Assembly (NCBI RefSeq): GCF_049554935.1
Contig: NZ_CP186926.1
Location: forward strand, 160,001 to 224,000
DNA from: Methanocaldococcus indicus
Lineage (GTDB): Archaea; AGJL01; Methanococci; Methanococcales; Methanocaldococcaceae
Direction: 5' to 3'
DNA: 64,000 nt
The notes beneath the pieces are model-generated. The model saw only the letters and a program-made list of their open reading frames with translations, had not been told where the DNA came from and ran no database searches. The stretch's first letter is position 1. Each line of letters begins with the position of its first letter. Shown here piece after piece: positions 1 to 64,000 of this stretch. The translations under genes and the position numbers were made by a program.

Positions 1-1
1 A

Positions 2-634
2 TTTACACTTAATAAATCTTTTAACACATATAAAGGTAGAGTGTTAAAGGCAGATTTTAACAGTCCATTGGAAGGAGTTGTAGTAGTTAATAGAAAAGAC
101 CAAATATACTTTTATCCTCTTTTAGCTTTGCATATGATTAAGCCAACAAATTGTTTTCCAACAAATGTGATTCCTAAAACATCTCTTCCAGTTAATCCTA
201 AGAATATTCATATAAAAGAAGCATTATCAAGAATTGTAGGAAGGACTGTTAAAATATTCTATGAAAATCCAAAAACATCATATTTAGGTAGATTATTAGG
301 ATTTACAAGAGGTTGTTTTTCTTGGAGTTTGGTTATGGAAATACATGGAGAAATTTATATCTTCTTAAATCCTGATTATATGATGTATTATGGGACAGTT
401 TGGAAATTTTTAAAAAATAACCCACCTTATGAAAGACCCAAATTAATGAATATAACCAAGACGGCACAATATTTAAAGAGATGTTTATTAGAAGATGTTA
501 AGATTGAATCAAGTTATCCAAGAATAAATATAGATAATAAGGTGTTTGTATATCCTTATGGTGTTGTTGGAGAAGATGACTATTTAAAAGAAACAGTAAT
601 GGAAATATTAAAAGAGAAAGAATTTTTATCCTAA
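2..634 (+). CDS. Hypothetical protein, probably 5'-truncated by the window edge; possible Sm/LSm-like repeats
   Basis: ORF track starts at GTG 41, but the frame stays open back to position 2 (FTLNKSFNTYKGR-V). Followed 25 nt later by queC on the same strand. Confidence 0.6.
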   Translation, partial: FTLNKSFNTYKGRVLKADFNSPLEGVVVVNRKDQIYFYPLLALHMIKPTNCFPTNVIPKTSLPVNPKNIHIKEALSRIVGRTVKIFYENPKTSYLGRLLGFTRGCFSWSLVMEIHGEIYIFLNPDYMMYYGTVWKFLKNNPPYERPKLMNITKTAQYLKRCLLEDVKIESSYPRINIDNKVFVYPYGVVGEDDYLKETVMEILKEKEFLS

Positions 635-659
635 AATTTAAATTTTAGAAGGTAATAAT

Positions 660-1358
660 ATGAGAGCTATATCTATATTAAGTGGGGGATTAGATTCAAC
701 AGTAGCAACTCTAATAGCTAAGAAAGAAGGTTATGATATTTTGGCATTGACTTTTAACTATGGACAAAAAGCTGCTAAGAGAGAGATAAATTCTGCAAAA
801 AAGATAGCTGAAATTTTGGGAATAGAGCATTTAGTTATTAACTTAGATTTTGTTAAAATGTTTAAAAAAAGTGCTTTAATAACAAACAAAGACATTCCTA
901 AGTTAAAAATAGAGGATTTAGACAAAGATATTGTTTATGAAACTATGAAAGCTGTTTGGGTTCCTGCAAGAAATGTAATATTTTTGGCTATTGCAGCAGG
1001 TTTTGGTGAAGATAGAGATGCTAAAAAAATATTTATTGGAATAAATAAAGAAGAAGGAACAACATTTCCAGATAATACATTAGAGTTTATTGATAGATAC
1101 AACAAGGTTTTAGAGTTGGGGACATTAAACAAAATTAAAATTGAAGCACCTCTTTATAATCTAACTAAGGAAGAAATAGTTAAATTAGGAAAAAATTTAG
1201 AAGAAGAGTTAAATGTTGAAATTTTGAAGTATTCATATTCATGTTATAAAGACAATGGAGAGGACTTTTTACATTGTGGAGAATGTGAAAGTTGTGTAAG
1301 AAGAAAAAGAGCATTTATATTAGCTAATGTTAAGGATGAGACAAAATATATTAAATGA
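660..1358 (+). CDS. queC: 7-cyano-7-deazaguanine synthase
   Basis: SGGLDS PP-loop, VPARN motif, C-terminal SCY...CGECESC Zn site. Confidence 0.95.
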   Translation: MRAISILSGGLDSTVATLIAKKEGYDILALTFNYGQKAAKREINSAKKIAEILGIEHLVINLDFVKMFKKSALITNKDIPKLKIEDLDKDIVYETMKAVWVPARNVIFLAIAAGFGEDRDAKKIFIGINKEEGTTFPDNTLEFIDRYNKVLELGTLNKIKIEAPLYNLTKEEIVKLGKNLEEELNVEILKYSYSCYKDNGEDFLHCGECESCVRRKRAFILANVKDETKYIK

Positions 1359-1378
1359 AACTTTAAATTAAAATAAAT

Positions 1379-1398
1379 ATCCTCAAAAAACTGAGGAT
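1379..1398. terminator. Inverted repeat between convergent genes, possible terminator hairpin
   Basis: ATCCTCA-aaaaac-TGAGGAT located between the queC stop and the stop of the opposing reductase gene. Confidence 0.4.
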
Positions 1399-1468
1399 TG
1401 TATTATTTGAGATATTAATGAAAAGTAAAACTACAAAAAGAAGGTTAAAAACATTAAAATAAATAAAA

Positions 1469-2587
1469 CTAAATCATTTCAATAAATGCCTCTAATCTTG
1501 TTTTTAGTTGTTCTCTATCACTTTCAGAGTAATCTGTCTCAATTCTAATAATAGGAATTCCTTCCTCTTTTAAAGCATCCTCTACTTTTTTTCCTTCAAT
1601 ATTGAATGTATGACAGTATTGTAATGTGTAATAAACTACTCCATCAACATCTAACTCTTTAACTAATCTTTTTATATTTTCAATTCTTTCATCATTTTTA
1701 TATCTGCAAGCACAAGGAATTTTGAAGTATCTTTTTGCAATATCCTCTATACTATAACCTTCAACAAAATTCTCAAAATATCTTGTTCCAGTACAACTTT
1801 CTTCCCCAACAACAACTCCACCAACTTCTTCAATTAATTCAACAATTTTATTGTTCCCTGCAACCATAGGACATCCAGTTATTAAAATTCTTTTTCCATC
1901 ATAACCTTCTCCTTTCTTAACTCTTTCCTCTAACTCTTTAATTAAATCTTCTAAGATTTCTATTGTATCATCAATATCCAACAAATAAGCAAATTGGAAT
2001 AATTTTAAAACATCTAATCCTTTTATTGGAGCTGGTTTATTCTTTCTTAATTCATAGAGTTTATAAAATAATTCTCTAAGTTTATTTACTTTATCTACTG
2101 CTTCTTTTAATTTTTCTTCAGTTATTTTATTTCCTGTCTCTTTCTCAACTAATTCTTTTAACTTTTCAACTTCTTTTATCCAGATTTTTAAAGAATCCTC
2201 ATCTTTCATATGAGGAAGATGCATAATATGCATAGGAACCATTTTTTCCATCAATTCAAACATCTTCTTTTTACCTTCACAAGTAGTTTCTCCAATAACT
2301 ATATCTGATGCCTCAAAATAAGGGCATGATTTTGCTTTTTTAAATCCATAAGATGATTTTATTAAAGGGCAGAGATTTCTTGGTAAATCTTCTTCAGCTA
2401 TTGGGATTGTATCATTTTTACCCCCACACAAACCTACTGGAATTGCATTAGCAGCTAATATAATCTCTATTGGAACATAAGCACAAAACATACCAAAAAC
2501 TTTTCTACCTTCTTCTTTTTGTTTGTAGAGTTGTTCTTTTCTATTCTTGAATTTTTCCATTAACTTTTCAATTGCTTTTAGTTTCAT
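1469..2587 (-). CDS. 2-hydroxyacyl-CoA dehydratase (HgdB/FldC) family protein, double-cubane-cluster reductase type
   Basis: [51 protein letters not shown] motifs; GGTGA SD before ATG 2587. Confidence 0.85.
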
Positions 2588-2657
2588 AAATCTCACCAAA
2601 AAGTAGTTTGTAAATTTTTTATTATTATTGAAAATATATGTTTAGCTATTAGAAAAT

Positions 2658-3395
2658 TTAATATCCTAAAAGAGCAGCACCAACACAACACACAATTTGT
2701 GGCTCATTTGGAACAAAAATATTTTTGTCTATTCTACTTTTTAATTTCTCAACAAATATTTTGTTTTTTGCAACTCCTCCACTAAACACAATATTATTAA
2801 TTTTTAATCTATTAATCATTGGAATAACTCTATCTATTATACTATCATAAACTCCCATTAAAATTTCTTCTTTTGGAACTTTTTTAGATAGTAAGCTTAT
2901 TATTTCACTTTCAGCAAAAACAGCACACATTGATGATATTTTGGCAGATTTTTCTGATTTAATTTTATTAATATCTTCCTTTTTGATTTTTAAGATATCT
3001 AATGCCTTCTCTAAAAACTTTCCTGTTCCTGCTGCACATTTATCAGATAGAATAAAGTCCAAAACATTTCCATCTTTATCAATTTTTAAAACCTTTGTAT
3101 CTTGCCCTCCAATATCTAAGACACCATCAGCCTCTTTAAAAAAATAATTTGCACCTTTTCCCAATGCTATAACTTCTGGAACTACCTTATCAGCAAAACT
3201 AATTTTATGCCTACCATATCCAGTTGCTATAATTTTGTCTATTTGATATTTTTCCTTAATGTCTTTAACAATTTTTAATAATGTATCTTCATCAATAACA
3301 ACTCCAATATCTATAATATCATAAAAAACTATTGAATTCTCTTCCATTCCTACAATTTTTGTGGTTGTTGAGCCAACATCTATACCTAAAATCAT
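2658..3395 (-). CDS. ATP-dependent [4Fe-4S] activator/electron-transfer ATPase (HgdC/BadF ASKHA family)
   Basis: GIDVGSTTTK, ATGYGR, DIGGQDTK, DKCAAGTG, SMCAVFAESE, SGGVA motifs. Confidence 0.92.
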   Translation of the reverse strand: MILGIDVGSTTTKIVGMEENSIVFYDIIDIGVVIDEDTLLKIVKDIKEKYQIDKIIATGYGRHKISFADKVVPEVIALGKGANYFFKEADGVLDIGGQDTKVLKIDKDGNVLDFILSDKCAAGTGKFLEKALDILKIKKEDINKIKSEKSAKISSMCAVFAESEIISLLSKKVPKEEILMGVYDSIIDRVIPMINRLKINNIVFSGGVAKNKIFVEKLKSRIDKNIFVPNEPQIVCCVGAALLGY

Positions 3396-3410
3396 CTATA
3401 TCACAATATA

Positions 3411-3513
3411 TTATTGTTATTAACAATAAAATTAATAAACTATTAAACTAAACTATTAACTATTAGATAAACTATTAAAACCTACTTATCAGCTAAATTA
3501 ATATCTTAGCTGA
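3411..3513. promoter_or_regulatory. Divergent intergenic region with two inverted repeats and four AACTATTA copies
   Basis: TTATTGTTA-T-TAACAATAA (3411-3429); AACTATTA at 3438, 3451, 3458, 3470; TCAGCTAA-N9-TTAGCTGA (3489-3513). Confidence 0.5.
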
Positions 3514-3564
3514 AAACTCTTTTTTGATTATTTAATGTTTTTAATTTATTTAAAAGGTGAGATT

Positions 3565-4503
3565 TTGAAAATAGCTATTATAGGAGCTTCTGGGAAAGTA
3601 GGGAGTGCAACTGCTGTTTTGTTAGCTAAGGAGCCATTTATGAAAGATTTGGTTTTAATTGGAAGAGAAAAATCATTAAATAAATTAGAAGGTTTAAAAA
3701 TGGATTTGTATGATGCAGTTGCAGGAGCAAGAAGTGATGCCAATATCTATGTCTCAACAGATGAGAATTTAAAATGTGTTGAAGATTGTGATATTGTTAT
3801 AATAACAAGTGGAGTGCCAAGAACTGAAGGTATGAGTAGAGTTGAATTAGCAAAAATTAATGCTAAGATTGTTAAAAACTATGTAAAAAAAATTTCTGAA
3901 ATAACAGATACAAAGATTTTTATGATAACTAATCCAGTAGATGTTATGACTTATAAGGCATATATTGAATCTAGCTATAATAGAGAGCAGGTTTTTGGTT
4001 TAGGAACTCACTTAGATTCTTTAAGATTTAAAGTAGCTATTGCCAAGTTCTTTAAAGTTCATATTGATGAAGTTAGAACAAGAATTATTGGAGAACATGG
4101 AGAAACAATGGTTCCTTTATTATCTGCTACATCAATTGGAGGAATTCCTATAGAGAAATTTAATAACTTCAAAAATTTACCTCTTGATGATATTATTGAA
4201 GATGTGAAACATAAAGGAGAAAAAATTATAAAATTAAAAGGTGGCTCTGAATTTGGTCCTGCCTCTGCAATAGTTAATGTAGTTAGATGCATAGCAAACA
4301 ATGAAAAGAGATTATTAACACTCTCTACATATTTAGATGGAGAATATGGACTGAAAGATTTATGTATAGGAGTTCCTGTAAAAGTAGGTAGAGAAGGAAT
4401 TGAAGAAATTGTTGAGATTGAGCTAAAAGAAGATGAAAGAAATGCTTTTTTAAAATCAGCTGAAAGGATAAAAAAATACTGTGAGGAGGTTAAATATATA
4501 TGA
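3565..4503 (+). CDS. mdh: LDH-like malate dehydrogenase
   Basis: IIGASGKVG Rossmann motif, GVPRTEGMSR substrate loop, TNPVD, LDSLR, GEHG; TTG start after GGTGA. Confidence 0.88.
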   Translation: MKIAIIGASGKVGSATAVLLAKEPFMKDLVLIGREKSLNKLEGLKMDLYDAVAGARSDANIYVSTDENLKCVEDCDIVIITSGVPRTEGMSRVELAKINAKIVKNYVKKISEITDTKIFMITNPVDVMTYKAYIESSYNREQVFGLGTHLDSLRFKVAIAKFFKVHIDEVRTRIIGEHGETMVPLLSATSIGGIPIEKFNNFKNLPLDDIIEDVKHKGEKIIKLKGGSEFGPASAIVNVVRCIANNEKRLLTLSTYLDGEYGLKDLCIGVPVKVGREGIEEIVEIELKEDERNAFLKSAERIKKYCEEVKYI

Positions 4504-4925
4504 ATTGGAAAATTGAATTAGCAAGAATTTTAAAAAATCTAAATGCATTTAAAGGTTCAAGACCTCTTTTAGATACTCCTACTTTATTAATGGTTAAGAG
4601 TATATGTAGAGATGAGATTAATGAAGATATAAAAAGTTATTTAACAAAAAAATTAAAAGAACTAAATTATGAGATTGTTGATGATATTGATGAAATTGAA
4701 GAGTTTGTAGAAGGAATACATAATGTTTTAAGAGGGGAAGATACATATTTGGACTTTTTAGGATTTGAAAAAGTTAAAGAAGGATTTTTAAATATTGGAT
4801 GTGAATGTGACTATGTTATTGGAAAAAAAGGTAATCTTATGGTAGGACTTACTCTATATTATGACAAAATTAGAAAAAATCCTAAGTTTATAGAGGCTGT
4901 TGCTCTTTTAAAAGAAATAGAATAA
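4500..4925 (+). CDS. Methanogen conserved protein (DUF2120-like)
   Basis: AFKGSRP and GFEKVKEGF...GCECDY segments; 4-nt overlap with mdh. Confidence 0.6.
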   Translation: MNWKIELARILKNLNAFKGSRPLLDTPTLLMVKSICRDEINEDIKSYLTKKLKELNYEIVDDIDEIEEFVEGIHNVLRGEDTYLDFLGFEKVKEGFLNIGCECDYVIGKKGNLMVGLTLYYDKIRKNPKFIEAVALLKEIE

Positions 4926-7316
4926 TTATTTTGGAAGAATCATTTTTCTAATTTTTTCAACATTTTTTATATATTTTTTATTAAAGATTTTTGAGATTCT
5001 TTCAATTGCATTAAGTAATAAAAGAAGTTGCTCTAAATAGATATACAAATCTCCACTATAAACCATAATTTTATAATCTTCATACATTATCTTAGCTATT
5101 TGTCCTGGATTTTTTCCTGTTGCTCTCAAATTTAATATTATTTGTAAGATTTTTAAATGTTCATCTACTCCTTCAAATTCCATTATAATCTCTGTCAATA
5201 AATCTTTAATTTGCTTTTCTGATATTTTTCCAAAGTTTTCTTTTATTATCTCCAAAGCATCAAAGAATCTTATTGGTAAATTAATATTTAACATTTGGTT
5301 TAATTTATTCCTCAAAGTTGGAGATAAATAAACATTTTCAAAAGGCATAATCTCAATAATTAACTTTAAGATATCTTCATTTTTTAAAATACTCTCTTTA
5401 ATTTTTTCAGCTACTTTTGGATATAAAAAGGATAATGCAACAGCCCTACCATAGTTAGTTATATCTCTATTTTTAACCATACCATACTTTTGTAGGTTTT
5501 CTAATATCTTAGTTGTTGAGAATGATTTACCTATATATGGGACTCTTTCAATATCTTTTATATTTGCTGATAGAGTAGCTAAGATTTGCTCTTCTTCTTC
5601 ATCTTCTGTCCATTCCACTTTTATATCTTCTGGCTTAGATGTTAATAGTTTAAAAGCTACTTCATCCTCACTCTCAACCATCTTAGCATGATACTTTTTC
5701 CCTATCTCTACTAAAAGATAAACTTTCCCTAACTCATGCATCCCCTTCCTTCCAGCTCTTCCACACATCTGTTGGAATTCAGATGGTGTGAGCCACTCTC
5801 CCCCCATAGCCAAACTTTCCAATATAACAGTTGAAGCTGGAAAATCAACACCAGCAGCTAATGCAGCAGTTGTAACCACACATTGAATTCTTTGCTTAGC
5901 AAAATCTTCCTCCACCTTCCTTCTTCTAAAATAATCTAAACCTGCATGATAGTAATCTGCTTTAATTCCTTTTGATTTTAAAGCTCTTGCAATCTGTTCT
6001 GCTCTTCTCCTTGAATATGTAAAGATTAAGCACTGTCCCCTATAACTATACTTAGAGATTGTATTCCACTCTTTTTTAACAATCTCCTTAATTATATTTA
6101 TTTTATTGAATTCATTTTTACAAAAAATAAGATGCCTCTCCAATGGAACAGGTCTTCCATTATATAAAACTAAATTAGCCCCCAATTTTTTTGATAGTTC
6201 TTTTGGATTTCCAATAGTTGCAGATAAATAAATCTTTTGAGCATCTTTAAACTTCTCTCTTACTCTACCAATTAATCCATCTAATCTCGCTCCTCTCTCC
6301 TCTAAATTTAAAGAATGGACTTCATCAATTACAACAGTTCCAACATCTTTAAGTTTATTTGCCCTTATTAAATAATCTATTCCTTCATAAGTTCCAACGA
6401 TTATATCCGCATCTAATGAAGTATTAATATCCAACTTTTTTCCTATTCTTCCCATTCCTACTCTTAAAGCTACTTTAAATCCTAATTTTTCATATCTTTC
6501 TTTAAATTCTAAATACTTCTGATTTGCTAATGCAACTAAAGGAACTAAAAATAAAAATTTCTTTTTCTTTTCAATTAAATTCTTGATTCCTGCTAACTCT
6601 CCAATTAATGTTTTTCCTGATGATGTTGCTGAAACAATTAGCAAATCTTTTCCTTTTAATAATCCAGCCTTAACTGAAAGAGATTGAACTGGCAAAAGTT
6701 CATTTATATTTCTACTTTTAATAGATTTTTTAAGTTCTTCAGGAATATCTAAATCATCTATTTTTAACAATTCAATATCTTCCTTATCTCCTTCTAAAAC
6801 ATCAAATTTTGTTAGTTCTGGCTTAGATACTGGATTTTTTAAATTCAAAAGAGAAAGAACTTTATCAACATCTTTAAATTTTCTTAAAAATTTCTCTATT
6901 AGCTCATCTGGTAAATTAACTTCATACTTAACTTCCTCAATAGCACAATTTAAACAAATATAATAATTCATATATTTACATCTTGTTTTATTTGGTAATT
7001 TTTTATAAACCTCTTTTAATAGACAGAAAGGACATAACTTTATAAACTCATACTTAATATTTAAGCTCTTAAAAACATCTTCAAGCTCTTTATCAGCTAA
7101 ATAAACTTTTTTTTCTTTTTTTAAAAGTTCTAAAACTTTTGATGGTTGAATTAATTTATCTCCTAATCTACACTTAAATAATCTGTATCTATCTCCAACT
7201 TTCTTATATAAACAAAAAATTTTTTTATTCTTCTCTACCTTTTCACCTTCATCAATATTCTTAACTTTAACAATCTCAATTTCATCCTTTTTTTTCTTTT
7301 TCTTTATAATAATCAT
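4926..7316 (-). CDS. Archaea-specific Ski2-like SF2 DEAD/DEAH helicase (ASH-Ski2 type)
   Basis: SATSSGKT, DEVH, SAT, QMCGRAGR motifs; N-terminal CPFC...CLNC Zn motif. Confidence 0.88.
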   Translation of the reverse strand: MIIIKKKKKKDEIEIVKVKNIDEGEKVEKNKKIFCLYKKVGDRYRLFKCRLGDKLIQPSKVLELLKKEKKVYLADKELEDVFKSLNIKYEFIKLCPFCLLKEVYKKLPNKTRCKYMNYYICLNCAIEEVKYEVNLPDELIEKFLRKFKDVDKVLSLLNLKNPVSKPELTKFDVLEGDKEDIELLKIDDLDIPEELKKSIKSRNINELLPVQSLSVKAGLLKGKDLLIVSATSSGKTLIGELAGIKNLIEKKKKFLFLVPLVALANQKYLEFKERYEKLGFKVALRVGMGRIGKKLDINTSLDADIIVGTYEGIDYLIRANKLKDVGTVVIDEVHSLNLEERGARLDGLIGRVREKFKDAQKIYLSATIGNPKELSKKLGANLVLYNGRPVPLERHLIFCKNEFNKINIIKEIVKKEWNTISKYSYRGQCLIFTYSRRRAEQIARALKSKGIKADYYHAGLDYFRRRKVEEDFAKQRIQCVVTTAALAAGVDFPASTVILESLAMGGEWLTPSEFQQMCGRAGRKGMHELGKVYLLVEIGKKYHAKMVESEDEVAFKLLTSKPEDIKVEWTEDEEEEQILATLSANIKDIERVPYIGKSFSTTKILENLQKYGMVKNRDITNYGRAVALSFLYPKVAEKIKESILKNEDILKLIIEIMPFENVYLSPTLRNKLNQMLNINLPIRFFDALEIIKENFGKISEKQIKDLLTEIIMEFEGVDEHLKILQIILNLRATGKNPGQIAKIMYEDYKIMVYSGDLYIYLEQLLLLLNAIERISKIFNKKYIKNVEKIRKMILPK

Positions 7317-7319
7317 ACT

Positions 7320-8555
7320 CTAAACCTCTCTTAACATATCATAAAAGACATCAACCATCTTTATAATGTCTTCAATTAAAATATACTCATTTGGCTGATG
7401 TGCTGTTCCTCTACCAATTCCCCAAACAGCTACATCATAACCTCTTTCCCTTAAAAATGCTGCTACTGTTCCTCCTCCCATCCCACAAAGTTTAGGATTT
7501 ACATTTAAAACTTTTTTAATGCTTTTAGATAGTTCTTTAACAACATCAGAATCTTTATCAGTATAGTTAGGATTTTCTTTTTTTAATATTTCATACTCTA
7601 TTTTTGGGGAGATAGATTTATCAAAATATTTTATATACTCACTAAAATCAAAGTTTTTTATAAATTCTTCAATTTCTTTAACTATATCATCTAATTTGTA
7701 GTATGGAAGAATTCTACAATCAAAAACAACCTCTACATATCCAGGAATTGTATTAGGATTCTCAATATTGTTTTTTAAAATTGTTGGTTCAAATGTTGAA
7801 TATTTTGGTAAAAAAATCGTATCTTCTTTATTAAATTTTTTGTATAAGTAATTATATAAATTATTTGCAAAGTTGAAAGCTATTATGTTGGCATTTAATC
7901 CCTCCTCAGGAGTTGAACCATGACATTGCTTACCTTTTATTTTAAACTTTATCCATAAAATTCCTTTTTCACCAATTTCTATTAAATCTCCTTTATCAGA
8001 AGAGAAATCAGGAACAATTATTAAATCATCTTTCTTAAATATTTTATCTTCAAAGTTCAATAAGTATTTTAATCCATACTCACTTCCATCTTCCTCATCA
8101 GAGACAAAAATTAATGATAAATTGTATTTAGGAGTTATTTTTTCTTCAAATATCTTCTTAATTAATAAGAGAGATGATACTATTGCTTTATGATTATCTT
8201 CTACTCCCCTACCATATATTTTATTTCCTTTAACAACAGCTTCATAAGGATTTGTGTCCCATAATCTTAAATCTCCTTCTGGGACAGTATCTAAATGAGA
8301 TATTATATGTAAAGTTTTTTCTTTCCCAAAATCAATTTTAAATACTATGTTTGGTCTTTCTAAATTGTATTTATCAACAACATTATACTCACTTAATGAA
8401 TAGTTTTTTATATTATATTTTTTTATATAATTGTTAATAACTCTCTTGACATATTCAGCTTTTTCCTTTTCTCCTTTTCCACCAAAAGATGGATTAACAG
8501 AGTTAATTTTAACTAAATCTTTTTGTAGAGAAATAACTTCTTCCCTAATTGACAT
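7320..8555 (-). CDS. M20 family metallohydrolase (DapE/ArgE-like)
   Basis: SHLDTVP, GRGVEDNH, SDEEDGS, HGS, GGGT, AHQPNE. Confidence 0.85.
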   Translation of the reverse strand: MSIREEVISLQKDLVKINSVNPSFGGKGEKEKAEYVKRVINNYIKKYNIKNYSLSEYNVVDKYNLERPNIVFKIDFGKEKTLHIISHLDTVPEGDLRLWDTNPYEAVVKGNKIYGRGVEDNHKAIVSSLLLIKKIFEEKITPKYNLSLIFVSDEEDGSEYGLKYLLNFEDKIFKKDDLIIVPDFSSDKGDLIEIGEKGILWIKFKIKGKQCHGSTPEEGLNANIIAFNFANNLYNYLYKKFNKEDTIFLPKYSTFEPTILKNNIENPNTIPGYVEVVFDCRILPYYKLDDIVKEIEEFIKNFDFSEYIKYFDKSISPKIEYEILKKENPNYTDKDSDVVKELSKSIKKVLNVNPKLCGMGGGTVAAFLRERGYDVAVWGIGRGTAHQPNEYILIEDIIKMVDVFYDMLREV

Positions 8556-8593
8556 GATTTCCCTCCTCTAAATTATATAAAATTGTGTTGTTT

Positions 8594-9097
8594 ATGAAAC
8601 TATATATATATCATGCCAACCAATGTAATCCAAAAAAATGTACTGCTTTAAAGATGGCTAAATTTAATAAAGCTATTATACTTAAAAATCCTTACAAGAT
8701 AAATAAAAAATCTTTAGTATTAACACCTTTTGCAGAAAAAGCAGTTTCCCCAGAAGATAGAGAGATTGTAGAAAAGTTTGGAATAACTGGATTAGATTGC
8801 TCTTGGAATGATATTGAAAAACTTAAAAAATTCAAATTTATTAATGAAAGAGCTTTACCATTCCTTATAGCTTGTAATCCTACAAACTATGGAAAGCCAT
8901 TTAAACTCTCAACACTTGAGGCATTTATTGCTACTCTTTATATAACCAATTTTAAAGAAAAAGCTTATGAATTAGCAAGATTATATAAATGGGGAGAAAC
9001 TTTTATAAATGTGAATTATGAATTATTAGAGAGATACAGTAAAGCTAAGAATTCAAAAGAAATTATTGAGATTCAAAAAGAATATATAGAGAGGTGA
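8594..9097 (+). CDS. tsr3: 16S rRNA aminocarboxypropyltransferase (DUF367)
   Basis: [40 protein letters not shown]. Confidence 0.92.
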
Positions 9098-9102
9098 AAC
9101 AG

Positions 9103-9246
9103 ATGCCATTTGAAGAAGCTGTAAAGAGAGTTTTGCTAAAAAAGATATGTTTAAGATGTAATGCAAGAAATCCATGGAAAGCAGAAAAATGTAGAAAATG
9201 TGGATATACAAAGTTAAGACCAAAAGCTAAAGAACCAAGAGGATAA
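9103..9246 (+). CDS. rpl40e: 50S ribosomal protein L40e (47 aa, missed by ORF track)
   Basis: Hand translation [47 protein letters not shown]; GAGGTGA SD. Confidence 0.95.
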
Positions 9247-9262
9247 ATTAAAAAATAAATTT

Positions 9263-10327
9263 TTATTTGTTTATATTTAACTTAAGATTTGCAATATTTA
9301 CTATAACTTCTTTAAGCTTTTTATCTTCAATCTTTTCAGGAATAACATCAAAATCAATAATGTTCTCATAATCTTTTTCTTTTATTTTTGTATTTGTAAT
9401 TAAGCTTTCCATTTCTTCAAATTCTTTCAACATTCTCTTTAATCTTCTAAGTTCAATTTCTAATTTTATTAGTTTATCTTCATCTACCTTTTCATCTGCA
9501 AGCATTTGTAAATAATTGATAATTAACATATGTTCTCTAAATGTTAGTTTAGTTACTTTTCTTGTTGATTCAACATCTATTCCCTTAGCTATTTTCAATA
9601 ATTTTAATATAGCTTTTTCAGAGAGATATCCTAAAAAGTGATATTGATACAATACATCCTCTAAGTTTTCTTTACCTATAAGTGAAATTAAAACTTCTAA
9701 AAATTTCATAACCAAAAGAAACTTCTCTGGTGTTAGAGGGATATCTTCAATTTTATACCTTTTGTCTTTATTTTCAGTTTCAGTTATAGTAATATTCCCA
9801 TTTTTATTTATATTAACTTCTTCAAGATTTTCAATAACTCCTTCTCTAATTCCTGCTGGTGGTCTATTTGGTTTATTAAATTTTATTCTTTTTCTTTGTT
9901 TATTATCAATTATGTAAATTGGTCTATAATAGACAGTCTTTATTTTTTCAATTTTTGCCATTCTATGTTGAACAGTATCAGATGTTAATAATACAGAGTT
10001 TGTTTTTTTGGCTATTTCTCTAATCATTGCATCAAGTTCTCCACTCTCAGCCAAAGAAATTTTTTCTAAACTTGGCCTCTCTCCAACAAATACAACCTTA
10101 ATGTTGAGAATTTTTTCTGCTTTTCTTAATAATTCTAAAACATCTAACCCTATAAAACCTTCCATTCTTTTTTTATTAGCCATATTTTCAATTTCAGCCA
10201 ATACAACATTTGGTATATAAACTGTACAATTTCTTATCTTCCCAGTTTTAATTAATTCTTCTAAAACTCCATTAATTATTACTGAAGTATCTACACATAC
10301 ATCAATTCCATCAAACCCATCAAACAT
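9263..10327 (-). CDS. PIN-domain protein fused to a C-terminal FlaD/FlaE (ArlD/E)-like domain
   Basis: N-terminal VDTS...LAEIE...ELDAMI...LLTSD PIN signature. C-terminal EDIP..PE...MKFLE.LI...G...L.DVL..Y..LGYLSE...KLT.REH resembles the archaeal FlaD/E domain. GGGGA SD before ATG 10327. Confidence 0.7.
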   Translation of the reverse strand: MFDGFDGIDVCVDTSVIINGVLEELIKTGKIRNCTVYIPNVVLAEIENMANKKRMEGFIGLDVLELLRKAEKILNIKVVFVGERPSLEKISLAESGELDAMIREIAKKTNSVLLTSDTVQHRMAKIEKIKTVYYRPIYIIDNKQRKRIKFNKPNRPPAGIREGVIENLEEVNINKNGNITITETENKDKRYKIEDIPLTPEKFLLVMKFLEVLISLIGKENLEDVLYQYHFLGYLSEKAILKLLKIAKGIDVESTRKVTKLTFREHMLIINYLQMLADEKVDEDKLIKLEIELRRLKRMLKEFEEMESLITNTKIKEKDYENIIDFDVIPEKIEDKKLKEVIVNIANLKLNINK

Positions 10328-10411
10328 ACAAATCCCCCAAACACTTTTAATAAGATAATTATAAAAATAATTTTTAAAATTGTAGTATATAAATGTTGAT
10401 GGTCGTGAATT

Positions 10412-11702
10412 ATGCACTTTATAAAGCTAAAAAGAAGAGAAGAAAATATTAAAAATCTAAAAGAAAAGAGTAAAAAATTTAGGTTAAAATTTAGGGATAA
10501 AGAACTTAAAAATTATTTAAAAGAATATCCTTTAAATCTAAATAGATATTTAACCAACTACTACACAGGAGGAATTATAAAAAAATATCCTGAGGATTTT
10601 ATTGTTGAGGAGGTAACTCCTGAAAAGATAATTTTAGAGGTTGGAAAGAATATAGAGTTTAAAGATGTTGAGAATTGGAAAGGTAACTTTATTCACTTCA
10701 CATTAGAAAAAAAGAACTGGACTACCTTAGATGCTATTAGAGAAATAGCCAAAAAAGTTGGTGTAAAAAGGAAGCATTTTGGATTTGCTGGGAATAAGGA
10801 TAAAGTAGCTATAACCACACAAAGAGTTGGTTGTTTTAATGTTCCTCTTGATAAATTAAAAAATGTTAGAATAAAGAATATTGTATTAAGAGATTTCCAA
10901 AAAGTTAATAAAAAAATAAAACTTGGAGATTTGTGGGGAAACAGATTCACTATAAGAGTTAGAGAACCAAAAATTTTGGGAGAAGAACTAAAAAATATCT
11001 TAGAAGATGCTAAAAATAACTATACTCACTACATAAATTACTATGGAATACAGAGGTTTGGTGAAAAAAGGCCTATAACTCATATAGTAGGTAGATTAAT
11101 CTTAGAGAGAAATTGGGAATTAGCTTTCTATCTATATTGTGGAACTCCTCTAAGCTATGATGATGAAAAAAACAAAATTAGCAAGAAAATTAGTAGATGA
11201 GGAGGAATTTAAAGAAGCATTAAAAATTTATCCAAGGGTTTTTTTATATGAAAGAAGGATGATACAGGCCTATTTAGAGAGTGGAGATTATAAAAAAGCT
11301 TTTAAAATTTTACCACCTTATTTAAGATGTATGTTTGTAAATGCATATCAATCATATCTTTTCAATGAAATTATTAATAAGAGATATGAATATGGATTTA
11401 ACAAGTTAGAGGGAGATATAGTATATAAATATCCTACTGGTGCTGTTTTTGGTTATAAAGTTAAGTTTGCCTCAGGAATTCAGGGAGAGATAGAGAAAGA
11501 AATATGGGAAAGTGAAAATTTAGAAAGAGAAAAATTTAAAATTGAAGATTTTGGAAGTTTTCAGGGAGATAGAAGGGAGATGATACAAAAAATTTATAAT
11601 TTTGATTATATATTATACAATAATAGTTATGTAGTAAAATTCTGTCTAAGAAAGGGATGCTATGCTACAACTGTACTAAGAGAATTTTTAAATGAGAGGT
11701 GA
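10412..11702 (+). pseudogene. truD: tRNA pseudouridine(13) synthase interrupted by a one-base frameshift (or a sequencing error)
   Basis: PEDFIVEE, FAGNKDK, GNRF, NYYGIQRFG in ORF 10412-11200; AYQSYLFN, LRKGCYAT in ORF 11157-11702. Removing one A from A7 (11166-11172) joins them as YDDEKTKLARKL. Confidence 0.85.
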
Positions 11703-11709
11703 ATTTAAC

Positions 11710-12564
11710 ATGTGGGTTCAACTAAAAACCTATATCTTATTAGGATTTTTGATAGGATTATTATATGCTATATTCCTTATCTTACATATACATCCACTAT
11801 TTGCTATAATCTTAGCAGCTATTCCAAATATTATAGCTTATTATTACTCAGATAAATTTGTTCTTATGTCTTATAATGCCAAAATTTTAGAGAGACATGA
11901 ATTACCTTGGTTACATGCTATGGTAGAAAGAGTAGCAAGAAAAGCTGGAATTCCAAAACCAAAAGTTGCATTAGTTCCTATACAAACACCTAATGCATTT
12001 GCAACAGGGAGAAATCCTGAGAATGCTGTTGTAGCAGTTACAGAGGGAATTTTAGAATTGCTATCTCCAGAGGAGTTAGAGGGAGTTATTGGTCATGAGA
12101 TTGGACATATTGTCCATAGAGATATATTGATTGCCACAATAGTTGCAACAATAGCAGGAGCTATAACTTATATAGCAGATTGGTTTATTTGGTTTGGAGG
12201 CTTCTTCTTTTCACATGAAGATGAAAATAATCCATTTGAAATGTTAGCAGGAATCTTGTTGATAATTTTAGCACCAATAGCAGCAATGTTAATACAGTTT
12301 GCAATATCAAGACAGAGAGAATTTTATGCAGATGAAGAAGGGGCTAAACTTACACATCCTATATGGTTAGCTAATGCCTTAGCAAAGTTAGAGAAAGGTG
12401 TCCAATACTATCCATTAGAACATGGAAATCCTGCAACTGCTCATCTGTTTATAGTAAATCCATTTAGAAGTGATTTTATAGCTAAACTCTTCTCTACACA
12501 TCCTCCAACAGAGGAAAGAATTAAAAGGTTAATGGAATTAGCCAAAAAAATGAAAAGATATTAA
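11710..12564 (+). CDS. htpX: Membrane zinc protease HtpX (M48)
   Basis: PNAFATG, HEIGH, SRQREFYAD, FSTHPP; several transmembrane segments. Confidence 0.95.
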   Translation: MWVQLKTYILLGFLIGLLYAIFLILHIHPLFAIILAAIPNIIAYYYSDKFVLMSYNAKILERHELPWLHAMVERVARKAGIPKPKVALVPIQTPNAFATGRNPENAVVAVTEGILELLSPEELEGVIGHEIGHIVHRDILIATIVATIAGAITYIADWFIWFGGFFFSHEDENNPFEMLAGILLIILAPIAAMLIQFAISRQREFYADEEGAKLTHPIWLANALAKLEKGVQYYPLEHGNPATAHLFIVNPFRSDFIAKLFSTHPPTEERIKRLMELAKKMKRY

Positions 12565-12565
12565 A

Positions 12566-12751
12566 TTACTTTACCTTTTTAAAGAAAATGTCAATATTTG
12601 CTGTTTCATGTGTTTTATGCTGTAAAGATATGTTTAATAATCTTTTGTATATTTTACATTCTTTGTGGTAGCAGTATATTTTAAAACTTAAATATGATGT
12701 TAATACTAAAGATACTATTGTGCATATTACCAATAACATTAGCCACATCAT
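12566..12751 (-). CDS. Small single-pass membrane protein of unknown function
   Basis: Hydrophobic N-terminal helix; AGGTGA SD upstream. Confidence 0.5.
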   Translation of the reverse strand: MMWLMLLVICTIVSLVLTSYLSFKIYCYHKECKIYKRLLNISLQHKTHETANIDIFFKKVK

Positions 12752-12851
12752 ACATAATCACCTACATAATTAAATTAACTATTAAGTAAATTATATAAAG
12801 TTATCTTTTAATTTACAAATGTAAAGTAGTTTTGTATTGGGTGTCTTTTGT

Positions 12852-13577
12852 ATGTATTCTATAAAGATGAGAGCATCTAAACAAAATAAGCATATTTCAG
12901 GAGCTGAAAGGATAGTTAATAAAGATGAAATTAAAAAAGCTGTTTTAGAAGTTTTGGAGAGAGCTTTAAATCATGAGAATGGAGAACCTGATTTTATAAA
13001 TATTAAAGTGGAAAAATTAGATAGAGTTAATTTTATTCCTACTTTACCAATATACACAATAGAATGTAAAAATAAAGAAGAGGCAAGAAAGAAAGCAAAA
13101 GAATTACTCCTAAATGAGGGAATTCCAGAGGAAGTTATTGAAAAAGCTTTTAAAATTATAGATAAAGGAGGAATGAGGGGAGCAGCTATCTTAAATTTAA
13201 AGGGAGAAAGATTAGATAAAAATAAAGAGAGAGGTGTTAGAGTTAAAAATATAGACACATCTAAAAAATTAAAGGAAAAAATATTAGATGGTTTAGGAAC
13301 AGAGAGAACTGTTGATGCAATAGCAATAGCTACAAAAGTTATACATTTAGGAGTTATAGCAGAGTTATGCACATCAGATAATAAGAGTTACACAACTGGA
13401 TATGTAGCAACTAAAAAAGGATATTTTAGAATAACTAACTTAAAAAATGTCAATGAAACTGGAGGAAGGGTATTTTTTGTAGATGATAATATTGATATTG
13501 ATGAACTTATATATAAGTTGGAGAATGAGCCATATATTGTGACTGAACATGATAGAGAGAATAAAAAAAGAGCTTGA
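12852..13577 (+). CDS. bioW: 6-carboxyhexanoate--CoA ligase (pimeloyl-CoA synthetase)
   Basis: [30 protein letters not shown]...YTTGY, GGRVFF. Confidence 0.93.
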
Positions 13578-14661
13578 AGAAATAAAAAAACTTGGTTTAT
13601 ATAGAAAGTTATTAAAGAAGAAAGGTTTAGATTTTTCTTCAAATGATTATTTATGCCTATCAAAACATCCTGAAATTATACAGGCAGTGAAAGAAGGTTT
13701 AAAATATGGTTTTGGTGCAAGTGGTTCAAGATTAACATCAGGAAATATAAACCATGAAATATTAGAGGAGAGATTAGCAGAATTTAAAGAAACTGAAAGA
13801 GCTCTAACTTTTCCTACTGGTTATCAGACTAATGTTGGAGTTATATCTACACTATGTAAAAAAGGAGATTTAATTTTAAGTGATGAGTTGAATCATGCCT
13901 CTATAATTGATGGTTGTAGATTATCTAAGGCAGATAGAATTATTTATAAACATCTAAATTATGAGGAAGTAGAAAATATCTTAGAAAGAGAATACAAAAA
14001 TTATGAAGATATATTTATTATTACTGATACTGTCTTTAGTATGGATGGGGATTTAGCAGATTTGAAAAGATTAAAGAAGATAGCTGATGAATACTCAGCT
14101 ATTTTGATTGTTGATGATGCTCATGGCACTGGAACTGTGCATAAAAAGGGGGCTCTAAAATATTTTAATGTAAAAGGAGACAACATTATCCAAATTGGAA
14201 CTCTCTCCAAAGCTTTTGGTGGTTTAGGAGGATTTGTTTGTTCTACTGATGAAGTTATTGAATATTTAATAAACAGATGTAGAAGTTTTATATATACAAC
14301 CGCTCTCCCTCCATGTATTGTTGAAGGTTGTTTAAAAGCTTTGGAAATTATTGATAAAGGGAAATTAACTAAAAAACTTCAAAAAAATATTAATTTGGCA
14401 AATAAAATTTTTAAAGATTTTATTTTAGAGGAAAAAGTAACTCCAATATATCCATTTATTTTTAAAGACAAAACTATGGAGATAGCCAATTATCTACAAA
14501 AGAACAATATATTTTGTGTTGCAATAAGATATCCAACAGTCCCAAAAGGTTTAGAAAGGATAAGAGTTAGTATAAATGTTAATCATAAAAAAGATGATTT
14601 AAAACTTCTATGTGAAAAAATCAAAGAAAAATTATATATTGAACATGAGAAAATTAGTTAA
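13549..14661 (+). CDS. bioF: 8-amino-7-oxononanoate synthase
   Basis: [32 protein letters not shown] (PLP lysine); coupled to bioW. Confidence 0.92.
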
Positions 14662-14686
14662 TAAATAAAATCATTATGGTGTTGTT

Positions 14687-15238
14687 ATGGCAGATATATA
14701 TGTTGATTGTGAAGATAAATATGCAAAAGAAATATATACAAAAGTTATTCAAACAGCATTAGAAGATTTAATTTTAGGTAAATCTTTAATAAGAGTTGAG
14801 TTTATAGCAAGGGAGAAAGAACCTTATTTTATTTTAGGAGTTCTTCCAAAACCAACAAGAAAAATAATCAAACTAAGAGATATGGCTGAAATTGTTGAAG
14901 AGAAAAAAGTTGATGGAAAAAGAATTTATAAATTAAAGATAACTGATGAAACATACCTTCCCTACCTTTTAAAGAAGATTCATGTTATTGAACAACCATC
15001 AAGATTTGAGATAATAACTGATTCAGATATAGATTTAGATATGGATGTTTATGATACAAGTAAAGATTTTATTGATAGAGTTTTAGATTTTATGTATAGA
15101 GTATTTCCAGAAGGTATGAGAATTAAAAAAAGCTTTATAGATAAGGCAATTGTTTTAATAGCGTCTGAAAGACCTTTAAAACCTGAAGAAATTGAAAAAG
15201 CTGAAAAATTAAAAGAAAAATTAGAAAATTTAAAGTGA
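14687..15238 (+). CDS. Methanogenesis marker protein 17
   Basis: ITDETYLP, QPSRFEI, RVFPEG segments typical of Mmp17. Confidence 0.75.
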   Translation: MADIYVDCEDKYAKEIYTKVIQTALEDLILGKSLIRVEFIAREKEPYFILGVLPKPTRKIIKLRDMAEIVEEKKVDGKRIYKLKITDETYLPYLLKKIHVIEQPSRFEIITDSDIDLDMDVYDTSKDFIDRVLDFMYRVFPEGMRIKKSFIDKAIVLIASERPLKPEEIEKAEKLKEKLENLK

Positions 15239-15242
15239 AACT

Positions 15243-16346
15243 ATGAATATTGGTGTAATTGGAGGAGGGCAACTTGGGAAGATGCTTGGATTAAAAGCAA
15301 GAAAATTTAGCTTTGATATAAAAGTTTTAGACCCAAATCCAAAATGTCCTGCTTCTCAAGTTGCTGAAGTTGTTGTGGGGGATTTATATGATGAGAAAAA
15401 AATAAAAGAATTAGTTGAGTGGTGTGATATCACAACTTTTGAGATAGAAAAAACAAATACCACTATTTTAAAAGAACTTTATGATGATGGGTATAAAATA
15501 TATCCTTCTCCTTATGTTTTAGAAATAATTCAAGATAAATATATCCAAAAAGAGTTTTTAAAAAAACATAATATTCCTGTCCCAAAATATAAAAAAATTG
15601 ATTCTCTGGATGAGATAAAGGAGTTTCCTGTTGTTCTAAAAGCAAGAAAAGGAGGTTATGATGGAAGAGGTGTTTTAATATTAAAAAGTGAAGAAGATTT
15701 AAAAAATGCTTTTAATACTCCATCATATATTGAAGAATTGGTTGATATAAAAATGGAATTGGCTATTATGGTTGCAAGAAACTTAGATGGAGATATCAAG
15801 TGTCATCCTGTTGTGGAGATGGCTTTTGATGAGAGAGCCAATATTTGTGATACTGTTATAGCTCCTGGGAGGATTCCTGATGATGTAAAAGAAGAAGCTA
15901 AGAAAATTGCTATAAAAATTGTTGAAGCTTTTAATACAGCCGGAATATTTGGAATAGAAATGTTTTTAACAAGAGACAATAAAATTTTAGTAAATGAAAT
16001 AGCTCCAAGAGTTCATAACTCAGGACATTACACAATAGAGAGCTGTATAACTTGCCAGTTTGAGCAACATTTAAGAGCTATCTGTAATTTTCCTTTAGGA
16101 GATACTACTCAAACTATTCCAGCAGTTATGGTTAATATCTTAGGTGAAGGTGAAGGAAAACCTAAAATTTATGGTTTAAATGAAGCTTTATCAATTCCAG
16201 GAGTTTCTGTTCATATATATGGAAAAGATTATGTTAAACCATTTAGAAAAATGGGGCATATAACTGTTGTAGATAAAGATATTAATAAAGCAATAGAAAA
16301 AGCCAATAAAGTTAAGTATATCCTAAAAATAAGGGGGGAAGAATGA
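15243..16346 (+). CDS. purK: N5-carboxyaminoimidazole ribonucleotide synthase
   Basis: [35 protein letters not shown]...RKMGH. Confidence 0.93.
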
Positions 16347-16855
16347 AAGTAGGTATTATAATGGGCTCAGACTCTGATTTACCTGTTATGAAAGATGCTG
16401 CTGAAATGTTGGAGAAGTTTAATATTCCTTATGAGATAACTATTGTCTCAGCACACAGAACTCCTGATAGAATGTATGAATATGCTAAAACAGCTGAAAA
16501 GAGAGGGATAGAAGTTATTATAGCAGGAGCTGGTGGGGCTGCACATCTTCCTGGAATGGTTGCATCAATAACACATCTACCAGTTATTGGTGTTCCTATA
16601 AAGAGTAAAGCTTTAAAAGGTTTAGATTCCCTCCTATCAATTGTCCAAATGCCTCCAGGTGTGCCAGTTGCTACTGTGGCAATAAATAATGCTAAAAATG
16701 CAGCTATCTTAGCAGCTGAGATTTTGGCTATTAAATATCCAGAAGTTAGAGAAAAAGTTATAAGATATAAAGAGGAACTAAAAAATATGGTTGAAGAAAA
16801 AGCTAAAAAATTAGAAGATATTGGATATAAAGAATATCTTAAAAGTATGAAATAA
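16343..16855 (+). CDS. purE: N5-CAIR mutase
   Basis: [33 protein letters not shown]. Confidence 0.96.
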
Positions 16856-16864
16856 GGTGGAAAA

Positions 16865-17284
16865 ATGGTAAATTTAGGTTTTGTTATAGCTGAGTTCAAT
16901 AGAGATATAACATATATGATGGAAAAGGTAGCTGATGAGCATGCTGAATTTTTAGGAGCAAAAGTAAAATATAAAATATTAGTTCCTGGTGTGTTTGATA
17001 TTCCTTTAGCTGTTAAAAAGCTTTTAGAGAAGGATGATGTTGATGCAGTTGTAGCTATTGGATGTGTTATTGAAGGAGAGACAGAGCATGATGAAATAGT
17101 TGTCCATAATGCAGCAAGAAAAATAGCTGATTTATCTGTTCAATACAACAAACCAGTAACATTAGGAATATCTGGCCCAGGAATGACAAGATTACAAGCA
17201 CATCAAAGAGTAGATTATGGTAAAAGAGCAGTTGAAGCAGCTGTTAAAATGGTTAAGAGATTGAAGGAGTTGGATAAAAAATGA
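16865..17284 (+). CDS. ribH: 6,7-dimethyl-8-ribityllumazine synthase
   Basis: [28 protein letters not shown]. Confidence 0.93.
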
Positions 17285-17568
17285 TTTTAGAAGAAGTTTA
17301 TAATACAATAAAACAAAGAATTAAAGAGAAACCAGAAGGTTCTTATGTTGCTAAATTAACAACTGATGATAGTAAATTAGCTATAAACAAGATATGTGAA
17401 AAGATAGGGGAAGAGGCAACTGAGTTGATATTAGCTGGAAAGGACAACAAAAAAGAAGAAATTATTTATGAATCAGCAGATTTAATATTCCATATAATGG
17501 TGTTATTAGCTTATAGAGGAATAGAACTTGAAGAGATTTTTAAAGAGTTTGAAAGAAGAAAAAAATAA
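17281..17568 (+). CDS. hisE: Phosphoribosyl-ATP pyrophosphatase
   Basis: [26 protein letters not shown]. Confidence 0.93.
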
Positions 17569-17602
17569 ATAATTTTTAAATATCTTTTTTTTGGGGAAGA
17601 TA

Positions 17603-18151
17603 ATGATAAATCCAGAAAAATTAAAAGTTGGAGATGTTATATATTTAAATGGAACTATATATACTGCAAGAGATAAGGCACATCTAAAAATTATAAATAT
17701 GCTAAAAAATGGAGAAGAACTACCATTTAATTTAAAAAATAAAATTATTTATCATGCTGGACCAATAATGAAGAAAGTTAATGATGAGTGGAGATGTGTG
17801 TCAATAGGTCCAACAACATCAGCAAGAATGAACGATGTTGAGGAGGAGTTTATAAAATTAACTGGAATCTCTGGAATTGTTGGTAAAGGTGGAATGAAAA
17901 ATGAACTTTTAGATACATTTAAAAAATATAAAGTAGTTTATTTAGCTGCTCCTGGTGGATGTGCTGTATTATTAGCCAAATGTGTAAAAAAAGTTGAAGA
18001 TGTTTATTTTTTAGAATTAGGGATGCCAGAGGCCGTATGGAAGTTAAGAGTAAAAAACTTTGGACCATTAATTGTTAGTATGGATAGCTATGGAAAAAGT
18101 ATATATAAAGAAGTTGAAGAGAAAGTTAAAGAAAAACTATCTACTCTTTGA
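17603..18151 (+). CDS. Fe-S hydro-lyase (class I fumarate hydratase / tartrate dehydratase) beta subunit
   Basis: TARDKAH, YHAGP, GPTTSARM, GKGG, GMPEA, FGPL. Confidence 0.88.
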   Translation: MINPEKLKVGDVIYLNGTIYTARDKAHLKIINMLKNGEELPFNLKNKIIYHAGPIMKKVNDEWRCVSIGPTTSARMNDVEEEFIKLTGISGIVGKGGMKNELLDTFKKYKVVYLAAPGGCAVLLAKCVKKVEDVYFLELGMPEAVWKLRVKNFGPLIVSMDSYGKSIYKEVEEKVKEKLSTL

Positions 18152-18407
18152 GTTTATCATGATAGGATGCATAGGCAATAGCATGAGCCATAAATGGAGC
18201 TAATATTAAATATACAACAGCTAACAATATTTTTCCTAATGCTAAGAAAATTATAAAACATGCACAGTCAATAACACCAACTATGTGGATTCTTGCATAT
18301 ACAATATTCTTTTTATCTTTCTCAACCCATAACCTATAACTTGCAAATAATACACCAAGAGAAGCAAGAAATATTAAAAGATATCTAATAATTTCAATAT
18401 ATTCCAT
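18141..18407 (-). CDS. MnhG-like small membrane subunit, probably of energy-converting hydrogenase Ehb
   Basis: Three hydrophobic helices; YARIH and APFMAHAIA motifs. Confidence 0.65.
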   Translation of the reverse strand: MEYIEIIRYLLIFLASLGVLFASYRLWVEKDKKNIVYARIHIVGVIDCACFIIFLALGKILLAVVYLILAPFMAHAIAYASYHDKLKE

Positions 18408-18416
18408 TTTATCTAC

Positions 18417-19235
18417 CTATAACAATGGTTTAGGTTGATTTTCACTTAGGACTGGTAGTTTTTCTAAGGTTATTAATACATTATCTAAATCTTTTACTCT
18501 CTCTAATATTATATTTTTTCCAAAATCAGTTAAAGCAAATATAGGAATTGTCTTTCCAATTTGTAGCTTTGGTTTAACTTCTCTTGTTTTTTTAGATGCA
18601 CATGCTGTTATAATATCAAAATGTTCAATTTTATCAATATTTATTAGATGAACTCCAAAAGTAAGAATTTTTATATCTCCATTTTCTAAACTTTTAATTT
18701 TTTTAGCATCTTTTGAATTTGTTACAGTTACTGCTATCCTTTTATATCCTAATTCTATAGCCTTTTTTACTCCCTCAAACTGATTAATCTCTGCTGTATC
18801 TTTGTTTAATACATAACCTCCATGTTTTTCTATTCTCTCTATAACCTCTTTTATAGGATATGTTTTTATAATTCCTGATATCCTACCACAAAGTCCTTGA
18901 ACTAAATAAGGATTAGATGTTATAACTGTTCCAGCACAGTCTGCAACAACAACTGCACAATCTAATGCCTTATGTTTTAAAGCACTCATCAATATTTCAG
19001 AAGCTCCAAAAGGAACAATATATTTATCTTCAATTACTTTTCTATTTTTAGTAAATAATCCAAACTCCTTAATTCTGAATTCTATATTCTCCCTAATTTT
19101 ATCTTTATCAATCTTTTTTATTCCTCTATGCTTATCATATATTGGACAATATTCTAATTTTGTATCTTCAACCTTAACAACCTTTCCATCTTTAATATAT
19201 ACTCTTGCTCCCAATGCTTCCATAATATGATACAT
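18417..19235 (-). CDS. Methanogenesis marker protein 8 (DUF2099)
   Basis: HIMEALG, YCP, FGASEI, DCAGTV, QGLCGRISG, CASK. Confidence 0.85.
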   Translation of the reverse strand: MYHIMEALGARVYIKDGKVVKVEDTKLEYCPIYDKHRGIKKIDKDKIRENIEFRIKEFGLFTKNRKVIEDKYIVPFGASEILMSALKHKALDCAVVVADCAGTVITSNPYLVQGLCGRISGIIKTYPIKEVIERIEKHGGYVLNKDTAEINQFEGVKKAIELGYKRIAVTVTNSKDAKKIKSLENGDIKILTFGVHLINIDKIEHFDIITACASKKTREVKPKLQIGKTIPIFALTDFGKNIILERVKDLDNVLITLEKLPVLSENQPKPLL

Positions 19236-19250
19236 AAAAACACCAAAGAT

Positions 19251-19643
19251 TTAGAATCTACATTTACCAAATTCTAAGACAGCAAGATATTTTAAAATTA
19301 ATGTTATAAATATAACTACTGATGCTCCTGCAAATATATAACTTAATTGTTGTGAAGACACTGCAAAATATATTAAAAAGAGAGTTATATAACTTGCAAT
19401 TATTGCATACAAAAATCTCTCTAATTCATACATATAGACAGTTAATAATGAGAAAGTTGTTATTTTTTCAATAATCTTTAATAAATTGCTTCTCAACATT
19501 ATCATATTTTCTAAGTATTTTGTATCTTCTCCTGCTCTTAATTTTTTACAGAATTTGATAACTAATAGATAGCCTCTTATAATTGGCCAAGACAACATCA
19601 AATAAAAGAAAAAACTAACTAAAAATATTAAAATATCTTGCAA
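19251..19643 (-). CDS. Hypothetical integral membrane protein
   Basis: Three to four hydrophobic segments; TTG start after GGTGA. Confidence 0.6.
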   Translation of the reverse strand: MQDILIFLVSFFFYLMLSWPIIRGYLLVIKFCKKLRAGEDTKYLENMIMLRSNLLKIIEKITTFSLLTVYMYELERFLYAIIASYITLFLIYFAVSSQQLSYIFAGASVVIFITLILKYLAVLEFGKCRF

Positions 19644-19832
19644 AATATCACCATATATTTTTTTATTTAAACTGTTTTTGAAGTTCTATATAAATGTTTT
19701 GTTAGCATTTGTTATACCAAACATAAATATATATAAAATAAACAATATAAATAATCAAAATTTTTATAAATAAGAAATACTCTAAAACATCATAATTGGA
19801 ATTGAACAAAAATATTACTATTAGGTGAAAGA

Positions 19833-20798
19833 ATGTTAAGTGTTAATGAAAAGGCATACAATATTGTTAAAGAGATGATAGCAAATAAGGAAGAGTTAAA
19901 TATTGATGTTATAAAGTTGGAAAATGGAGCTACTGTCTTAGATTGTGGAGTTAATGTTCCAGGTAGTTGGGAAGCAGGAAAATTATTTACAAAGATATGT
20001 TTAGGAGGTTTAGCAGAAGTTTCCATATCACCATCTCCTTATGAATCTATTGTATTACCATATGTAAAAGTTAAAACCTCTCACCCTGCTATTTCAACAC
20101 TTGGCTCACAAAAAGCTGGGTGGGTAGTTAAAGTTGGTAAATACTTTGCTATGGGTTCAGGTCCAGCAAGAGCATTAGCTAAGAAACCTAAAAAAACCTA
20201 TGAAGAAATTGGCTATGAAGACAACTATAACAAAGCTGTTTTATGTTTAGAGGCTTCAAAACTACCTAATGAAGAAGTAGCTGAATATGTTGCTAAGGAA
20301 TGTGGTGTAGAAGTTGAAGATGTCTATCTTTTAGTAGCACCAACAGCTTCATTAGTTGGTGCTATACAAATCAGTGGAAGAGTAGTTGAAAATGGAACTT
20401 ATAAGATGTTAGAAGTTTTAGAGTTTGATGTTAAAAAAGTAGTCTATGCTTCTGGATTAGCTCCAATTGCTCCAATTGTTGGAGATGACTTTACAATGAT
20501 GGGAGTAACAAATGATATGGTTCTTTATGGAGGAGTAACTCAATACTATATAAAATCTGATGAAAATGATAACATAGAAAGTTTAGCTAAATCTCTACCA
20601 TCAGTTGCATCAAAAGATTATGGAAAACCATTCTTAGAAGTATTTAAAGCAGCTGATTATGATTTCTATAAAATAGATAAAAGTATGTTTGCTCCAGCTG
20701 TTGTTGTGGTTAATGACATAACAAAAGGAAAAATCTACAAATCTGGAAAAGTTAATGTAGATATTATTAAAAAATCTATTGGCTTAATTGAATTGTAA
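19833..20798 (+). CDS. mch: Methenyltetrahydromethanopterin cyclohydrolase
   Basis: MLSVNE, ICLGGLA, LGSQKAGW, GSGPARAL, QISGRVVE, DFYKID..FAP. Confidence 0.96.
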   Translation: MLSVNEKAYNIVKEMIANKEELNIDVIKLENGATVLDCGVNVPGSWEAGKLFTKICLGGLAEVSISPSPYESIVLPYVKVKTSHPAISTLGSQKAGWVVKVGKYFAMGSGPARALAKKPKKTYEEIGYEDNYNKAVLCLEASKLPNEEVAEYVAKECGVEVEDVYLLVAPTASLVGAIQISGRVVENGTYKMLEVLEFDVKKVVYASGLAPIAPIVGDDFTMMGVTNDMVLYGGVTQYYIKSDENDNIESLAKSLPSVASKDYGKPFLEVFKAADYDFYKIDKSMFAPAVVVVNDITKGKIYKSGKVNVDIIKKSIGLIEL

Positions 20799-20890
20799 AT
20801 TCTAAAATAATATTCTCTATTTTTTGAAAATAATCATTATTGTCTTATATTAACTAAAAAATCTTTTAAAATTTTTTTTATTTCTATAAC

Positions 20891-20908
20891 CGAATAGTTT
20901 ATATATAA
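20891..20908 (+). promoter_or_regulatory. BRE/TATA promoter for the polyamine operon
   Basis: CCGAATAG-TTTATATA about 100 nt upstream of pdaD. Confidence 0.55.
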
Positions 20909-21005
20909 CTTTTTTATTATTAGCTAAAAAATTGTAAGTATTGATTACATTATTTTATATAAAATCAATTTAATTCAAAAAATAACAGATAATAGGTGAG
21001 TAATT

Positions 21006-21503
21006 ATGGAAAAAATTGATATCTTTGTGAGGATTCCAAATACAATATCATTAGTGGCAGGAAAAGGAGAAGGAGAGACAGAATTAAATGCTTTTGACAG
21101 AGCTTTGTTAGATGCTGGTGTTGGTAATGTAAATTTAGTTAAAATGAGTAGTATTATGCCTCCAAAAGCTGAATTAGTGGAAATTCCTAAATTACCTATG
21201 GGAGCTTTGGTTCCAATAGCTTATGGATGTATAACCTCCAAAGAACCAGGAGAGTTAATAGCTGCTGCTGTATCTGTTGCATTTCCTAAGGATGAAGAAA
21301 AATGTGGATTAATAATGGAGTTTAGTGGAAAATGTTCAAAAAAAGAAGCAGAAGAAAGAGTTAGAGAAATGGCTAAGATAGGTTTTGAAATGAGAGGATG
21401 GGATATTAAGAAGATTGAGAGTATTGCTATTGAGCATGAAGTTGAAAAAATTGGCTGTGCATTTGCTGGAGCAGTATTATGGTATAAGGAGGTGATAAGA
21501 TGA
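21006..21503 (+). CDS. pdaD: Pyruvoyl-dependent arginine decarboxylase
   Basis: [21 protein letters not shown] (Ser-Ser self-cleavage site). Confidence 0.92.
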
Positions 21504-21871
21504 TAAAATTCTTAGGAAAACACATAATATTAGAGTTATGGGGATGTGAAAGCAAGGCATTAGATGATGAAAAAGGAATAGAGAAGATGTTAATAGATAG
21601 TGTCAATGCTTGTGGAGCTACATTAATATGTACAAAAACACATAAATTTTCACCACAAGGAGTAACAGGAGTAGCTGTATTAGCAGAAAGTCATATATCT
21701 ATACACACATGGCCTGAGTTAGGTTATGCAGCTATGGATATATTCACTTGTGGAGAGCATGTTGAACCAATAAAAGCTGTTCCAATAATAAAAGAGTTCT
21801 TAAAACCAAAGCACATAGAGATATTAGATTTAAAAAGAGGTATAAGAATAGAGGAGGGGGATAAAATTTGA
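21500..21871 (+). CDS. speH: S-adenosylmethionine decarboxylase proenzyme
   Basis: [29 protein letters not shown]. Confidence 0.93.
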
Positions 21872-22719
21872 ATTTTAATTGTTGGTTTACTGAAATACAC
21901 AATAACAATATTTCTTTTTCTGTAAGAGTTAAAAATATCTTATATATTGGTAAATCAAAATATCAAGAAATAGTGGTAATAGATACTTATGACTTTGGTA
22001 GAGCTTTGATATTAGACAACACTTTTCAAACTACTGAAAGGGATGAATTTATTTATCATGAGTTAATTACTCACATCCCTCTCTTCACACATCCAAATCC
22101 AAAGGATGTATTAGTTATTGGAGGAGGAGATGGTGGAACAGTAAGAGAAGTTTTAAAGCATCCAGTTGAAAGAGTTGATTTTGTAGAGTTAGATGAGAAA
22201 GTTATAGAAGTAGCTAAAAAATATCTACCAAAGTTAAGTTGTAAAATAGATGATGAAAAAGTTAATCTAATTATAACAGATGGAATAAAATATGTTGCTG
22301 AAACAGATAAAAAATATGATGTTGTTATTGTAGATTGTCCTGACCCAGTTGGACCAGCTAAGGGCTTGTTTGAAAAAGAATTTTATAAAAATGTATTTAA
22401 ATGTTTAAAAGAAGATGGTTTAATGGTACAACAAACAGAGAGTCCTTTGTATGATTTAGAACTAATAAAAAATATTGCTAAATATCTAAAAGATGCAGGA
22501 TTTAGTATTGTTATGCCTTATTCTTATCCTATGCCTACTTATCCAAGTGGTATGTGGAGCTTTACATTAGCATCTAAAAAATATAACCCTCTTAAAGTAG
22601 ATGAGAACAAAATAAAAGAAAAGTTAAAAAGTATGGAAACTAAATATTATGATGAAGAAGTCCATAAAGGAATATTCTTAGCAACACCAAAGTTTTTAAA
22701 AGATGCAGTTAAGTTTTAA
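21868..22719 (+). CDS. speE: Polyamine aminopropyltransferase
   Basis: SKYQEI, DEFIYHE, IGGGDGG, VDCPDP, PTYPSG. Confidence 0.93.
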
Positions 22720-23878
22720 TTTTTAAGATAATATAAGATAAAACAAATGTAAATAATGAAGATATTAAAGTTGCTAAACTTGCTCCAACAATGCCATAAC
22801 TCTTTATCATAATAATATTTAAAAAAATATTTATTATAATTCCAAATAATACAGAGCATAAAGAATATTTAGCAAATCCTAAACCTTGGAGAGCTGAGGA
22901 TACAATTGAAAAATAACTTAAAAAAAGTGAAGATATAGACAAAATTCTTAAAGCTAAAATTCCCTCACTATTTTTTATTTTAAAGAAGAAATATAAGATT
23001 ATATCTGGAAATAGTAAAAAAACTATTATAATTGGTAAGGAAATTATAGTATTATAAATTAAACCTTTTTTTAATAAATCTAAATTTTTAGTTTTGGCTA
23101 TTTTTGGTAATAGAGGAATTGATATTGCACTTGCAACTATAAAGATTCCTCTTGATAATAAAGATGAGTAGCCATAAACTCCACTCCAAAAACTACCTAA
23201 AAATATCATTATAATAATGTTATCAATATCTCCAAACAACCTAAAAGAGGATGAAGTTAAAGCTATTGGTATAGAGTATTTTAAGATATCTAAACAATAT
23301 TTAAAATTTAAGGAATATTCAATAGCATTCCTTACAAAGTTAAAGAAAAATATTCCAACAGTTAAATAGGATAAAGCTATTGACAAAAAAGCTCCAATAA
23401 CACCAATGAATGAAAATATTATTAAAAATAAAACTTTTAAAGAACTCTCTAAAATCCATGATAAAGATAAGTATCCAAACTTAAAAGTTCCTTGTAAAAT
23501 GCCTCTAACAAATGCTATTATTGTAGATAACAATATACAGAGTCCTAACACATAAAAAAGAGAATCACTCAGATTTAAATAATAACCTCCTAAAATATAT
23601 TTTATAGTTATAACTAAAAAAAATCCTATCAATGATAAAATAATCATAACTAACAGTATAGATATATTAACTTTTTTTCCCTCAGCTGTAAATTTTGCAA
23701 TTGATGGAGGAATTCCAGAGGAAAAGAAGATAGTTAATGTGTCAAGTATTGGCATTAATGCTCTAACAATTCCAAAACCTTCTGTATTAAAGAAGAAAGC
23801 AACTAAAAAATAGTATAAATAAGCTAATCCTTTTGTATAAATATTTGAAATTAAAATATATAAATTCTCTTTTTTCAT
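22709..23878 (-). CDS. Polysaccharide flippase / MOP superfamily exporter
   Basis: About 12 hydrophobic helices, LKYSIP, LQGLG, YGIVGASLAT. Confidence 0.75.
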   Translation of the reverse strand: MKKENLYILISNIYTKGLAYLYYFLVAFFFNTEGFGIVRALMPILDTLTIFFSSGIPPSIAKFTAEGKKVNISILLVMIILSLIGFFLVITIKYILGGYYLNLSDSLFYVLGLCILLSTIIAFVRGILQGTFKFGYLSLSWILESSLKVLFLIIFSFIGVIGAFLSIALSYLTVGIFFFNFVRNAIEYSLNFKYCLDILKYSIPIALTSSSFRLFGDIDNIIIMIFLGSFWSGVYGYSSLLSRGIFIVASAISIPLLPKIAKTKNLDLLKKGLIYNTIISLPIIIVFLLFPDIILYFFFKIKNSEGILALRILSISSLFLSYFSIVSSALQGLGFAKYSLCSVLFGIIINIFLNIIMIKSYGIVGASLATLISSLFTFVLSYIILKIKT

Positions 23879-23903
23879 ATCCCTACTCCTAAAAAAATTT
23901 AGA

Positions 23904-26900
23904 TTAATTTATAGATATTATTTCTTTATAGAGTTCATCTAAAACTTTTTGATAATCTTCTTTTCCCTCTTCTATTAAATCCATTTTTTTCTCTAACTCT
24001 CTTGTTCTTTCTTCTGAGATTAAATGATAATAGTTGTTAATTAAATAGTTATATACTTCAATTCCTAACTTAGTTGGAATAAGCTTACCTTTATTTTTAC
24101 TTTTTACTACATAACCTCTATCTAACAATTTTTTAATAATTTGGGCATAAGTAGAAGGTCTTCCTATACCTCTCTCTTTCATTAATTTAACAACTTCCCC
24201 CTCATCATACAGAGGTTTAGATGGAACTTTCTTAATATCTTTTTCTAAAATTTTTAGTTTATCCTTCTCTATCCTTGGAAGTTTTTTTAGATAGATATTG
24301 TAAAATCTTAGCCAACCATCAAACTTAATATCTATATAACCCTCAACTTTCTCATTCAATTCTTTTATATATATTTCTTCATACTCTAAAATTGCTTCCT
24401 TTGTTTGTGATGCTATAAACCTTTTAAATATTAAGTCATAAACTTTTATGTGATTTTTAGTTAGTTTTATATTATTTTCTTTTAAAAATTCTATAAATTC
24501 CTCAGTGTCCATTGGCTTTGTTGGACGAATACATTCATGTGCTCCTTCCATATAATACTCTCTATTTTTAAGATATTCCTCTAAATTTTTAAGTTTTAAA
24601 TATTCTTTTGCAACCTTCATTCCATCTAATGATACTCTTGTTGAAGACGTTCTATGATATGTGCAGTTGTGTGAGATAACACCATTGGATATGAAATTTT
24701 GGTTATTTTCAATGCTTAAATCATAGACATATCCATTATAAGGAATATCTTCCACTTTTTTGACTCTAACAAATGATATGTCCCCATAAACAATCTTTTC
24801 TAAAAATTTCTTATGTTCTGAATTATTTGCATATCTCAGCACTGTTTTTAATTTTTTCCTTGGAATATTATTTGTTTTCTTTTTATACCAATTTTCAATA
24901 TGTATTTTGGTATCTTCTAAGATTTTTTTTCTTCCTTTTTCAAATGTTAATTTCTCAAATATTTCTTTTACTGGTAGTAAATCACATTCAAATCTTTCTT
25001 TATGTTCTTTTTTATATGTCTTATAACAATTTATGAAAATATCTTTTCTAATTCTCAAATATACTGCAATTTTCTCCTTAAATCTCTCTAATGACTTATT
25101 GCTTATTATTAAAGAATAAGCTTCTCTATTTTTATGTATAGTATTTAAGATACCAATTGAGTTTAAGTAAATTCCTATCTTTTCTAAAACATCTTTTCTT
25201 TTTGATGTTAAAGTCATTCTTAAATTATGTTTTTTTACCTTTTTATCATAAAGTAGTGAGAAGCATCCATCTGTATCAAAATATCCAGCAATTAATGCAT
25301 TTATATAACTCTCTGGAAGAGAGAAAATAATACCATTTAGTTTTCCATCTCTCATTCCTAATTTTCTTAAAATTTCAGCAATAATTGGATTTGAGATATT
25401 TACTTGACCACCAGAAATCCAATTATGTAAGAATGGGAATATATCATCCAATATTCTTTTAACATCCTTTAATGGTGTTTGTGAAATCTTAATTTTACTA
25501 TCCTGAATACATCCATCTCCTAACACTAAACCAGCAAAATACCAAAACTTTTCATCTAACTTAAATAATGGGATTTTCTTAGTACCTGCAACACTTTTAT
25601 ATATGTATTTTGCTTCTTTCTCAACATCATTTAAATTGAAATTCCATTCAATTAAATATTTTAATGGAACTCTTCTGTTTCTTAAATATTTATATTTTGT
25701 GCTTGTTTTAATGTTATTTCTGATAAATTCTGCTATTTTTTCAAATATAGTAGAGTTTTCATCAAACTCTATTAATACATTAGTTATATCCAAATATTTT
25801 AAAAGATTTAATAGGGAAATTGGCTTCCTTTCAACTTTATAGTTAAATGGCATTGCAATGTAATCATTTTCTTTAATATCTTTTGCAGGTATCCACCTTA
25901 GTTGAGAATCTCTTAAAACTAATAAGCAGTGGTCTGGAGTTGCTTTTAACTCATAATTATTTGATAGGACAATTTTTCTTAAATTTCCATTATATTTTAA
26001 TTTCCAGAATTTAATAGATGTATCTCTTTTAATTGATAAATCATCCAAATCTAATGATAGAATATTTCTCTCTTTAGCATTGACAATATCCTCAATTGTC
26101 TCAATTCTTCCATCTCCTAATACAACATAAGTATCTGGGGTTAAACATAGCCCTAACTCAAACAAATCTTGGGCAATTCTCATTACTTCATCTACTCCTA
26201 AACCAAATCTTTTAGTTGCTTCCTCCAATAAAGTGTCTGTTGTAAATGGTGGTAATGGTGAGAGTGTTTTTTCATAAATATTTACATCTACACTAACCTC
26301 ATCCAAATTAAAATCATCCTCTACAACTTTTCCAATATATATATCTCCTTCCAATCTTAATGTTAGATAAGGAACTCTCTTTTTGTATTCTTCATATCTC
26401 TCTATAATCCAACCTAATACAGGGGTTTGCACTCTTCCAGCAGAAAGATAGTTCTTATTAAATACTTCCCAAAGTTTTTCACTTAATCTAAAACCTATCC
26501 ATCTATCTTCTATCCTTCTAACAACTTGACTTTTAACTTTATTCTCATCCATATCTAACTTTTCATTATTCTTAAATTGCTCAACAGCTCTTAAAATTGC
26601 TCTCTTAGTTATTTCATTAAATCCTAATCTATAAATATTTCTGTTAAATGGTAGTGAGTTAAGATAGATATCATAACCTATTTTTTCTCCTTCTGTATCT
26701 ATATCTGTAGCTATAAATATTGCATCAACTTCATCAGCTATCTCCCTTATAACTTCAATATTGTCCTTACTATCCATAAAATTGATTTTTTCCCCTTTCT
26801 CTAAAAGAGATTTTATTATTTCATCTACATTTTTTTGGTCTGTAAATTGCTCTCCATTTATCTTTTTAATTGAGCAATAAATTGGAATATATATATTGTT

Positions 26901-28739
26901 AATTTTTACTCCATAAAATCCTTCTCTTGTTACTAAATCAAAGACATGTCCTCCACTTGCAGTAATTAGTAAATTTAAATCTCCAATACAAATTTCATAT
27001 ATATTTCTATTATTAATTTTTCTTACAGATGGCTTACCAAAGAAGTTTGCAATAGTTCTTGCTTTATTAGGACTTTCAACAACCATTAATACAGATTTTA
27101 ATAAATCTGGGACTTTACCTATTTTTCTTCCTTCTTTCAATTTTTTTCTGTCTTCATCTATCTTTTTTAAAAGTTCTTCTATATTTATTTCTTCCAATCT
27201 TTTAAATTCACTTTCATACATAAATAGCATATATTTTTTTAAATGTTCAAAAATTTCATTGTCATCAACTAATACAATACTTGCTCCTTTTGTTAGACCA
27301 AACTCTGTCATCCTTGAAGTTCTTCCAGATGCTTGGATATATGTTTTAATATCAGGAATCAAAATATATATATCTCCTTCAATTTCTCTCAATGAAAATC
27401 TTTTTAATCCAACTTTTTTCTCTAAAATCTCTCTAATTTCATCTAAGCTCTTACCTTCTATTTCAATATCTTCTTTTAATTTACCCTTTTCTTTTAAGCT
27501 TTCTAAGTATTCCTTAACTCTCATCTTAAATTTTGGAATTCCATAAAATATGGCATATCTTACTCTTTCAGGGATATCTAAACCTCTAACTAAGACACCA
27601 TAATATGAGGCAACTCCTACTAAGATATCAATCTTTCCATCTTTAAAATCATCAAATCCTTTTTTATCTTTTGAATGTATTAATTTAGCATTTATCCCTT
27701 CTTTTATTAAGAGTTCTTCTATTTCCTTAGCTTTTTCAACACCATAATCTAAGGATACAAAAACTAATCCACCTGAGCCAAACTTTTTTATAATCTCTAA
27801 AATCTTGTTTTCATCAAAGTCAGTATATAAATCTTCAACATCTCTTAACTTATTCATTCCAAAACCAACTTCAAAATCTAACAACTCCCTATATAGTTTA
27901 ACTCTATCTCCATAACTTTTTCCAGTTGCAGAAGCAACAACTAAACAACCATGATTTATATTTTTTATTTTTTCTTTTAGTTTTTCTCTTAATTCCATAG
28001 CATTCTCTAACTTACCTTTTCTAATTAGATAAATTATCTTATAAGCTTCATTTATAATCTCTTCACTAAATCCTAAAAGTTTTAAAGTTCTATCTATATT
28101 TTTAGATGCTTTTAAAAGAGCATCAACATCATCAACAAAGATAAAGTCAAATTTAGTATTTAACTCATGCTTAGCTAAAAAGTTGGATGTTGTAATTAAT
28201 ATATCAAATTCATTATTCTCTATACACTCCTTAACTTCTTTTTTCTCTTTATTTTTTAATTCAGAGTGGTATGCCATAACTTTAATATTTAAATTTCCTT
28301 TTTCAATTAAAGATAAAGCTCTTTCATAAGTTTGTTTTACTAAGAGTGTTGTTGGCAAAATAATATAGCACTTTTTTCCTTTTTTAGATAGATATAGGGA
28401 CATTAAGAGTCCAAAGAAACTCTTACCTACTCCTGTTGGAGCTACAATAGAGAAACTCTTATTTTTTAAAACTCTCTTAGCCCAAGTTTTTTGGATACTT
28501 AATAACTCAATGTCCAATTTTTTTGCAAATTCTTCAAATTCTTTAAATTCGTTCCAAACTTTGCAGTATGTTCTTAATTCTTTTAATTTATCATTTTCTT
28601 TTAAAATTCTGCACAATTCTAATTTATCTATAATCTTCTCTATATCCAAACAATTATTACAAACTCCTACATTTAACCTATCTGATGTTATCTCATTCTT
28701 ACAGTTTGGGCACATCTCTTTAAATATCATTGGTATCAT
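23904..28739 (-). CDS. rgy: Reverse gyrase, intein-containing precursor
   Basis: N-terminal CPNC Zn finger, APTGVGKS, DDVD, QASGRTSR helicase domain, VESPNKA TOPRIM, SAGRVQTP, catalytic TYHRT, GIGRPSTY. Confidence 0.97.
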   Translation of the reverse strand: MIPMIFKEMCPNCKNEITSDRLNVGVCNNCLDIEKIIDKLELCRILKENDKLKELRTYCKVWNEFKEFEEFAKKLDIELLSIQKTWAKRVLKNKSFSIVAPTGVGKSFFGLLMSLYLSKKGKKCYIILPTTLLVKQTYERALSLIEKGNLNIKVMAYHSELKNKEKKEVKECIENNEFDILITTSNFLAKHELNTKFDFIFVDDVDALLKASKNIDRTLKLLGFSEEIINEAYKIIYLIRKGKLENAMELREKLKEKIKNINHGCLVVASATGKSYGDRVKLYRELLDFEVGFGMNKLRDVEDLYTDFDENKILEIIKKFGSGGLVFVSLDYGVEKAKEIEELLIKEGINAKLIHSKDKKGFDDFKDGKIDILVGVASYYGVLVRGLDIPERVRYAIFYGIPKFKMRVKEYLESLKEKGKLKEDIEIEGKSLDEIREILEKKVGLKRFSLREIEGDIYILIPDIKTYIQASGRTSRMTEFGLTKGASIVLVDDNEIFEHLKKYMLFMYESEFKRLEEINIEELLKKIDEDRKKLKEGRKIGKVPDLLKSVLMVVESPNKARTIANFFGKPSVRKINNRNIYEICIGDLNLLITASGGHVFDLVTREGFYGVKINNIYIPIYCSIKKINGEQFTDQKNVDEIIKSLLEKGEKINFMDSKDNIEVIREIADEVDAIFIATDIDTEGEKIGYDIYLNSLPFNRNIYRLGFNEITKRAILRAVEQFKNNEKLDMDENKVKSQVVRRIEDRWIGFRLSEKLWEVFNKNYLSAGRVQTPVLGWIIERYEEYKKRVPYLTLRLEGDIYIGKVVEDDFNLDEVSVDVNIYEKTLSPLPPFTTDTLLEEATKRFGLGVDEVMRIAQDLFELGLCLTPDTYVVLGDGRIETIEDIVNAKERNILSLDLDDLSIKRDTSIKFWKLKYNGNLRKIVLSNNYELKATPDHCLLVLRDSQLRWIPAKDIKENDYIAMPFNYKVERKPISLLNLLKYLDITNVLIEFDENSTIFEKIAEFIRNNIKTSTKYKYLRNRRVPLKYLIEWNFNLNDVEKEAKYIYKSVAGTKKIPLFKLDEKFWYFAGLVLGDGCIQDSKIKISQTPLKDVKRILDDIFPFLHNWISGGQVNISNPIIAEILRKLGMRDGKLNGIIFSLPESYINALIAGYFDTDGCFSLLYDKKVKKHNLRMTLTSKRKDVLEKIGIYLNSIGILNTIHKNREAYSLIISNKSLERFKEKIAVYLRIRKDIFINCYKTYKKEHKERFECDLLPVKEIFEKLTFEKGRKKILEDTKIHIENWYKKKTNNIPRKKLKTVLRYANNSEHKKFLEKIVYGDISFVRVKKVEDIPYNGYVYDLSIENNQNFISNGVISHNCTYHRTSSTRVSLDGMKVAKEYLKLKNLEEYLKNREYYMEGAHECIRPTKPMDTEEFIEFLKENNIKLTKNHIKVYDLIFKRFIASQTKEAILEYEEIYIKELNEKVEGYIDIKFDGWLRFYNIYLKKLPRIEKDKLKILEKDIKKVPSKPLYDEGEVVKLMKERGIGRPSTYAQIIKKLLDRGYVVKSKNKGKLIPTKLGIEVYNYLINNYYHLISEERTRELEKKMDLIEEGKEDYQKVLDELYKEIISIN
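24666..26147 (-). mobile_element. Intein with LAGLIDADG homing endonuclease (494 aa)
   Basis: N-junction ELGL/CLTPDT, block B ATPDH, FAGLVLGDG and LIAGYFDTDG motifs, VYDLS...ISHN/CTYHRT C-junction. Confidence 0.95.
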
Positions 28740-28981
28740 AGTTACTCACTCATTAAATTTTTGAATGTATTTTTATTATCCATTATCCATAAAGATTTTT
28801 AAATTTAAAAATTATGCTCTCATCAACATATATGTTTTAAAATTAAGTTGTAGATATAGACAATTAAACTATTAAATTCTTAGAAAATTTAAAATCTTAC
28901 TATGACTATTTATTATATATTTCTTTGTTTGAACAAGATGTATTAAAATACTTTGTTAAAAATATAAATTGGTGAAGGTAT

Positions 28982-29761
28982 TTGAAAAAAAGGAACATAA
29001 CTGAACTACAAATTTTAGCTGAAATTTTAAGAAAACAGCCTCATATAAAACAGAAAGAAATAGCTGAAAATTTAGGAATAACTGTTCAAGCTGTTTCAGA
29101 GCATATTAGGAATTTAGTTAAAGAAGGATATATTACTGCAAAAGGTAGAGGAGAGTATGTAATAACTGAGAAAGGAATTAAAAAATTAAAAGATTGGATG
29201 TCTGAATTTAAGAAATATTTAGAAGAGATATCAGCAGCCATATATAGATATAAAGATGTTTGGCCAGCAATTGCAGAAGAAGATGTTAAAGAAGGAGATG
29301 AAGTATATCTCTATATGTATAGAGGAAATATATATGCCTCAAAAAATAAAAAAACAAGTGCAAAAGGAACTGTTTTAGTTGGTGGCAAAAAAGGAGAAGA
29401 TATAGCTTTACATAATTTATCTGGAATAATTCCAATTGACAGGGATGTTAAAGTTTATATCTTTAAAGTTCCACCAGAAATATTTGGAGGTTCTAAGAAA
29501 GTAGATTATGATTTAATTAAAGAGAATATCAAAAATTTAGATAACTATGTTGTTGCTACAATGGGAACTGTTGGATATGTTGTTGCTAATAAACTCAATT
29601 TAACACCTGAGATTAGATTTGCAGTTGGAGATGGAATAATTAAAGCAATTGAAAGAGGTACAAATGTTATTCTATTTGTTACTGGAAAGATGTCTGAAAA
29701 GATTATTAAAAAATTAGAAAAACATAAAATATCATATCAAATTACTGATGTTCAAAGGTGA
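28982..29761 (+). CDS. Winged-HTH transcriptional regulator (archaeal COG1497-like)
   Basis: QKEIAENLGITVQAVSEHIRNLVKEG HTH followed by GRGEYVITEKG wing. Confidence 0.8.
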   Translation: MKKRNITELQILAEILRKQPHIKQKEIAENLGITVQAVSEHIRNLVKEGYITAKGRGEYVITEKGIKKLKDWMSEFKKYLEEISAAIYRYKDVWPAIAEEDVKEGDEVYLYMYRGNIYASKNKKTSAKGTVLVGGKKGEDIALHNLSGIIPIDRDVKVYIFKVPPEIFGGSKKVDYDLIKENIKNLDNYVVATMGTVGYVVANKLNLTPEIRFAVGDGIIKAIERGTNVILFVTGKMSEKIIKKLEKHKISYQITDVQR

Positions 29762-29764
29762 GTA

Positions 29765-30853
29765 TTGTTGTTAATTGCTCACTTGTCAGATACTCATTTA
29801 GGATATAGGCAGTATAAATTAGATGAAAGAGAAGAGGACATTTACAACTCTTTTAAAGAATGTATTAATAAAATTATTGAAATTAAGCCAGATATTGTTA
29901 TCCATTGTGGAGATTTGTTCCATAGCACAAAACCACCAATTAGAGCTTTGAGGTTGGCTATATCAGCTTTTAGAAAATTAAAAGAACTAAATATTAAAAC
30001 TTATATAATTCCTGGAAACCATGAAATTCCTGGAAGGAGAAAGGTAGAGAGTCCTCTATCATTAATTAAAGATTATGTAAAAATATTGGATGGGAACTAT
30101 GATGTTATTAATGAATTATTTATATGTGGATGCAAATATACAAGAGATTATAATAGACAGGAATTATTAGATAAAATTAACTATCTGGATTGTTTAGCAA
30201 AAGAATATAAAAAATCCATAATAATGTTACATCAAGGGGTTTATCCATATATACAGGACTATGAATTATATAAAGAGAACTTGCCAAGAAATATAAAATA
30301 TATAGCTCTTGGACATCTCCATAATAGAATTTTAGAAAACTTGGATAATGATAGGTTATTAGCTGTCTCTGGCTCAACTGAGATAATTGATAGGAGAGAG
30401 TATGAAGATTACTTAAAAAATGGTAAAGGATTTTATTTATTTGATTATAGCAAAGATTTAGACAAAAATGATATTGAAAGAATAAATATAAAATGTAGAG
30501 ATTTTGTTGAAGTAAATATTGAAAATTTAGATGATATTGAAAGTTATATAAATAAAATAAAATCTTTAAATAAACCTATTGTCTTTGGAAAAGTAAGATT
30601 AGATTTAAGAAGTATATTTGAGAGGAAAATAAAAGGACTTGTATTGGCCAATAGAGTAAGATACTATGAAGATATTAAGGATATTGAAGTAGAAAGTAGA
30701 GAGAGTATAGATACAAAAAAACTATTGTATGAGTTTTGTGAAAAAAATAAAGTTGATGGTGAATTTGCCTATAAAATATACAAACTTGTCTCTGAGAATA
30801 ACTTAGATGAATTAAAGAACTTTATTAATGAATATTATAAATCTAAGTTTTAA
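29765..30853 (+). CDS. mre11: DNA double-strand break repair nuclease Mre11
   Basis: SDTHLG.RQY, GDLFH, GNHE, LHQG, ALGHLH, SGSTE, KGFYL. Confidence 0.85.
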   Translation: MLLIAHLSDTHLGYRQYKLDEREEDIYNSFKECINKIIEIKPDIVIHCGDLFHSTKPPIRALRLAISAFRKLKELNIKTYIIPGNHEIPGRRKVESPLSLIKDYVKILDGNYDVINELFICGCKYTRDYNRQELLDKINYLDCLAKEYKKSIIMLHQGVYPYIQDYELYKENLPRNIKYIALGHLHNRILENLDNDRLLAVSGSTEIIDRREYEDYLKNGKGFYLFDYSKDLDKNDIERINIKCRDFVEVNIENLDDIESYINKIKSLNKPIVFGKVRLDLRSIFERKIKGLVLANRVRYYEDIKDIEVESRESIDTKKLLYEFCEKNKVDGEFAYKIYKLVSENNLDELKNFINEYYKSKF

Positions 30854-31796
30854 AATAGAACATCTTTAAGTATTCTAATAAATCATTAACATCGTCCATT
30901 TTCTCTAACTCTTTAGTAGATATAACAGGAATATTTTTATATTCTTTTTCTTTCTTTTTTAATATTAAAACTGAAAACCCATTAATTAATTTTGATAGTT
31001 CTTTTACAATTAGAGCTCTCTGTTCTACATCTTCATTTGCTCTCTCTTCAATATTTGTCAGTAAGATTATGTTTTTTTTCTTCTCTTTTCCCTCTTCTAA
31101 AGCATCAAATGGAGCCTTTTCAAAAACAAAAGATTTAAATCCTAAACTATTAAAAATATTTATAATTTCCTGTTTGTAGTCATCCAATGGCTTATCTTCT
31201 TCTATATTTTTGTCATTTTCATCTTCAATTGGCTCAAATAAATCAATACCTCTAACTAATGGAGCATCTAAACATTCCTCTATTTTCATTGCTACTTCAA
31301 CTGATGGGTTTGCTGAGTATGTCTCATACTTATATATTGCTTTTCTTGAAACTCCTACCATCTCAGCCAATTTTCCAGCAGATATTCCTCTCTCTTCTCT
31401 AACTCTTTTTAAGGTTTCTCCATCTATCTTTACAAAACATCCTCCTCTATATGCATAAATAATGGGTGGGCTACCTTCTAAAAAATCTTTTAATGTCTCC
31501 AAAGTAACTGATTTTATGTTGTATCTATCATAGACAATACCTCTCTCCATAGGAGCATTTCTTGTCCTTACACCAATAATCAAAGGAACAGCAGATAAAA
31601 CCCTACAAATCTTTTTTAATTCAATTGATTGTTCTCTACTAATACTATCAATGTTTTTTAAAATTTTTAATATTAGTTTTACATCATCTCTACATGCTAA
31701 AATATCAAAACAACTTCTTCCAAGTGGCTTAGATACTATAAAGTTGTGTGTTTTTAATAAATTAATACATTCAGATATTATAATCTCTCTCATCAT
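30843..31796 (-). CDS. Archaeal Cro/C1-type HTH transcriptional regulator (COG1395-like)
   Basis: SCFDILA, KILKNIDS, GISAGKLAEMVGVSRKAIYKYE, KAPFDA. Confidence 0.82.
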   Translation of the reverse strand: MMREIIISECINLLKTHNFIVSKPLGRSCFDILACRDDVKLILKILKNIDSISREQSIELKKICRVLSAVPLIIGVRTRNAPMERGIVYDRYNIKSVTLETLKDFLEGSPPIIYAYRGGCFVKIDGETLKRVREERGISAGKLAEMVGVSRKAIYKYETYSANPSVEVAMKIEECLDAPLVRGIDLFEPIEDENDKNIEEDKPLDDYKQEIINIFNSLGFKSFVFEKAPFDALEEGKEKKKNIILLTNIEERANEDVEQRALIVKELSKLINGFSVLILKKKEKEYKNIPVISTKELEKMDDVNDLLEYLKMFYFKT

Positions 31797-31945
31797 ACCA
31801 CCTCTAAACTCATCTTCTATATAATAATTTCTATTAAAGTTTATAAATTTAATGCATATATATCAAAAATTTTAAAGTATAAAATTTAGATTGCACCAAT
31901 AATATTAATTAAATTATTTATTTATTAATTTAAATTAACAAAATA

Positions 31946-31960
31946 GAAAAGTATATATAG
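31946..31960 (+). promoter_or_regulatory. BRE/TATA promoter for the small heat shock gene
   Basis: GAAAAG-TATATATAG about 50 nt upstream of the start. Confidence 0.5.
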
Positions 31961-32008
31961 AACTTCTAAGACATAAAATTAGTAAGAAGAAAAAAAAGGT
32001 GATAATTG

Positions 32009-32452
32009 ATGTTTGGAAGAGACCCATTTGACTCATTATTTGAAAGAATGTTTAGAGAAATGTTTTCAATGCCTATAGGAGGTAGTTCTATTATTCAAAC
32101 TTCTTATGGTATCCAAATTTCTGGACAAGGATTTATGCCATTAGCAATAATAGAAGGAGACAACCATATAAAAGTAGTTGCATGGCTTCCAGGAGTTGCT
32201 AAGGAGGATATAGTAGTAAATGCTGTTGGGGATACATTAGAGATAAGAGCTAAAAGAAGTCCATTAATGGTTACTGAAAGTGAAAGAGTTATATACTCTG
32301 AAATTCCAGAAGATGAAGAAGTTGTTAGAAATATAAAATTACCATGTGTTGTCAAAGAAGAAGATGCTTCTGCTAAGTATGAAAATGGAGTATTATACAT
32401 AACATTACCAAAAGCAGAATCCTCAAAGAAAAGAGGTATTAATATTGAATAA
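32009..32452 (+). CDS. Small heat shock protein (Hsp20/alpha-crystallin, Hsp16.5-like)
   Basis: [35 protein letters not shown]. Confidence 0.93.
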
Positions 32453-32622
32453 AAATTTTTATATATAATCTTTTTATAAACTCTATTTTTTAATTTAATA
32501 ATCTTTGGATGTATATAATAAACTTTTTTATACTAAATAAATAACAATATACTATTATTAGGAATAATTTTTCAATATTTCTCAATAATAATATAAAACC
32601 AAACCTTTAAAGATGATTTGCT

Positions 32623-32910
32623 ATGAAATGTCCATATTGTGGTAGTGAGGAATGTATTAATAAAAGTGCTTTAAACATTTATTTAAAAGCAGTTGAAACT
32701 TTTCTTAAAAAGTATATCAACATTAAATTTAAGTATCCAGCAGTTGGAGAAGTAGGAATATGCAAAAAAACAGGAGGAAGAATATATTTATGCCCATACT
32801 GTAAAGTTCCATTTAAAGCTCCATTTCTAAATAAAGGAGAAGGACATTTTAATTGTCCTAATTGCAATAAAACTTTAAATGTTCCAGCATCTAATAAATT
32901 AGTTTGTTAA
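32623..32910 (+). CDS. Cys-rich putative metal-binding protein
   Basis: CPYC, CPYC and CPNC motifs plus three further Cys in 95 aa. Confidence 0.65.
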   Translation: MKCPYCGSEECINKSALNIYLKAVETFLKKYINIKFKYPAVGEVGICKKTGGRIYLCPYCKVPFKAPFLNKGEGHFNCPNCNKTLNVPASNKLVC

Positions 32911-33839
32911 AAATCTTTTTCAGTTATTTCATCTAAAATATACTTCTCTAAATTATTATTTAGATACATTAAAAACTCTTTTGGAGTGTAAATAGGTTTA
33001 TTGTATCTTATATAATCATCTAATACTATCCTTGGGCAACCAACAACTATATAGCAATCAACATCATAATATAACAACTCAGGAGTTAAAGTATCTACAA
33101 TCATTTTTATATATCCAATTTTATTCTTTTTTAGCTCATTAATAATACTATTAAAAACTTTTATTCTTCTTTGTCCAACTTTGTCAATTAAAATAACTCC
33201 AACCTTTTTAGGTTTGTTAAAGAATAGCTTTGATATTGCTGTTAATCTTCTTTTTATAAATTTGTAGGACTCCTCTTTTCCTATTTTATCAAATTTTTTA
33301 ATCTCTGGATTGTAAATAGTAATGTCTTTCTTATATTTATATGACAATATCAATGGATGAAATCTACCATTTCCTACAAATAAAATCTCTTCTCTATCTT
33401 CTAAATTAGCTCTACAACCTAAAATAATTTTTGGATTAAATGTCTCTAAAAGCTTCTTATATTGTATTGTTGTGGCTATTTCTACATCTTTATCTTTTGT
33501 ATATTCTTCAATATCTTTTATTATCCTCTTTTTCTCTTCCTCATTAAATTTTCTAAAAGCTGGAATAAAAAGAACATTTTTATATTTTATATAACTTAAT
33601 GGCTCATGTCCATAATGAACTAATAAGTCGTAATCTATCTTTGGAATATCACAAGCTCCAAAACATGAACCTATATATAAAAAAATATCCACATTTAACA
33701 GCTTTTTAATTTTTTCAATTTCATTGACAACTAAATTTTTTATTCCTTCAGGAGCTTGAACTACAATTTTAGGATTTTCTTTTATTTTTAAAACTTCCTT
33801 TATTTTATTTATAACTTTTTCTGTCTCTAAATCATACAT
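32907..33839 (-). CDS. dph2: 2-(3-amino-3-carboxypropyl)histidine synthase (diphthamide)
   Basis: QAPEG, SCFGACD, HYGH, ILGC, G.FH, GCPR (three Fe-S cysteines). Confidence 0.9.
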   Translation of the reverse strand: MYDLETEKVINKIKEVLKIKENPKIVVQAPEGIKNLVVNEIEKIKKLLNVDIFLYIGSCFGACDIPKIDYDLLVHYGHEPLSYIKYKNVLFIPAFRKFNEEEKKRIIKDIEEYTKDKDVEIATTIQYKKLLETFNPKIILGCRANLEDREEILFVGNGRFHPLILSYKYKKDITIYNPEIKKFDKIGKEESYKFIKRRLTAISKLFFNKPKKVGVILIDKVGQRRIKVFNSIINELKKNKIGYIKMIVDTLTPELLYYDVDCYIVVGCPRIVLDDYIRYNKPIYTPKEFLMYLNNNLEKYILDEITEKDF

Positions 33840-34519
33840 TTTTCCACAAACTCTCTTAAATCTTTTAAATTACCAAAATCTAACAAACCAACATCTGTTA
33901 TTGCAACAACATTAGAATTTAGATAATCTTCTCTTATAATTTTAGAAGATGGATAGTTGGATATCAAATCATTTCCTGGAGAAAATCTATTAAATGCTGG
34001 AAGAACTATATAATTATTATTTATTAAATATATAGGAAACTTAATTATACTTCCTAACTCATCTCTTAATCTTATTGAAGGATGCTCATGAGACAATATT
34101 AAAAAATCTTCTTTATCCATATATTTATGTCCATGTGTAATAACAAAATCATCTAATTTATAATGCTCCTCTAAATCAAAAGGACATAGAGTATCATGAT
34201 TACCTCTAATTAGTATAAGTTCAACCTCACTCTTTAACTCCTTTATAAATTCATCTAATAACTTTATCTCCTTTGGATAGGGCTTAAAGTTGTGTTTTAT
34301 ATCTCCATTTATTATAAGTTTTTTTAATTTGAACTTATGAATTGTCTCTTTTATATCATTTAATACTCTCTCCATATGAACCATAGGGAACATTGCCCCA
34401 GATTCACAAAAATGCACATCAAATCCAATATGCAAATCACCAATAATGCCAACTTTTTTGTATATTAGGCATCTGGCATTTGTTAGTTTAAATTTACCAA
34501 ACTTCATGTAGTCTTTCAT
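33827..34519 (-). CDS. Calcineurin-like metallophosphoesterase (COG1407 type)
   Basis: GDLHIG, NGDIKH, RGNHD, THGH, HEHP, LPAF. Confidence 0.85.
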   Translation of the reverse strand: MKDYMKFGKFKLTNARCLIYKKVGIIGDLHIGFDVHFCESGAMFPMVHMERVLNDIKETIHKFKLKKLIINGDIKHNFKPYPKEIKLLDEFIKELKSEVELILIRGNHDTLCPFDLEEHYKLDDFVITHGHKYMDKEDFLILSHEHPSIRLRDELGSIIKFPIYLINNNYIVLPAFNRFSPGNDLISNYPSSKIIREDYLNSNVVAITDVGLLDFGNLKDLREFVEKCMI

Positions 34520-34523
34520 AAAT

Positions 34524-35321
34524 CTATAATCTATCTCTATAGTATAAAGCTATTCCTCTAATGTAAAATACTGATAAATAAAAACTTACAAACATCTGTA
34601 TTCCATACAACAATGAATCCACTACTATACTGATTAGTTGATATTTCATTAATAAGAAAGAAACTATAATTCTTGGAAATGAAAATATTGAGCTAATAAC
34701 TACTCCTATAATTCCTAATAAGATAACCAATACAACATATTTTAATGACATCATTGAAAAAATTCTCTTAAAATCAAAAAATCCAAAGAAACCATTTAGG
34801 GAGTAATTAACATCAGCTAAGGATTTATAAAATCCATATATAACTATTAAAATAAAAAATAAGACAAATCCTAAAATTAAAAATATGACTCCTATTGGGG
34901 CTGCTATAAAAAATGTTAATATACCTACACCAAAAATAACTGCTGGAATAAATATAAATACAATAAATAATAATATTGAACCAACAAAGTATAATAAACC
35001 TTTTTTAAACATATCAAAGATATTGTTCCATTTTGGTGCTAAGCCATCTCCTTCTACAGTAGTTTTCATAACTCTAACTAAATACCCTTGAATAATAAAG
35101 CTCACTATAAAAAATGCAACTACAACAATAGCAGTTATTATAAGTATAATAGACATAGATAAATTGAATTCATAATTATTAGCTAATTTTTCTAAAAATA
35201 AACCACTACCTCCTGACAACATTCCTAAGAAAAAATATAGTATTGCTCCTGGAAGAAGTTCTTTAAAGTTTAAAGTTATGTAATAATAGCTATCTTTTAT
35301 ATAATCTTCAATGCTTCTCAT
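34524..35321 (-). CDS. DUF4013-like membrane protein
   Basis: IQGYLVRVMK...PKW...MFKKG; multiple transmembrane helices. Confidence 0.7.
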   Translation of the reverse strand: MRSIEDYIKDSYYYITLNFKELLPGAILYFFLGMLSGGSGLFLEKLANNYEFNLSMSIILIITAIVVVAFFIVSFIIQGYLVRVMKTTVEGDGLAPKWNNIFDMFKKGLLYFVGSILLFIVFIFIPAVIFGVGILTFFIAAPIGVIFLILGFVLFFILIVIYGFYKSLADVNYSLNGFFGFFDFKRIFSMMSLKYVVLVILLGIIGVVISSIFSFPRIIVSFLLMKYQLISIVVDSLLYGIQMFVSFYLSVFYIRGIALYYRDRL

Positions 35322-35396
35322 AATCTACCACAAATAATATTTTATTTATAATTTTATTTGTATATGGAAATATAAATAATTTATTGAAAAAATTTT

Positions 35397-36452
35397 TTAA
35401 ATAAATCCAAATATATAACCTGCTAAGGTAGAAAATAAAATGACAAGAGCAAAATAAACAGCAGATTTTTTCTTACCTATTATTTTTAATATAGCTAAAA
35501 ATGTTGCAAAACTTACACTTGGTCCAGCTAACAATAGTGCCATTGCAGGACCTTTGTTCATACCTAAATCCAATAATGCTTTAACTATTGGTACTTCTGT
35601 TAATGTAGCAAAATACATTGTTGCACCTAAAACTGAGGTTATTAAATTACTTACTATTGTGTTTTTTCCTAAATATTCAACAATAATATCTTGGGGAATT
35701 ATAGCTTTTAAAACTCCTGCAATTGCAACTCCTAAAATTAATAATGGGAATATTGTTCTAATCAATATATAACTTTCATATAACCAGCTCTTTATTTGTT
35801 TATCTGTAAAGTATTTTTTTAAAATAATAATTAGAATTATCAACAGTAATAAATATATCAAATGCTTAACTAAGAAAATTCCAAATATTGGAATTGACAA
35901 TAAAGGAAATACTTTTGGTGAAGCAGTTATAACAATTAACATTAAGAAAAGAATGCCAAAAAATATCAATATACTATTTAAATTTTCTATTTTTCCTTCT
36001 CTAACTCTTAGTTTTTTCTTACTCTTACCAAATATCATGTCCATTATTATTCCTATAACTATTCCAAGTATTATAGCTGCAACTAATCTATAAATTCCAA
36101 AATCCCAACCTAATAAAGCAGCTGAGTAAAATATTGCCAAAATATTTATGGCTGGTCCAGAATAAAGAAAAGTTATTGCTACTCCTAAATTAGCCCCTCT
36201 TTTGTATAAAGATGCAAATAATGGAATTATTGTGCATGAACAAACTGTTAAAATAGCTCCACTAACAGATGCTATTAAGTAGGAGTAGATATCCCCTCTA
36301 CCAAAATATTTTATAATATAATTTTTATCTATCATTGTAGTTATTCCTCCTGCTATTAGAAAAGCTGTTATTAATGCCAAAACTCTGTTAAAACTTAGAT
36401 AATCAATAGCTGTCTGTATCATAACTTTTAAAATATATATTAAAAAGTCCAT
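35397..36452 (-). CDS. ArsP/DUF318 family permease
   Basis: VCSCTIIPLF, FLYSGPAIN, MYFATLTEVP, LLAGP. Confidence 0.85.
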   Translation of the reverse strand: MDFLIYILKVMIQTAIDYLSFNRVLALITAFLIAGGITTMIDKNYIIKYFGRGDIYSYLIASVSGAILTVCSCTIIPLFASLYKRGANLGVAITFLYSGPAINILAIFYSAALLGWDFGIYRLVAAIILGIVIGIIMDMIFGKSKKKLRVREGKIENLNSILIFFGILFLMLIVITASPKVFPLLSIPIFGIFLVKHLIYLLLLIILIIILKKYFTDKQIKSWLYESYILIRTIFPLLILGVAIAGVLKAIIPQDIIVEYLGKNTIVSNLITSVLGATMYFATLTEVPIVKALLDLGMNKGPAMALLLAGPSVSFATFLAILKIIGKKKSAVYFALVILFSTLAGYIFGFI

Positions 36453-36458
36453 ATATTG

Positions 36459-36614
36459 TCACCTAAATCTTTTTTTATTTATGTTGTAAGTCATTTTTTC
36501 CCCACATTTTGGACATTTTGGTAGTTCTATTTGAGATGCTAAACATGGACACACATCCACCTTATATCTCATTTTATACATGCATTTTGGACATATCAAA
36601 TTCCAAATAATCAT
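36459..36614 (-). CDS. 51-aa Cys-rich zinc-ribbon protein (missed by ORF track)
   Basis: Hand translation MIIWNLICPKCMYKMRYKVDVCPCLASQIELPKCPKCGEKMTYNINKKRFR; its stop overlaps the permease SD. Confidence 0.75.
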   Translation of the reverse strand: MIIWNLICPKCMYKMRYKVDVCPCLASQIELPKCPKCGEKMTYNINKKRFR

Positions 36615-36666
36615 ATTATCACATATTTAATATAATTAATTTATATATGTAAAAAAATTTATTAAA

Positions 36667-37038
36667 TTATTCCTTACATGAGCAAACAAAACCTTCAACT
36701 TCTTTAACTATCTTGTGAGTTCCTAAAATTATTGGAATCTCTAATTCTTTCATCATTTCTTTTGCTATTTCTTCAAATTTTAAATATGGACAGTTAAATG
36801 AACATGAGGCAATATGAATAGCTTCAGCCCCAACAACATCCTTTAACACATTTAATCTTGTCTTAAATCTGACTCCTGGGCATCCTCCACAGTTTGTAAA
36901 AGCAATTAACTTAACATCTTTATATCTTTCAAAAGCTCCCTTTTTCTCATTAACATTTTTAAAACAACTAACACATGCCTCTTTTCCTCCACAACCCATT
37001 TCCATCATTTTCTTACATCCAATTATTGCAACTTTCAT
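36667..37038 (-). CDS. CGGC domain protein
   Basis: IIGC, CVSC, NCGGCPG, IHIASC...CP, LGTH. Confidence 0.85.
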   Translation of the reverse strand: MKVAIIGCKKMMEMGCGGKEACVSCFKNVNEKKGAFERYKDVKLIAFTNCGGCPGVRFKTRLNVLKDVVGAEAIHIASCSFNCPYLKFEEIAKEMMKELEIPIILGTHKIVKEVEGFVCSCKE

Positions 37039-37289
37039 TGCTCTCCCTCCAAATATTTTTTAAGTTCTTCTTTTATTTCTTCAACTGTTGGCACTTTTCC
37101 TTCAAATACTACATAATCATCAAAAGCTACTCCTGGAGCTACAAATATCCACTCAGATATTTCATTTATATCAGTTACTTTTTTTATTTCTACCTTATCT
37201 TTTAAATTTAGTTCTTCGACAGCTTTAACAACATTTTCATAAGTTTGATTACATTTAGGACATCCTGTTCCAAATACTCTTATTATCAT
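37035..37289 (-). CDS. Small redox-active disulfide protein (MTH895/ArsE thioredoxin-like)
   Basis: GTGCPKC, PGVAFD, GKVP; 4-nt overlap with the CGGC gene. Confidence 0.88.
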   Translation of the reverse strand: MIIRVFGTGCPKCNQTYENVVKAVEELNLKDKVEIKKVTDINEISEWIFVAPGVAFDDYVVFEGKVPTVEEIKEELKKYLEGEQ

Positions 37290-37445
37290 CAATATCTCCC
37301 TTGATATCTAAATTTATTATTACTGTCTAAAATTTATTGTCTAAATATAATATTTATAAGTTTCTATTATTGAATTATTGGATTATAAACATATTTTTAA
37401 AATATATTTAAATATTTAAAACTAATGTTAATAAGAACTACATAT

Positions 37446-37500
37446 CAACCAAATATATATATTTTGTGCTTTGATTTTTATGTGTAACTTTAATATATAT
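37446..37500 (+). promoter_or_regulatory. TATA-like boxes upstream of the mcr operon
   Basis: ACCAAATATATATAT (about 37448) and TTTAATATATAT (about 37489) ahead of mcrB. Confidence 0.4.
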
Positions 37501-37552
37501 GCGGGTTAAGTTAATTTATTTGTAAAGTAAAAAATTTTGAGGTGTAGGAATT

Positions 37553-38884
37553 ATGAAATATAAAGATACAATTGACTTGTATGATGCAAAAGGTAATTTA
37601 GTAGAGGAAAAAGTCCCATTAGAAGCTATAAGTCCATTGTATAACCCAACTATACAAAAATTAGTAAAAGATGTTAAAAGAACAGTTGCAGTTAATTTAG
37701 CAGGAATAGAAAATGCTTTAAGAACTGGTCAAGTAGGGGGTAAAGGAAACAGAATAATGGGTAGAGAGTTGGATTTACCAATAGTTGAAAATGCTGAAAC
37801 AATTGCTGAATATGTTGAAAAAGTTATTAGAGTTTCTGAAGATGATGATACAAATGTTAAATTAATTAATGATGGAAAACAGATGGTCGTACAAATGCCA
37901 TCTAAAAGATTAGAAATTGCAGCTGAATATTCAGTCTCTACATTGGTAACTGCTCAAGCATTAAAGGAAGCAATAATAAGAACATTTGATGTTGATTTAT
38001 TTGATGCTCCAATGGTTCATGCTGCTATCTTAGGAGGATATCCTCAGGAAGTTACAATGAAAGGAGCTAATATTGCAGGATTATTAGGAAATCCATTAAC
38101 CTTAGAATGTCCTGGTTATGCATTAAGAAATATTATGGTTAATCACTTTGTTGCTTGTACTAAAAAGAATACAATGAATGCTGTTGCATTTGCTTCAATT
38201 ATGGAACAAACTGCAATGTTTGAAATGGGAGATGCTGTTGGAGCATTTGAAAGATTACATTTATTAGGTTTAGCATACCAAGGATTAAATGCTGATAACT
38301 TAGTTATTGACTTAGTTAAAGAAAATGGTAAAACAGGAACTGTTGGAACTGTCATAACATCATTATTAAATAGAGCACTAGAAGATGGAATAATAAAAGA
38401 AGATAAAACATTAGAGTCAGGATTTAAATTATATAAACCAGTAGATGTAGCTAAATGGAACGCTTATGCAGCTGCTGGATTAGTTGCAGCTGTTATTGTC
38501 AATGTTGGTGCTGCAAGAGCAGCTCAAGGTGTAGCATCAACAATCTTATACTACAACGATATCTTAGAATATGAAACTGGGCTACCTGGAGTAGATTTCG
38601 GAAGATGTGAAGGTACAGCAGTTGGATTCTCATTCTTCTCCCACTCTATCTATGGAGGAGGAGGTCCAGGAATATTCAACGGAAACCACATCGTTACAAG
38701 ACACTCTAAAGGATTCGCTATTCCACCAGTTGCTGCTGCAATGTGTTTAGATGCAGGAACACAAATGTTCTCACCTGAAAGAACATCAGCATTAATTGGA
38801 GCAGTATTTAGTGCAATTGATGAATTTAGAGAACCACTAAAATATGTTATAGAAGGAGCTTTAGAAGTTAAAGATAAAATCTAA
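37553..38884 (+). CDS. mcrB: Methyl-coenzyme M reductase beta subunit
   Basis: [42 protein letters not shown]. Confidence 0.98.
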
Positions 38885-38898
38885 AATAGCTGATTTAT

Positions 38899-39393
38899 AT
38901 GATTGAGATTGAAATCTTCCCTCACAGATATCTAAAAGCTTCAACAACTGAAAAATTCTTAAATAAACTTTATGATTTAGAAAGTGTTGAAAGAGTTGTT
39001 ATTCATGGGCAATCCTTGCCCAAAACTGTTCCTTTTGGGCCAGCAAAAGGTTTGCCAGTTAATCATTCAGAAAGAAAAATTATAAATGTAAAAGGAGTCC
39101 CAATAGAGCTTACAGTTATGGCTGGAAGGTTTATAGTAACTTTAAAAGATGATAGTGAGATAGACAAAATTCATGAAATTTGTAAAGAGTTATTTCCATT
39201 TGGTTATAATCTAAAAGTTGGCAAATTCTTAAAAGATAAACCTACTGTTACAGATTATCTAAAATATGGTGAAGAAGGAGTACATTTAATAAATGAAATG
39301 GACAAGAGATTAATTGGATTAATTGACCCAAGAAGTAGGTTAAAAACCAATGTTGCAATTATAGAAAAAGATGATTCTGATGCCAGTAGGTAG
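38899..39393 (+). CDS. mcrD: MCR operon protein D
   Basis: IFPHR.L, GPAKG, GKFL...PTVTDY; operon position. Confidence 0.95.
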
Positions 39394-39976
39394 ATTTGAG
39401 CAGATTATTGATTGCAGAGCTGTAATGGGATTGGGTGAAGGTGGAGGTTTAGCCCAAAGAGGGACTTTAGCAGAAGCTTTAAAAAATGATGTTATTGTTG
39501 TAGCGATGTCTCCTGGGAGGAGACATATAACTAAGCCTGTATGTGAAATAACATATGGAATAAGAGAAGCTGGAATAAATACAAGTGTTCTCGTCTTAAA
39601 TGCTGGCTCTGGAATACCAAGTGATACTCCAAGAGGTTCTTTAGGTTCAACTTTTGGTTTAAAACCTGAAGAAGTTGAGCAAATAAATAGACATAAGCTT
39701 TGTATAGTTCATTTTGGCAATGTTATAAGCCATATTGTATATAAAGCTGGTTTGTTTATGAAATATGTTGAAATTCCCACAATAATTGTTTGCCAAGCCC
39801 CTGTAGATTTCGAAGATTTGGCTAAATATGGTATAAAGACAAGAGAGGTTATGCCCCTTCATCCAAAATCAAAAGGAGTTGTTGTTGATATAGTTACAGG
39901 AGTTATTAGAGGGGAATCAGTTCCTCAAACTAAAATAGATGAAATCATTAAAAAGATAAAGAAATATCTGAGGTGA
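39380..39976 (+). CDS. mcrC: MCR operon protein C
   Basis: [34 protein letters not shown]. Confidence 0.96.
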
Positions 39977-39981
39977 TAAAA

Positions 39982-40764
39982 ATGGCATATGAACCACAAT
40001 ACTATCCAGGAAGTACAAAAATTGCTCAAAATAGAAGAAACCACATGAATCCAAATGTTGAGTTAGAGAAATTAAGAGATATCCCAGATGATGATATTGT
40101 AAGAGTAATGGGTCATAGACAACCAGGGGAAGATTATAAAACAGTTCATCCTCCATTAGAAGAGATGGACTTACCAGAAGATTACGTTAGAGATTTAGTT
40201 GAACCAATACAAGGGGCAAAAGAAGGGCATAGAATTAGATATATTCAATTTGCTGACTCTATGTATAATGCTCCTGCTCAACCTTATGATAGAGCAAGAA
40301 CATACATGTGGAGATTTAGAGGAGTAGATACAGGAACTCTATCAGGAAGACAAGTTATTGAAATGAGAGAAAGTGACTTAGAGAAGATATCTAAAAACTT
40401 CTTAATTGATACTGCTTTCTATGACCCTGCAAGATGTGGTATTAGAGGAGCTACTGTCCATGGACACTCTTTAAGATTAGATGAAAATGGTTTAATGTTT
40501 GATGCTCTACAAAGATATGTCTATGATGAAAAGACAGGACACGTTGTCTATGTTAAAGACCAAGTTGGAAGACCATTAGATGAGCCAGTTGATATGGGAG
40601 AACCTCTTCCAGAAGAAAAATTAGTTGAAATAACAACAATATATAGAAAAGATAACATTGGTTTAAGACAAGATGAAGAGCTTATAACAGTCATAAAAAG
40701 AATCCATAGAGCAAGAACCTTAGGAGGGTTCATACCACAAGAAGATATCTTTGAAAAATTATAA
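39982..40764 (+). CDS. mcrG: Methyl-coenzyme M reductase gamma subunit
   Basis: HPPLEEM, RYIQFADS, DTGTLSGRQ, RGATVHGHSLRL. Confidence 0.98.
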   Translation: MAYEPQYYPGSTKIAQNRRNHMNPNVELEKLRDIPDDDIVRVMGHRQPGEDYKTVHPPLEEMDLPEDYVRDLVEPIQGAKEGHRIRYIQFADSMYNAPAQPYDRARTYMWRFRGVDTGTLSGRQVIEMRESDLEKISKNFLIDTAFYDPARCGIRGATVHGHSLRLDENGLMFDALQRYVYDEKTGHVVYVKDQVGRPLDEPVDMGEPLPEEKLVEITTIYRKDNIGLRQDEELITVIKRIHRARTLGGFIPQEDIFEKL

Positions 40765-40788
40765 ATAAAATTTTTTGAGGTGATAAAG

Positions 40789-42450
40789 ATGGAAGCAGAA
40801 AAAAGATTGTTCTTAAAAGCTTTAAAAGAGAAATTTGAAGAAGACCCAAAAGAAAAATATACAAAGTTCTATGTATTTGGAGGATGGAAACAATCAGCAA
40901 GAAAAAGAGAGTTTGTTGAAGCAGCTCAAAAATTAATTGAAAAAAGAGGAGGTATCCCATTCTACAACCCAGATATTGGAGTTCCATTAGGGCAAAGAAA
41001 ATTAATGCCATATAAGATATCTAACACTGATGCAATTGTTGAAGGTGATGACTTACACTTTATGAACAATGCTGCTATGCAACAAATGTGGGATGACATA
41101 AGAAGAACAGTTATTGTTGGTATGGATACAGCTCACGCAGTTCTTGAAAAAAGATTAGTGGTAGAGGTTACTCCTGAGACAATAAATGAGTATATGGAAA
41201 CCATCAACCACGCTCTTCCTGGTGGAGCAGTTGTTCAAGAGCACATGGTTGAAGTACATCCTGCATTAGTTTGGGACTGTTACGCTAAGATATTTACTGG
41301 AGATGATGAATTAGCAGATGAAATAGATAAAAGATTCTTAATTGACATAAACAAATTATTCCCAGAAGAGCAAGCAGAGCAAATTAAAAAAGCTATTGGA
41401 AAAAGAACCTACCAAGTTTCAAGAGTTCCTACATTAGTTGGTAGAGTTTGTGATGGGGGAACAATAGCAAGATGGAGTGCAATGCAAATTGGAATGAGTT
41501 TCATTACAGCTTACAAATTATGTGCTGGAGAAGCAGCTATTGCAGACTTCTCCTATGCTGCTAAGCACGCAGATGTTATCCAAATGGCTTCCTTCTTACC
41601 AGCAAGAAGAGCAAGAGGTCCAAATGAGCCAGGTGGAATGTTCTTTGGAATCTTAGCAGATGTTGTTCAAACATCAAGAGTTTCAGAAGACCCTGTTGAG
41701 CAATCATTAGAAGTTGTTGCTGCAGGAGCTATGTTATATGACCAAATCTGGTTAGGAGGTTATATGTCAGGTGGGGTTGGATTCACACAGTATGCATCAG
41801 CATCATATACAGATGACATATTAGATGACTTCTCATACTATGGATATGACTATATAACTAAGAAATATGGAGGATGTAACAGCGTAAAACCAACAATGGA
41901 TGTCGTTGAAGATATAGCTGGAGAGGTTACATTATATGCATTAGAACAATATGACGAATATCCAGCTTTATTAGAAGACCACTTCGGAGGTTCTCAAAGA
42001 GCAGCTGTAACAGCAGCTGCATCAGGAATTTCAGTTGCATTAGCTACTGGAAACTCAAACGCTGGGTTAAATGGATGGTATTTAAGCCAAATAATGCATA
42101 AAGAATACCACAGTAGACTAGGATTCTATGGATATGACTTACAAGACCAATGTGGAGCTGCTAATTCATTATCTATAAGAAATGATAAATCATCACCATT
42201 AGAATTAAGAGGTCCAAACTATCCAAACTATGCAATGAACGTAGGTCACCAAGGAGAATATGCTGGAATTGCACAAGCAGCTCACTCTGCAAGAGGAGAT
42301 GCCTTTGCATTGAACCCATTAATTAAAGTTGCATTTGCAGACCCAAGCTTAATCTTTGATTTCAGATATCCAAGAAAAGAGTTTGCAAGAGGTGCTTTAA
42401 GAGAGTTCGAACCTGCTGGAGAAAGAGACCCAATCATTCCGGCTCACTAA
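40789..42450 (+). CDS. mcrA: Methyl-coenzyme M reductase alpha subunit
   Basis: [67 protein letters not shown]. Confidence 0.99.
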
Positions 42451-42540
42451 ATCTAAATTTTTTTATTATGTTTTAGATTGTTATGAACAATAAAACTATT
42501 AAAATTTTTTTGAATTGTATTCTAATTTCCTTTATAATAA

Positions 42541-42552
42541 TGTTTATATATT
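42541..42552 (+). promoter_or_regulatory. TATA box upstream of mtrE
   Basis: TGTTTATATATT about 40 nt before the mtrE start; a T-rich tract follows the mcrA stop. Confidence 0.5.
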
Positions 42553-42592
42553 GAAAAAATTATTAAATGACTAAAATTATTTGGGGGATATT

Positions 42593-43489
42593 ATGGATAC
42601 ATTGTTAATATCTTTGGGAGCTTTGGCTTTATGTGGAGCATTAGCAACTATTGCAGGTTGTGCAGAAGATATAGAGTCAGATGTAGGTTCTCAATCAAAC
42701 CCAAACTCACAAGTTCAGTTAGCTCCACAAATGGGTAATATACACAGATACTACAACAAAGCTATCTCTGGGGAGCCAGTTGCTTATGGTTTATATGTTG
42801 CAGTTGCAGGAGGAATTGCTTATGCTTTAATGAACTATGGTTTTAATCCAATATTTGCTTTAATTATTGGAGTAGGTATTGCTGCCTTAGTTCATGGAGC
42901 ATATGCTGTTTCAGCGTATTTAGGTAGAATCGTTGGACAATCAAAAAGTTTTGGTCAACCAGTTTATTTAGATGTTATTTTGTCCCATTTAGGGCCTATT
43001 GTTGGACATGGATTTATTGCAGTTTTCTGTATTGTTTTGATGGCATATTTAACTGATACTATATTAGGAAATCCGTTCCCATTACCATTAATAGCATTAA
43101 TATTTGGTATTACTGTAGGGGCTATTGGTTCCTCTACAGGGGATGTTCATTATGGAGCTGAAAGAGAATATCAAAAATATCCATTTGGAGGTGGAGTCCC
43201 AGTAGCCAATCATGGAGATATTGATATAAAAGCAGAACATGGTTTAAGAAATAGTTTAGACTCATCATATTTCTGTGTTAGATTAGGAGGACCTTTAACA
43301 GGTTTATGTTTTGGTTTAATCGTATTTTTAGATGGTTGGAGAGGAATAATTGGAAACATAATAGAGAAAAATCCTATATCATCAGCAATAGTTGCAATAG
43401 TTATTGGGCTAATAATTGTTGCTGCTTTAGCAATAATAAATAGAAAAGTTGAAGTATTTGCAAGAGAAAAATATGGGCCATATCAATAA
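42593..43489 (+). CDS. mtrE: Tetrahydromethanopterin S-methyltransferase subunit E
   Basis: EDIESDVGSQSNPNSQVQLAPQ, GDVHYGAER. Confidence 0.97.
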   Translation: MDTLLISLGALALCGALATIAGCAEDIESDVGSQSNPNSQVQLAPQMGNIHRYYNKAISGEPVAYGLYVAVAGGIAYALMNYGFNPIFALIIGVGIAALVHGAYAVSAYLGRIVGQSKSFGQPVYLDVILSHLGPIVGHGFIAVFCIVLMAYLTDTILGNPFPLPLIALIFGITVGAIGSSTGDVHYGAEREYQKYPFGGGVPVANHGDIDIKAEHGLRNSLDSSYFCVRLGGPLTGLCFGLIVFLDGWRGIIGNIIEKNPISSAIVAIVIGLIIVAALAIINRKVEVFAREKYGPYQ

Positions 43490-43514
43490 AATTATAAATT
43501 TTTAGGTGATAGTA

Positions 43515-44213
43515 ATGTTTGATATAAATTTAATAATTTCATTGTTGGAGATAACTATTGCAGGAGCTATTATTGACGCAAGTGTTCATTTTATTCCTGT
43601 TGGAGGAGCTCCAGCAGCTATGGCTACATCTACTGGGGTTGGAACTGGAACAACACAGTTGGCAGCTGGAGCAGGATTTACTGGATTGTTAGGAGCAGCT
43701 GTTATGTCTCAAATGGTTGGATTATCAACAACTGGAATAATATTAATCTTAATATCTGGAGCTATTAGTTCAATGATAATGCTTGGAGTTACAATGTTAA
43801 TTGGGCAATTAATTTATGTATTTGGGGTTGGAGTTGTTCCAGCAGCTGATAAATGTGAAGTAGACCCTATAACAAAAGACCCTCAAAAGCCATATATTAC
43901 TCCAGGGACAACAGGGCATGGTGTTCCAACAGTTTGTTTTATTAGTGGTTTAATTGGAGCTGCATTGGGAGGAATTGGAGGAGGATTAGCATATATTGCT
44001 TTACAGCAGTTAGGATTTAAGCCAGCAGTTGCTGGAATATTAGCAGTTGGATTCTTCTTTATTAATGCAGTTCTTGCATCTTACAATATAGGAGGTACTA
44101 TTGAAGGGTTCCATGACCCAAAATTCAAGAAAATCAATAATGGTATTATTGCATCTGCAGTTGCATCTTTTGTATTTGCAATATTCAGTGTATTAATGGC
44201 ATTAAACATTTAA
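43515..44213 (+). CDS. mtrD: Mtr subunit D
   Basis: [35 protein letters not shown]. Confidence 0.97.
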
Positions 44214-44227
44214 AAAGGTGAAAATTT

Positions 44228-45034
44228 ATGTCTCATGGTGGAGGAGGTCATGCTAAGGACTTATATCCAGAAGAGCAGATATTTGGTGTAGGTATATTAT
44301 TATCATTAATTGGATGTTATTTAGTTCATTTCTTAGAGCCATATGGTTTAGGAACATTATTAGGTGGATTATTGGTTTCTGCTGCTTGTGTAGCTGGAGC
44401 AAACACTGTAAGAAAAGTAGCATCTTATGGATTAGGGACTGGAGTTCCATCTATAGGTATGGTTAGTTTAGGTATGGGAACATTAGCAGCTATTGCAGGA
44501 ATTTTAATACCTAAAGCATTAGGTTATGCATCAATTACTCCATATGTAGCACCTATCTTAACTTTAATCATTTCTGCAATTATAGGAGTTATTGTAGGTA
44601 AGCTTACAGTTAATCCTGTTGGAATGAAAATTCCTATTATGGTTAGAAGTATGACATTCTTGTCCATAGCAGGAGCTATGGCATTGTTAGGATTCTCTGC
44701 TGTCTATGCTGGTAGTTTAAGTCCAGATGTATTTTTAAATGGAGCTCTAAATGATGGAATGATGGCTGTTGCATTTATAGTTGCCGGTATGGCAATACTT
44801 CATCCATTTAACGCATGTTTAGGACCAGATGAAAGCCATAAGAGAACTTTAACATTAGCAATTGCATGTGCATTATTAAGTTGGTTTATATTTTCAATAT
44901 TAAAGTTAGATGTAATATCAATAGTAGTGTCTATAATACTATGGGCAATTGTATATTTCAAATATGTTAAAATGTCATTAAACGATGCATGTTGTGTATT
45001 ACATGTTCCAGAATTGCCTAAGAAAGAAGAATAA
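44228..45034 (+). CDS. mtrC: Mtr subunit C
   Basis: [22 protein letters not shown]. Confidence 0.97.
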
Positions 45035-45043
45035 GGTGGAAAC

Positions 45044-45358
45044 ATGGCTTATTATGTTTTTATAGATGAAAAAATTCCTTTGGTTTATAATGTTGAAACT
45101 GGTGTTATAACCAAAGGATTTGGAGATGTACTATTCGTAGATACTTCTGGAATTGAGCAGGAATTAGATAAATTAGCCAAATTAGTAGATGCTTATGAAC
45201 ATTCCTTAGATCCAAGATATCCACCATTAAATACATTTCCTAATAGGGATAATGTATATAAAATTGCAGGATACTTTAAGGGAATATTTATTGGATTTTG
45301 GCTTAGTTTAGGAATTCTATCTTTAATACTTATGATGTTAGGAGTAAAATTCTTCTAA
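45044..45358 (+). CDS. mtrB: Mtr subunit B
   Basis: SLDP...FPNR, C-terminal transmembrane helix, operon position. Confidence 0.93.
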   Translation: MAYYVFIDEKIPLVYNVETGVITKGFGDVLFVDTSGIEQELDKLAKLVDAYEHSLDPRYPPLNTFPNRDNVYKIAGYFKGIFIGFWLSLGILSLILMMLGVKFF

Positions 45359-45390
45359 ATAAAAATTTTTAAATTTTTTAGGTGATAGTT

Positions 45391-46116
45391 ATGGTAGAGA
45401 AAAAAGAACCAGCTCCAGGATGGCCTATAGTCTCAGGAGAATATGTTGTCGGAAATCCTGAAAGTTGTGTTGGTGTTGTAACATTAGGTTCCCATGGTTT
45501 AGAACAAGCATGTATTGAAGCTGGAGCAGCTATTGCAGGACCATGTCACACTGAAAACCTAGGTATTGAAAAAGTAGTAGCCAACTACATATCAAATCCA
45601 AACATCAGATTTATGATATTATGTGGTTCTGAGGTTCAAGGACATATAACAGGACAATGTTTTAAAGCACTATGGGAAAATGGTATTGATGATTCTGGAC
45701 AAATCATTGGAGCTAAAGGGGCAATTCCATTTTTGGAGAATGTTGATAAAGATGCAGTTGAAAGATTTAGAAGACAGATAGTTGAAGTTATTGATTTAAT
45801 TGATTGTGAGGATATTGGAAAAATTACTCAAGCTATAAAAGAGTGTTTAAGTAAAGACCCGGGAGCAATAGATGAAGACCCATACATCATTGATTTAGAA
45901 GGTGGTGGAAAAGGAGAAGAGGAAGAAGGAGCTGCTATAAAACCAATAACTCCTGAAATGGCTATAATTGAGAGTAGAATAAGATTAATTGGAAATGAAA
46001 TGCAATACAATGGATTATTAGCAAAATGGCAAGCAGGATATTACAATGGAAAAATACAAGGTTTAGCGGCAGGACTGTTTATTATGATTTTATTATTAGG
46101 AATTATGATGTTATAA
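45391..46116 (+). CDS. mtrA: Mtr subunit A (corrinoid-binding)
   Basis: [27 protein letters not shown]. Confidence 0.97.
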
Positions 46117-46132
46117 TTTCCAGGTGAAAGTA

Positions 46133-46339
46133 ATGAGTATAGAAATCTCAAATAAACCAAATATAAAGTCAATACAAGAATATTTAGAGGATTTAGAGTA
46201 TAAGGTAGGATTAATAACAAGAAATAGAGGGTTAGAGTCAGGAGTAGAATCTGCTGGAATCAGAGGAATTGCCTGTGGAGCTGTCTTTGGAATAGTTATG
46301 ATGACTATTGCCTTAGCTCTATATTACTTATTGAGGTGA
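46133..46339 (+). CDS. mtrF: Mtr subunit F
   Basis: [15 protein letters not shown] plus transmembrane helix; operon position. Confidence 0.9.
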
Positions 46340-46344
46340 GTTAA

Positions 46345-46596
46345 ATGAGTGATGAAAAAGTTCCACAAGTAATAATGGACCCTAATGATTATGAAAGATT
46401 AAAAAAAAGATTAGATGAATTAGAGAAGAAAGTTGAAAATACAAATGCAGAACTTTTCCAAATGGCTGGAAAAAAAGTTGGAAGAGATATTGGGATATTA
46501 TATGGTTTAGTTATCGGGATAATACTTTCATATATATTACCATTTATTGTTAAGTTAATTCAAGTTTTAAGCATAAAAATTACAGTTGTTAAATAA
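46345..46596 (+). CDS. mtrG: Mtr subunit G
   Basis: RLDELEKKVE, GKKVGRDIGILYG. Confidence 0.95.
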   Translation: MSDEKVPQVIMDPNDYERLKKRLDELEKKVENTNAELFQMAGKKVGRDIGILYGLVIGIILSYILPFIVKLIQVLSIKITVVK

Positions 46597-46620
46597 AAAA
46601 ATTAAGAAGGTGAGATAGGC

Positions 46621-47580
46621 ATGTTTAAATTTGATAGAGAACAACACTTATATGAAATAGCTGGAAGAAAATGTGGAGGACAGCCAGGAGAATATCCAAC
46701 AGCTTTAGCAGGAACAATATTCTATGCAAGACACAAAATAGTTGAAGATGAAAGAAAAGGTATATTTGATAAAGCAGCTGCTGAAGATTTAATAAATAAA
46801 CAAGCTGAAATGGAAGATATAACTGGAAATCCTGCTTGGGTACAAGTATTTGGAGGAACACCAGAAGCATTAGTTAAATATATTGATTTTGTTGCTGATA
46901 TTTGGGATGGACCAATGTTATTAGATTCTACATCAGGAGAAGCAAGAATGGCTGCTGCTAAAAGAGCAACAGAAGCAGGATATGCAGACCAATGTATTTA
47001 TAACTCTATCAATGTTTCTATTGAGGAGCAAGAATTCCAAGTTTTAGTAGAAAGTGATATTACAGCATCTATTGTCTTGTGTTTTGACCCAATGGACCCA
47101 ACAGTTGAAGGAAAAATAAATGTCTTATTAACTGGAGGTAAATCAGGAAGTACAGGTTTATTAGAATTAGCTGAAAAAGCAAATATAGATAAATTATTTA
47201 TTGATACAGCAGTTACACCATTAGGAAATGGTGCAGGGCCAGCTGTTAGAGCATCTTTCGCTGTTAAGGCAATATTTGGTTATCCTGTTGGTAGTGGTAT
47301 CCACAATATTCCATCTGCATGGGATTGGTTAAGAGAATTCAGAAAAAAATTAAGAGAAGAGGGACACAGAGAATTAGCAAAAGAAATAAGAGCAGTATGT
47401 GATGTTGGAGCTACATTAATGCAAGTTTTAGCTGCTGGGGATTTTGTCTTATATGGACCAATAGATGATGCTCAAGTTGTGTTCCCAGCAGTTGCAATGG
47501 TTGATGCTACAATTGCAGAAGCAGCAAAAGAGTTAGGAATTGAACCAGTAGATAACCATCCATTCAAGAAATTAGTATAA
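46621..47580 (+). CDS. mtrH: Mtr subunit H
   Basis: GGQPGEYPT, IYNSIN, GIHNIPSAW, LYGPI. Confidence 0.97.
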   Translation: MFKFDREQHLYEIAGRKCGGQPGEYPTALAGTIFYARHKIVEDERKGIFDKAAAEDLINKQAEMEDITGNPAWVQVFGGTPEALVKYIDFVADIWDGPMLLDSTSGEARMAAAKRATEAGYADQCIYNSINVSIEEQEFQVLVESDITASIVLCFDPMDPTVEGKINVLLTGGKSGSTGLLELAEKANIDKLFIDTAVTPLGNGAGPAVRASFAVKAIFGYPVGSGIHNIPSAWDWLREFRKKLREEGHRELAKEIRAVCDVGATLMQVLAAGDFVLYGPIDDAQVVFPAVAMVDATIAEAAKELGIEPVDNHPFKKLV

Positions 47581-47596
47581 ATTTAATTAATAATAA

Positions 47597-48994
47597 TTAT
47601 TTTTTATTTTTCCATCTCCATCCACTTTTTACCCAATCTTCACTTAAATTATTCTTTTTGGCAAATTCTTTTAACTTTCTTTCCCATCTATCCCACAAAT
47701 TAGGATAAAGTTTTTTTATTCTTTCTATTTCTCCCAATCCCATAGCTGGGCAAATATAACATCCAATTCTATCAAATCCTTTCTCATATAATTTGTTATA
47801 TGGAGCGTTTTCTTTTAAAAGGTAAATCCAAACGTGTAATGCACTCCAATGGAAAATAGGTAAAGCATTAATCTGTTTTTTTATGTATGTATTCCTATGA
47901 ACTAATTTTTTCTTAGCTCTATTGAAACTTTCATACTTTCTAATTCCAACAAAAGAAAGAACATCATCCTTATAATTTTTTTCTAAATATTCTTTTAAAG
48001 GATTTAGTTTTAAAATGTCTGAGCACCATCTATAATCTCTTGCAGGAACTCCATATTTATCAACTAATTCCCAAAAATTAGGTGATTTAATTACATTTAC
48101 CTTTATATTGTATGTATCTTCAACTTCTTTAATATTCTCCAAAGTTTCAGGCAACTCCAAACCAGTATCTATAAAAAGGACATCAAAATTACTTAGAGCT
48201 TTTTTAACTAAGATTAAAGTGGTTAAACTATCCTTTCCTCCAGAATAAGCAACTATAACAGGTCTATTAATCTTTTCAACAGTATTCTTTATAAAACCTA
48301 TTGCATTTTGTTCATATTTTTTAATTACTTCTTCATTTGCTTTTATTGTTAAATTAATTGCTTCATCAAAAGAATACTTTTTAAAATCATTATTATTTAT
48401 CTTTCTAATTTCTCTTACTTTAATAATTTTCCCTTTATCTAAATTTTCTATATCTTCTGAACTTACCAATGCTTTTCCAACGCCTATAACTTCATTTTTA
48501 TAGTTCAAGATTATTACATCATCATCTTTTTTAAATTCCTTATACTCTACAATTCCAGGTTTTAAAATAGTCATTCCCTTTTTTATAATTTTAGACAAAT
48601 TTTCATCTATTTTGATTATTTTTTTGTTTGCTCCTTTATTATATAGAGTATAAGCTCCAAAAGTTTTTAGCTTAATTTTCCAGTCTTTTAATTTTTCATT
48701 ATAATATAGAATATATTTAACCTCACCATCTGATATAATTTCATATCCTTCTTCAAATCCTGTTAATTTATTCAATAGAATAAAGGATTCAGTCTTATCA
48801 TTAATTCCATATTCTTTCTTTAAAACATCATTTAAAAATTCAATGTCATATCTAAATCCTATTCTTACATCTCCTGGTGGGGTAATTTTAACATTTAAAC
48901 TTTCTTCACCACAAATACCACATTTTCTTCCTAAAAGAGGGATATTACATTTAGGACACCATTTTAAATGTATTTTACCTATATAGTGTTTCAT
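47597..48994 (-). CDS. PAPS/APS reductase family (PP-loop) protein with N-terminal Zn ribbon and PUA domain
   Basis: WCPKC...CGIC, PUA-like PGI...GVGKA, SGGKDS, RWCS..LK, GIR..ES, RIGCYICP. Confidence 0.82.
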   Translation of the reverse strand: MKHYIGKIHLKWCPKCNIPLLGRKCGICGEESLNVKITPPGDVRIGFRYDIEFLNDVLKKEYGINDKTESFILLNKLTGFEEGYEIISDGEVKYILYYNEKLKDWKIKLKTFGAYTLYNKGANKKIIKIDENLSKIIKKGMTILKPGIVEYKEFKKDDDVIILNYKNEVIGVGKALVSSEDIENLDKGKIIKVREIRKINNNDFKKYSFDEAINLTIKANEEVIKKYEQNAIGFIKNTVEKINRPVIVAYSGGKDSLTTLILVKKALSNFDVLFIDTGLELPETLENIKEVEDTYNIKVNVIKSPNFWELVDKYGVPARDYRWCSDILKLNPLKEYLEKNYKDDVLSFVGIRKYESFNRAKKKLVHRNTYIKKQINALPIFHWSALHVWIYLLKENAPYNKLYEKGFDRIGCYICPAMGLGEIERIKKLYPNLWDRWERKLKEFAKKNNLSEDWVKSGWRWKNKK

Positions 48995-49007
48995 AATTAA
49001 CCTCATA

Positions 49008-49835
49008 TTATATTTTTTTAGCAATAACTCCTAAGGCATTAGGGACTCTTTTAATAGATTTAAATCCTACTCTCCTTAATCTTTCCATAACTCCTTTTTG
49101 TAAATCTTTCCCCCTATACTTCTTTCCAGGATTTCCTACATAATGAAATAATCTACCTCCATCTTTAAGAACTCTATAAAGTTCTTTATAGAATTCTTCA
49201 CTATAAAGATGTCCTGCTAAACTAAATCTTGGAGGGTCGTGAATAATAGCTGTAAATGTCTCATCTTCAAACTCTTTAATTTTATCAAAACTGTCCCCTA
49301 ATAAAACCTTTATATCTCCTTTAAATAATTCTTCACTATATGGATTTATTTTAGCTAATTCTAAAACATATCTGTTCTTTTCAATGGTTGTTACATCTGC
49401 TCCTCTTTTATAACTCTCAATTGCAGTATAACCTAAACCCATACATGTATCTAAGACAATATCTCCCTTTTTTATATTTATTGAATTAACTTTGTTTAAT
49501 GTATCTTGGTAAGGATTTACTTCCTTAGTTCTATGCATCCTTATACCACTAATCTCAATAGTTGGGGGAATAGTTGGAACTAACTTATAAAATCCTTCAT
49601 CTGTTGAAATTGCTGCTTTATAAAGATGATTATCTTTTAAAAAATAGAGAGTGTTATCCTTAGCTATCTTTTTTAAGGTTTTAAAATCTACTTCTCCCTC
49701 TGGAAAAATAGCTTTTTCATCCTTTATAATAATCTTTTCTAATTTATTTGTTTTATATAAATCCAAATTTAAAAAAATATAATTATCTTTTGATAAAAGA
49801 ATTTTTTTAGCCATTTTAGGAGTTATGTAGTTCAT
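49008..49835 (-). CDS. Archaeal class I SAM-dependent methyltransferase (COG2521-like)
   Basis: PTIEISGIRMH, LDTCMGLGYTA, HDPPRFS. Confidence 0.82.
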   Translation of the reverse strand: MNYITPKMAKKILLSKDNYIFLNLDLYKTNKLEKIIIKDEKAIFPEGEVDFKTLKKIAKDNTLYFLKDNHLYKAAISTDEGFYKLVPTIPPTIEISGIRMHRTKEVNPYQDTLNKVNSINIKKGDIVLDTCMGLGYTAIESYKRGADVTTIEKNRYVLELAKINPYSEELFKGDIKVLLGDSFDKIKEFEDETFTAIIHDPPRFSLAGHLYSEEFYKELYRVLKDGGRLFHYVGNPGKKYRGKDLQKGVMERLRRVGFKSIKRVPNALGVIAKKI

Positions 49836-49854
49836 ATATCATCATCAAATAATT

Positions 49855-50433
<579 letters not shown>

Positions 50434-50443
50434 TCACCTTTTT

Positions 50444-51766
50444 TTATTTTTTAAGAAATTTAGATATAATTGGGTGAAGTTCTGCAATTTGTTCTCTAAT
50501 TATTTGCTCATACATTCTATAAACTATTGATACAGTTAATAATACTCCTGTCCCTCCACCTAATGCACCAATAAAATTTGCTATAGCTGCTAAAAAACCA
50601 ACAAATGCAGAACTCATAACAGTTATAGGAAAAATATATCTTTTTAATCTTTGTTCTATTGCTTTATGGCTTTTTCTAAAACCTTTAATTGCCATATTTA
50701 AAGAACTTATTCTTTGCGCCATTGACTTAGCATCTAAACCAGAAGTTTCAACCCAAAATATACCAAATATAACACAGAATATTATCATAGCAATCATATA
50801 AATAATTGCATGTATGGGGTCAGCTAATACTGAGTATATTCCATAAGGAGTAGATAGATAGTATGCTATCCCACTAATAGCTCTTCCACCTTCATAACTA
50901 CCTAATATAGGAATCCCCAACTTGTATAGAGCATATCCCCAAAGTTGTATATTTGCAAATAATGCAGCTGTTAAGATAACTGGCATATTTGAGACATAAA
51001 CAAATTTTATTGGATATCTTGCTACTAAACCCTTTATCCTACCATGAGCTAAAGGAATTTCTACTCTTAAAGATTCAGCATATACAACCATTAAAAATAC
51101 AATGATAGTTCCTAATATTGGCAAAATATATTGTATTTCTGGAGCTCCTTGCATTAAACTTCCTAAGAATTTCCATAAATATCCTTCTGGACCAAAAGTT
51201 CCAACAAATATTGTTTGAGACACTCCAGCAGCAATGAATAACCCAATTCCTGAGCCAATTCCATATTTTGAAACAATTTCATCTAAATAAATTAATGCGA
51301 TAGAACCTAAAGCTATCTGTATAATAACCAACAATGCCAACAATGGTGATAAAGCTCCAAAAGCTCCAGCTCCGACAAATAAAGCAGCTTCAACAAAACT
51401 TAATATTATGGATAATAATTTTTGAGTACCTTGAAATAATGCTCTATCCTCAGGGTTTGAAAAATCTAACTCTAAAATTTTAGCTCCAACTAATAACTGC
51501 ATAATAATCCCAGCAGTAACAATAGGGCCAATCCCCAATGTTATTAAAGTACCTATTCTAGATGCAGTTATAGTTTGCCAAAATTCAAATATTGCTGGGA
51601 TTTGTGCTCCAGCAGTATATATATCAATAGTTCCCATTATAAAATAAAGAACTAACACTAAACCTGTCCATTTTAATTTTTCTGTGAAAGATAATTCCTT
51701 AATGGGATTATCCACTTCAGGAATCTTTTCCAATATTGGAACTAAGGATTTTAGAACATCTTTCAA
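50444..51766 (-). CDS. secY: Protein translocase subunit SecY
   Basis: LGIGPIVTAGII, YGIGSGIGLFI, YVSNMP, GTGVLLTV; ten transmembrane helices. Confidence 0.97.
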   Translation of the reverse strand: MKDVLKSLVPILEKIPEVDNPIKELSFTEKLKWTGLVLVLYFIMGTIDIYTAGAQIPAIFEFWQTITASRIGTLITLGIGPIVTAGIIMQLLVGAKILELDFSNPEDRALFQGTQKLLSIILSFVEAALFVGAGAFGALSPLLALLVIIQIALGSIALIYLDEIVSKYGIGSGIGLFIAAGVSQTIFVGTFGPEGYLWKFLGSLMQGAPEIQYILPILGTIIVFLMVVYAESLRVEIPLAHGRIKGLVARYPIKFVYVSNMPVILTAALFANIQLWGYALYKLGIPILGSYEGGRAISGIAYYLSTPYGIYSVLADPIHAIIYMIAMIIFCVIFGIFWVETSGLDAKSMAQRISSLNMAIKGFRKSHKAIEQRLKRYIFPITVMSSAFVGFLAAIANFIGALGGGTGVLLTVSIVYRMYEQIIREQIAELHPIISKFLKK

Positions 51767-52051
51767 AATTATCACCCTCTAAAGAATTCTTTAATTCTTT
51801 AATTTAAAATACATCTCATACTTTAAATATAATTTATAATTAATTTTGATTATAATCTAAGAAACATGTGATAAAAAAATTAAATATAATAATCAAAAAA
51901 GTTAGTTATGGGAATATAACTATTAAAAACATGAAGTAAGTTTAAAATATATTTAAAAATATTATTAATAATATTACTATATTTATCTTGTAAATTTTCA
52001 TTATCTAAGTCAAAATATAAAAACAGTAGAAAAATCATAAAAAAAATTTTT

Positions 52052-52483
52052 TTATAGTTCAATAGCTTCTCCTCCTGCCTCTTCTATTTTTATTTTTGCT
52101 TTCTCTGATATTTCTATTGCTTTAACAACCATAGGGATTGTTACTTTACCTTTACCCAAAACTTTTTCATATCCTAACTCTGTAACATCTACAATATATT
52201 TATCTCCTTCTTTTTCAAATTTATCAGGATTTTTTAGAACTAATTCTTCCAATTCACAGACATTTATTGTCTCTAAATCTTTAACTATTGATGGATGTCT
52301 CTTAAACCCATATTTACCAAAGTGGTCAGGTTCATATTTTATTATCCATGTCCATTTATGTTTGTGTCCTCCAGCTAATCCTCTACCCCCTCTATTTCCA
52401 GCTCCTCTTCTTTTCTTATGACTTCCTCCTCCACAGGTTCTTGAGCCTCTATATTTTTTTACTTTTCTCTTTTTTCTTATCAT
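52052..52483 (-). CDS. rpl15: 50S ribosomal protein L15
   Basis: [25 protein letters not shown]. Confidence 0.96.
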
Positions 52484-52493
52484 ATCTATCACT

Positions 52494-52958
52494 TTACATC
52501 ATTTTTTCTAATAATTCATTGATTTTTTCTCCTCTATATCCTAAAGCTCCTCCAATATTAAAATGCTTCTTAATTCCTTTTCTTTCCCATCCTTTTCTTG
52601 GAGGATGTAATCTAAATACTGGCTTTAATGGAGTTTCTTTAAGCTTTATTTCTCCTTTTATTATTTTTTCAACTAATTCATCTAACTCCATTCCAGTTAG
52701 TTCTTTAATTTTTTCTTCATCTACTCTTTTATCTCCTTTTAATCTACCTCTCTTTAATATCAACTTTTTTAGTGTTTCTTTATCAATCTCTCCCCAAGTT
52801 ATATAATCTTTTACTTTTTCTAACATTCCTTTGTATGTATCTGTTTCAGGGATAACAACACAATGGTTAGTTTTGTGTAATCTTAACATCTTTAATGTAT
52901 CTTCTATATCTCCTCTCACTTTAATTCTACCTCTCACTCTTACAACAGCATAGGCCAT
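52494..52958 (-). CDS. rpl30: 50S ribosomal protein L30 (uL30)
   Basis: [23 protein letters not shown]. Confidence 0.95.
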
Positions 52959-52970
52959 ATTTAACTCACC

Positions 52971-53624
52971 TTAAAATATTCTTCCTTCTAAAATTCCTAA
53001 TTTTTCTTTGTGTTTTGGCATAGTTTTTGTGTAATTTAAACTTTTTAATGCTTCATAAGTTGCCATAGCAAAGTTGTATGTTGTTCTTGTCTCTCCAAAT
53101 GTTTTAGTCCAGACATCTTTAATTCCAGCTAATCCTAAAACTGCCTTAGCAACATCCCCAGCAACTAATCCAACTCCTTTAGGAGCAGGTAGTAAAATAA
53201 TAGCGGTACTTGAACATTTACCATATCCTTTATAAGGAACTGAATGAGGTGTTCCACAACCACATTCCCAAGAACCACAACCTCTTTTAACTCTAATAAT
53301 ATTTTTCTTTGCCTGTGCAATAGCTTTTCTTATTGCTGGCCCTACTTCCTTAGCTTTTCCTTTACCTACACCAACATATCCATTTCTATTTCCTACAACA
53401 ACAGTAGCTCTGAATCTTGCTCTTCTTCCAGATTTGTGCATTCTTTGGACTAATTTAACATCTAAAACTTTTTCTTCTAAATCTGGAATTAGAGCATCTA
53501 CTATTTCTGGCTCTAATATTGGTAAATTGTTATCTAATATATAATCTATATCAGTTATCTCTCCCTCTTTAACCATTTTTCCAATGGTTGTTTTAGGTTC
53601 CCACTCATCTATATTAAATCTCAT
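52971..53624 (-). CDS. rps5: 30S ribosomal protein S5
   Basis: [20 protein letters not shown]. Confidence 0.97.
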
Positions 53625-53641
53625 ATTCTCACCTTAAAAAT

Positions 53642-54229
53642 TTAATATAGTTCATCTATTTTATTCTTAATTTCATCAAAATGTTCTGGTAAATCTTCAG
53701 GATTTAAACCTTTTTCTAAGTATTTTGAAAATTGTCTTTTGTATTTTTCTTCATCTTCCTCTTTTAACATTTCAGCATAAGCTTTTATATGCTCTCCTCT
53801 AATTCTTTCTTCTTCTGGAAGAATACTTTCTCCATGAGGAACATCTAAGCCTGCATCAACTGCTCCTTTTAAAATTGCAAATACTGCTGCTCCTTTTGTA
53901 GCTCTATGTAGTCCTATATCTAAGACAGCCTCTTTATAACCTTTTTGTAATGCTTTTTTACCTAATAAGTATCCTGTTAAATAAGCAGCAGGTAAGTTTC
54001 CACAATGTCCTTTATAGCCTAATTTTACTAACTCTCTTGAGTGAGCTGAAACAACTGTTCTATCTCCTTTTTCATCATATTCAATAATTTGAGCAATTAT
54101 ATGATTTAGTGTTTTTCTTGCAACTAATCTTGGCTTTCTTGATAACAACAATCTTAATCTTTTTCTATAATCTGTTTTTGCTTCTCTTCTTCTTCTGAAT
54201 TTTACTCTGTATGTTGGTTTATGTGCCAT
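53642..54229 (-). CDS. rpl18: 50S ribosomal protein L18
   Basis: [24 protein letters not shown]. Confidence 0.96.
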
Positions 54230-54250
54230 ATGTGTTTCACCTTATAAAAA

Positions 54251-54700
54251 TTATTTTTTTAGTATTTCATGTTCTTCCATATAGAGGAAGAGGTGTGCTC
54301 TACTTCTGAAGTATCCTCCTTTTGCCATTCTATATAATTTCCTATATACATTTCTGTCTATTTGTCCATCATCTCTTAACTGTTTAAGAGTTTTTCTTAA
54401 AGCTCTTATAGTGTTCATCCATTTTTCTTTTGGAGGTGTTCTTGCACCTTTTGCTCCTCTTCTTGAACCAGGCCCTCTTCTTCTACCTTTCTTTCTCTGC
54501 TCTTTCAATTTTTTTACTCTTGCTGAACTAATTCCTTTCTTTTGGAGCTTTTTAATAACTCCTCTCTTAATCAAAGCTCTTATATCATCTCTTGATAAAG
54601 CTGCTTTTACATCTTCTAAATGTTCTGGGTCAATCCAAACTCTATCCAATCCACATTTTAATATTTCAGCAGCTATTCTTCTTTGAACTGAAACATCCAT
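54251..54700 (-). CDS. rpl19e: 50S ribosomal protein L19e
   Basis: QRRIAAEILKCG..RVWID, GSRRG, LYRMAKGG. Confidence 0.96.
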   Translation of the reverse strand: MDVSVQRRIAAEILKCGLDRVWIDPEHLEDVKAALSRDDIRALIKRGVIKKLQKKGISSARVKKLKEQRKKGRRRGPGSRRGAKGARTPPKEKWMNTIRALRKTLKQLRDDGQIDRNVYRKLYRMAKGGYFRSRAHLFLYMEEHEILKK

Positions 54701-54712
54701 AAAGATTCACCT

Positions 54713-55144
54713 TTATTCTGCTTTAACTTCTTCAACTTCTTCTTTAACTAATTTTAATAGCTCTTCCTGTTTTTCTTCTGAAATATTTAATATTCTTATA
54801 CCTAACTCTCTTGCTCTTTTAATAATCTCTATTTTTTTCTTTTTTCCAACTGTTGATGCAATTCTTGCTCCATCTGTTTCAGGATTTAAAGCTTCAAGTT
54901 CTTTAACATTATGAACCAATACATCTCTTAATCCTGATGGATGAAGACCTCTAACAGCCTTTGGAGCTCTATATCCAACACTAACAACTGCAGGTTTCTC
55001 TTTCCATTTTAATCTCATCTTGTTGTGTCTTCCTTTTGGTCTTCTCCATTTTTCTCCTAATCTTTTATGTCTATGAGCTTCTGTCCTTAAAAAATTAGGT
55101 TTTTTTCTTTTTAATTTAAATCTTAATCTTAACAATCTGTCCAT
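54713..55144 (-). CDS. rpl32e: 50S ribosomal protein L32e
   Basis: WRRPKG, GYR.P, RGLHPSG. Confidence 0.96.
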
Positions 55145-55155
55145 GTTTCTCCACC

Positions 55156-55707
55156 TTAGATAGCTTTACCAGCTTTCTCAACAATATAAATTCCATCTTG
55201 GAATACTCTTGGGTCTCTATTTTTAATTTTAGTAGCTTGTTCAATATTTGCAGCTGTTTGTCCTACTTTCTCTTTATCTATTCCTGTAACAATAACATCT
55301 TCTCCACTAACTTTTACAGTTACTCCTTCTAATATTTTTGCTCTTCTTGGGTGTTTCTCTCCTAAGAAATTCTCAATAATAACTTCATTTCCTTTGACAT
55401 ATACTTTCATTGGGAAGTGTGCATATCTTATTTTTAATTTGTAAGTAAATCCTTCAGTTACTCCTTTAATCATATTTCTAATATGAGCAGCAATAGTTCC
55501 TAACATTGCCTTATCTTTTCTTTTAGGATATTCAACAAATACAACAACTTCATCATTTTCTTTTTTTATTCTTATTTTTGGATGAGAAAATTTTCTTCTT
55601 AATTCCTTGTTTCCACTTTTAACTATAACTTCATTGTCATCTTTAATCTCAACCTGAACATTTTCAGGAATTTTAATTCTCTCTTCCAAATAGACAGCAA
55701 CTGGCAT
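55156..55707 (-). CDS. rpl6: 50S ribosomal protein L6
   Basis: [23 protein letters not shown]. Confidence 0.96.
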
Positions 55708-55747
55708 TGTTTCACCTTAAATAATTTATATATGCATTCATTAGTGT

Positions 55748-56140
55748 TTAATAAACATAAGCCAATAATCTTCCTCCTAATCCTCTTTTTTTAGCTTCAT
55801 CATGGCTCATAACTCCTTGAGTAGTGGAAACTATTAATATACCAAAATCTCTTGCTGGGAGATATCTTTTTTCATATTTTTCATAGTTGTCTTTTTTAAC
55901 TGGGAATCTTGGCTTTATTGCTCCACACTTGTTTATCTTTCCTATTAATTCAACTTTGAATATTCCAGCTCTTCCATCTTCTATAAATTCAAAATCTTTA
56001 ATATATCCGTGTTCTTTCATAACATTTAATACTCTTCCTATTAGTTTAGAAGCTGGTTTTATATAAACTACTTTCTTACCAACCATCTCACAGTTTGATA
56101 TATGTACTAATGCATTTGCTAATGGGTCTAATAGTGTCAT
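55748..56140 (-). CDS. rps8: 30S ribosomal protein S8
   Basis: [34 protein letters not shown]. Confidence 0.97.
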
Positions 56141-56168
56141 ATTCTCTCACCCTTAACTTGTAAATTTT

Positions 56169-56330
56169 TTAATCTAATTTTTTAAATCCTAATTTATGAG
56201 CAATTTCTCTAAAACATTGCCTACAAAGGTTTAATCCATACTTTCTTATTATTCCAAATCCTACATGACCACATCTCTCACAAGGTCTTACTCCATAACC
56301 ATATTTTCTTTTCCATGGTTTTTTTGCCAT
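56169..56330 (-). CDS. rps14: 30S ribosomal protein S14 type Z (53 aa, missed by ORF track)
   Basis: Hand translation [53 protein letters not shown]; lies between L5 and S8. Confidence 0.96.
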
Positions 56331-56342
56331 ATTATCTCACCT

Positions 56343-56894
56343 CTATTCTTCTTCCCATCTTTCTACTTTTACACCAAAAGTCTTCTCAATAAATTCAATT
56401 GCTTCATCTCTTGTTAATCTGTGTCTTCTTGGAACTTTACTTCTTTTATATTTTCTTCTCATAACTCTAAATCCAGGTCTTTCTAATGTTACACATACAT
56501 CCATACCAAAAATACCTACCATAGGGTCATACTTTTGTCCTGGAAAGTCTATATGTTCATGAATACCAAATGAAAAGTTTCCAAATTCATCAAATGAATA
56601 GTCATAAAGTTTTTTACCTTCTTTTTCAAATGCTTGGAATGCTTGTTTTAAAAATTCTTCTGCTTTTTTACCCCTTAAAGTAACTTTTAAACCAATTGGT
56701 AATTTTTTTCTTATACCAAATGATGGATTTGTTTGTTTTGCTCTTGTTCTAATTGGTTTTTGTCCAGTTAATTCTTCTAAAACTTTTTCAGCTCTTGTTA
56801 ATCTATCACCACTCTCTCCAACACCCATATTCACAACTACTTTACCAATTCTTGGTTTTAGCATAGGATTCTTATTCCAAATTTCTTCAAACAT
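56343..56894 (-). CDS. rpl5: 50S ribosomal protein L5
   Basis: [30 protein letters not shown]. Confidence 0.97.
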
Positions 56895-56906
56895 GTTTCA
56901 TCCCTC

Positions 56907-57644
56907 TTAATAGAGTTTTATAATTGGTTCCTCATCTCCTATAACAAAGACATAATCCTTAACTGTCTTAAATTTCTCTCCATCTTTTGTTTCAATAGTT
57001 ACAATATCCGGATATATTCCTCTTTTCTCTATTTCTATCAACTTACCAATCTCTCCAACGTGTTTCCCACCAGTAATATAAACTAATTTACCAACTTCTA
57101 ATGGGATATGTGCTTTAATTTCTTGGTTTGGTATTGAAATTAATAAAGTATCTCCTGTTTTATAGACATCTTCCTCAGCTTTTGTTGGGTCTGAAACTTT
57201 AATTAGGATATTTCTTCCATCATGTAAATTGAGTTGAATATGTCCTCCTTTAACAACTGTCTTATTTTTAATTTTACATAATTTTACATCTGGATTCTCA
57301 GTTGGATAGAGTTTAACTCTTCCTTTTCTGTCAAAAAGAACTCTATAATTTTCATTAGCATCTGGTAATGAGACAACATCCATAAATCCAACTGGTAATT
57401 TTTCTTCTTTTCTAACTCTTCCATCAACTAAAACTTTTCCCATTTTTATAATTTTTTTAGCTTCTCTTCTATTGTCTGCATATTTTAATAAATCTCTAAC
57501 AACTAACAATAAAGGTAATGACTCACTCATTGGATGTGCTCCTGGTAAGGGCCTAACAGTGAATTTTGCTACCTTTCTTGGCAATTCCCATCTAACTGGT
57601 GCAGCCAATCTTTTTAAATGTCTTTTTGGTCCTTTCTTTGCCAT
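56907..57644 (-). CDS. rps4e: 30S ribosomal protein S4e
   Basis: HLKRLAAP, VDGRVR, LHDGRN, TGGKHVG. Confidence 0.97.
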   Translation of the reverse strand: MAKKGPKRHLKRLAAPVRWELPRKVAKFTVRPLPGAHPMSESLPLLLVVRDLLKYADNRREAKKIIKMGKVLVDGRVRKEEKLPVGFMDVVSLPDANENYRVLFDRKGRVKLYPTENPDVKLCKIKNKTVVKGGHIQLNLHDGRNILIKVSDPTKAEEDVYKTGDTLLISIPNQEIKAHIPLEVGKLVYITGGKHVGEIGKLIEIEKRGIYPDIVTIETKDGEKFKTVKDYVFVIGDEEPIIKLY

Positions 57645-57998
57645 TTATTCCACCTTGAACCTTTTCTCATCTTTATCATAGAGTTTAATAATCATTACAT
57701 TAGATGGATGAATTGGATAAGGTACTTCTTTTCCATCTTGTTTTTTGTTGTTTGCTCCTTCAACAAAGATTCTATATCTTTTATAATCTACTTTTATTAC
57801 CTCCCCTTCTAGCCCTTTAAAGTTTCCTCTCATAATTCTTACAACATCTCCTTTTCTAACAGTTATTGCATTCTTACCTAATTTTTCTTTTAATTCTTTT
57901 GAAAGCATAGCTCTCATAACTTTTTTTCTTAAATGTTGAGGTGCATTAAATAAAGCTTTTCTTTGCTTTCTTGGCTGTTTTGATTTAGTAAAACTCAT
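57645..57998 (-). CDS. rpl24: 50S ribosomal protein L24
   Basis: [19 protein letters not shown] (KOW), IHPSNV. Confidence 0.96.
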
Positions 57999-58009
57999 TT
58001 TTACTCACC

Positions 58010-58408
58010 TTAAACAATTATTTTAGCAATTCTTGCAATTCCTGGCCATCTTTCAGCTGCTTCTTTTGCAACAGGTCCTTTTATATCAGAACCCTTTGGA
58101 TTTCCATCTGGTGTAACTATTACAACTGCATTATCAAAGAACTTGACTCTTGTTCCATCTGGTCTTCTAATTTCTTTCTTTTGTCTTATTATTACAGCAG
58201 GCAAAACTTGTTTTCTCATTTCAGGTGTTCCTTTCTTTACAGTTACAATAACCATATCTCCTACTCCTGCTGATGGTAATCTATTAGCAACTCCTTTATA
58301 GTTCTTAACTGCAATAATTTGAACTTCTTTTGCTCCTGTGTTGTCTGCACATATACATCTTGCTCCAACAGGCAAACCTTTTGATGGTTTTGATGCAATA
58401 GCTTTCAT
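58010..58408 (-). CDS. rpl14: 50S ribosomal protein L14
   Basis: [27 protein letters not shown]. Confidence 0.97.
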
Positions 58409-58431
58409 TATTTCTCCCTCACATTAATTAT

Positions 58432-58770
58432 TTATTTTTCGTGAATGTTTCCAAGTTTTTCAACTACAACAAATGATTTTGTTTTACTAATAGGCCTACA
58501 CTCCATAACTCTAACTATATCCCCTACTCTTGCATGAATACAAGGTGGGTTATGAGCAGCCAACTTGGAAGTTCTTTTTTCATATCTTTCATATTTTTTG
58601 ATGTACTTGATAATTTCTCTTTTTATAATAACTGTGTTGTGTGCTTTATCACTTACTACAACTCCAACAAAGCTTTGCCCTCTTACAGGAAGATTTCCAT
58701 GGAATGGGCAATTTTTATCATTACACTCATTTTCAGGAACTTTAACATTAATTCCTATATTTTTTGGCAT
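58432..58770 (-). CDS. rps17: 30S ribosomal protein S17
   Basis: [22 protein letters not shown]. Confidence 0.97.
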
Positions 58771-58835
58771 AGAATCACCTTTTCTGAATTTTTGGCTTAA
58801 TAAAATAAATAAAAAGGATATATAACATTAACGGT

Positions 58836-59120
58836 TTAGTATGGATAAAGAATTTTAAACTTCTTTTTTAATCTTTCTTCAGGTCTTCCAACCAAAAGTT
58901 TTCCAATTACTTTAACTTTACATTTTTTTAGATTAAAGAGAAAGATACAAACATCTTTTGGAACTTTAACGATTTTACCATTTTCCTTTTCAATTATTAG
59001 CATGTTTCTTGTTTCATCTACAACAGTTCCTTTTATACCTACTAAACACTTATTAGTTGAATCAACTATTTCAACATCTAAACCTATAAGCTCATGTCTT
59101 AATATATCTCTTGGATTCAT
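58836..59120 (-). CDS. rnp1: Ribonuclease P protein component 1 (Rpp29)
   Basis: HELIGL, GTVVDETRN, GRPEERLK; conserved position before S17. Confidence 0.93.
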   Translation of the reverse strand: MNPRDILRHELIGLDVEIVDSTNKCLVGIKGTVVDETRNMLIIEKENGKIVKVPKDVCIFLFNLKKCKVKVIGKLLVGRPEERLKKKFKILYPY

Positions 59121-59138
59121 ATATTTTCAACTGTTTGT

Positions 59139-59176
59139 GGGATAGGGTGTGCCTCTTATAAGAGGCATCCTATCCC
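59139..59176 (-). other. GC-rich stem-loop in the aIF1-rnp1 intergenic region
   Basis: Plus strand GGGATAGG-gtg-TGCCTCT-tata-AGAGGCA-t-CCTATCCC; 8-bp and 7-bp helices in a very AT-rich context. Confidence 0.75.
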
Positions 59177-59201
59177 TTTATTTTTTATAGAGAAAAGAGA
59201 G

Positions 59202-59513
59202 TTACTTAATAACTTCTATTGACTCTCTTGAGAATCCCATCTTAACAAGTTCTTCAACAACCTTTTTTCTATGGTCTCCTTGAAGTTCAATTGTGTTTCC
59301 TTTAACAGTACCTCCACAGGCACAAATATCTTTTAATTTCTTAGCAAGCTCTTTTAAATCTATTGCACTTGTGTCAAATCCCTCTATAATAGTCATAAGT
59401 TTTCCAAATCTTCTTTTAGTAACATAAATTTTTATTTTCTGTTCTTCCTTAGCTATTTCTTCACAAACACAAAGTTCTTTTGGTAATCCACATCTTGGAC
59501 AAATTTCTGGCAT
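59202..59513 (-). CDS. Translation initiation factor aIF-1 (SUI1 family)
   Basis: [27 protein letters not shown]. Confidence 0.93.
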
Positions 59514-59589
59514 TACTGCACCTCGCAGCTAATAAAAATTTTTATGAATATAGAATATAGAACTAAGAATATAAATATTTTTTCTTTAA

Positions 59590-59808
59590 TTATTTATTTA
59601 AATTTTTTTGTCTCTTTTTTTCATTCATAATAGTTAAGATTCTCGCTATTGTTCTTCTAATTTCTCTCATTCTTCCTGGATTTGTTGGAGCTCCTGCAGC
59701 TGCCTTATGAGCCCTTTCTTTTAACAACTCTCTTTTTAATTCAACTAATTTCTTTTTCATCTCTTCTTCTGTCATTCCTCTAATTTCACTCGCTCTCAAT
59801 ATTGCCAT
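59590..59808 (-). CDS. rpl29: 50S ribosomal protein L29
   Basis: [24 protein letters not shown]. Confidence 0.96.
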
Positions 59809-60433
59809 TGTTATCTCCCTCTATAACTTCATGTTTTATTTCATCATCTTTTATTATAATTTCATCTGGTAAAACAACATCTGGTCTCATAATTTTAACA
59901 GTAACACCAATAACTCCAGGTTTTGTTAAAGCAATAGCTCTACCTTTATCAACTAACTCTTCAGCTGGTTCTCCACAGTGTTTCATATATCCAGCCATGA
60001 ACTTTTCTGTTCTTGCTCTTTCTCCTGTTAATTTTCCAGAAATTATAACAACAACCCCCTTAGCTCCTGCATTCATAACTCTTCTTACAGCTGTATGTCC
60101 GACTCTTCTGAAATGTTGTCCTCTTTCTAAGAATCTTGCAATTCTTTCAGCAACAACTTGAGCATCCAAGTCAGGATTTTCCACTTGTTTAACATCAATT
60201 TGTGGTTTTTCAACATTAAACTCTTTTATTAATGTTTCTGTTAATTCTCTTATTTTAGCTCCTCTTCTTCCAATAACTAATCCAGGTCTTTCTGCATATA
60301 TTGTTATTTTTGTTCCAACTGGTGTTTTTCTTATTTCACAATGACTGTATCCTGCTTTAACCAACTCTTTTTGGAAATATTCATCAATTAATAATCTTTT
60401 TACATTTTCTTTTACAAATGTTCTCTCAATCAT
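59786..60433 (-). CDS. rps3: 30S ribosomal protein S3
   Basis: KH domain [23 protein letters not shown]. Confidence 0.97.
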
Positions 60434-60907
60434 CTACTCCTCACCTTTTTCAACTCTTTCCTCTAATACAACTTGAATATGAACTGTTTCATAATACTTT
60501 GGTGTTGCTCTTCCATAAGCTCTTGGCATATATCTCTTTAAGGTTATTCCTTTATTTGCAGAGATGTGTTTAATGTATAATTTTTCTACATCTAAACCTT
60601 TATATTCAGCATTTGCTTTTGCATTTTCTAAAATCTTTAATATTGCTTTACTTGCTTTAACAGGATATCTTCCAGCAAACCATCCAAATTTACCTTTTCT
60701 ATGAGCAACTTTTCCATGATGTCTTCTAAATGGAACAAATCTTTTCATTGCTATAACATCTTCTAAATATTCCATTGCTTTTAATAAATCCATTCCATTA
60801 ATCTCTTTACAAATTTCTCTTGCGTGTTTTCTTGATATTGGAATATTTCTTCCCATAGCTTTTGCATTTTTTTCTGTAGTTTCTATCTTATACTTCAACT
60901 TACCCAT
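60434..60907 (-). CDS. rpl22: 50S ribosomal protein L22
   Basis: ISRKH..EIC, GRYPVKA, PRAYGRA. Confidence 0.96.
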   Translation of the reverse strand: MGKLKYKIETTEKNAKAMGRNIPISRKHAREICKEINGMDLLKAMEYLEDVIAMKRFVPFRRHHGKVAHRKGKFGWFAGRYPVKASKAILKILENAKANAEYKGLDVEKLYIKHISANKGITLKRYMPRAYGRATPKYYETVHIQVVLEERVEKGEE

Positions 60908-60995
60908 ATTACTCACCTTCAAAGGTTTAATATTATGTTTATAATTATATTAAAAGAGTTAGTTTATGAATAAGAAATTAATTTATAAAAATTTT

Positions 60996-61265
60996 TTATG
61001 CTAAGGAAACTTCAACTGTTTCAACACTTTCAACATCTTCTATTTTTGAAATTGCCTCTTCTAATGGCTCTGTTCCCCCTTCTCTCTCTTCCATTTCAAC
61101 AACAGCATATATTGAATATAAACCAAAAGCTAATGGCTCATCAAATAATCCTCTAACAGCAACATTTTGCTCTTCTAAAACTTTTTTAACTTTTTCTTTT
61201 AGCTCTTCTTTATTTACATCTGGACTTTTTGGCATAATTTTTAACTTAACTAATACATTTGCCAT
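60996..61265 (-). CDS. ef1b: Elongation factor 1-beta
   Basis: KIMP.SPDV, EPLAFGL, GGTE. Confidence 0.93.
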   Translation of the reverse strand: MANVLVKLKIMPKSPDVNKEELKEKVKKVLEEQNVAVRGLFDEPLAFGLYSIYAVVEMEEREGGTEPLEEAISKIEDVESVETVEVSLA

Positions 61266-61274
61266 TATTTTCAC

Positions 61275-61442
61275 CTATGGTCCTTCAAATCCACATTTTG
61301 GACATTTATATGGATTATTTAATTTTCTACACTTTTCACATCTAACTATTTCTTGCTCTCCACAGTTAGGACATAAGAATCTTGTAGCTTTCTCTCTTGG
61401 AGCTATTTCTCTATTACAACTTACACATACATATTTAGTCAT
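61275..61442 (-). CDS. 55-aa Zn-ribbon protein (DUF1610/HVO_2753-like, missed by ORF track)
   Basis: Hand translation [55 protein letters not shown]; conserved position upstream of aEF-1beta. Confidence 0.9.
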
Positions 61443-62074
61443 GGAACCACCTTTGTAAAGATAGTGTTTTCTCCATTTAAGAATTTTATTATTCTTTCAG
61501 GATGTTTCCCATTAAATATATAAGCAGTCATTTTAAACTTTCTAAGAAGTTTTGGAAACTCTATATCTACTGATGTCCATTCTTTAAGTTGAGAAGCTTT
61601 AACTTCTCTTAAAAGTTTTTGATTTTTATATATTCCATCTACATCAGTAGCAATAATAATGTCTTTAACATTTAATAACTTTCCTATATATAAACTTAAT
61701 GAATCTGATGTAATATCCCAAGAATGTTTAGCTATATCTATACTTAGCAATAAATTTGAAGGTAGTATAATAGAAATCTTATCATTATGTATATTTTTTT
61801 TCAAATCAAATAAAGTTGTATAGCACTTTATATCCCCTAACTCAGAGTAAATTTCCCCAACAAAATCCATAGATTTTATAGCCAACTTATGAGATAGAGA
61901 TGATGAAAGATTTAATTTTTTATCCACTTCCCTTACAGTGTTTGCAAAAACTCCTCCTCCTGGGACTATAACTATATATTTATCATTTTTAGAGGCATAT
62001 TCTTTTAAAGCTAAAAGTAAATCCTTAGAGTTATATAATAATGACCCACCAATTTTAATAAGAATCATAGTCAT
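61439..62074 (-). CDS. mfnE: Amino-acid-kinase family protein, probably the methanofuran pathway kinase
   Basis: [31 protein letters not shown]. Confidence 0.75.
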
Positions 62075-62116
62075 ATATTCACCTTAAACTTTATTATTAA
62101 ATAAGATGGTGAGATA

Positions 62117-63289
62117 ATGAACATTATGGATAAAGAGAAAATGTATCACTTACAAGTTTATAAAAGATATCCTGTTGTATTTGTTAAAGGAAAAGGAATT
62201 AAATTATATGATACAAATAATAAAGAATATTTAGATTTTTTAGCTGGAATAAGTGTTGTCAATGCTGGACATTGTAATGAGAAGATTGTAGAAGCTATTA
62301 AAAAACAAGCAGAAGAGTTAATACATGTTTCTAATTTATTTTATACAATTCCACAGGTAGAATTAGCAGAAAGATTGGTTAATTTGAGTGGATTAAACAA
62401 AGTATTCTTTTGCAACAGTGGAGCAGAGAGTAATGAAGCAGCTATAAAGTTTATTAGAAAGTGGGGCAAGCAACATAATAAAGATAAGATAGTGAGTTTT
62501 TACAATTCTTTCCATGGCAGAACTTATGGAGCTCTATCAGCTACACCAAAAGACAAATTTAGAGAAGGTTTTGAACCATTTTTAGAAGGATTTGAGTATC
62601 TTCCATACAATGATGAAGAAAAAATAAAGGAGTTGGATAATAAAGTAGCTGGGATTATTTTAGAATTAGTTCAAGGGGAAGGTGGAGTAATTCCTGCTAA
62701 GGAAGAATTTATTAAAACTTTAAAAGATGTTTGTGAAGATAAGAATATACTTTTAGTTGTTGATGAAGTACAAACTGGAGTAGGAAGAACAGGAACATTC
62801 TTTGCTTATGAACAATATAATATAACTCCTAATATAGTAACATTAGCTAAGGCATTAGGTAATGGAGTTCCAATAGGAGCTGTTATCTTAGATGATGAAG
62901 TATCTAAATATATAAAATATGGAGACCATGGAACCACATTTGGAGGAAATCCATTAGTTTGTGCTGCAAGTTTAGCAACAATTGATATTATTTTAGAGTT
63001 AATAAAAAATAAAAAAGTTATTGAGAAAGGTAATTACTTCATAGATAAATTAAAAAAATTTGATTATGAATTTATTAGAGATGTTAGAGGAAAAGGTTTA
63101 ATGGTTGGAATAGAGTTAGAATTTAACGCCAATGATATAGTTAATAAGATGTTAAAGAAAGGATTTGTTATTAATGCTACATCAGATAAAGTTTTAAGGT
63201 TTTTACCTCCTTTAATTGTTGAAAAAGAACATATTGATTTAATGGTTGATAATTTAAAAGATGTTTTTGAGGAGATTAAAAATGATTGA
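62117..63289 (+). CDS. argD: Acetylornithine aminotransferase
   Basis: FCNSGAESNE, FHGRT, QGEGG, DEVQTG, TLAKALG, HGTTFGGNP, RFLPPL. Confidence 0.9.
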   Translation: MNIMDKEKMYHLQVYKRYPVVFVKGKGIKLYDTNNKEYLDFLAGISVVNAGHCNEKIVEAIKKQAEELIHVSNLFYTIPQVELAERLVNLSGLNKVFFCNSGAESNEAAIKFIRKWGKQHNKDKIVSFYNSFHGRTYGALSATPKDKFREGFEPFLEGFEYLPYNDEEKIKELDNKVAGIILELVQGEGGVIPAKEEFIKTLKDVCEDKNILLVVDEVQTGVGRTGTFFAYEQYNITPNIVTLAKALGNGVPIGAVILDDEVSKYIKYGDHGTTFGGNPLVCAASLATIDIILELIKNKKVIEKGNYFIDKLKKFDYEFIRDVRGKGLMVGIELEFNANDIVNKMLKKGFVINATSDKVLRFLPPLIVEKEHIDLMVDNLKDVFEEIKND

Positions 63290-63878
63290 GTATCTTGTTG
63301 AATTTTTAAAAAAGAAGGATGAAACAAGAGAAGAGATGATAAAGTTAGCAAGAGAAATAACCAAAGATTGCTCATTGTTAATTAGAGAAATTCACAAATC
63401 AAACAACAAAGATGAAATAGAGAAAAAGCTAAATGAAATTAAAGATAAAATAATACATTTAAATTCATTAGCAAAATATCCAGAGTTTGTTAAATACTTA
63501 GAGACTCCTCAACAGGAATATATTGAGGCATATTCATTATATAAGATAAAGTTTTTCAATGAGATTCCAAAATTTGATGAATTTGATTTTATTAGGGAGG
63601 AAAACTATATTTTAGGCTTAGCTGATGTAGTTGGTGAGTTAAGGAGAGAAGTTTTAGAGAATATGAAAGATGACAATGTTGAAGAAGTTGAAAAATACTA
63701 CAAATTTATGGAAGATATATATGATTTTTTAATGAACTTTGACTACTACCATGTTGTTGATAATCTGAGAAGAAAGCAGGATATATGTAGAGGAATATTG
63801 GAAAGGACTCATGGAGATATTGTTAATTTTATTGAAAACCTAAAATTAAGAAAAGAACTAAAAAAGATAAACAAATAA
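63282..63878 (+). CDS. Translin/Trax family protein
   Basis: QQEYIEA, YILGLADVVGELRR, LRRKQD; all-helical composition. Confidence 0.8.
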   Translation: MIEYLVEFLKKKDETREEMIKLAREITKDCSLLIREIHKSNNKDEIEKKLNEIKDKIIHLNSLAKYPEFVKYLETPQQEYIEAYSLYKIKFFNEIPKFDEFDFIREENYILGLADVVGELRREVLENMKDDNVEEVEKYYKFMEDIYDFLMNFDYYHVVDNLRRKQDICRGILERTHGDIVNFIENLKLRKELKKINK

Positions 63879-63880
63879 CA

Positions 63881-64000
63881 TTATTTTTCTTTTTTCTTAA
63901 ATTTTTCTCTATTTAATCTTAATAAAGTGACAGCAACTGACTCAACTGCTATCCAAAAATCTAAACTCTCTCTATTGAGATGGGGAAGTTCTTCACTAAC
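63881..64000 (-). CDS. 3' end of a CDS entering from beyond the window
   Basis: Open frame ...VSEELPHLNRESLDFWIAVESVAVTLLRLNREKFKKKEK-stop, convergent with the translin gene. Confidence 0.55.
   Translation of the reverse strand, partial: VSEELPHLNRESLDFWIAVESVAVTLLRLNREKFKKKEK

Follow-up and report, generated by a model that had tools for sequence, protein, structure and literature searches.

The gene at positions 9263–10327 of the window (the 64,000-nt stretch of the Methanocaldococcus indicus genome that was analyzed, i.e., G000:C1:160001–224000) encodes a protein in which a PIN domain, which by sequence is paralogous to the N-terminal part of the PINA ATPase, is fused to a third, divergent paralogue of the ArlD/ArlE domain of the archaellum. 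The fusion is a new domain architecture made from known domains and not a new system. The latter term, used in the preliminary description of this DNA, is overstated for a single gene that occurs in two sister species and is under weak constraint. The following features of the gene and its surroundings were distinguished:

9263..10327, (-) strand: coding sequence of the PIN–ArlD/E fusion protein, 354 aa, with the ATG at 10327–10325 and the TAA at 9265–9263 (list of open reading frames and translation)
9953..10300, (-) strand: PIN domain of the PINA type, residues 10–125, matching PF01850, with D13, E45, D99, and D117 kept
9770..9907, (-) strand: polar linker, residues about 141–186, delimited by pairwise alignment, its C-terminal end of low pLDDT
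9413..9769, (-) strand: helical domain of the ArlD/E type (Arch_fla_DE), residues about 187–305, matching PF04659, with the Pfam core at residues 189–277 (9497–9763)
9266..9412, (-) strand: family-specific C-terminal tail, residues 306–354, predicted to be helical at low confidence
10386..10393, (-) strand: TTTATATA, a TATA box close to the archaeal consensus, located upstream of the ATG at a distance of 59 nt, found by direct reading
10359–10367, (-) strand: second A/T-rich, TATA-like stretch, found by direct reading
10332..10338, (-) strand: GGGGGAT, a putative purine-rich site resembling a Shine-Dalgarno sequence, located upstream of the ATG at a distance of 4 nt, found by direct reading
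9250..9255, (-) strand: run of six T residues, a possible oligo-T terminator, found by direct reading

The reading frame on the (-) strand is uninterrupted over 354 codons, ends with a TAA stop, and has the coordinates that had been given for it previously. A GTG at 10417 would give a longer frame, but its use is very unlikely. The ATG at 10327 is preferred over this GTG because the N-terminus of the homologue P0002 from genome G003 begins at the same position, and because the TATA box and the Shine-Dalgarno-like site are located upstream of this ATG. The motif TTTATATA at 10386–10393 corresponds to the established TATA consensus of archaea. At the other end of the gene, 16 nt containing the T6 run separate the stop codon from the end (at 9246) of the convergent L40e gene. 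The DNA around the fusion gene has a G+C content of ca. 25% and forms part of a contig of 1.41 Mb.

The N-terminal part of the protein matches PF01850 at residues 10–125 (E 1.4e-10, 42.3 bits, cut-off 23.6), and a profile search of the genome returned the same domain at G000:C1:169953–170300. PRK13764, the NCBIfam model of the PINA ATPase, aligns with the protein at positions 5–134 of 613 only (E 1.9e-33) and with 115.9 bits stays below its cut-off of 340 bits, and in the Pfam scan of the fusion protein neither a T2SSE ATPase (PF00437) nor a KH family was found after the PIN domain. Among solved structures, the PIN domain of MJ1533 (PDB 3i8o; E 1.7e-32) is the most similar in sequence. D13, E45, D99, and D117, which are present in both fusion proteins (i.e., the one in the window and P0002), fall in columns that are invariably D, E, D, and D, respectively, among 18 PINA PIN domains, and both these residues and the GERP...SGELDAMIR stretch align with the 18 domains and with 3i8o. 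These alignments and profile matches bear out what the preliminary description had read from the letters: four acidic PIN positions, a GERP segment that is typical of the PIN domain of PINA, and no ATPase or KH domain behind it.

Both fusion proteins retain 36 of the 59 columns that are near-invariant in the 18 PINA PIN domains. In the PIN tree the fusion PIN domains of G000 and G003 group with that of a 284-aa protein of genome G002 (support 96/93*), and these three detached PIN domains, all with long branches, are positioned next to the PINA PIN domains of the Methanococcales; the branch of the copy in the window has a length of 0.95 vs. 0.19 for that of G003. The columns that are lost in all three detached PIN domains are mostly charged and include the PINA-invariant residues D19, R21, E40, E55, E62, and E63. 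Such a loss is expected when the native ATPase partner is gone, and we infer that it reflects a relaxation of contacts that the PIN domain once made with the ATPase. P0002 and the G002 protein also match a PhoH-like PHROG through their PIN domains; otherwise PADLOC and PHROGs returned nothing relevant.

The C-terminal half matches PF04659 at residues 189–277 from profile position 2 to 95 of 96 (E 2.3e-11, 43.9 bits, cut-off 21), and a Methanococcales D/E profile matches at G000:C1:169410–169775 (E 1.3e-42). The helical FlaD/E domain that had been proposed at about 9750–9490 is thus recovered by HMM over the whole domain, with its Pfam match at 9497–9763 of the window, and the linker and tail that had been proposed on either side of it correspond to residues about 141–186 and 306–354. 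In a pairwise alignment ca. 30 linker residues are unmatched in the G003 homologue, and the C-terminal end of the linker is of low pLDDT in a model of residues 170–354. The D/E part aligns over ca. 120 residues with 27 canonical D/E domains at 29–39% identity. Of the columns that are at least 90% conserved in the canonical sequences (26 in total), half (13) are kept in both fusion proteins and half (13) are changed. Those kept include the polar residues E211, N221, Y229, K248, H266, E290, and E292, whereas both tryptophans that are invariant in the canonical sequences are replaced, by F/I and Y/L. In the canonical ArlD and ArlE nothing follows the D/E domain, but in the fusion proteins it is extended by a tail of ca. 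45–50 residues, which shows weak similarity (26% identity) between the two species.

In the D/E tree the fusion protein and P0002 form their own clade (99/98*), apart from 11 ArlD and 11 ArlE sequences, and ArlE forms one side of a starred branch (99/97*). Two stand-alone D/E proteins encoded outside arl operons, in genomes G028 and G032 (hereafter orphans), were added in a larger tree, in which the fusion clade is a weak sister of ArlE (81/78) and the orphans form a separate clade (100/99*); a single clade of the two fusions and the two orphans is not rejected (p-AU 0.24). According to this phylogeny the C-terminal domain represents a third paralogue of ArlD/E and belongs to neither the ArlD nor the ArlE orthologous group; its exact placement is unsure due to the long branches.

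In the AF2 model the D/E part consists of five helices (pLDDT 87.8), and residues 170–354 as a whole have a pLDDT of 75.8, with a tail that is helical at low confidence. A Foldseek search of the PDB with the model of residues 170–354 gave no match at E ≤ 0.001, and the best VIA-wide match (Z 5.8) involved the tail helices only. With the model of the D/E domain alone there was likewise no Foldseek match at E ≤ 0.001, and the best VIA-align match (Z 4.9) was 8ap6_H, with 54 residues aligned at an rmsd of 2.4. On the basis of these models the fold of the D/E domain need not be new, and there was no convincing solved relative among the matches, so that the structural comparison provided no hint of a function. 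The prediction of a complex of the ArlD C-domain, ArlE, and residues 184–317 of the fusion protein had a score of 0.00 in two runs without controls, which counts neither way.

The genome contains a complete arl operon on the same contig (G000:C1, about 645–655 kb), i.e., ca. 480 kb from the fusion gene, which is located at 169 kb and not between arlC and arlF. The operon comprises four archaellin-length arlB frames, of which the two that were scanned both match PF01917, followed by ArlC, ArlD, ArlE, F, G, H, I, and J; the putative ArlF frame has no Pfam match and is called so by its position in the operon. In this genome PF04659 is found in ArlD, ArlE, and the fusion protein only. A full-length PINA of 642 aa is encoded at 725 kb and CheW, together with a CheA-length frame, at 302–306 kb, and a search of this genome gave two CheF-type genes. 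The fusion gene is, therefore, the third gene with a D/E domain and the second with a PINA-type PIN domain in this genome, and it replaces neither of its parent genes.

In the window the fusion gene sits between the convergent L40e gene and the divergent TruD gene, with TSR3, also convergent, and a Ski2-like helicase with DUF5814 in the same neighborhood, as well as genes that probably encode, by sequence reading alone, an M20-type peptidase, HtpX, BioW, and BioF. No small antitoxin-like ORF is present on either side of the fusion gene in G000 or G003, and no arl or che genes occur within the neighborhood, which agrees with the earlier statement that neither an antitoxin nor fla/che genes are adjacent. 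In G003 the neighborhood is different: the gene is flanked by those for Ftr and HMG-CoA reductase, with a Hel308-type helicase one gene away, and the G000 orthologues of these three are scattered over the contig. The TSR3–L40e pair is kept in all 17 genomes of the genus, while neither TruD, the M20 peptidase, nor the fusion gene follows it in the other 16. With this pair conserved and nothing beyond it conserved, the fusion gene is located at a rearrangement breakpoint and, consequently, synteny tells neither gain nor loss of the gene. A mobile-element or phage signal for the fusion was not found. Two TACATA hexamers occur just before the promoter upstream of arlB1; the available part of the source describes TACATA as the EarA site of Methanococcus (bioRxiv 10.1101/2023.06.15.545098). 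The 140 nt that precede the fusion gene contain no such site.

PIN and D/E matches in one frame were encountered in 2 out of 41 Methanococcales genomes (that of the window included), i.e., in G000 and G003, which is its closest relative by TSR3 identity (83% vs. 71–76% in the other 15 genomes of the genus). The G003 protein, P0002, is 313 aa long, possesses both Pfam domains, and is colinear with the query across the junction. The profile search for D/E domains covered 30 genomes, all of them Methanococcales. When 1.84 billion representative proteins were searched exhaustively with HMMER, there were 353 matches at E ≤ 0.001, and just two at E ≤ 1e-30, the query and P0002; the best 150 of the 353 were inspected, and D/E fusions to other PIN subtypes would score lower and may rank below these. 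PF04659 was absent from the eight long or double-match proteins that were scanned (P0023, P0025, P0036, P0038, P0053, P0058, P0063, and P0090), a set that left out P0069 (612 aa, two stretches). A word-indexed search of 5.8 billion clusters again gave both domains in the query and P0002 only. Word-indexed searches with the D/E region or the D/E alignment returned only the query, P0168, and PINA ATPases, missing P0002 and the canonical ArlD/E, and are uninformative on other architectures. The fusion is indeed rare, and the preliminary description of its architecture and surroundings is borne out in every point examined. Both holders possess an arl operon and belong to the 9 out of 17 genomes of the genus with CheA/CheW; the other seven che-positive genomes are without the fusion gene. 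No published description of a PIN–D/E fusion was found in a literature search, the reach of which did not extend to supplements; one paper (PMC10354927) mentions both PIN domains and archaella.

The two copies, i.e., the G000–G003 pair, were compared by means of a crude Nei-Gojobori count of dN/dS. The PIN region is 62.8% identical with a dN/dS of 0.33, the D/E region 44.8% with 0.43, and the tail 26% with about 1.05, and the protein as a whole is 50.7% identical with a dN/dS of 0.45. The dS of the whole gene (0.92) is like that of ordinary orthologues (0.5–1.45 in 13 comparison gene pairs of the same two genomes), and the fusion gene is, therefore, about as old as the split between them. In 12 of the 13 comparison genes dN/dS is 0.06–0.25, and one gene, of the SpoIIM family, equals the fusion gene at 0.45. 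The fusion gene evolves, therefore, faster than almost all genes compared, and these ratios indicate that it is under weak purifying selection, with both domains constrained.

As an explanation we tentatively propose that the D/E domain joins the ArlC/D/E–ArlH assembly and thereby tethers the PINA-derived PIN domain to the archaellum motor, as a nuclease or as a modulator of ArlI/ArlH; we consider this plausible, although somewhat short of an even chance. The preliminary description had proposed a module of this kind, which would couple RNA turnover to motility. In this lineage-specific gene, a duplicated PINA-type PIN domain that lost the ATPase and KH domains was joined to a third, divergent D/E domain and a short tail of its own. 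The D/E domain would then enter the ArlC/D/E assembly that is docked on ArlH, at the cytoplasmic face of the motor, and in this way bring the PIN module to the motor or to the pole of the cell. As its four metal-binding acids are intact, the PIN domain could degrade local RNA there, in the manner of a Mg/Mn-dependent nuclease. Another possibility is that it contacts the PilT-like hexameric ATPase ArlI and modulates assembly or rotation, in the way that the parent PIN domain touches the PilT-like ATPase ring within PINA. This proposal is supported by the fact that both domains score above their curated cut-offs, with the D/E domain covered end to end, and by the presence of an arl operon and of CheA/CheW in both species. 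The intact ORF in two species at a dS of about 0.9, with predicted TATA and Shine-Dalgarno-like sites, points to a selected gene, and the restriction of PF04659 to ArlD and ArlE in the remainder of the G000 genome, together with the retention of seven polar D/E residues and of the PIN acids, would fit a role at the motor. However, the gene is located away from the arl and che loci in a neighborhood that varies, without an upstream EarA site, its dN/dS exceeds that of 12 of the 13 comparison genes, and seven che-positive genomes of the genus do without it. Furthermore, both invariant tryptophans are replaced, 13 out of 26 conserved columns are changed, and G028 carries an orphan D/E gene without having an archaellum. 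A more far-reaching form of the proposed tether, the "Rosetta stone" reading, holds that the fusion links two partners of PilT-like hexameric ATPases and that the D/E domain brings the PINA-type PIN domain to ArlI/ArlH as a brake, an assembly regulator, or a motor-tethered RNase, in which last form the turnover of arl/che transcripts would be coupled to the state of the motor; we regard this as a long shot.

Several of the observations that speak against a tether to the motor would be accounted for if the protein were a nuclease that is independent of motility, in which the D/E domain and tail serve as a self-assembly or scaffold module for the PINA-derived PIN domain, acting on RNA or branched DNA away from the archaellum. 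This explanation, the main rival of the tether, is possible but on the whole doubtful. The stand-alone D/E paralogues of G032 and G028, the latter of which (99% complete) has no archaellin and no ArlD/E match, suggest that D/E-type domains can persist without an archaellum; the location of the gene among housekeeping genes, the missing EarA motif, and the loss of both tryptophans agree with this. The parent PINA acts on Holliday junctions and replication forks (PMC6061704, available part), and the G002 protein, with a PIN domain of the same clade but another C-terminal domain, points to the PIN domain as the constant part. Conversely, the fusion D/E clade is separate from that of the G028 and G032 orphans (even though one clade is not rejected), the polar residues that are invariant in ArlD/E are kept, and both holders are archaellated and possess CheA/CheW. 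Rather improbable, in our opinion, is an evolutionary accident, i.e., a chance fusion of two duplicated fragments that is tolerated, without function, and in the course of being lost. The occurrence in only 2 out of 41 genomes, the dN/dS of 0.45 overall and of about 1.05 in the tail, the long PIN branch of the copy in the window (0.95 vs. 0.19 in G003), and the ca. 30 linker residues without a G003 counterpart would suit such a scenario. However, open frames of 354 and 313 codons at a saturating synonymous divergence in two species make a functionless relic unlikely: at ca. 25% G+C stops represent roughly 8–9% of random codons, so that a chance frame of 354 codons has a probability of about 1e-14. 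Also the dN/dS below 0.5 in both domains, the retention of the four PIN acids and the seven polar D/E invariants, and the predicted promoter and Shine-Dalgarno-like site argue against an accident.

That the protein is a VapC-like toxin or defense effector, with the PIN domain as a growth-arresting RNase and the C-terminal domain as its regulator or sensor, is very improbable. PIN domains are commonly toxins (PMC5499597, available part), and the fast evolution and patchy distribution of the gene would be in line with this, but no small antitoxin-like ORF is adjacent in either species, the PIN domain is of the PINA and not the VapC type, and no mobile-element or phage signal was found. PADLOC assigned no family to the query (P0001) and gave two weak matches (E about 0.005) for P0002. 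Finally, a chimeric assembly, which according to the preliminary description would refute the fusion, or a mis-joined reading frame can practically be dismissed: the same domain order is reproduced, colinearly across the junction and at 51% identity, in the independent assembly of another species, and the window is part of a 1.41-Mb contig.

No part of the euryarchaeal archaellum is less well understood than the cytoplasmic ring of ArlC/D/E, the stoichiometry, structure, and partners of which are described as open questions (PMC8978795, available part). Through the natural fusion of a D/E domain to an enzyme-like module, the function of this domain becomes more accessible, and the gene is of interest to archaellum specialists as a probe of it. 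If the D/E domain targets the motor, the fusion would be a ready-made probe for its binding partners, and a nuclease-type domain would have been recruited to the motility machine. The available part of the classification of PIN domains states that a functional link of PIN domains to type IV pili has never been shown (PMC5499597); the "Rosetta stone" reading, if true, would provide the first functional link of a "PilT N-terminus" domain to a type-IV-pilus-like machine. If the D/E domain does not target the motor, the fusion would, together with the orphan of G028, identify it as a helical interaction module of wider use than the name implies, and the annotation of such genes as archaellum components should then be tempered. 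The occurrence of the gene in only two species and its weak constraint limit the impact of these findings.

VapC toxins are short proteins that stand alone and have an antitoxin gene upstream. The fusion protein belongs to the same PIN fold family and has four acidic residues in common with them, but is a multidomain protein of 354 aa without an adjacent antitoxin and with a PINA-like PIN subtype. With PINA (SisPINA, PDB 5F4H; also MJ1533) the resemblance is much closer, as the PIN domain is of the same subtype, is 43–50% identical to the PINA PIN domains of the Methanococcales, and shares with them the four acids and the GERP...GE(I/L)DAMIR block. PINA, however, keeps the six charged residues D19, R21, E40, E55, E62, and E63 that the fusion has lost, and it possesses a PilT/T2SSE ATPase domain, in the same Pfam family (PF00437) as ArlI, and a KH domain. 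According to the available part of the source, PINA is a hexameric ATPase made up of a PIN, an ATPase, and a KH domain; it drives the migration of Holliday junctions and binds Hjm and Hjc through its KH domain (PMC6061704). Without ATPase and KH domains, the fusion protein cannot be a branch-migration motor. The 284-aa protein of G002 (L016:4690–5544), the PIN domain of which groups with those of the fusions (96/93*), is 40% identical to P0002 over 139 residues and shares the loss of the DGR and PE motifs of PINA; its C-terminal ca. 140 residues have no D/E similarity and no Pfam match, whereas the fusion carries the D/E domain there.

The orphans of G032 (a frame of 180 aa) and G028 (185 aa), with PF04659 scores of 60.6 and 68.5 bits, are, like the fusion, extra paralogues outside the arl operons with a C-terminal extension, in their case a short one, but they lack a PIN domain, have kept both tryptophans, and fall in a separate clade (100/99*). 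ArlD and ArlE themselves share the full-length Arch_fla_DE domain with the fusion at 29–39% identity but keep the two tryptophans and end at the domain; in the fusion the tryptophans are replaced, a tail and an N-terminal PIN domain are added, and the sequences form their own clade. An extra copy outside the operon is also known from Haloferax volcanii, where ArlD2 is, according to the available part of the study, without a motility phenotype (PMC7534055). The same source reports that ArlD and ArlCE are mutually dependent, that their docking at the pole is largely mediated by ArlH, and that CheF requires them to reach the motor. ArlD and ArlCE interact with each other and bind CheF, and CheF-family proteins used as baits recovered FlaCE and FlaD (PMC2666748, available part). 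ArlC, D, and E are thought to form a cytoplasmic ring around ArlI and ArlH, and they are often fused to one another (PMC8978795, available part); a fusion would, therefore, be a normal way for a D/E domain to keep a partner close.

The fusion protein is accompanied within the genus by a further protein in which a PINA-type PIN domain (that of the PIN, PilT-like ATPase and KH protein PINA) stands apart from its usual partners, encoded in genome G002.

L016:4690-5544 (G002:C1:245690-246544): PINA-type PIN protein, 284 aa, whose PIN shares a clade with the fusion PINs.

C-terminal to this PIN lies a domain of approximately 140 residues, which matched no Pfam family and for which an Atlas look-alike search yielded nothing usable. 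Within the genus, detached PINA-type PIN domains thus acquire differing C-terminal partners.

The ArlD/E-type (Arch_fla_DE) domain also occurs on its own or as a remnant in other Methanococcales genomes.

L058:1909-2463 (G028): stand-alone Arch_fla_DE paralogue, 185-aa frame, 68.5 bits.
L057:2032-2571 (G032): stand-alone Arch_fla_DE paralogue, 180-aa frame, 60.6 bits.
L056:1970-2191 (G020, contig C4): ArlE-like fragment, 74 codons.

Both stand-alone paralogues adjoin rRNA-like, G+C-rich sequence, far from any archaellum (arl) operon, and in G028 (99% complete) no archaellin and no ArlD/E match was found. These paralogues suggest a non-archaellar role for a D/E-type protein. The G020 fragment, directly upstream of an SMC-like gene, has a motif content nearly identical to that of ArlE and a stop codon counted within the profile match; it looks like the remnant of a duplicated arlE rather than a gene of the fusion type.

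A PINA-type frame was absent from the matches listed for G003, the sister species that shares the fusion, the only such genome among 41 Methanococcales. Since this assembly is 85% complete, the missing PINA may reflect an assembly gap rather than gene loss; if the absence is true, the fusion protein would be the sole PINA-type PIN of that species.

The neighbourhood of the fusion gene includes the following genes.

Window 4926-7316, minus strand: Ski2-like helicase of M. indicus (DEAD, Helicase_C and DUF5814) with a Cys-rich N-terminal stretch.
L017:1353-3344 (G003), plus strand: Hel308-type helicase with domain 4 and HhH.
Window 10412-11702, plus strand: TruD (PF01142), split across two frames that overlap (10412-11200 and 11157-11702).

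Each of the two species thus has a Ski2-like helicase gene within approximately 1-2 kb of the fusion gene, which is worth noting because PINA is reported to bind Hel308/Hjm (PMC6061704). The two helicases differ from each other, and the proximity is probably coincidental, because the M. indicus orthologue of the G003 helicase is located at 458-461 kb. The TruD frames match profile positions 3-211 and 206-298 onward, respectively, and the break between them falls at an A7 run close to window 11165-11171; this break could represent a frameshift, a homopolymer sequencing error, or else a true pseudogene or a site of slippage.

CheW/CheA genes were found in 9 of the 17 genomes of the genus and not in the other eight, five of which reach a completeness of 98% or more; possession of the chemotaxis system is thus patchy across the genus. 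Upstream of the first archaellin gene (arlB) of M. indicus a candidate regulatory element was located.

L018:12395-12425, minus strand: two TACATA hexamers.

The hexamers are spaced by 6 nt, with an A/T-rich, TATA-like stretch right downstream, and match the EarA site, TACATA, reported for Methanococcus (bioRxiv 10.1101/2023.06.15.545098).
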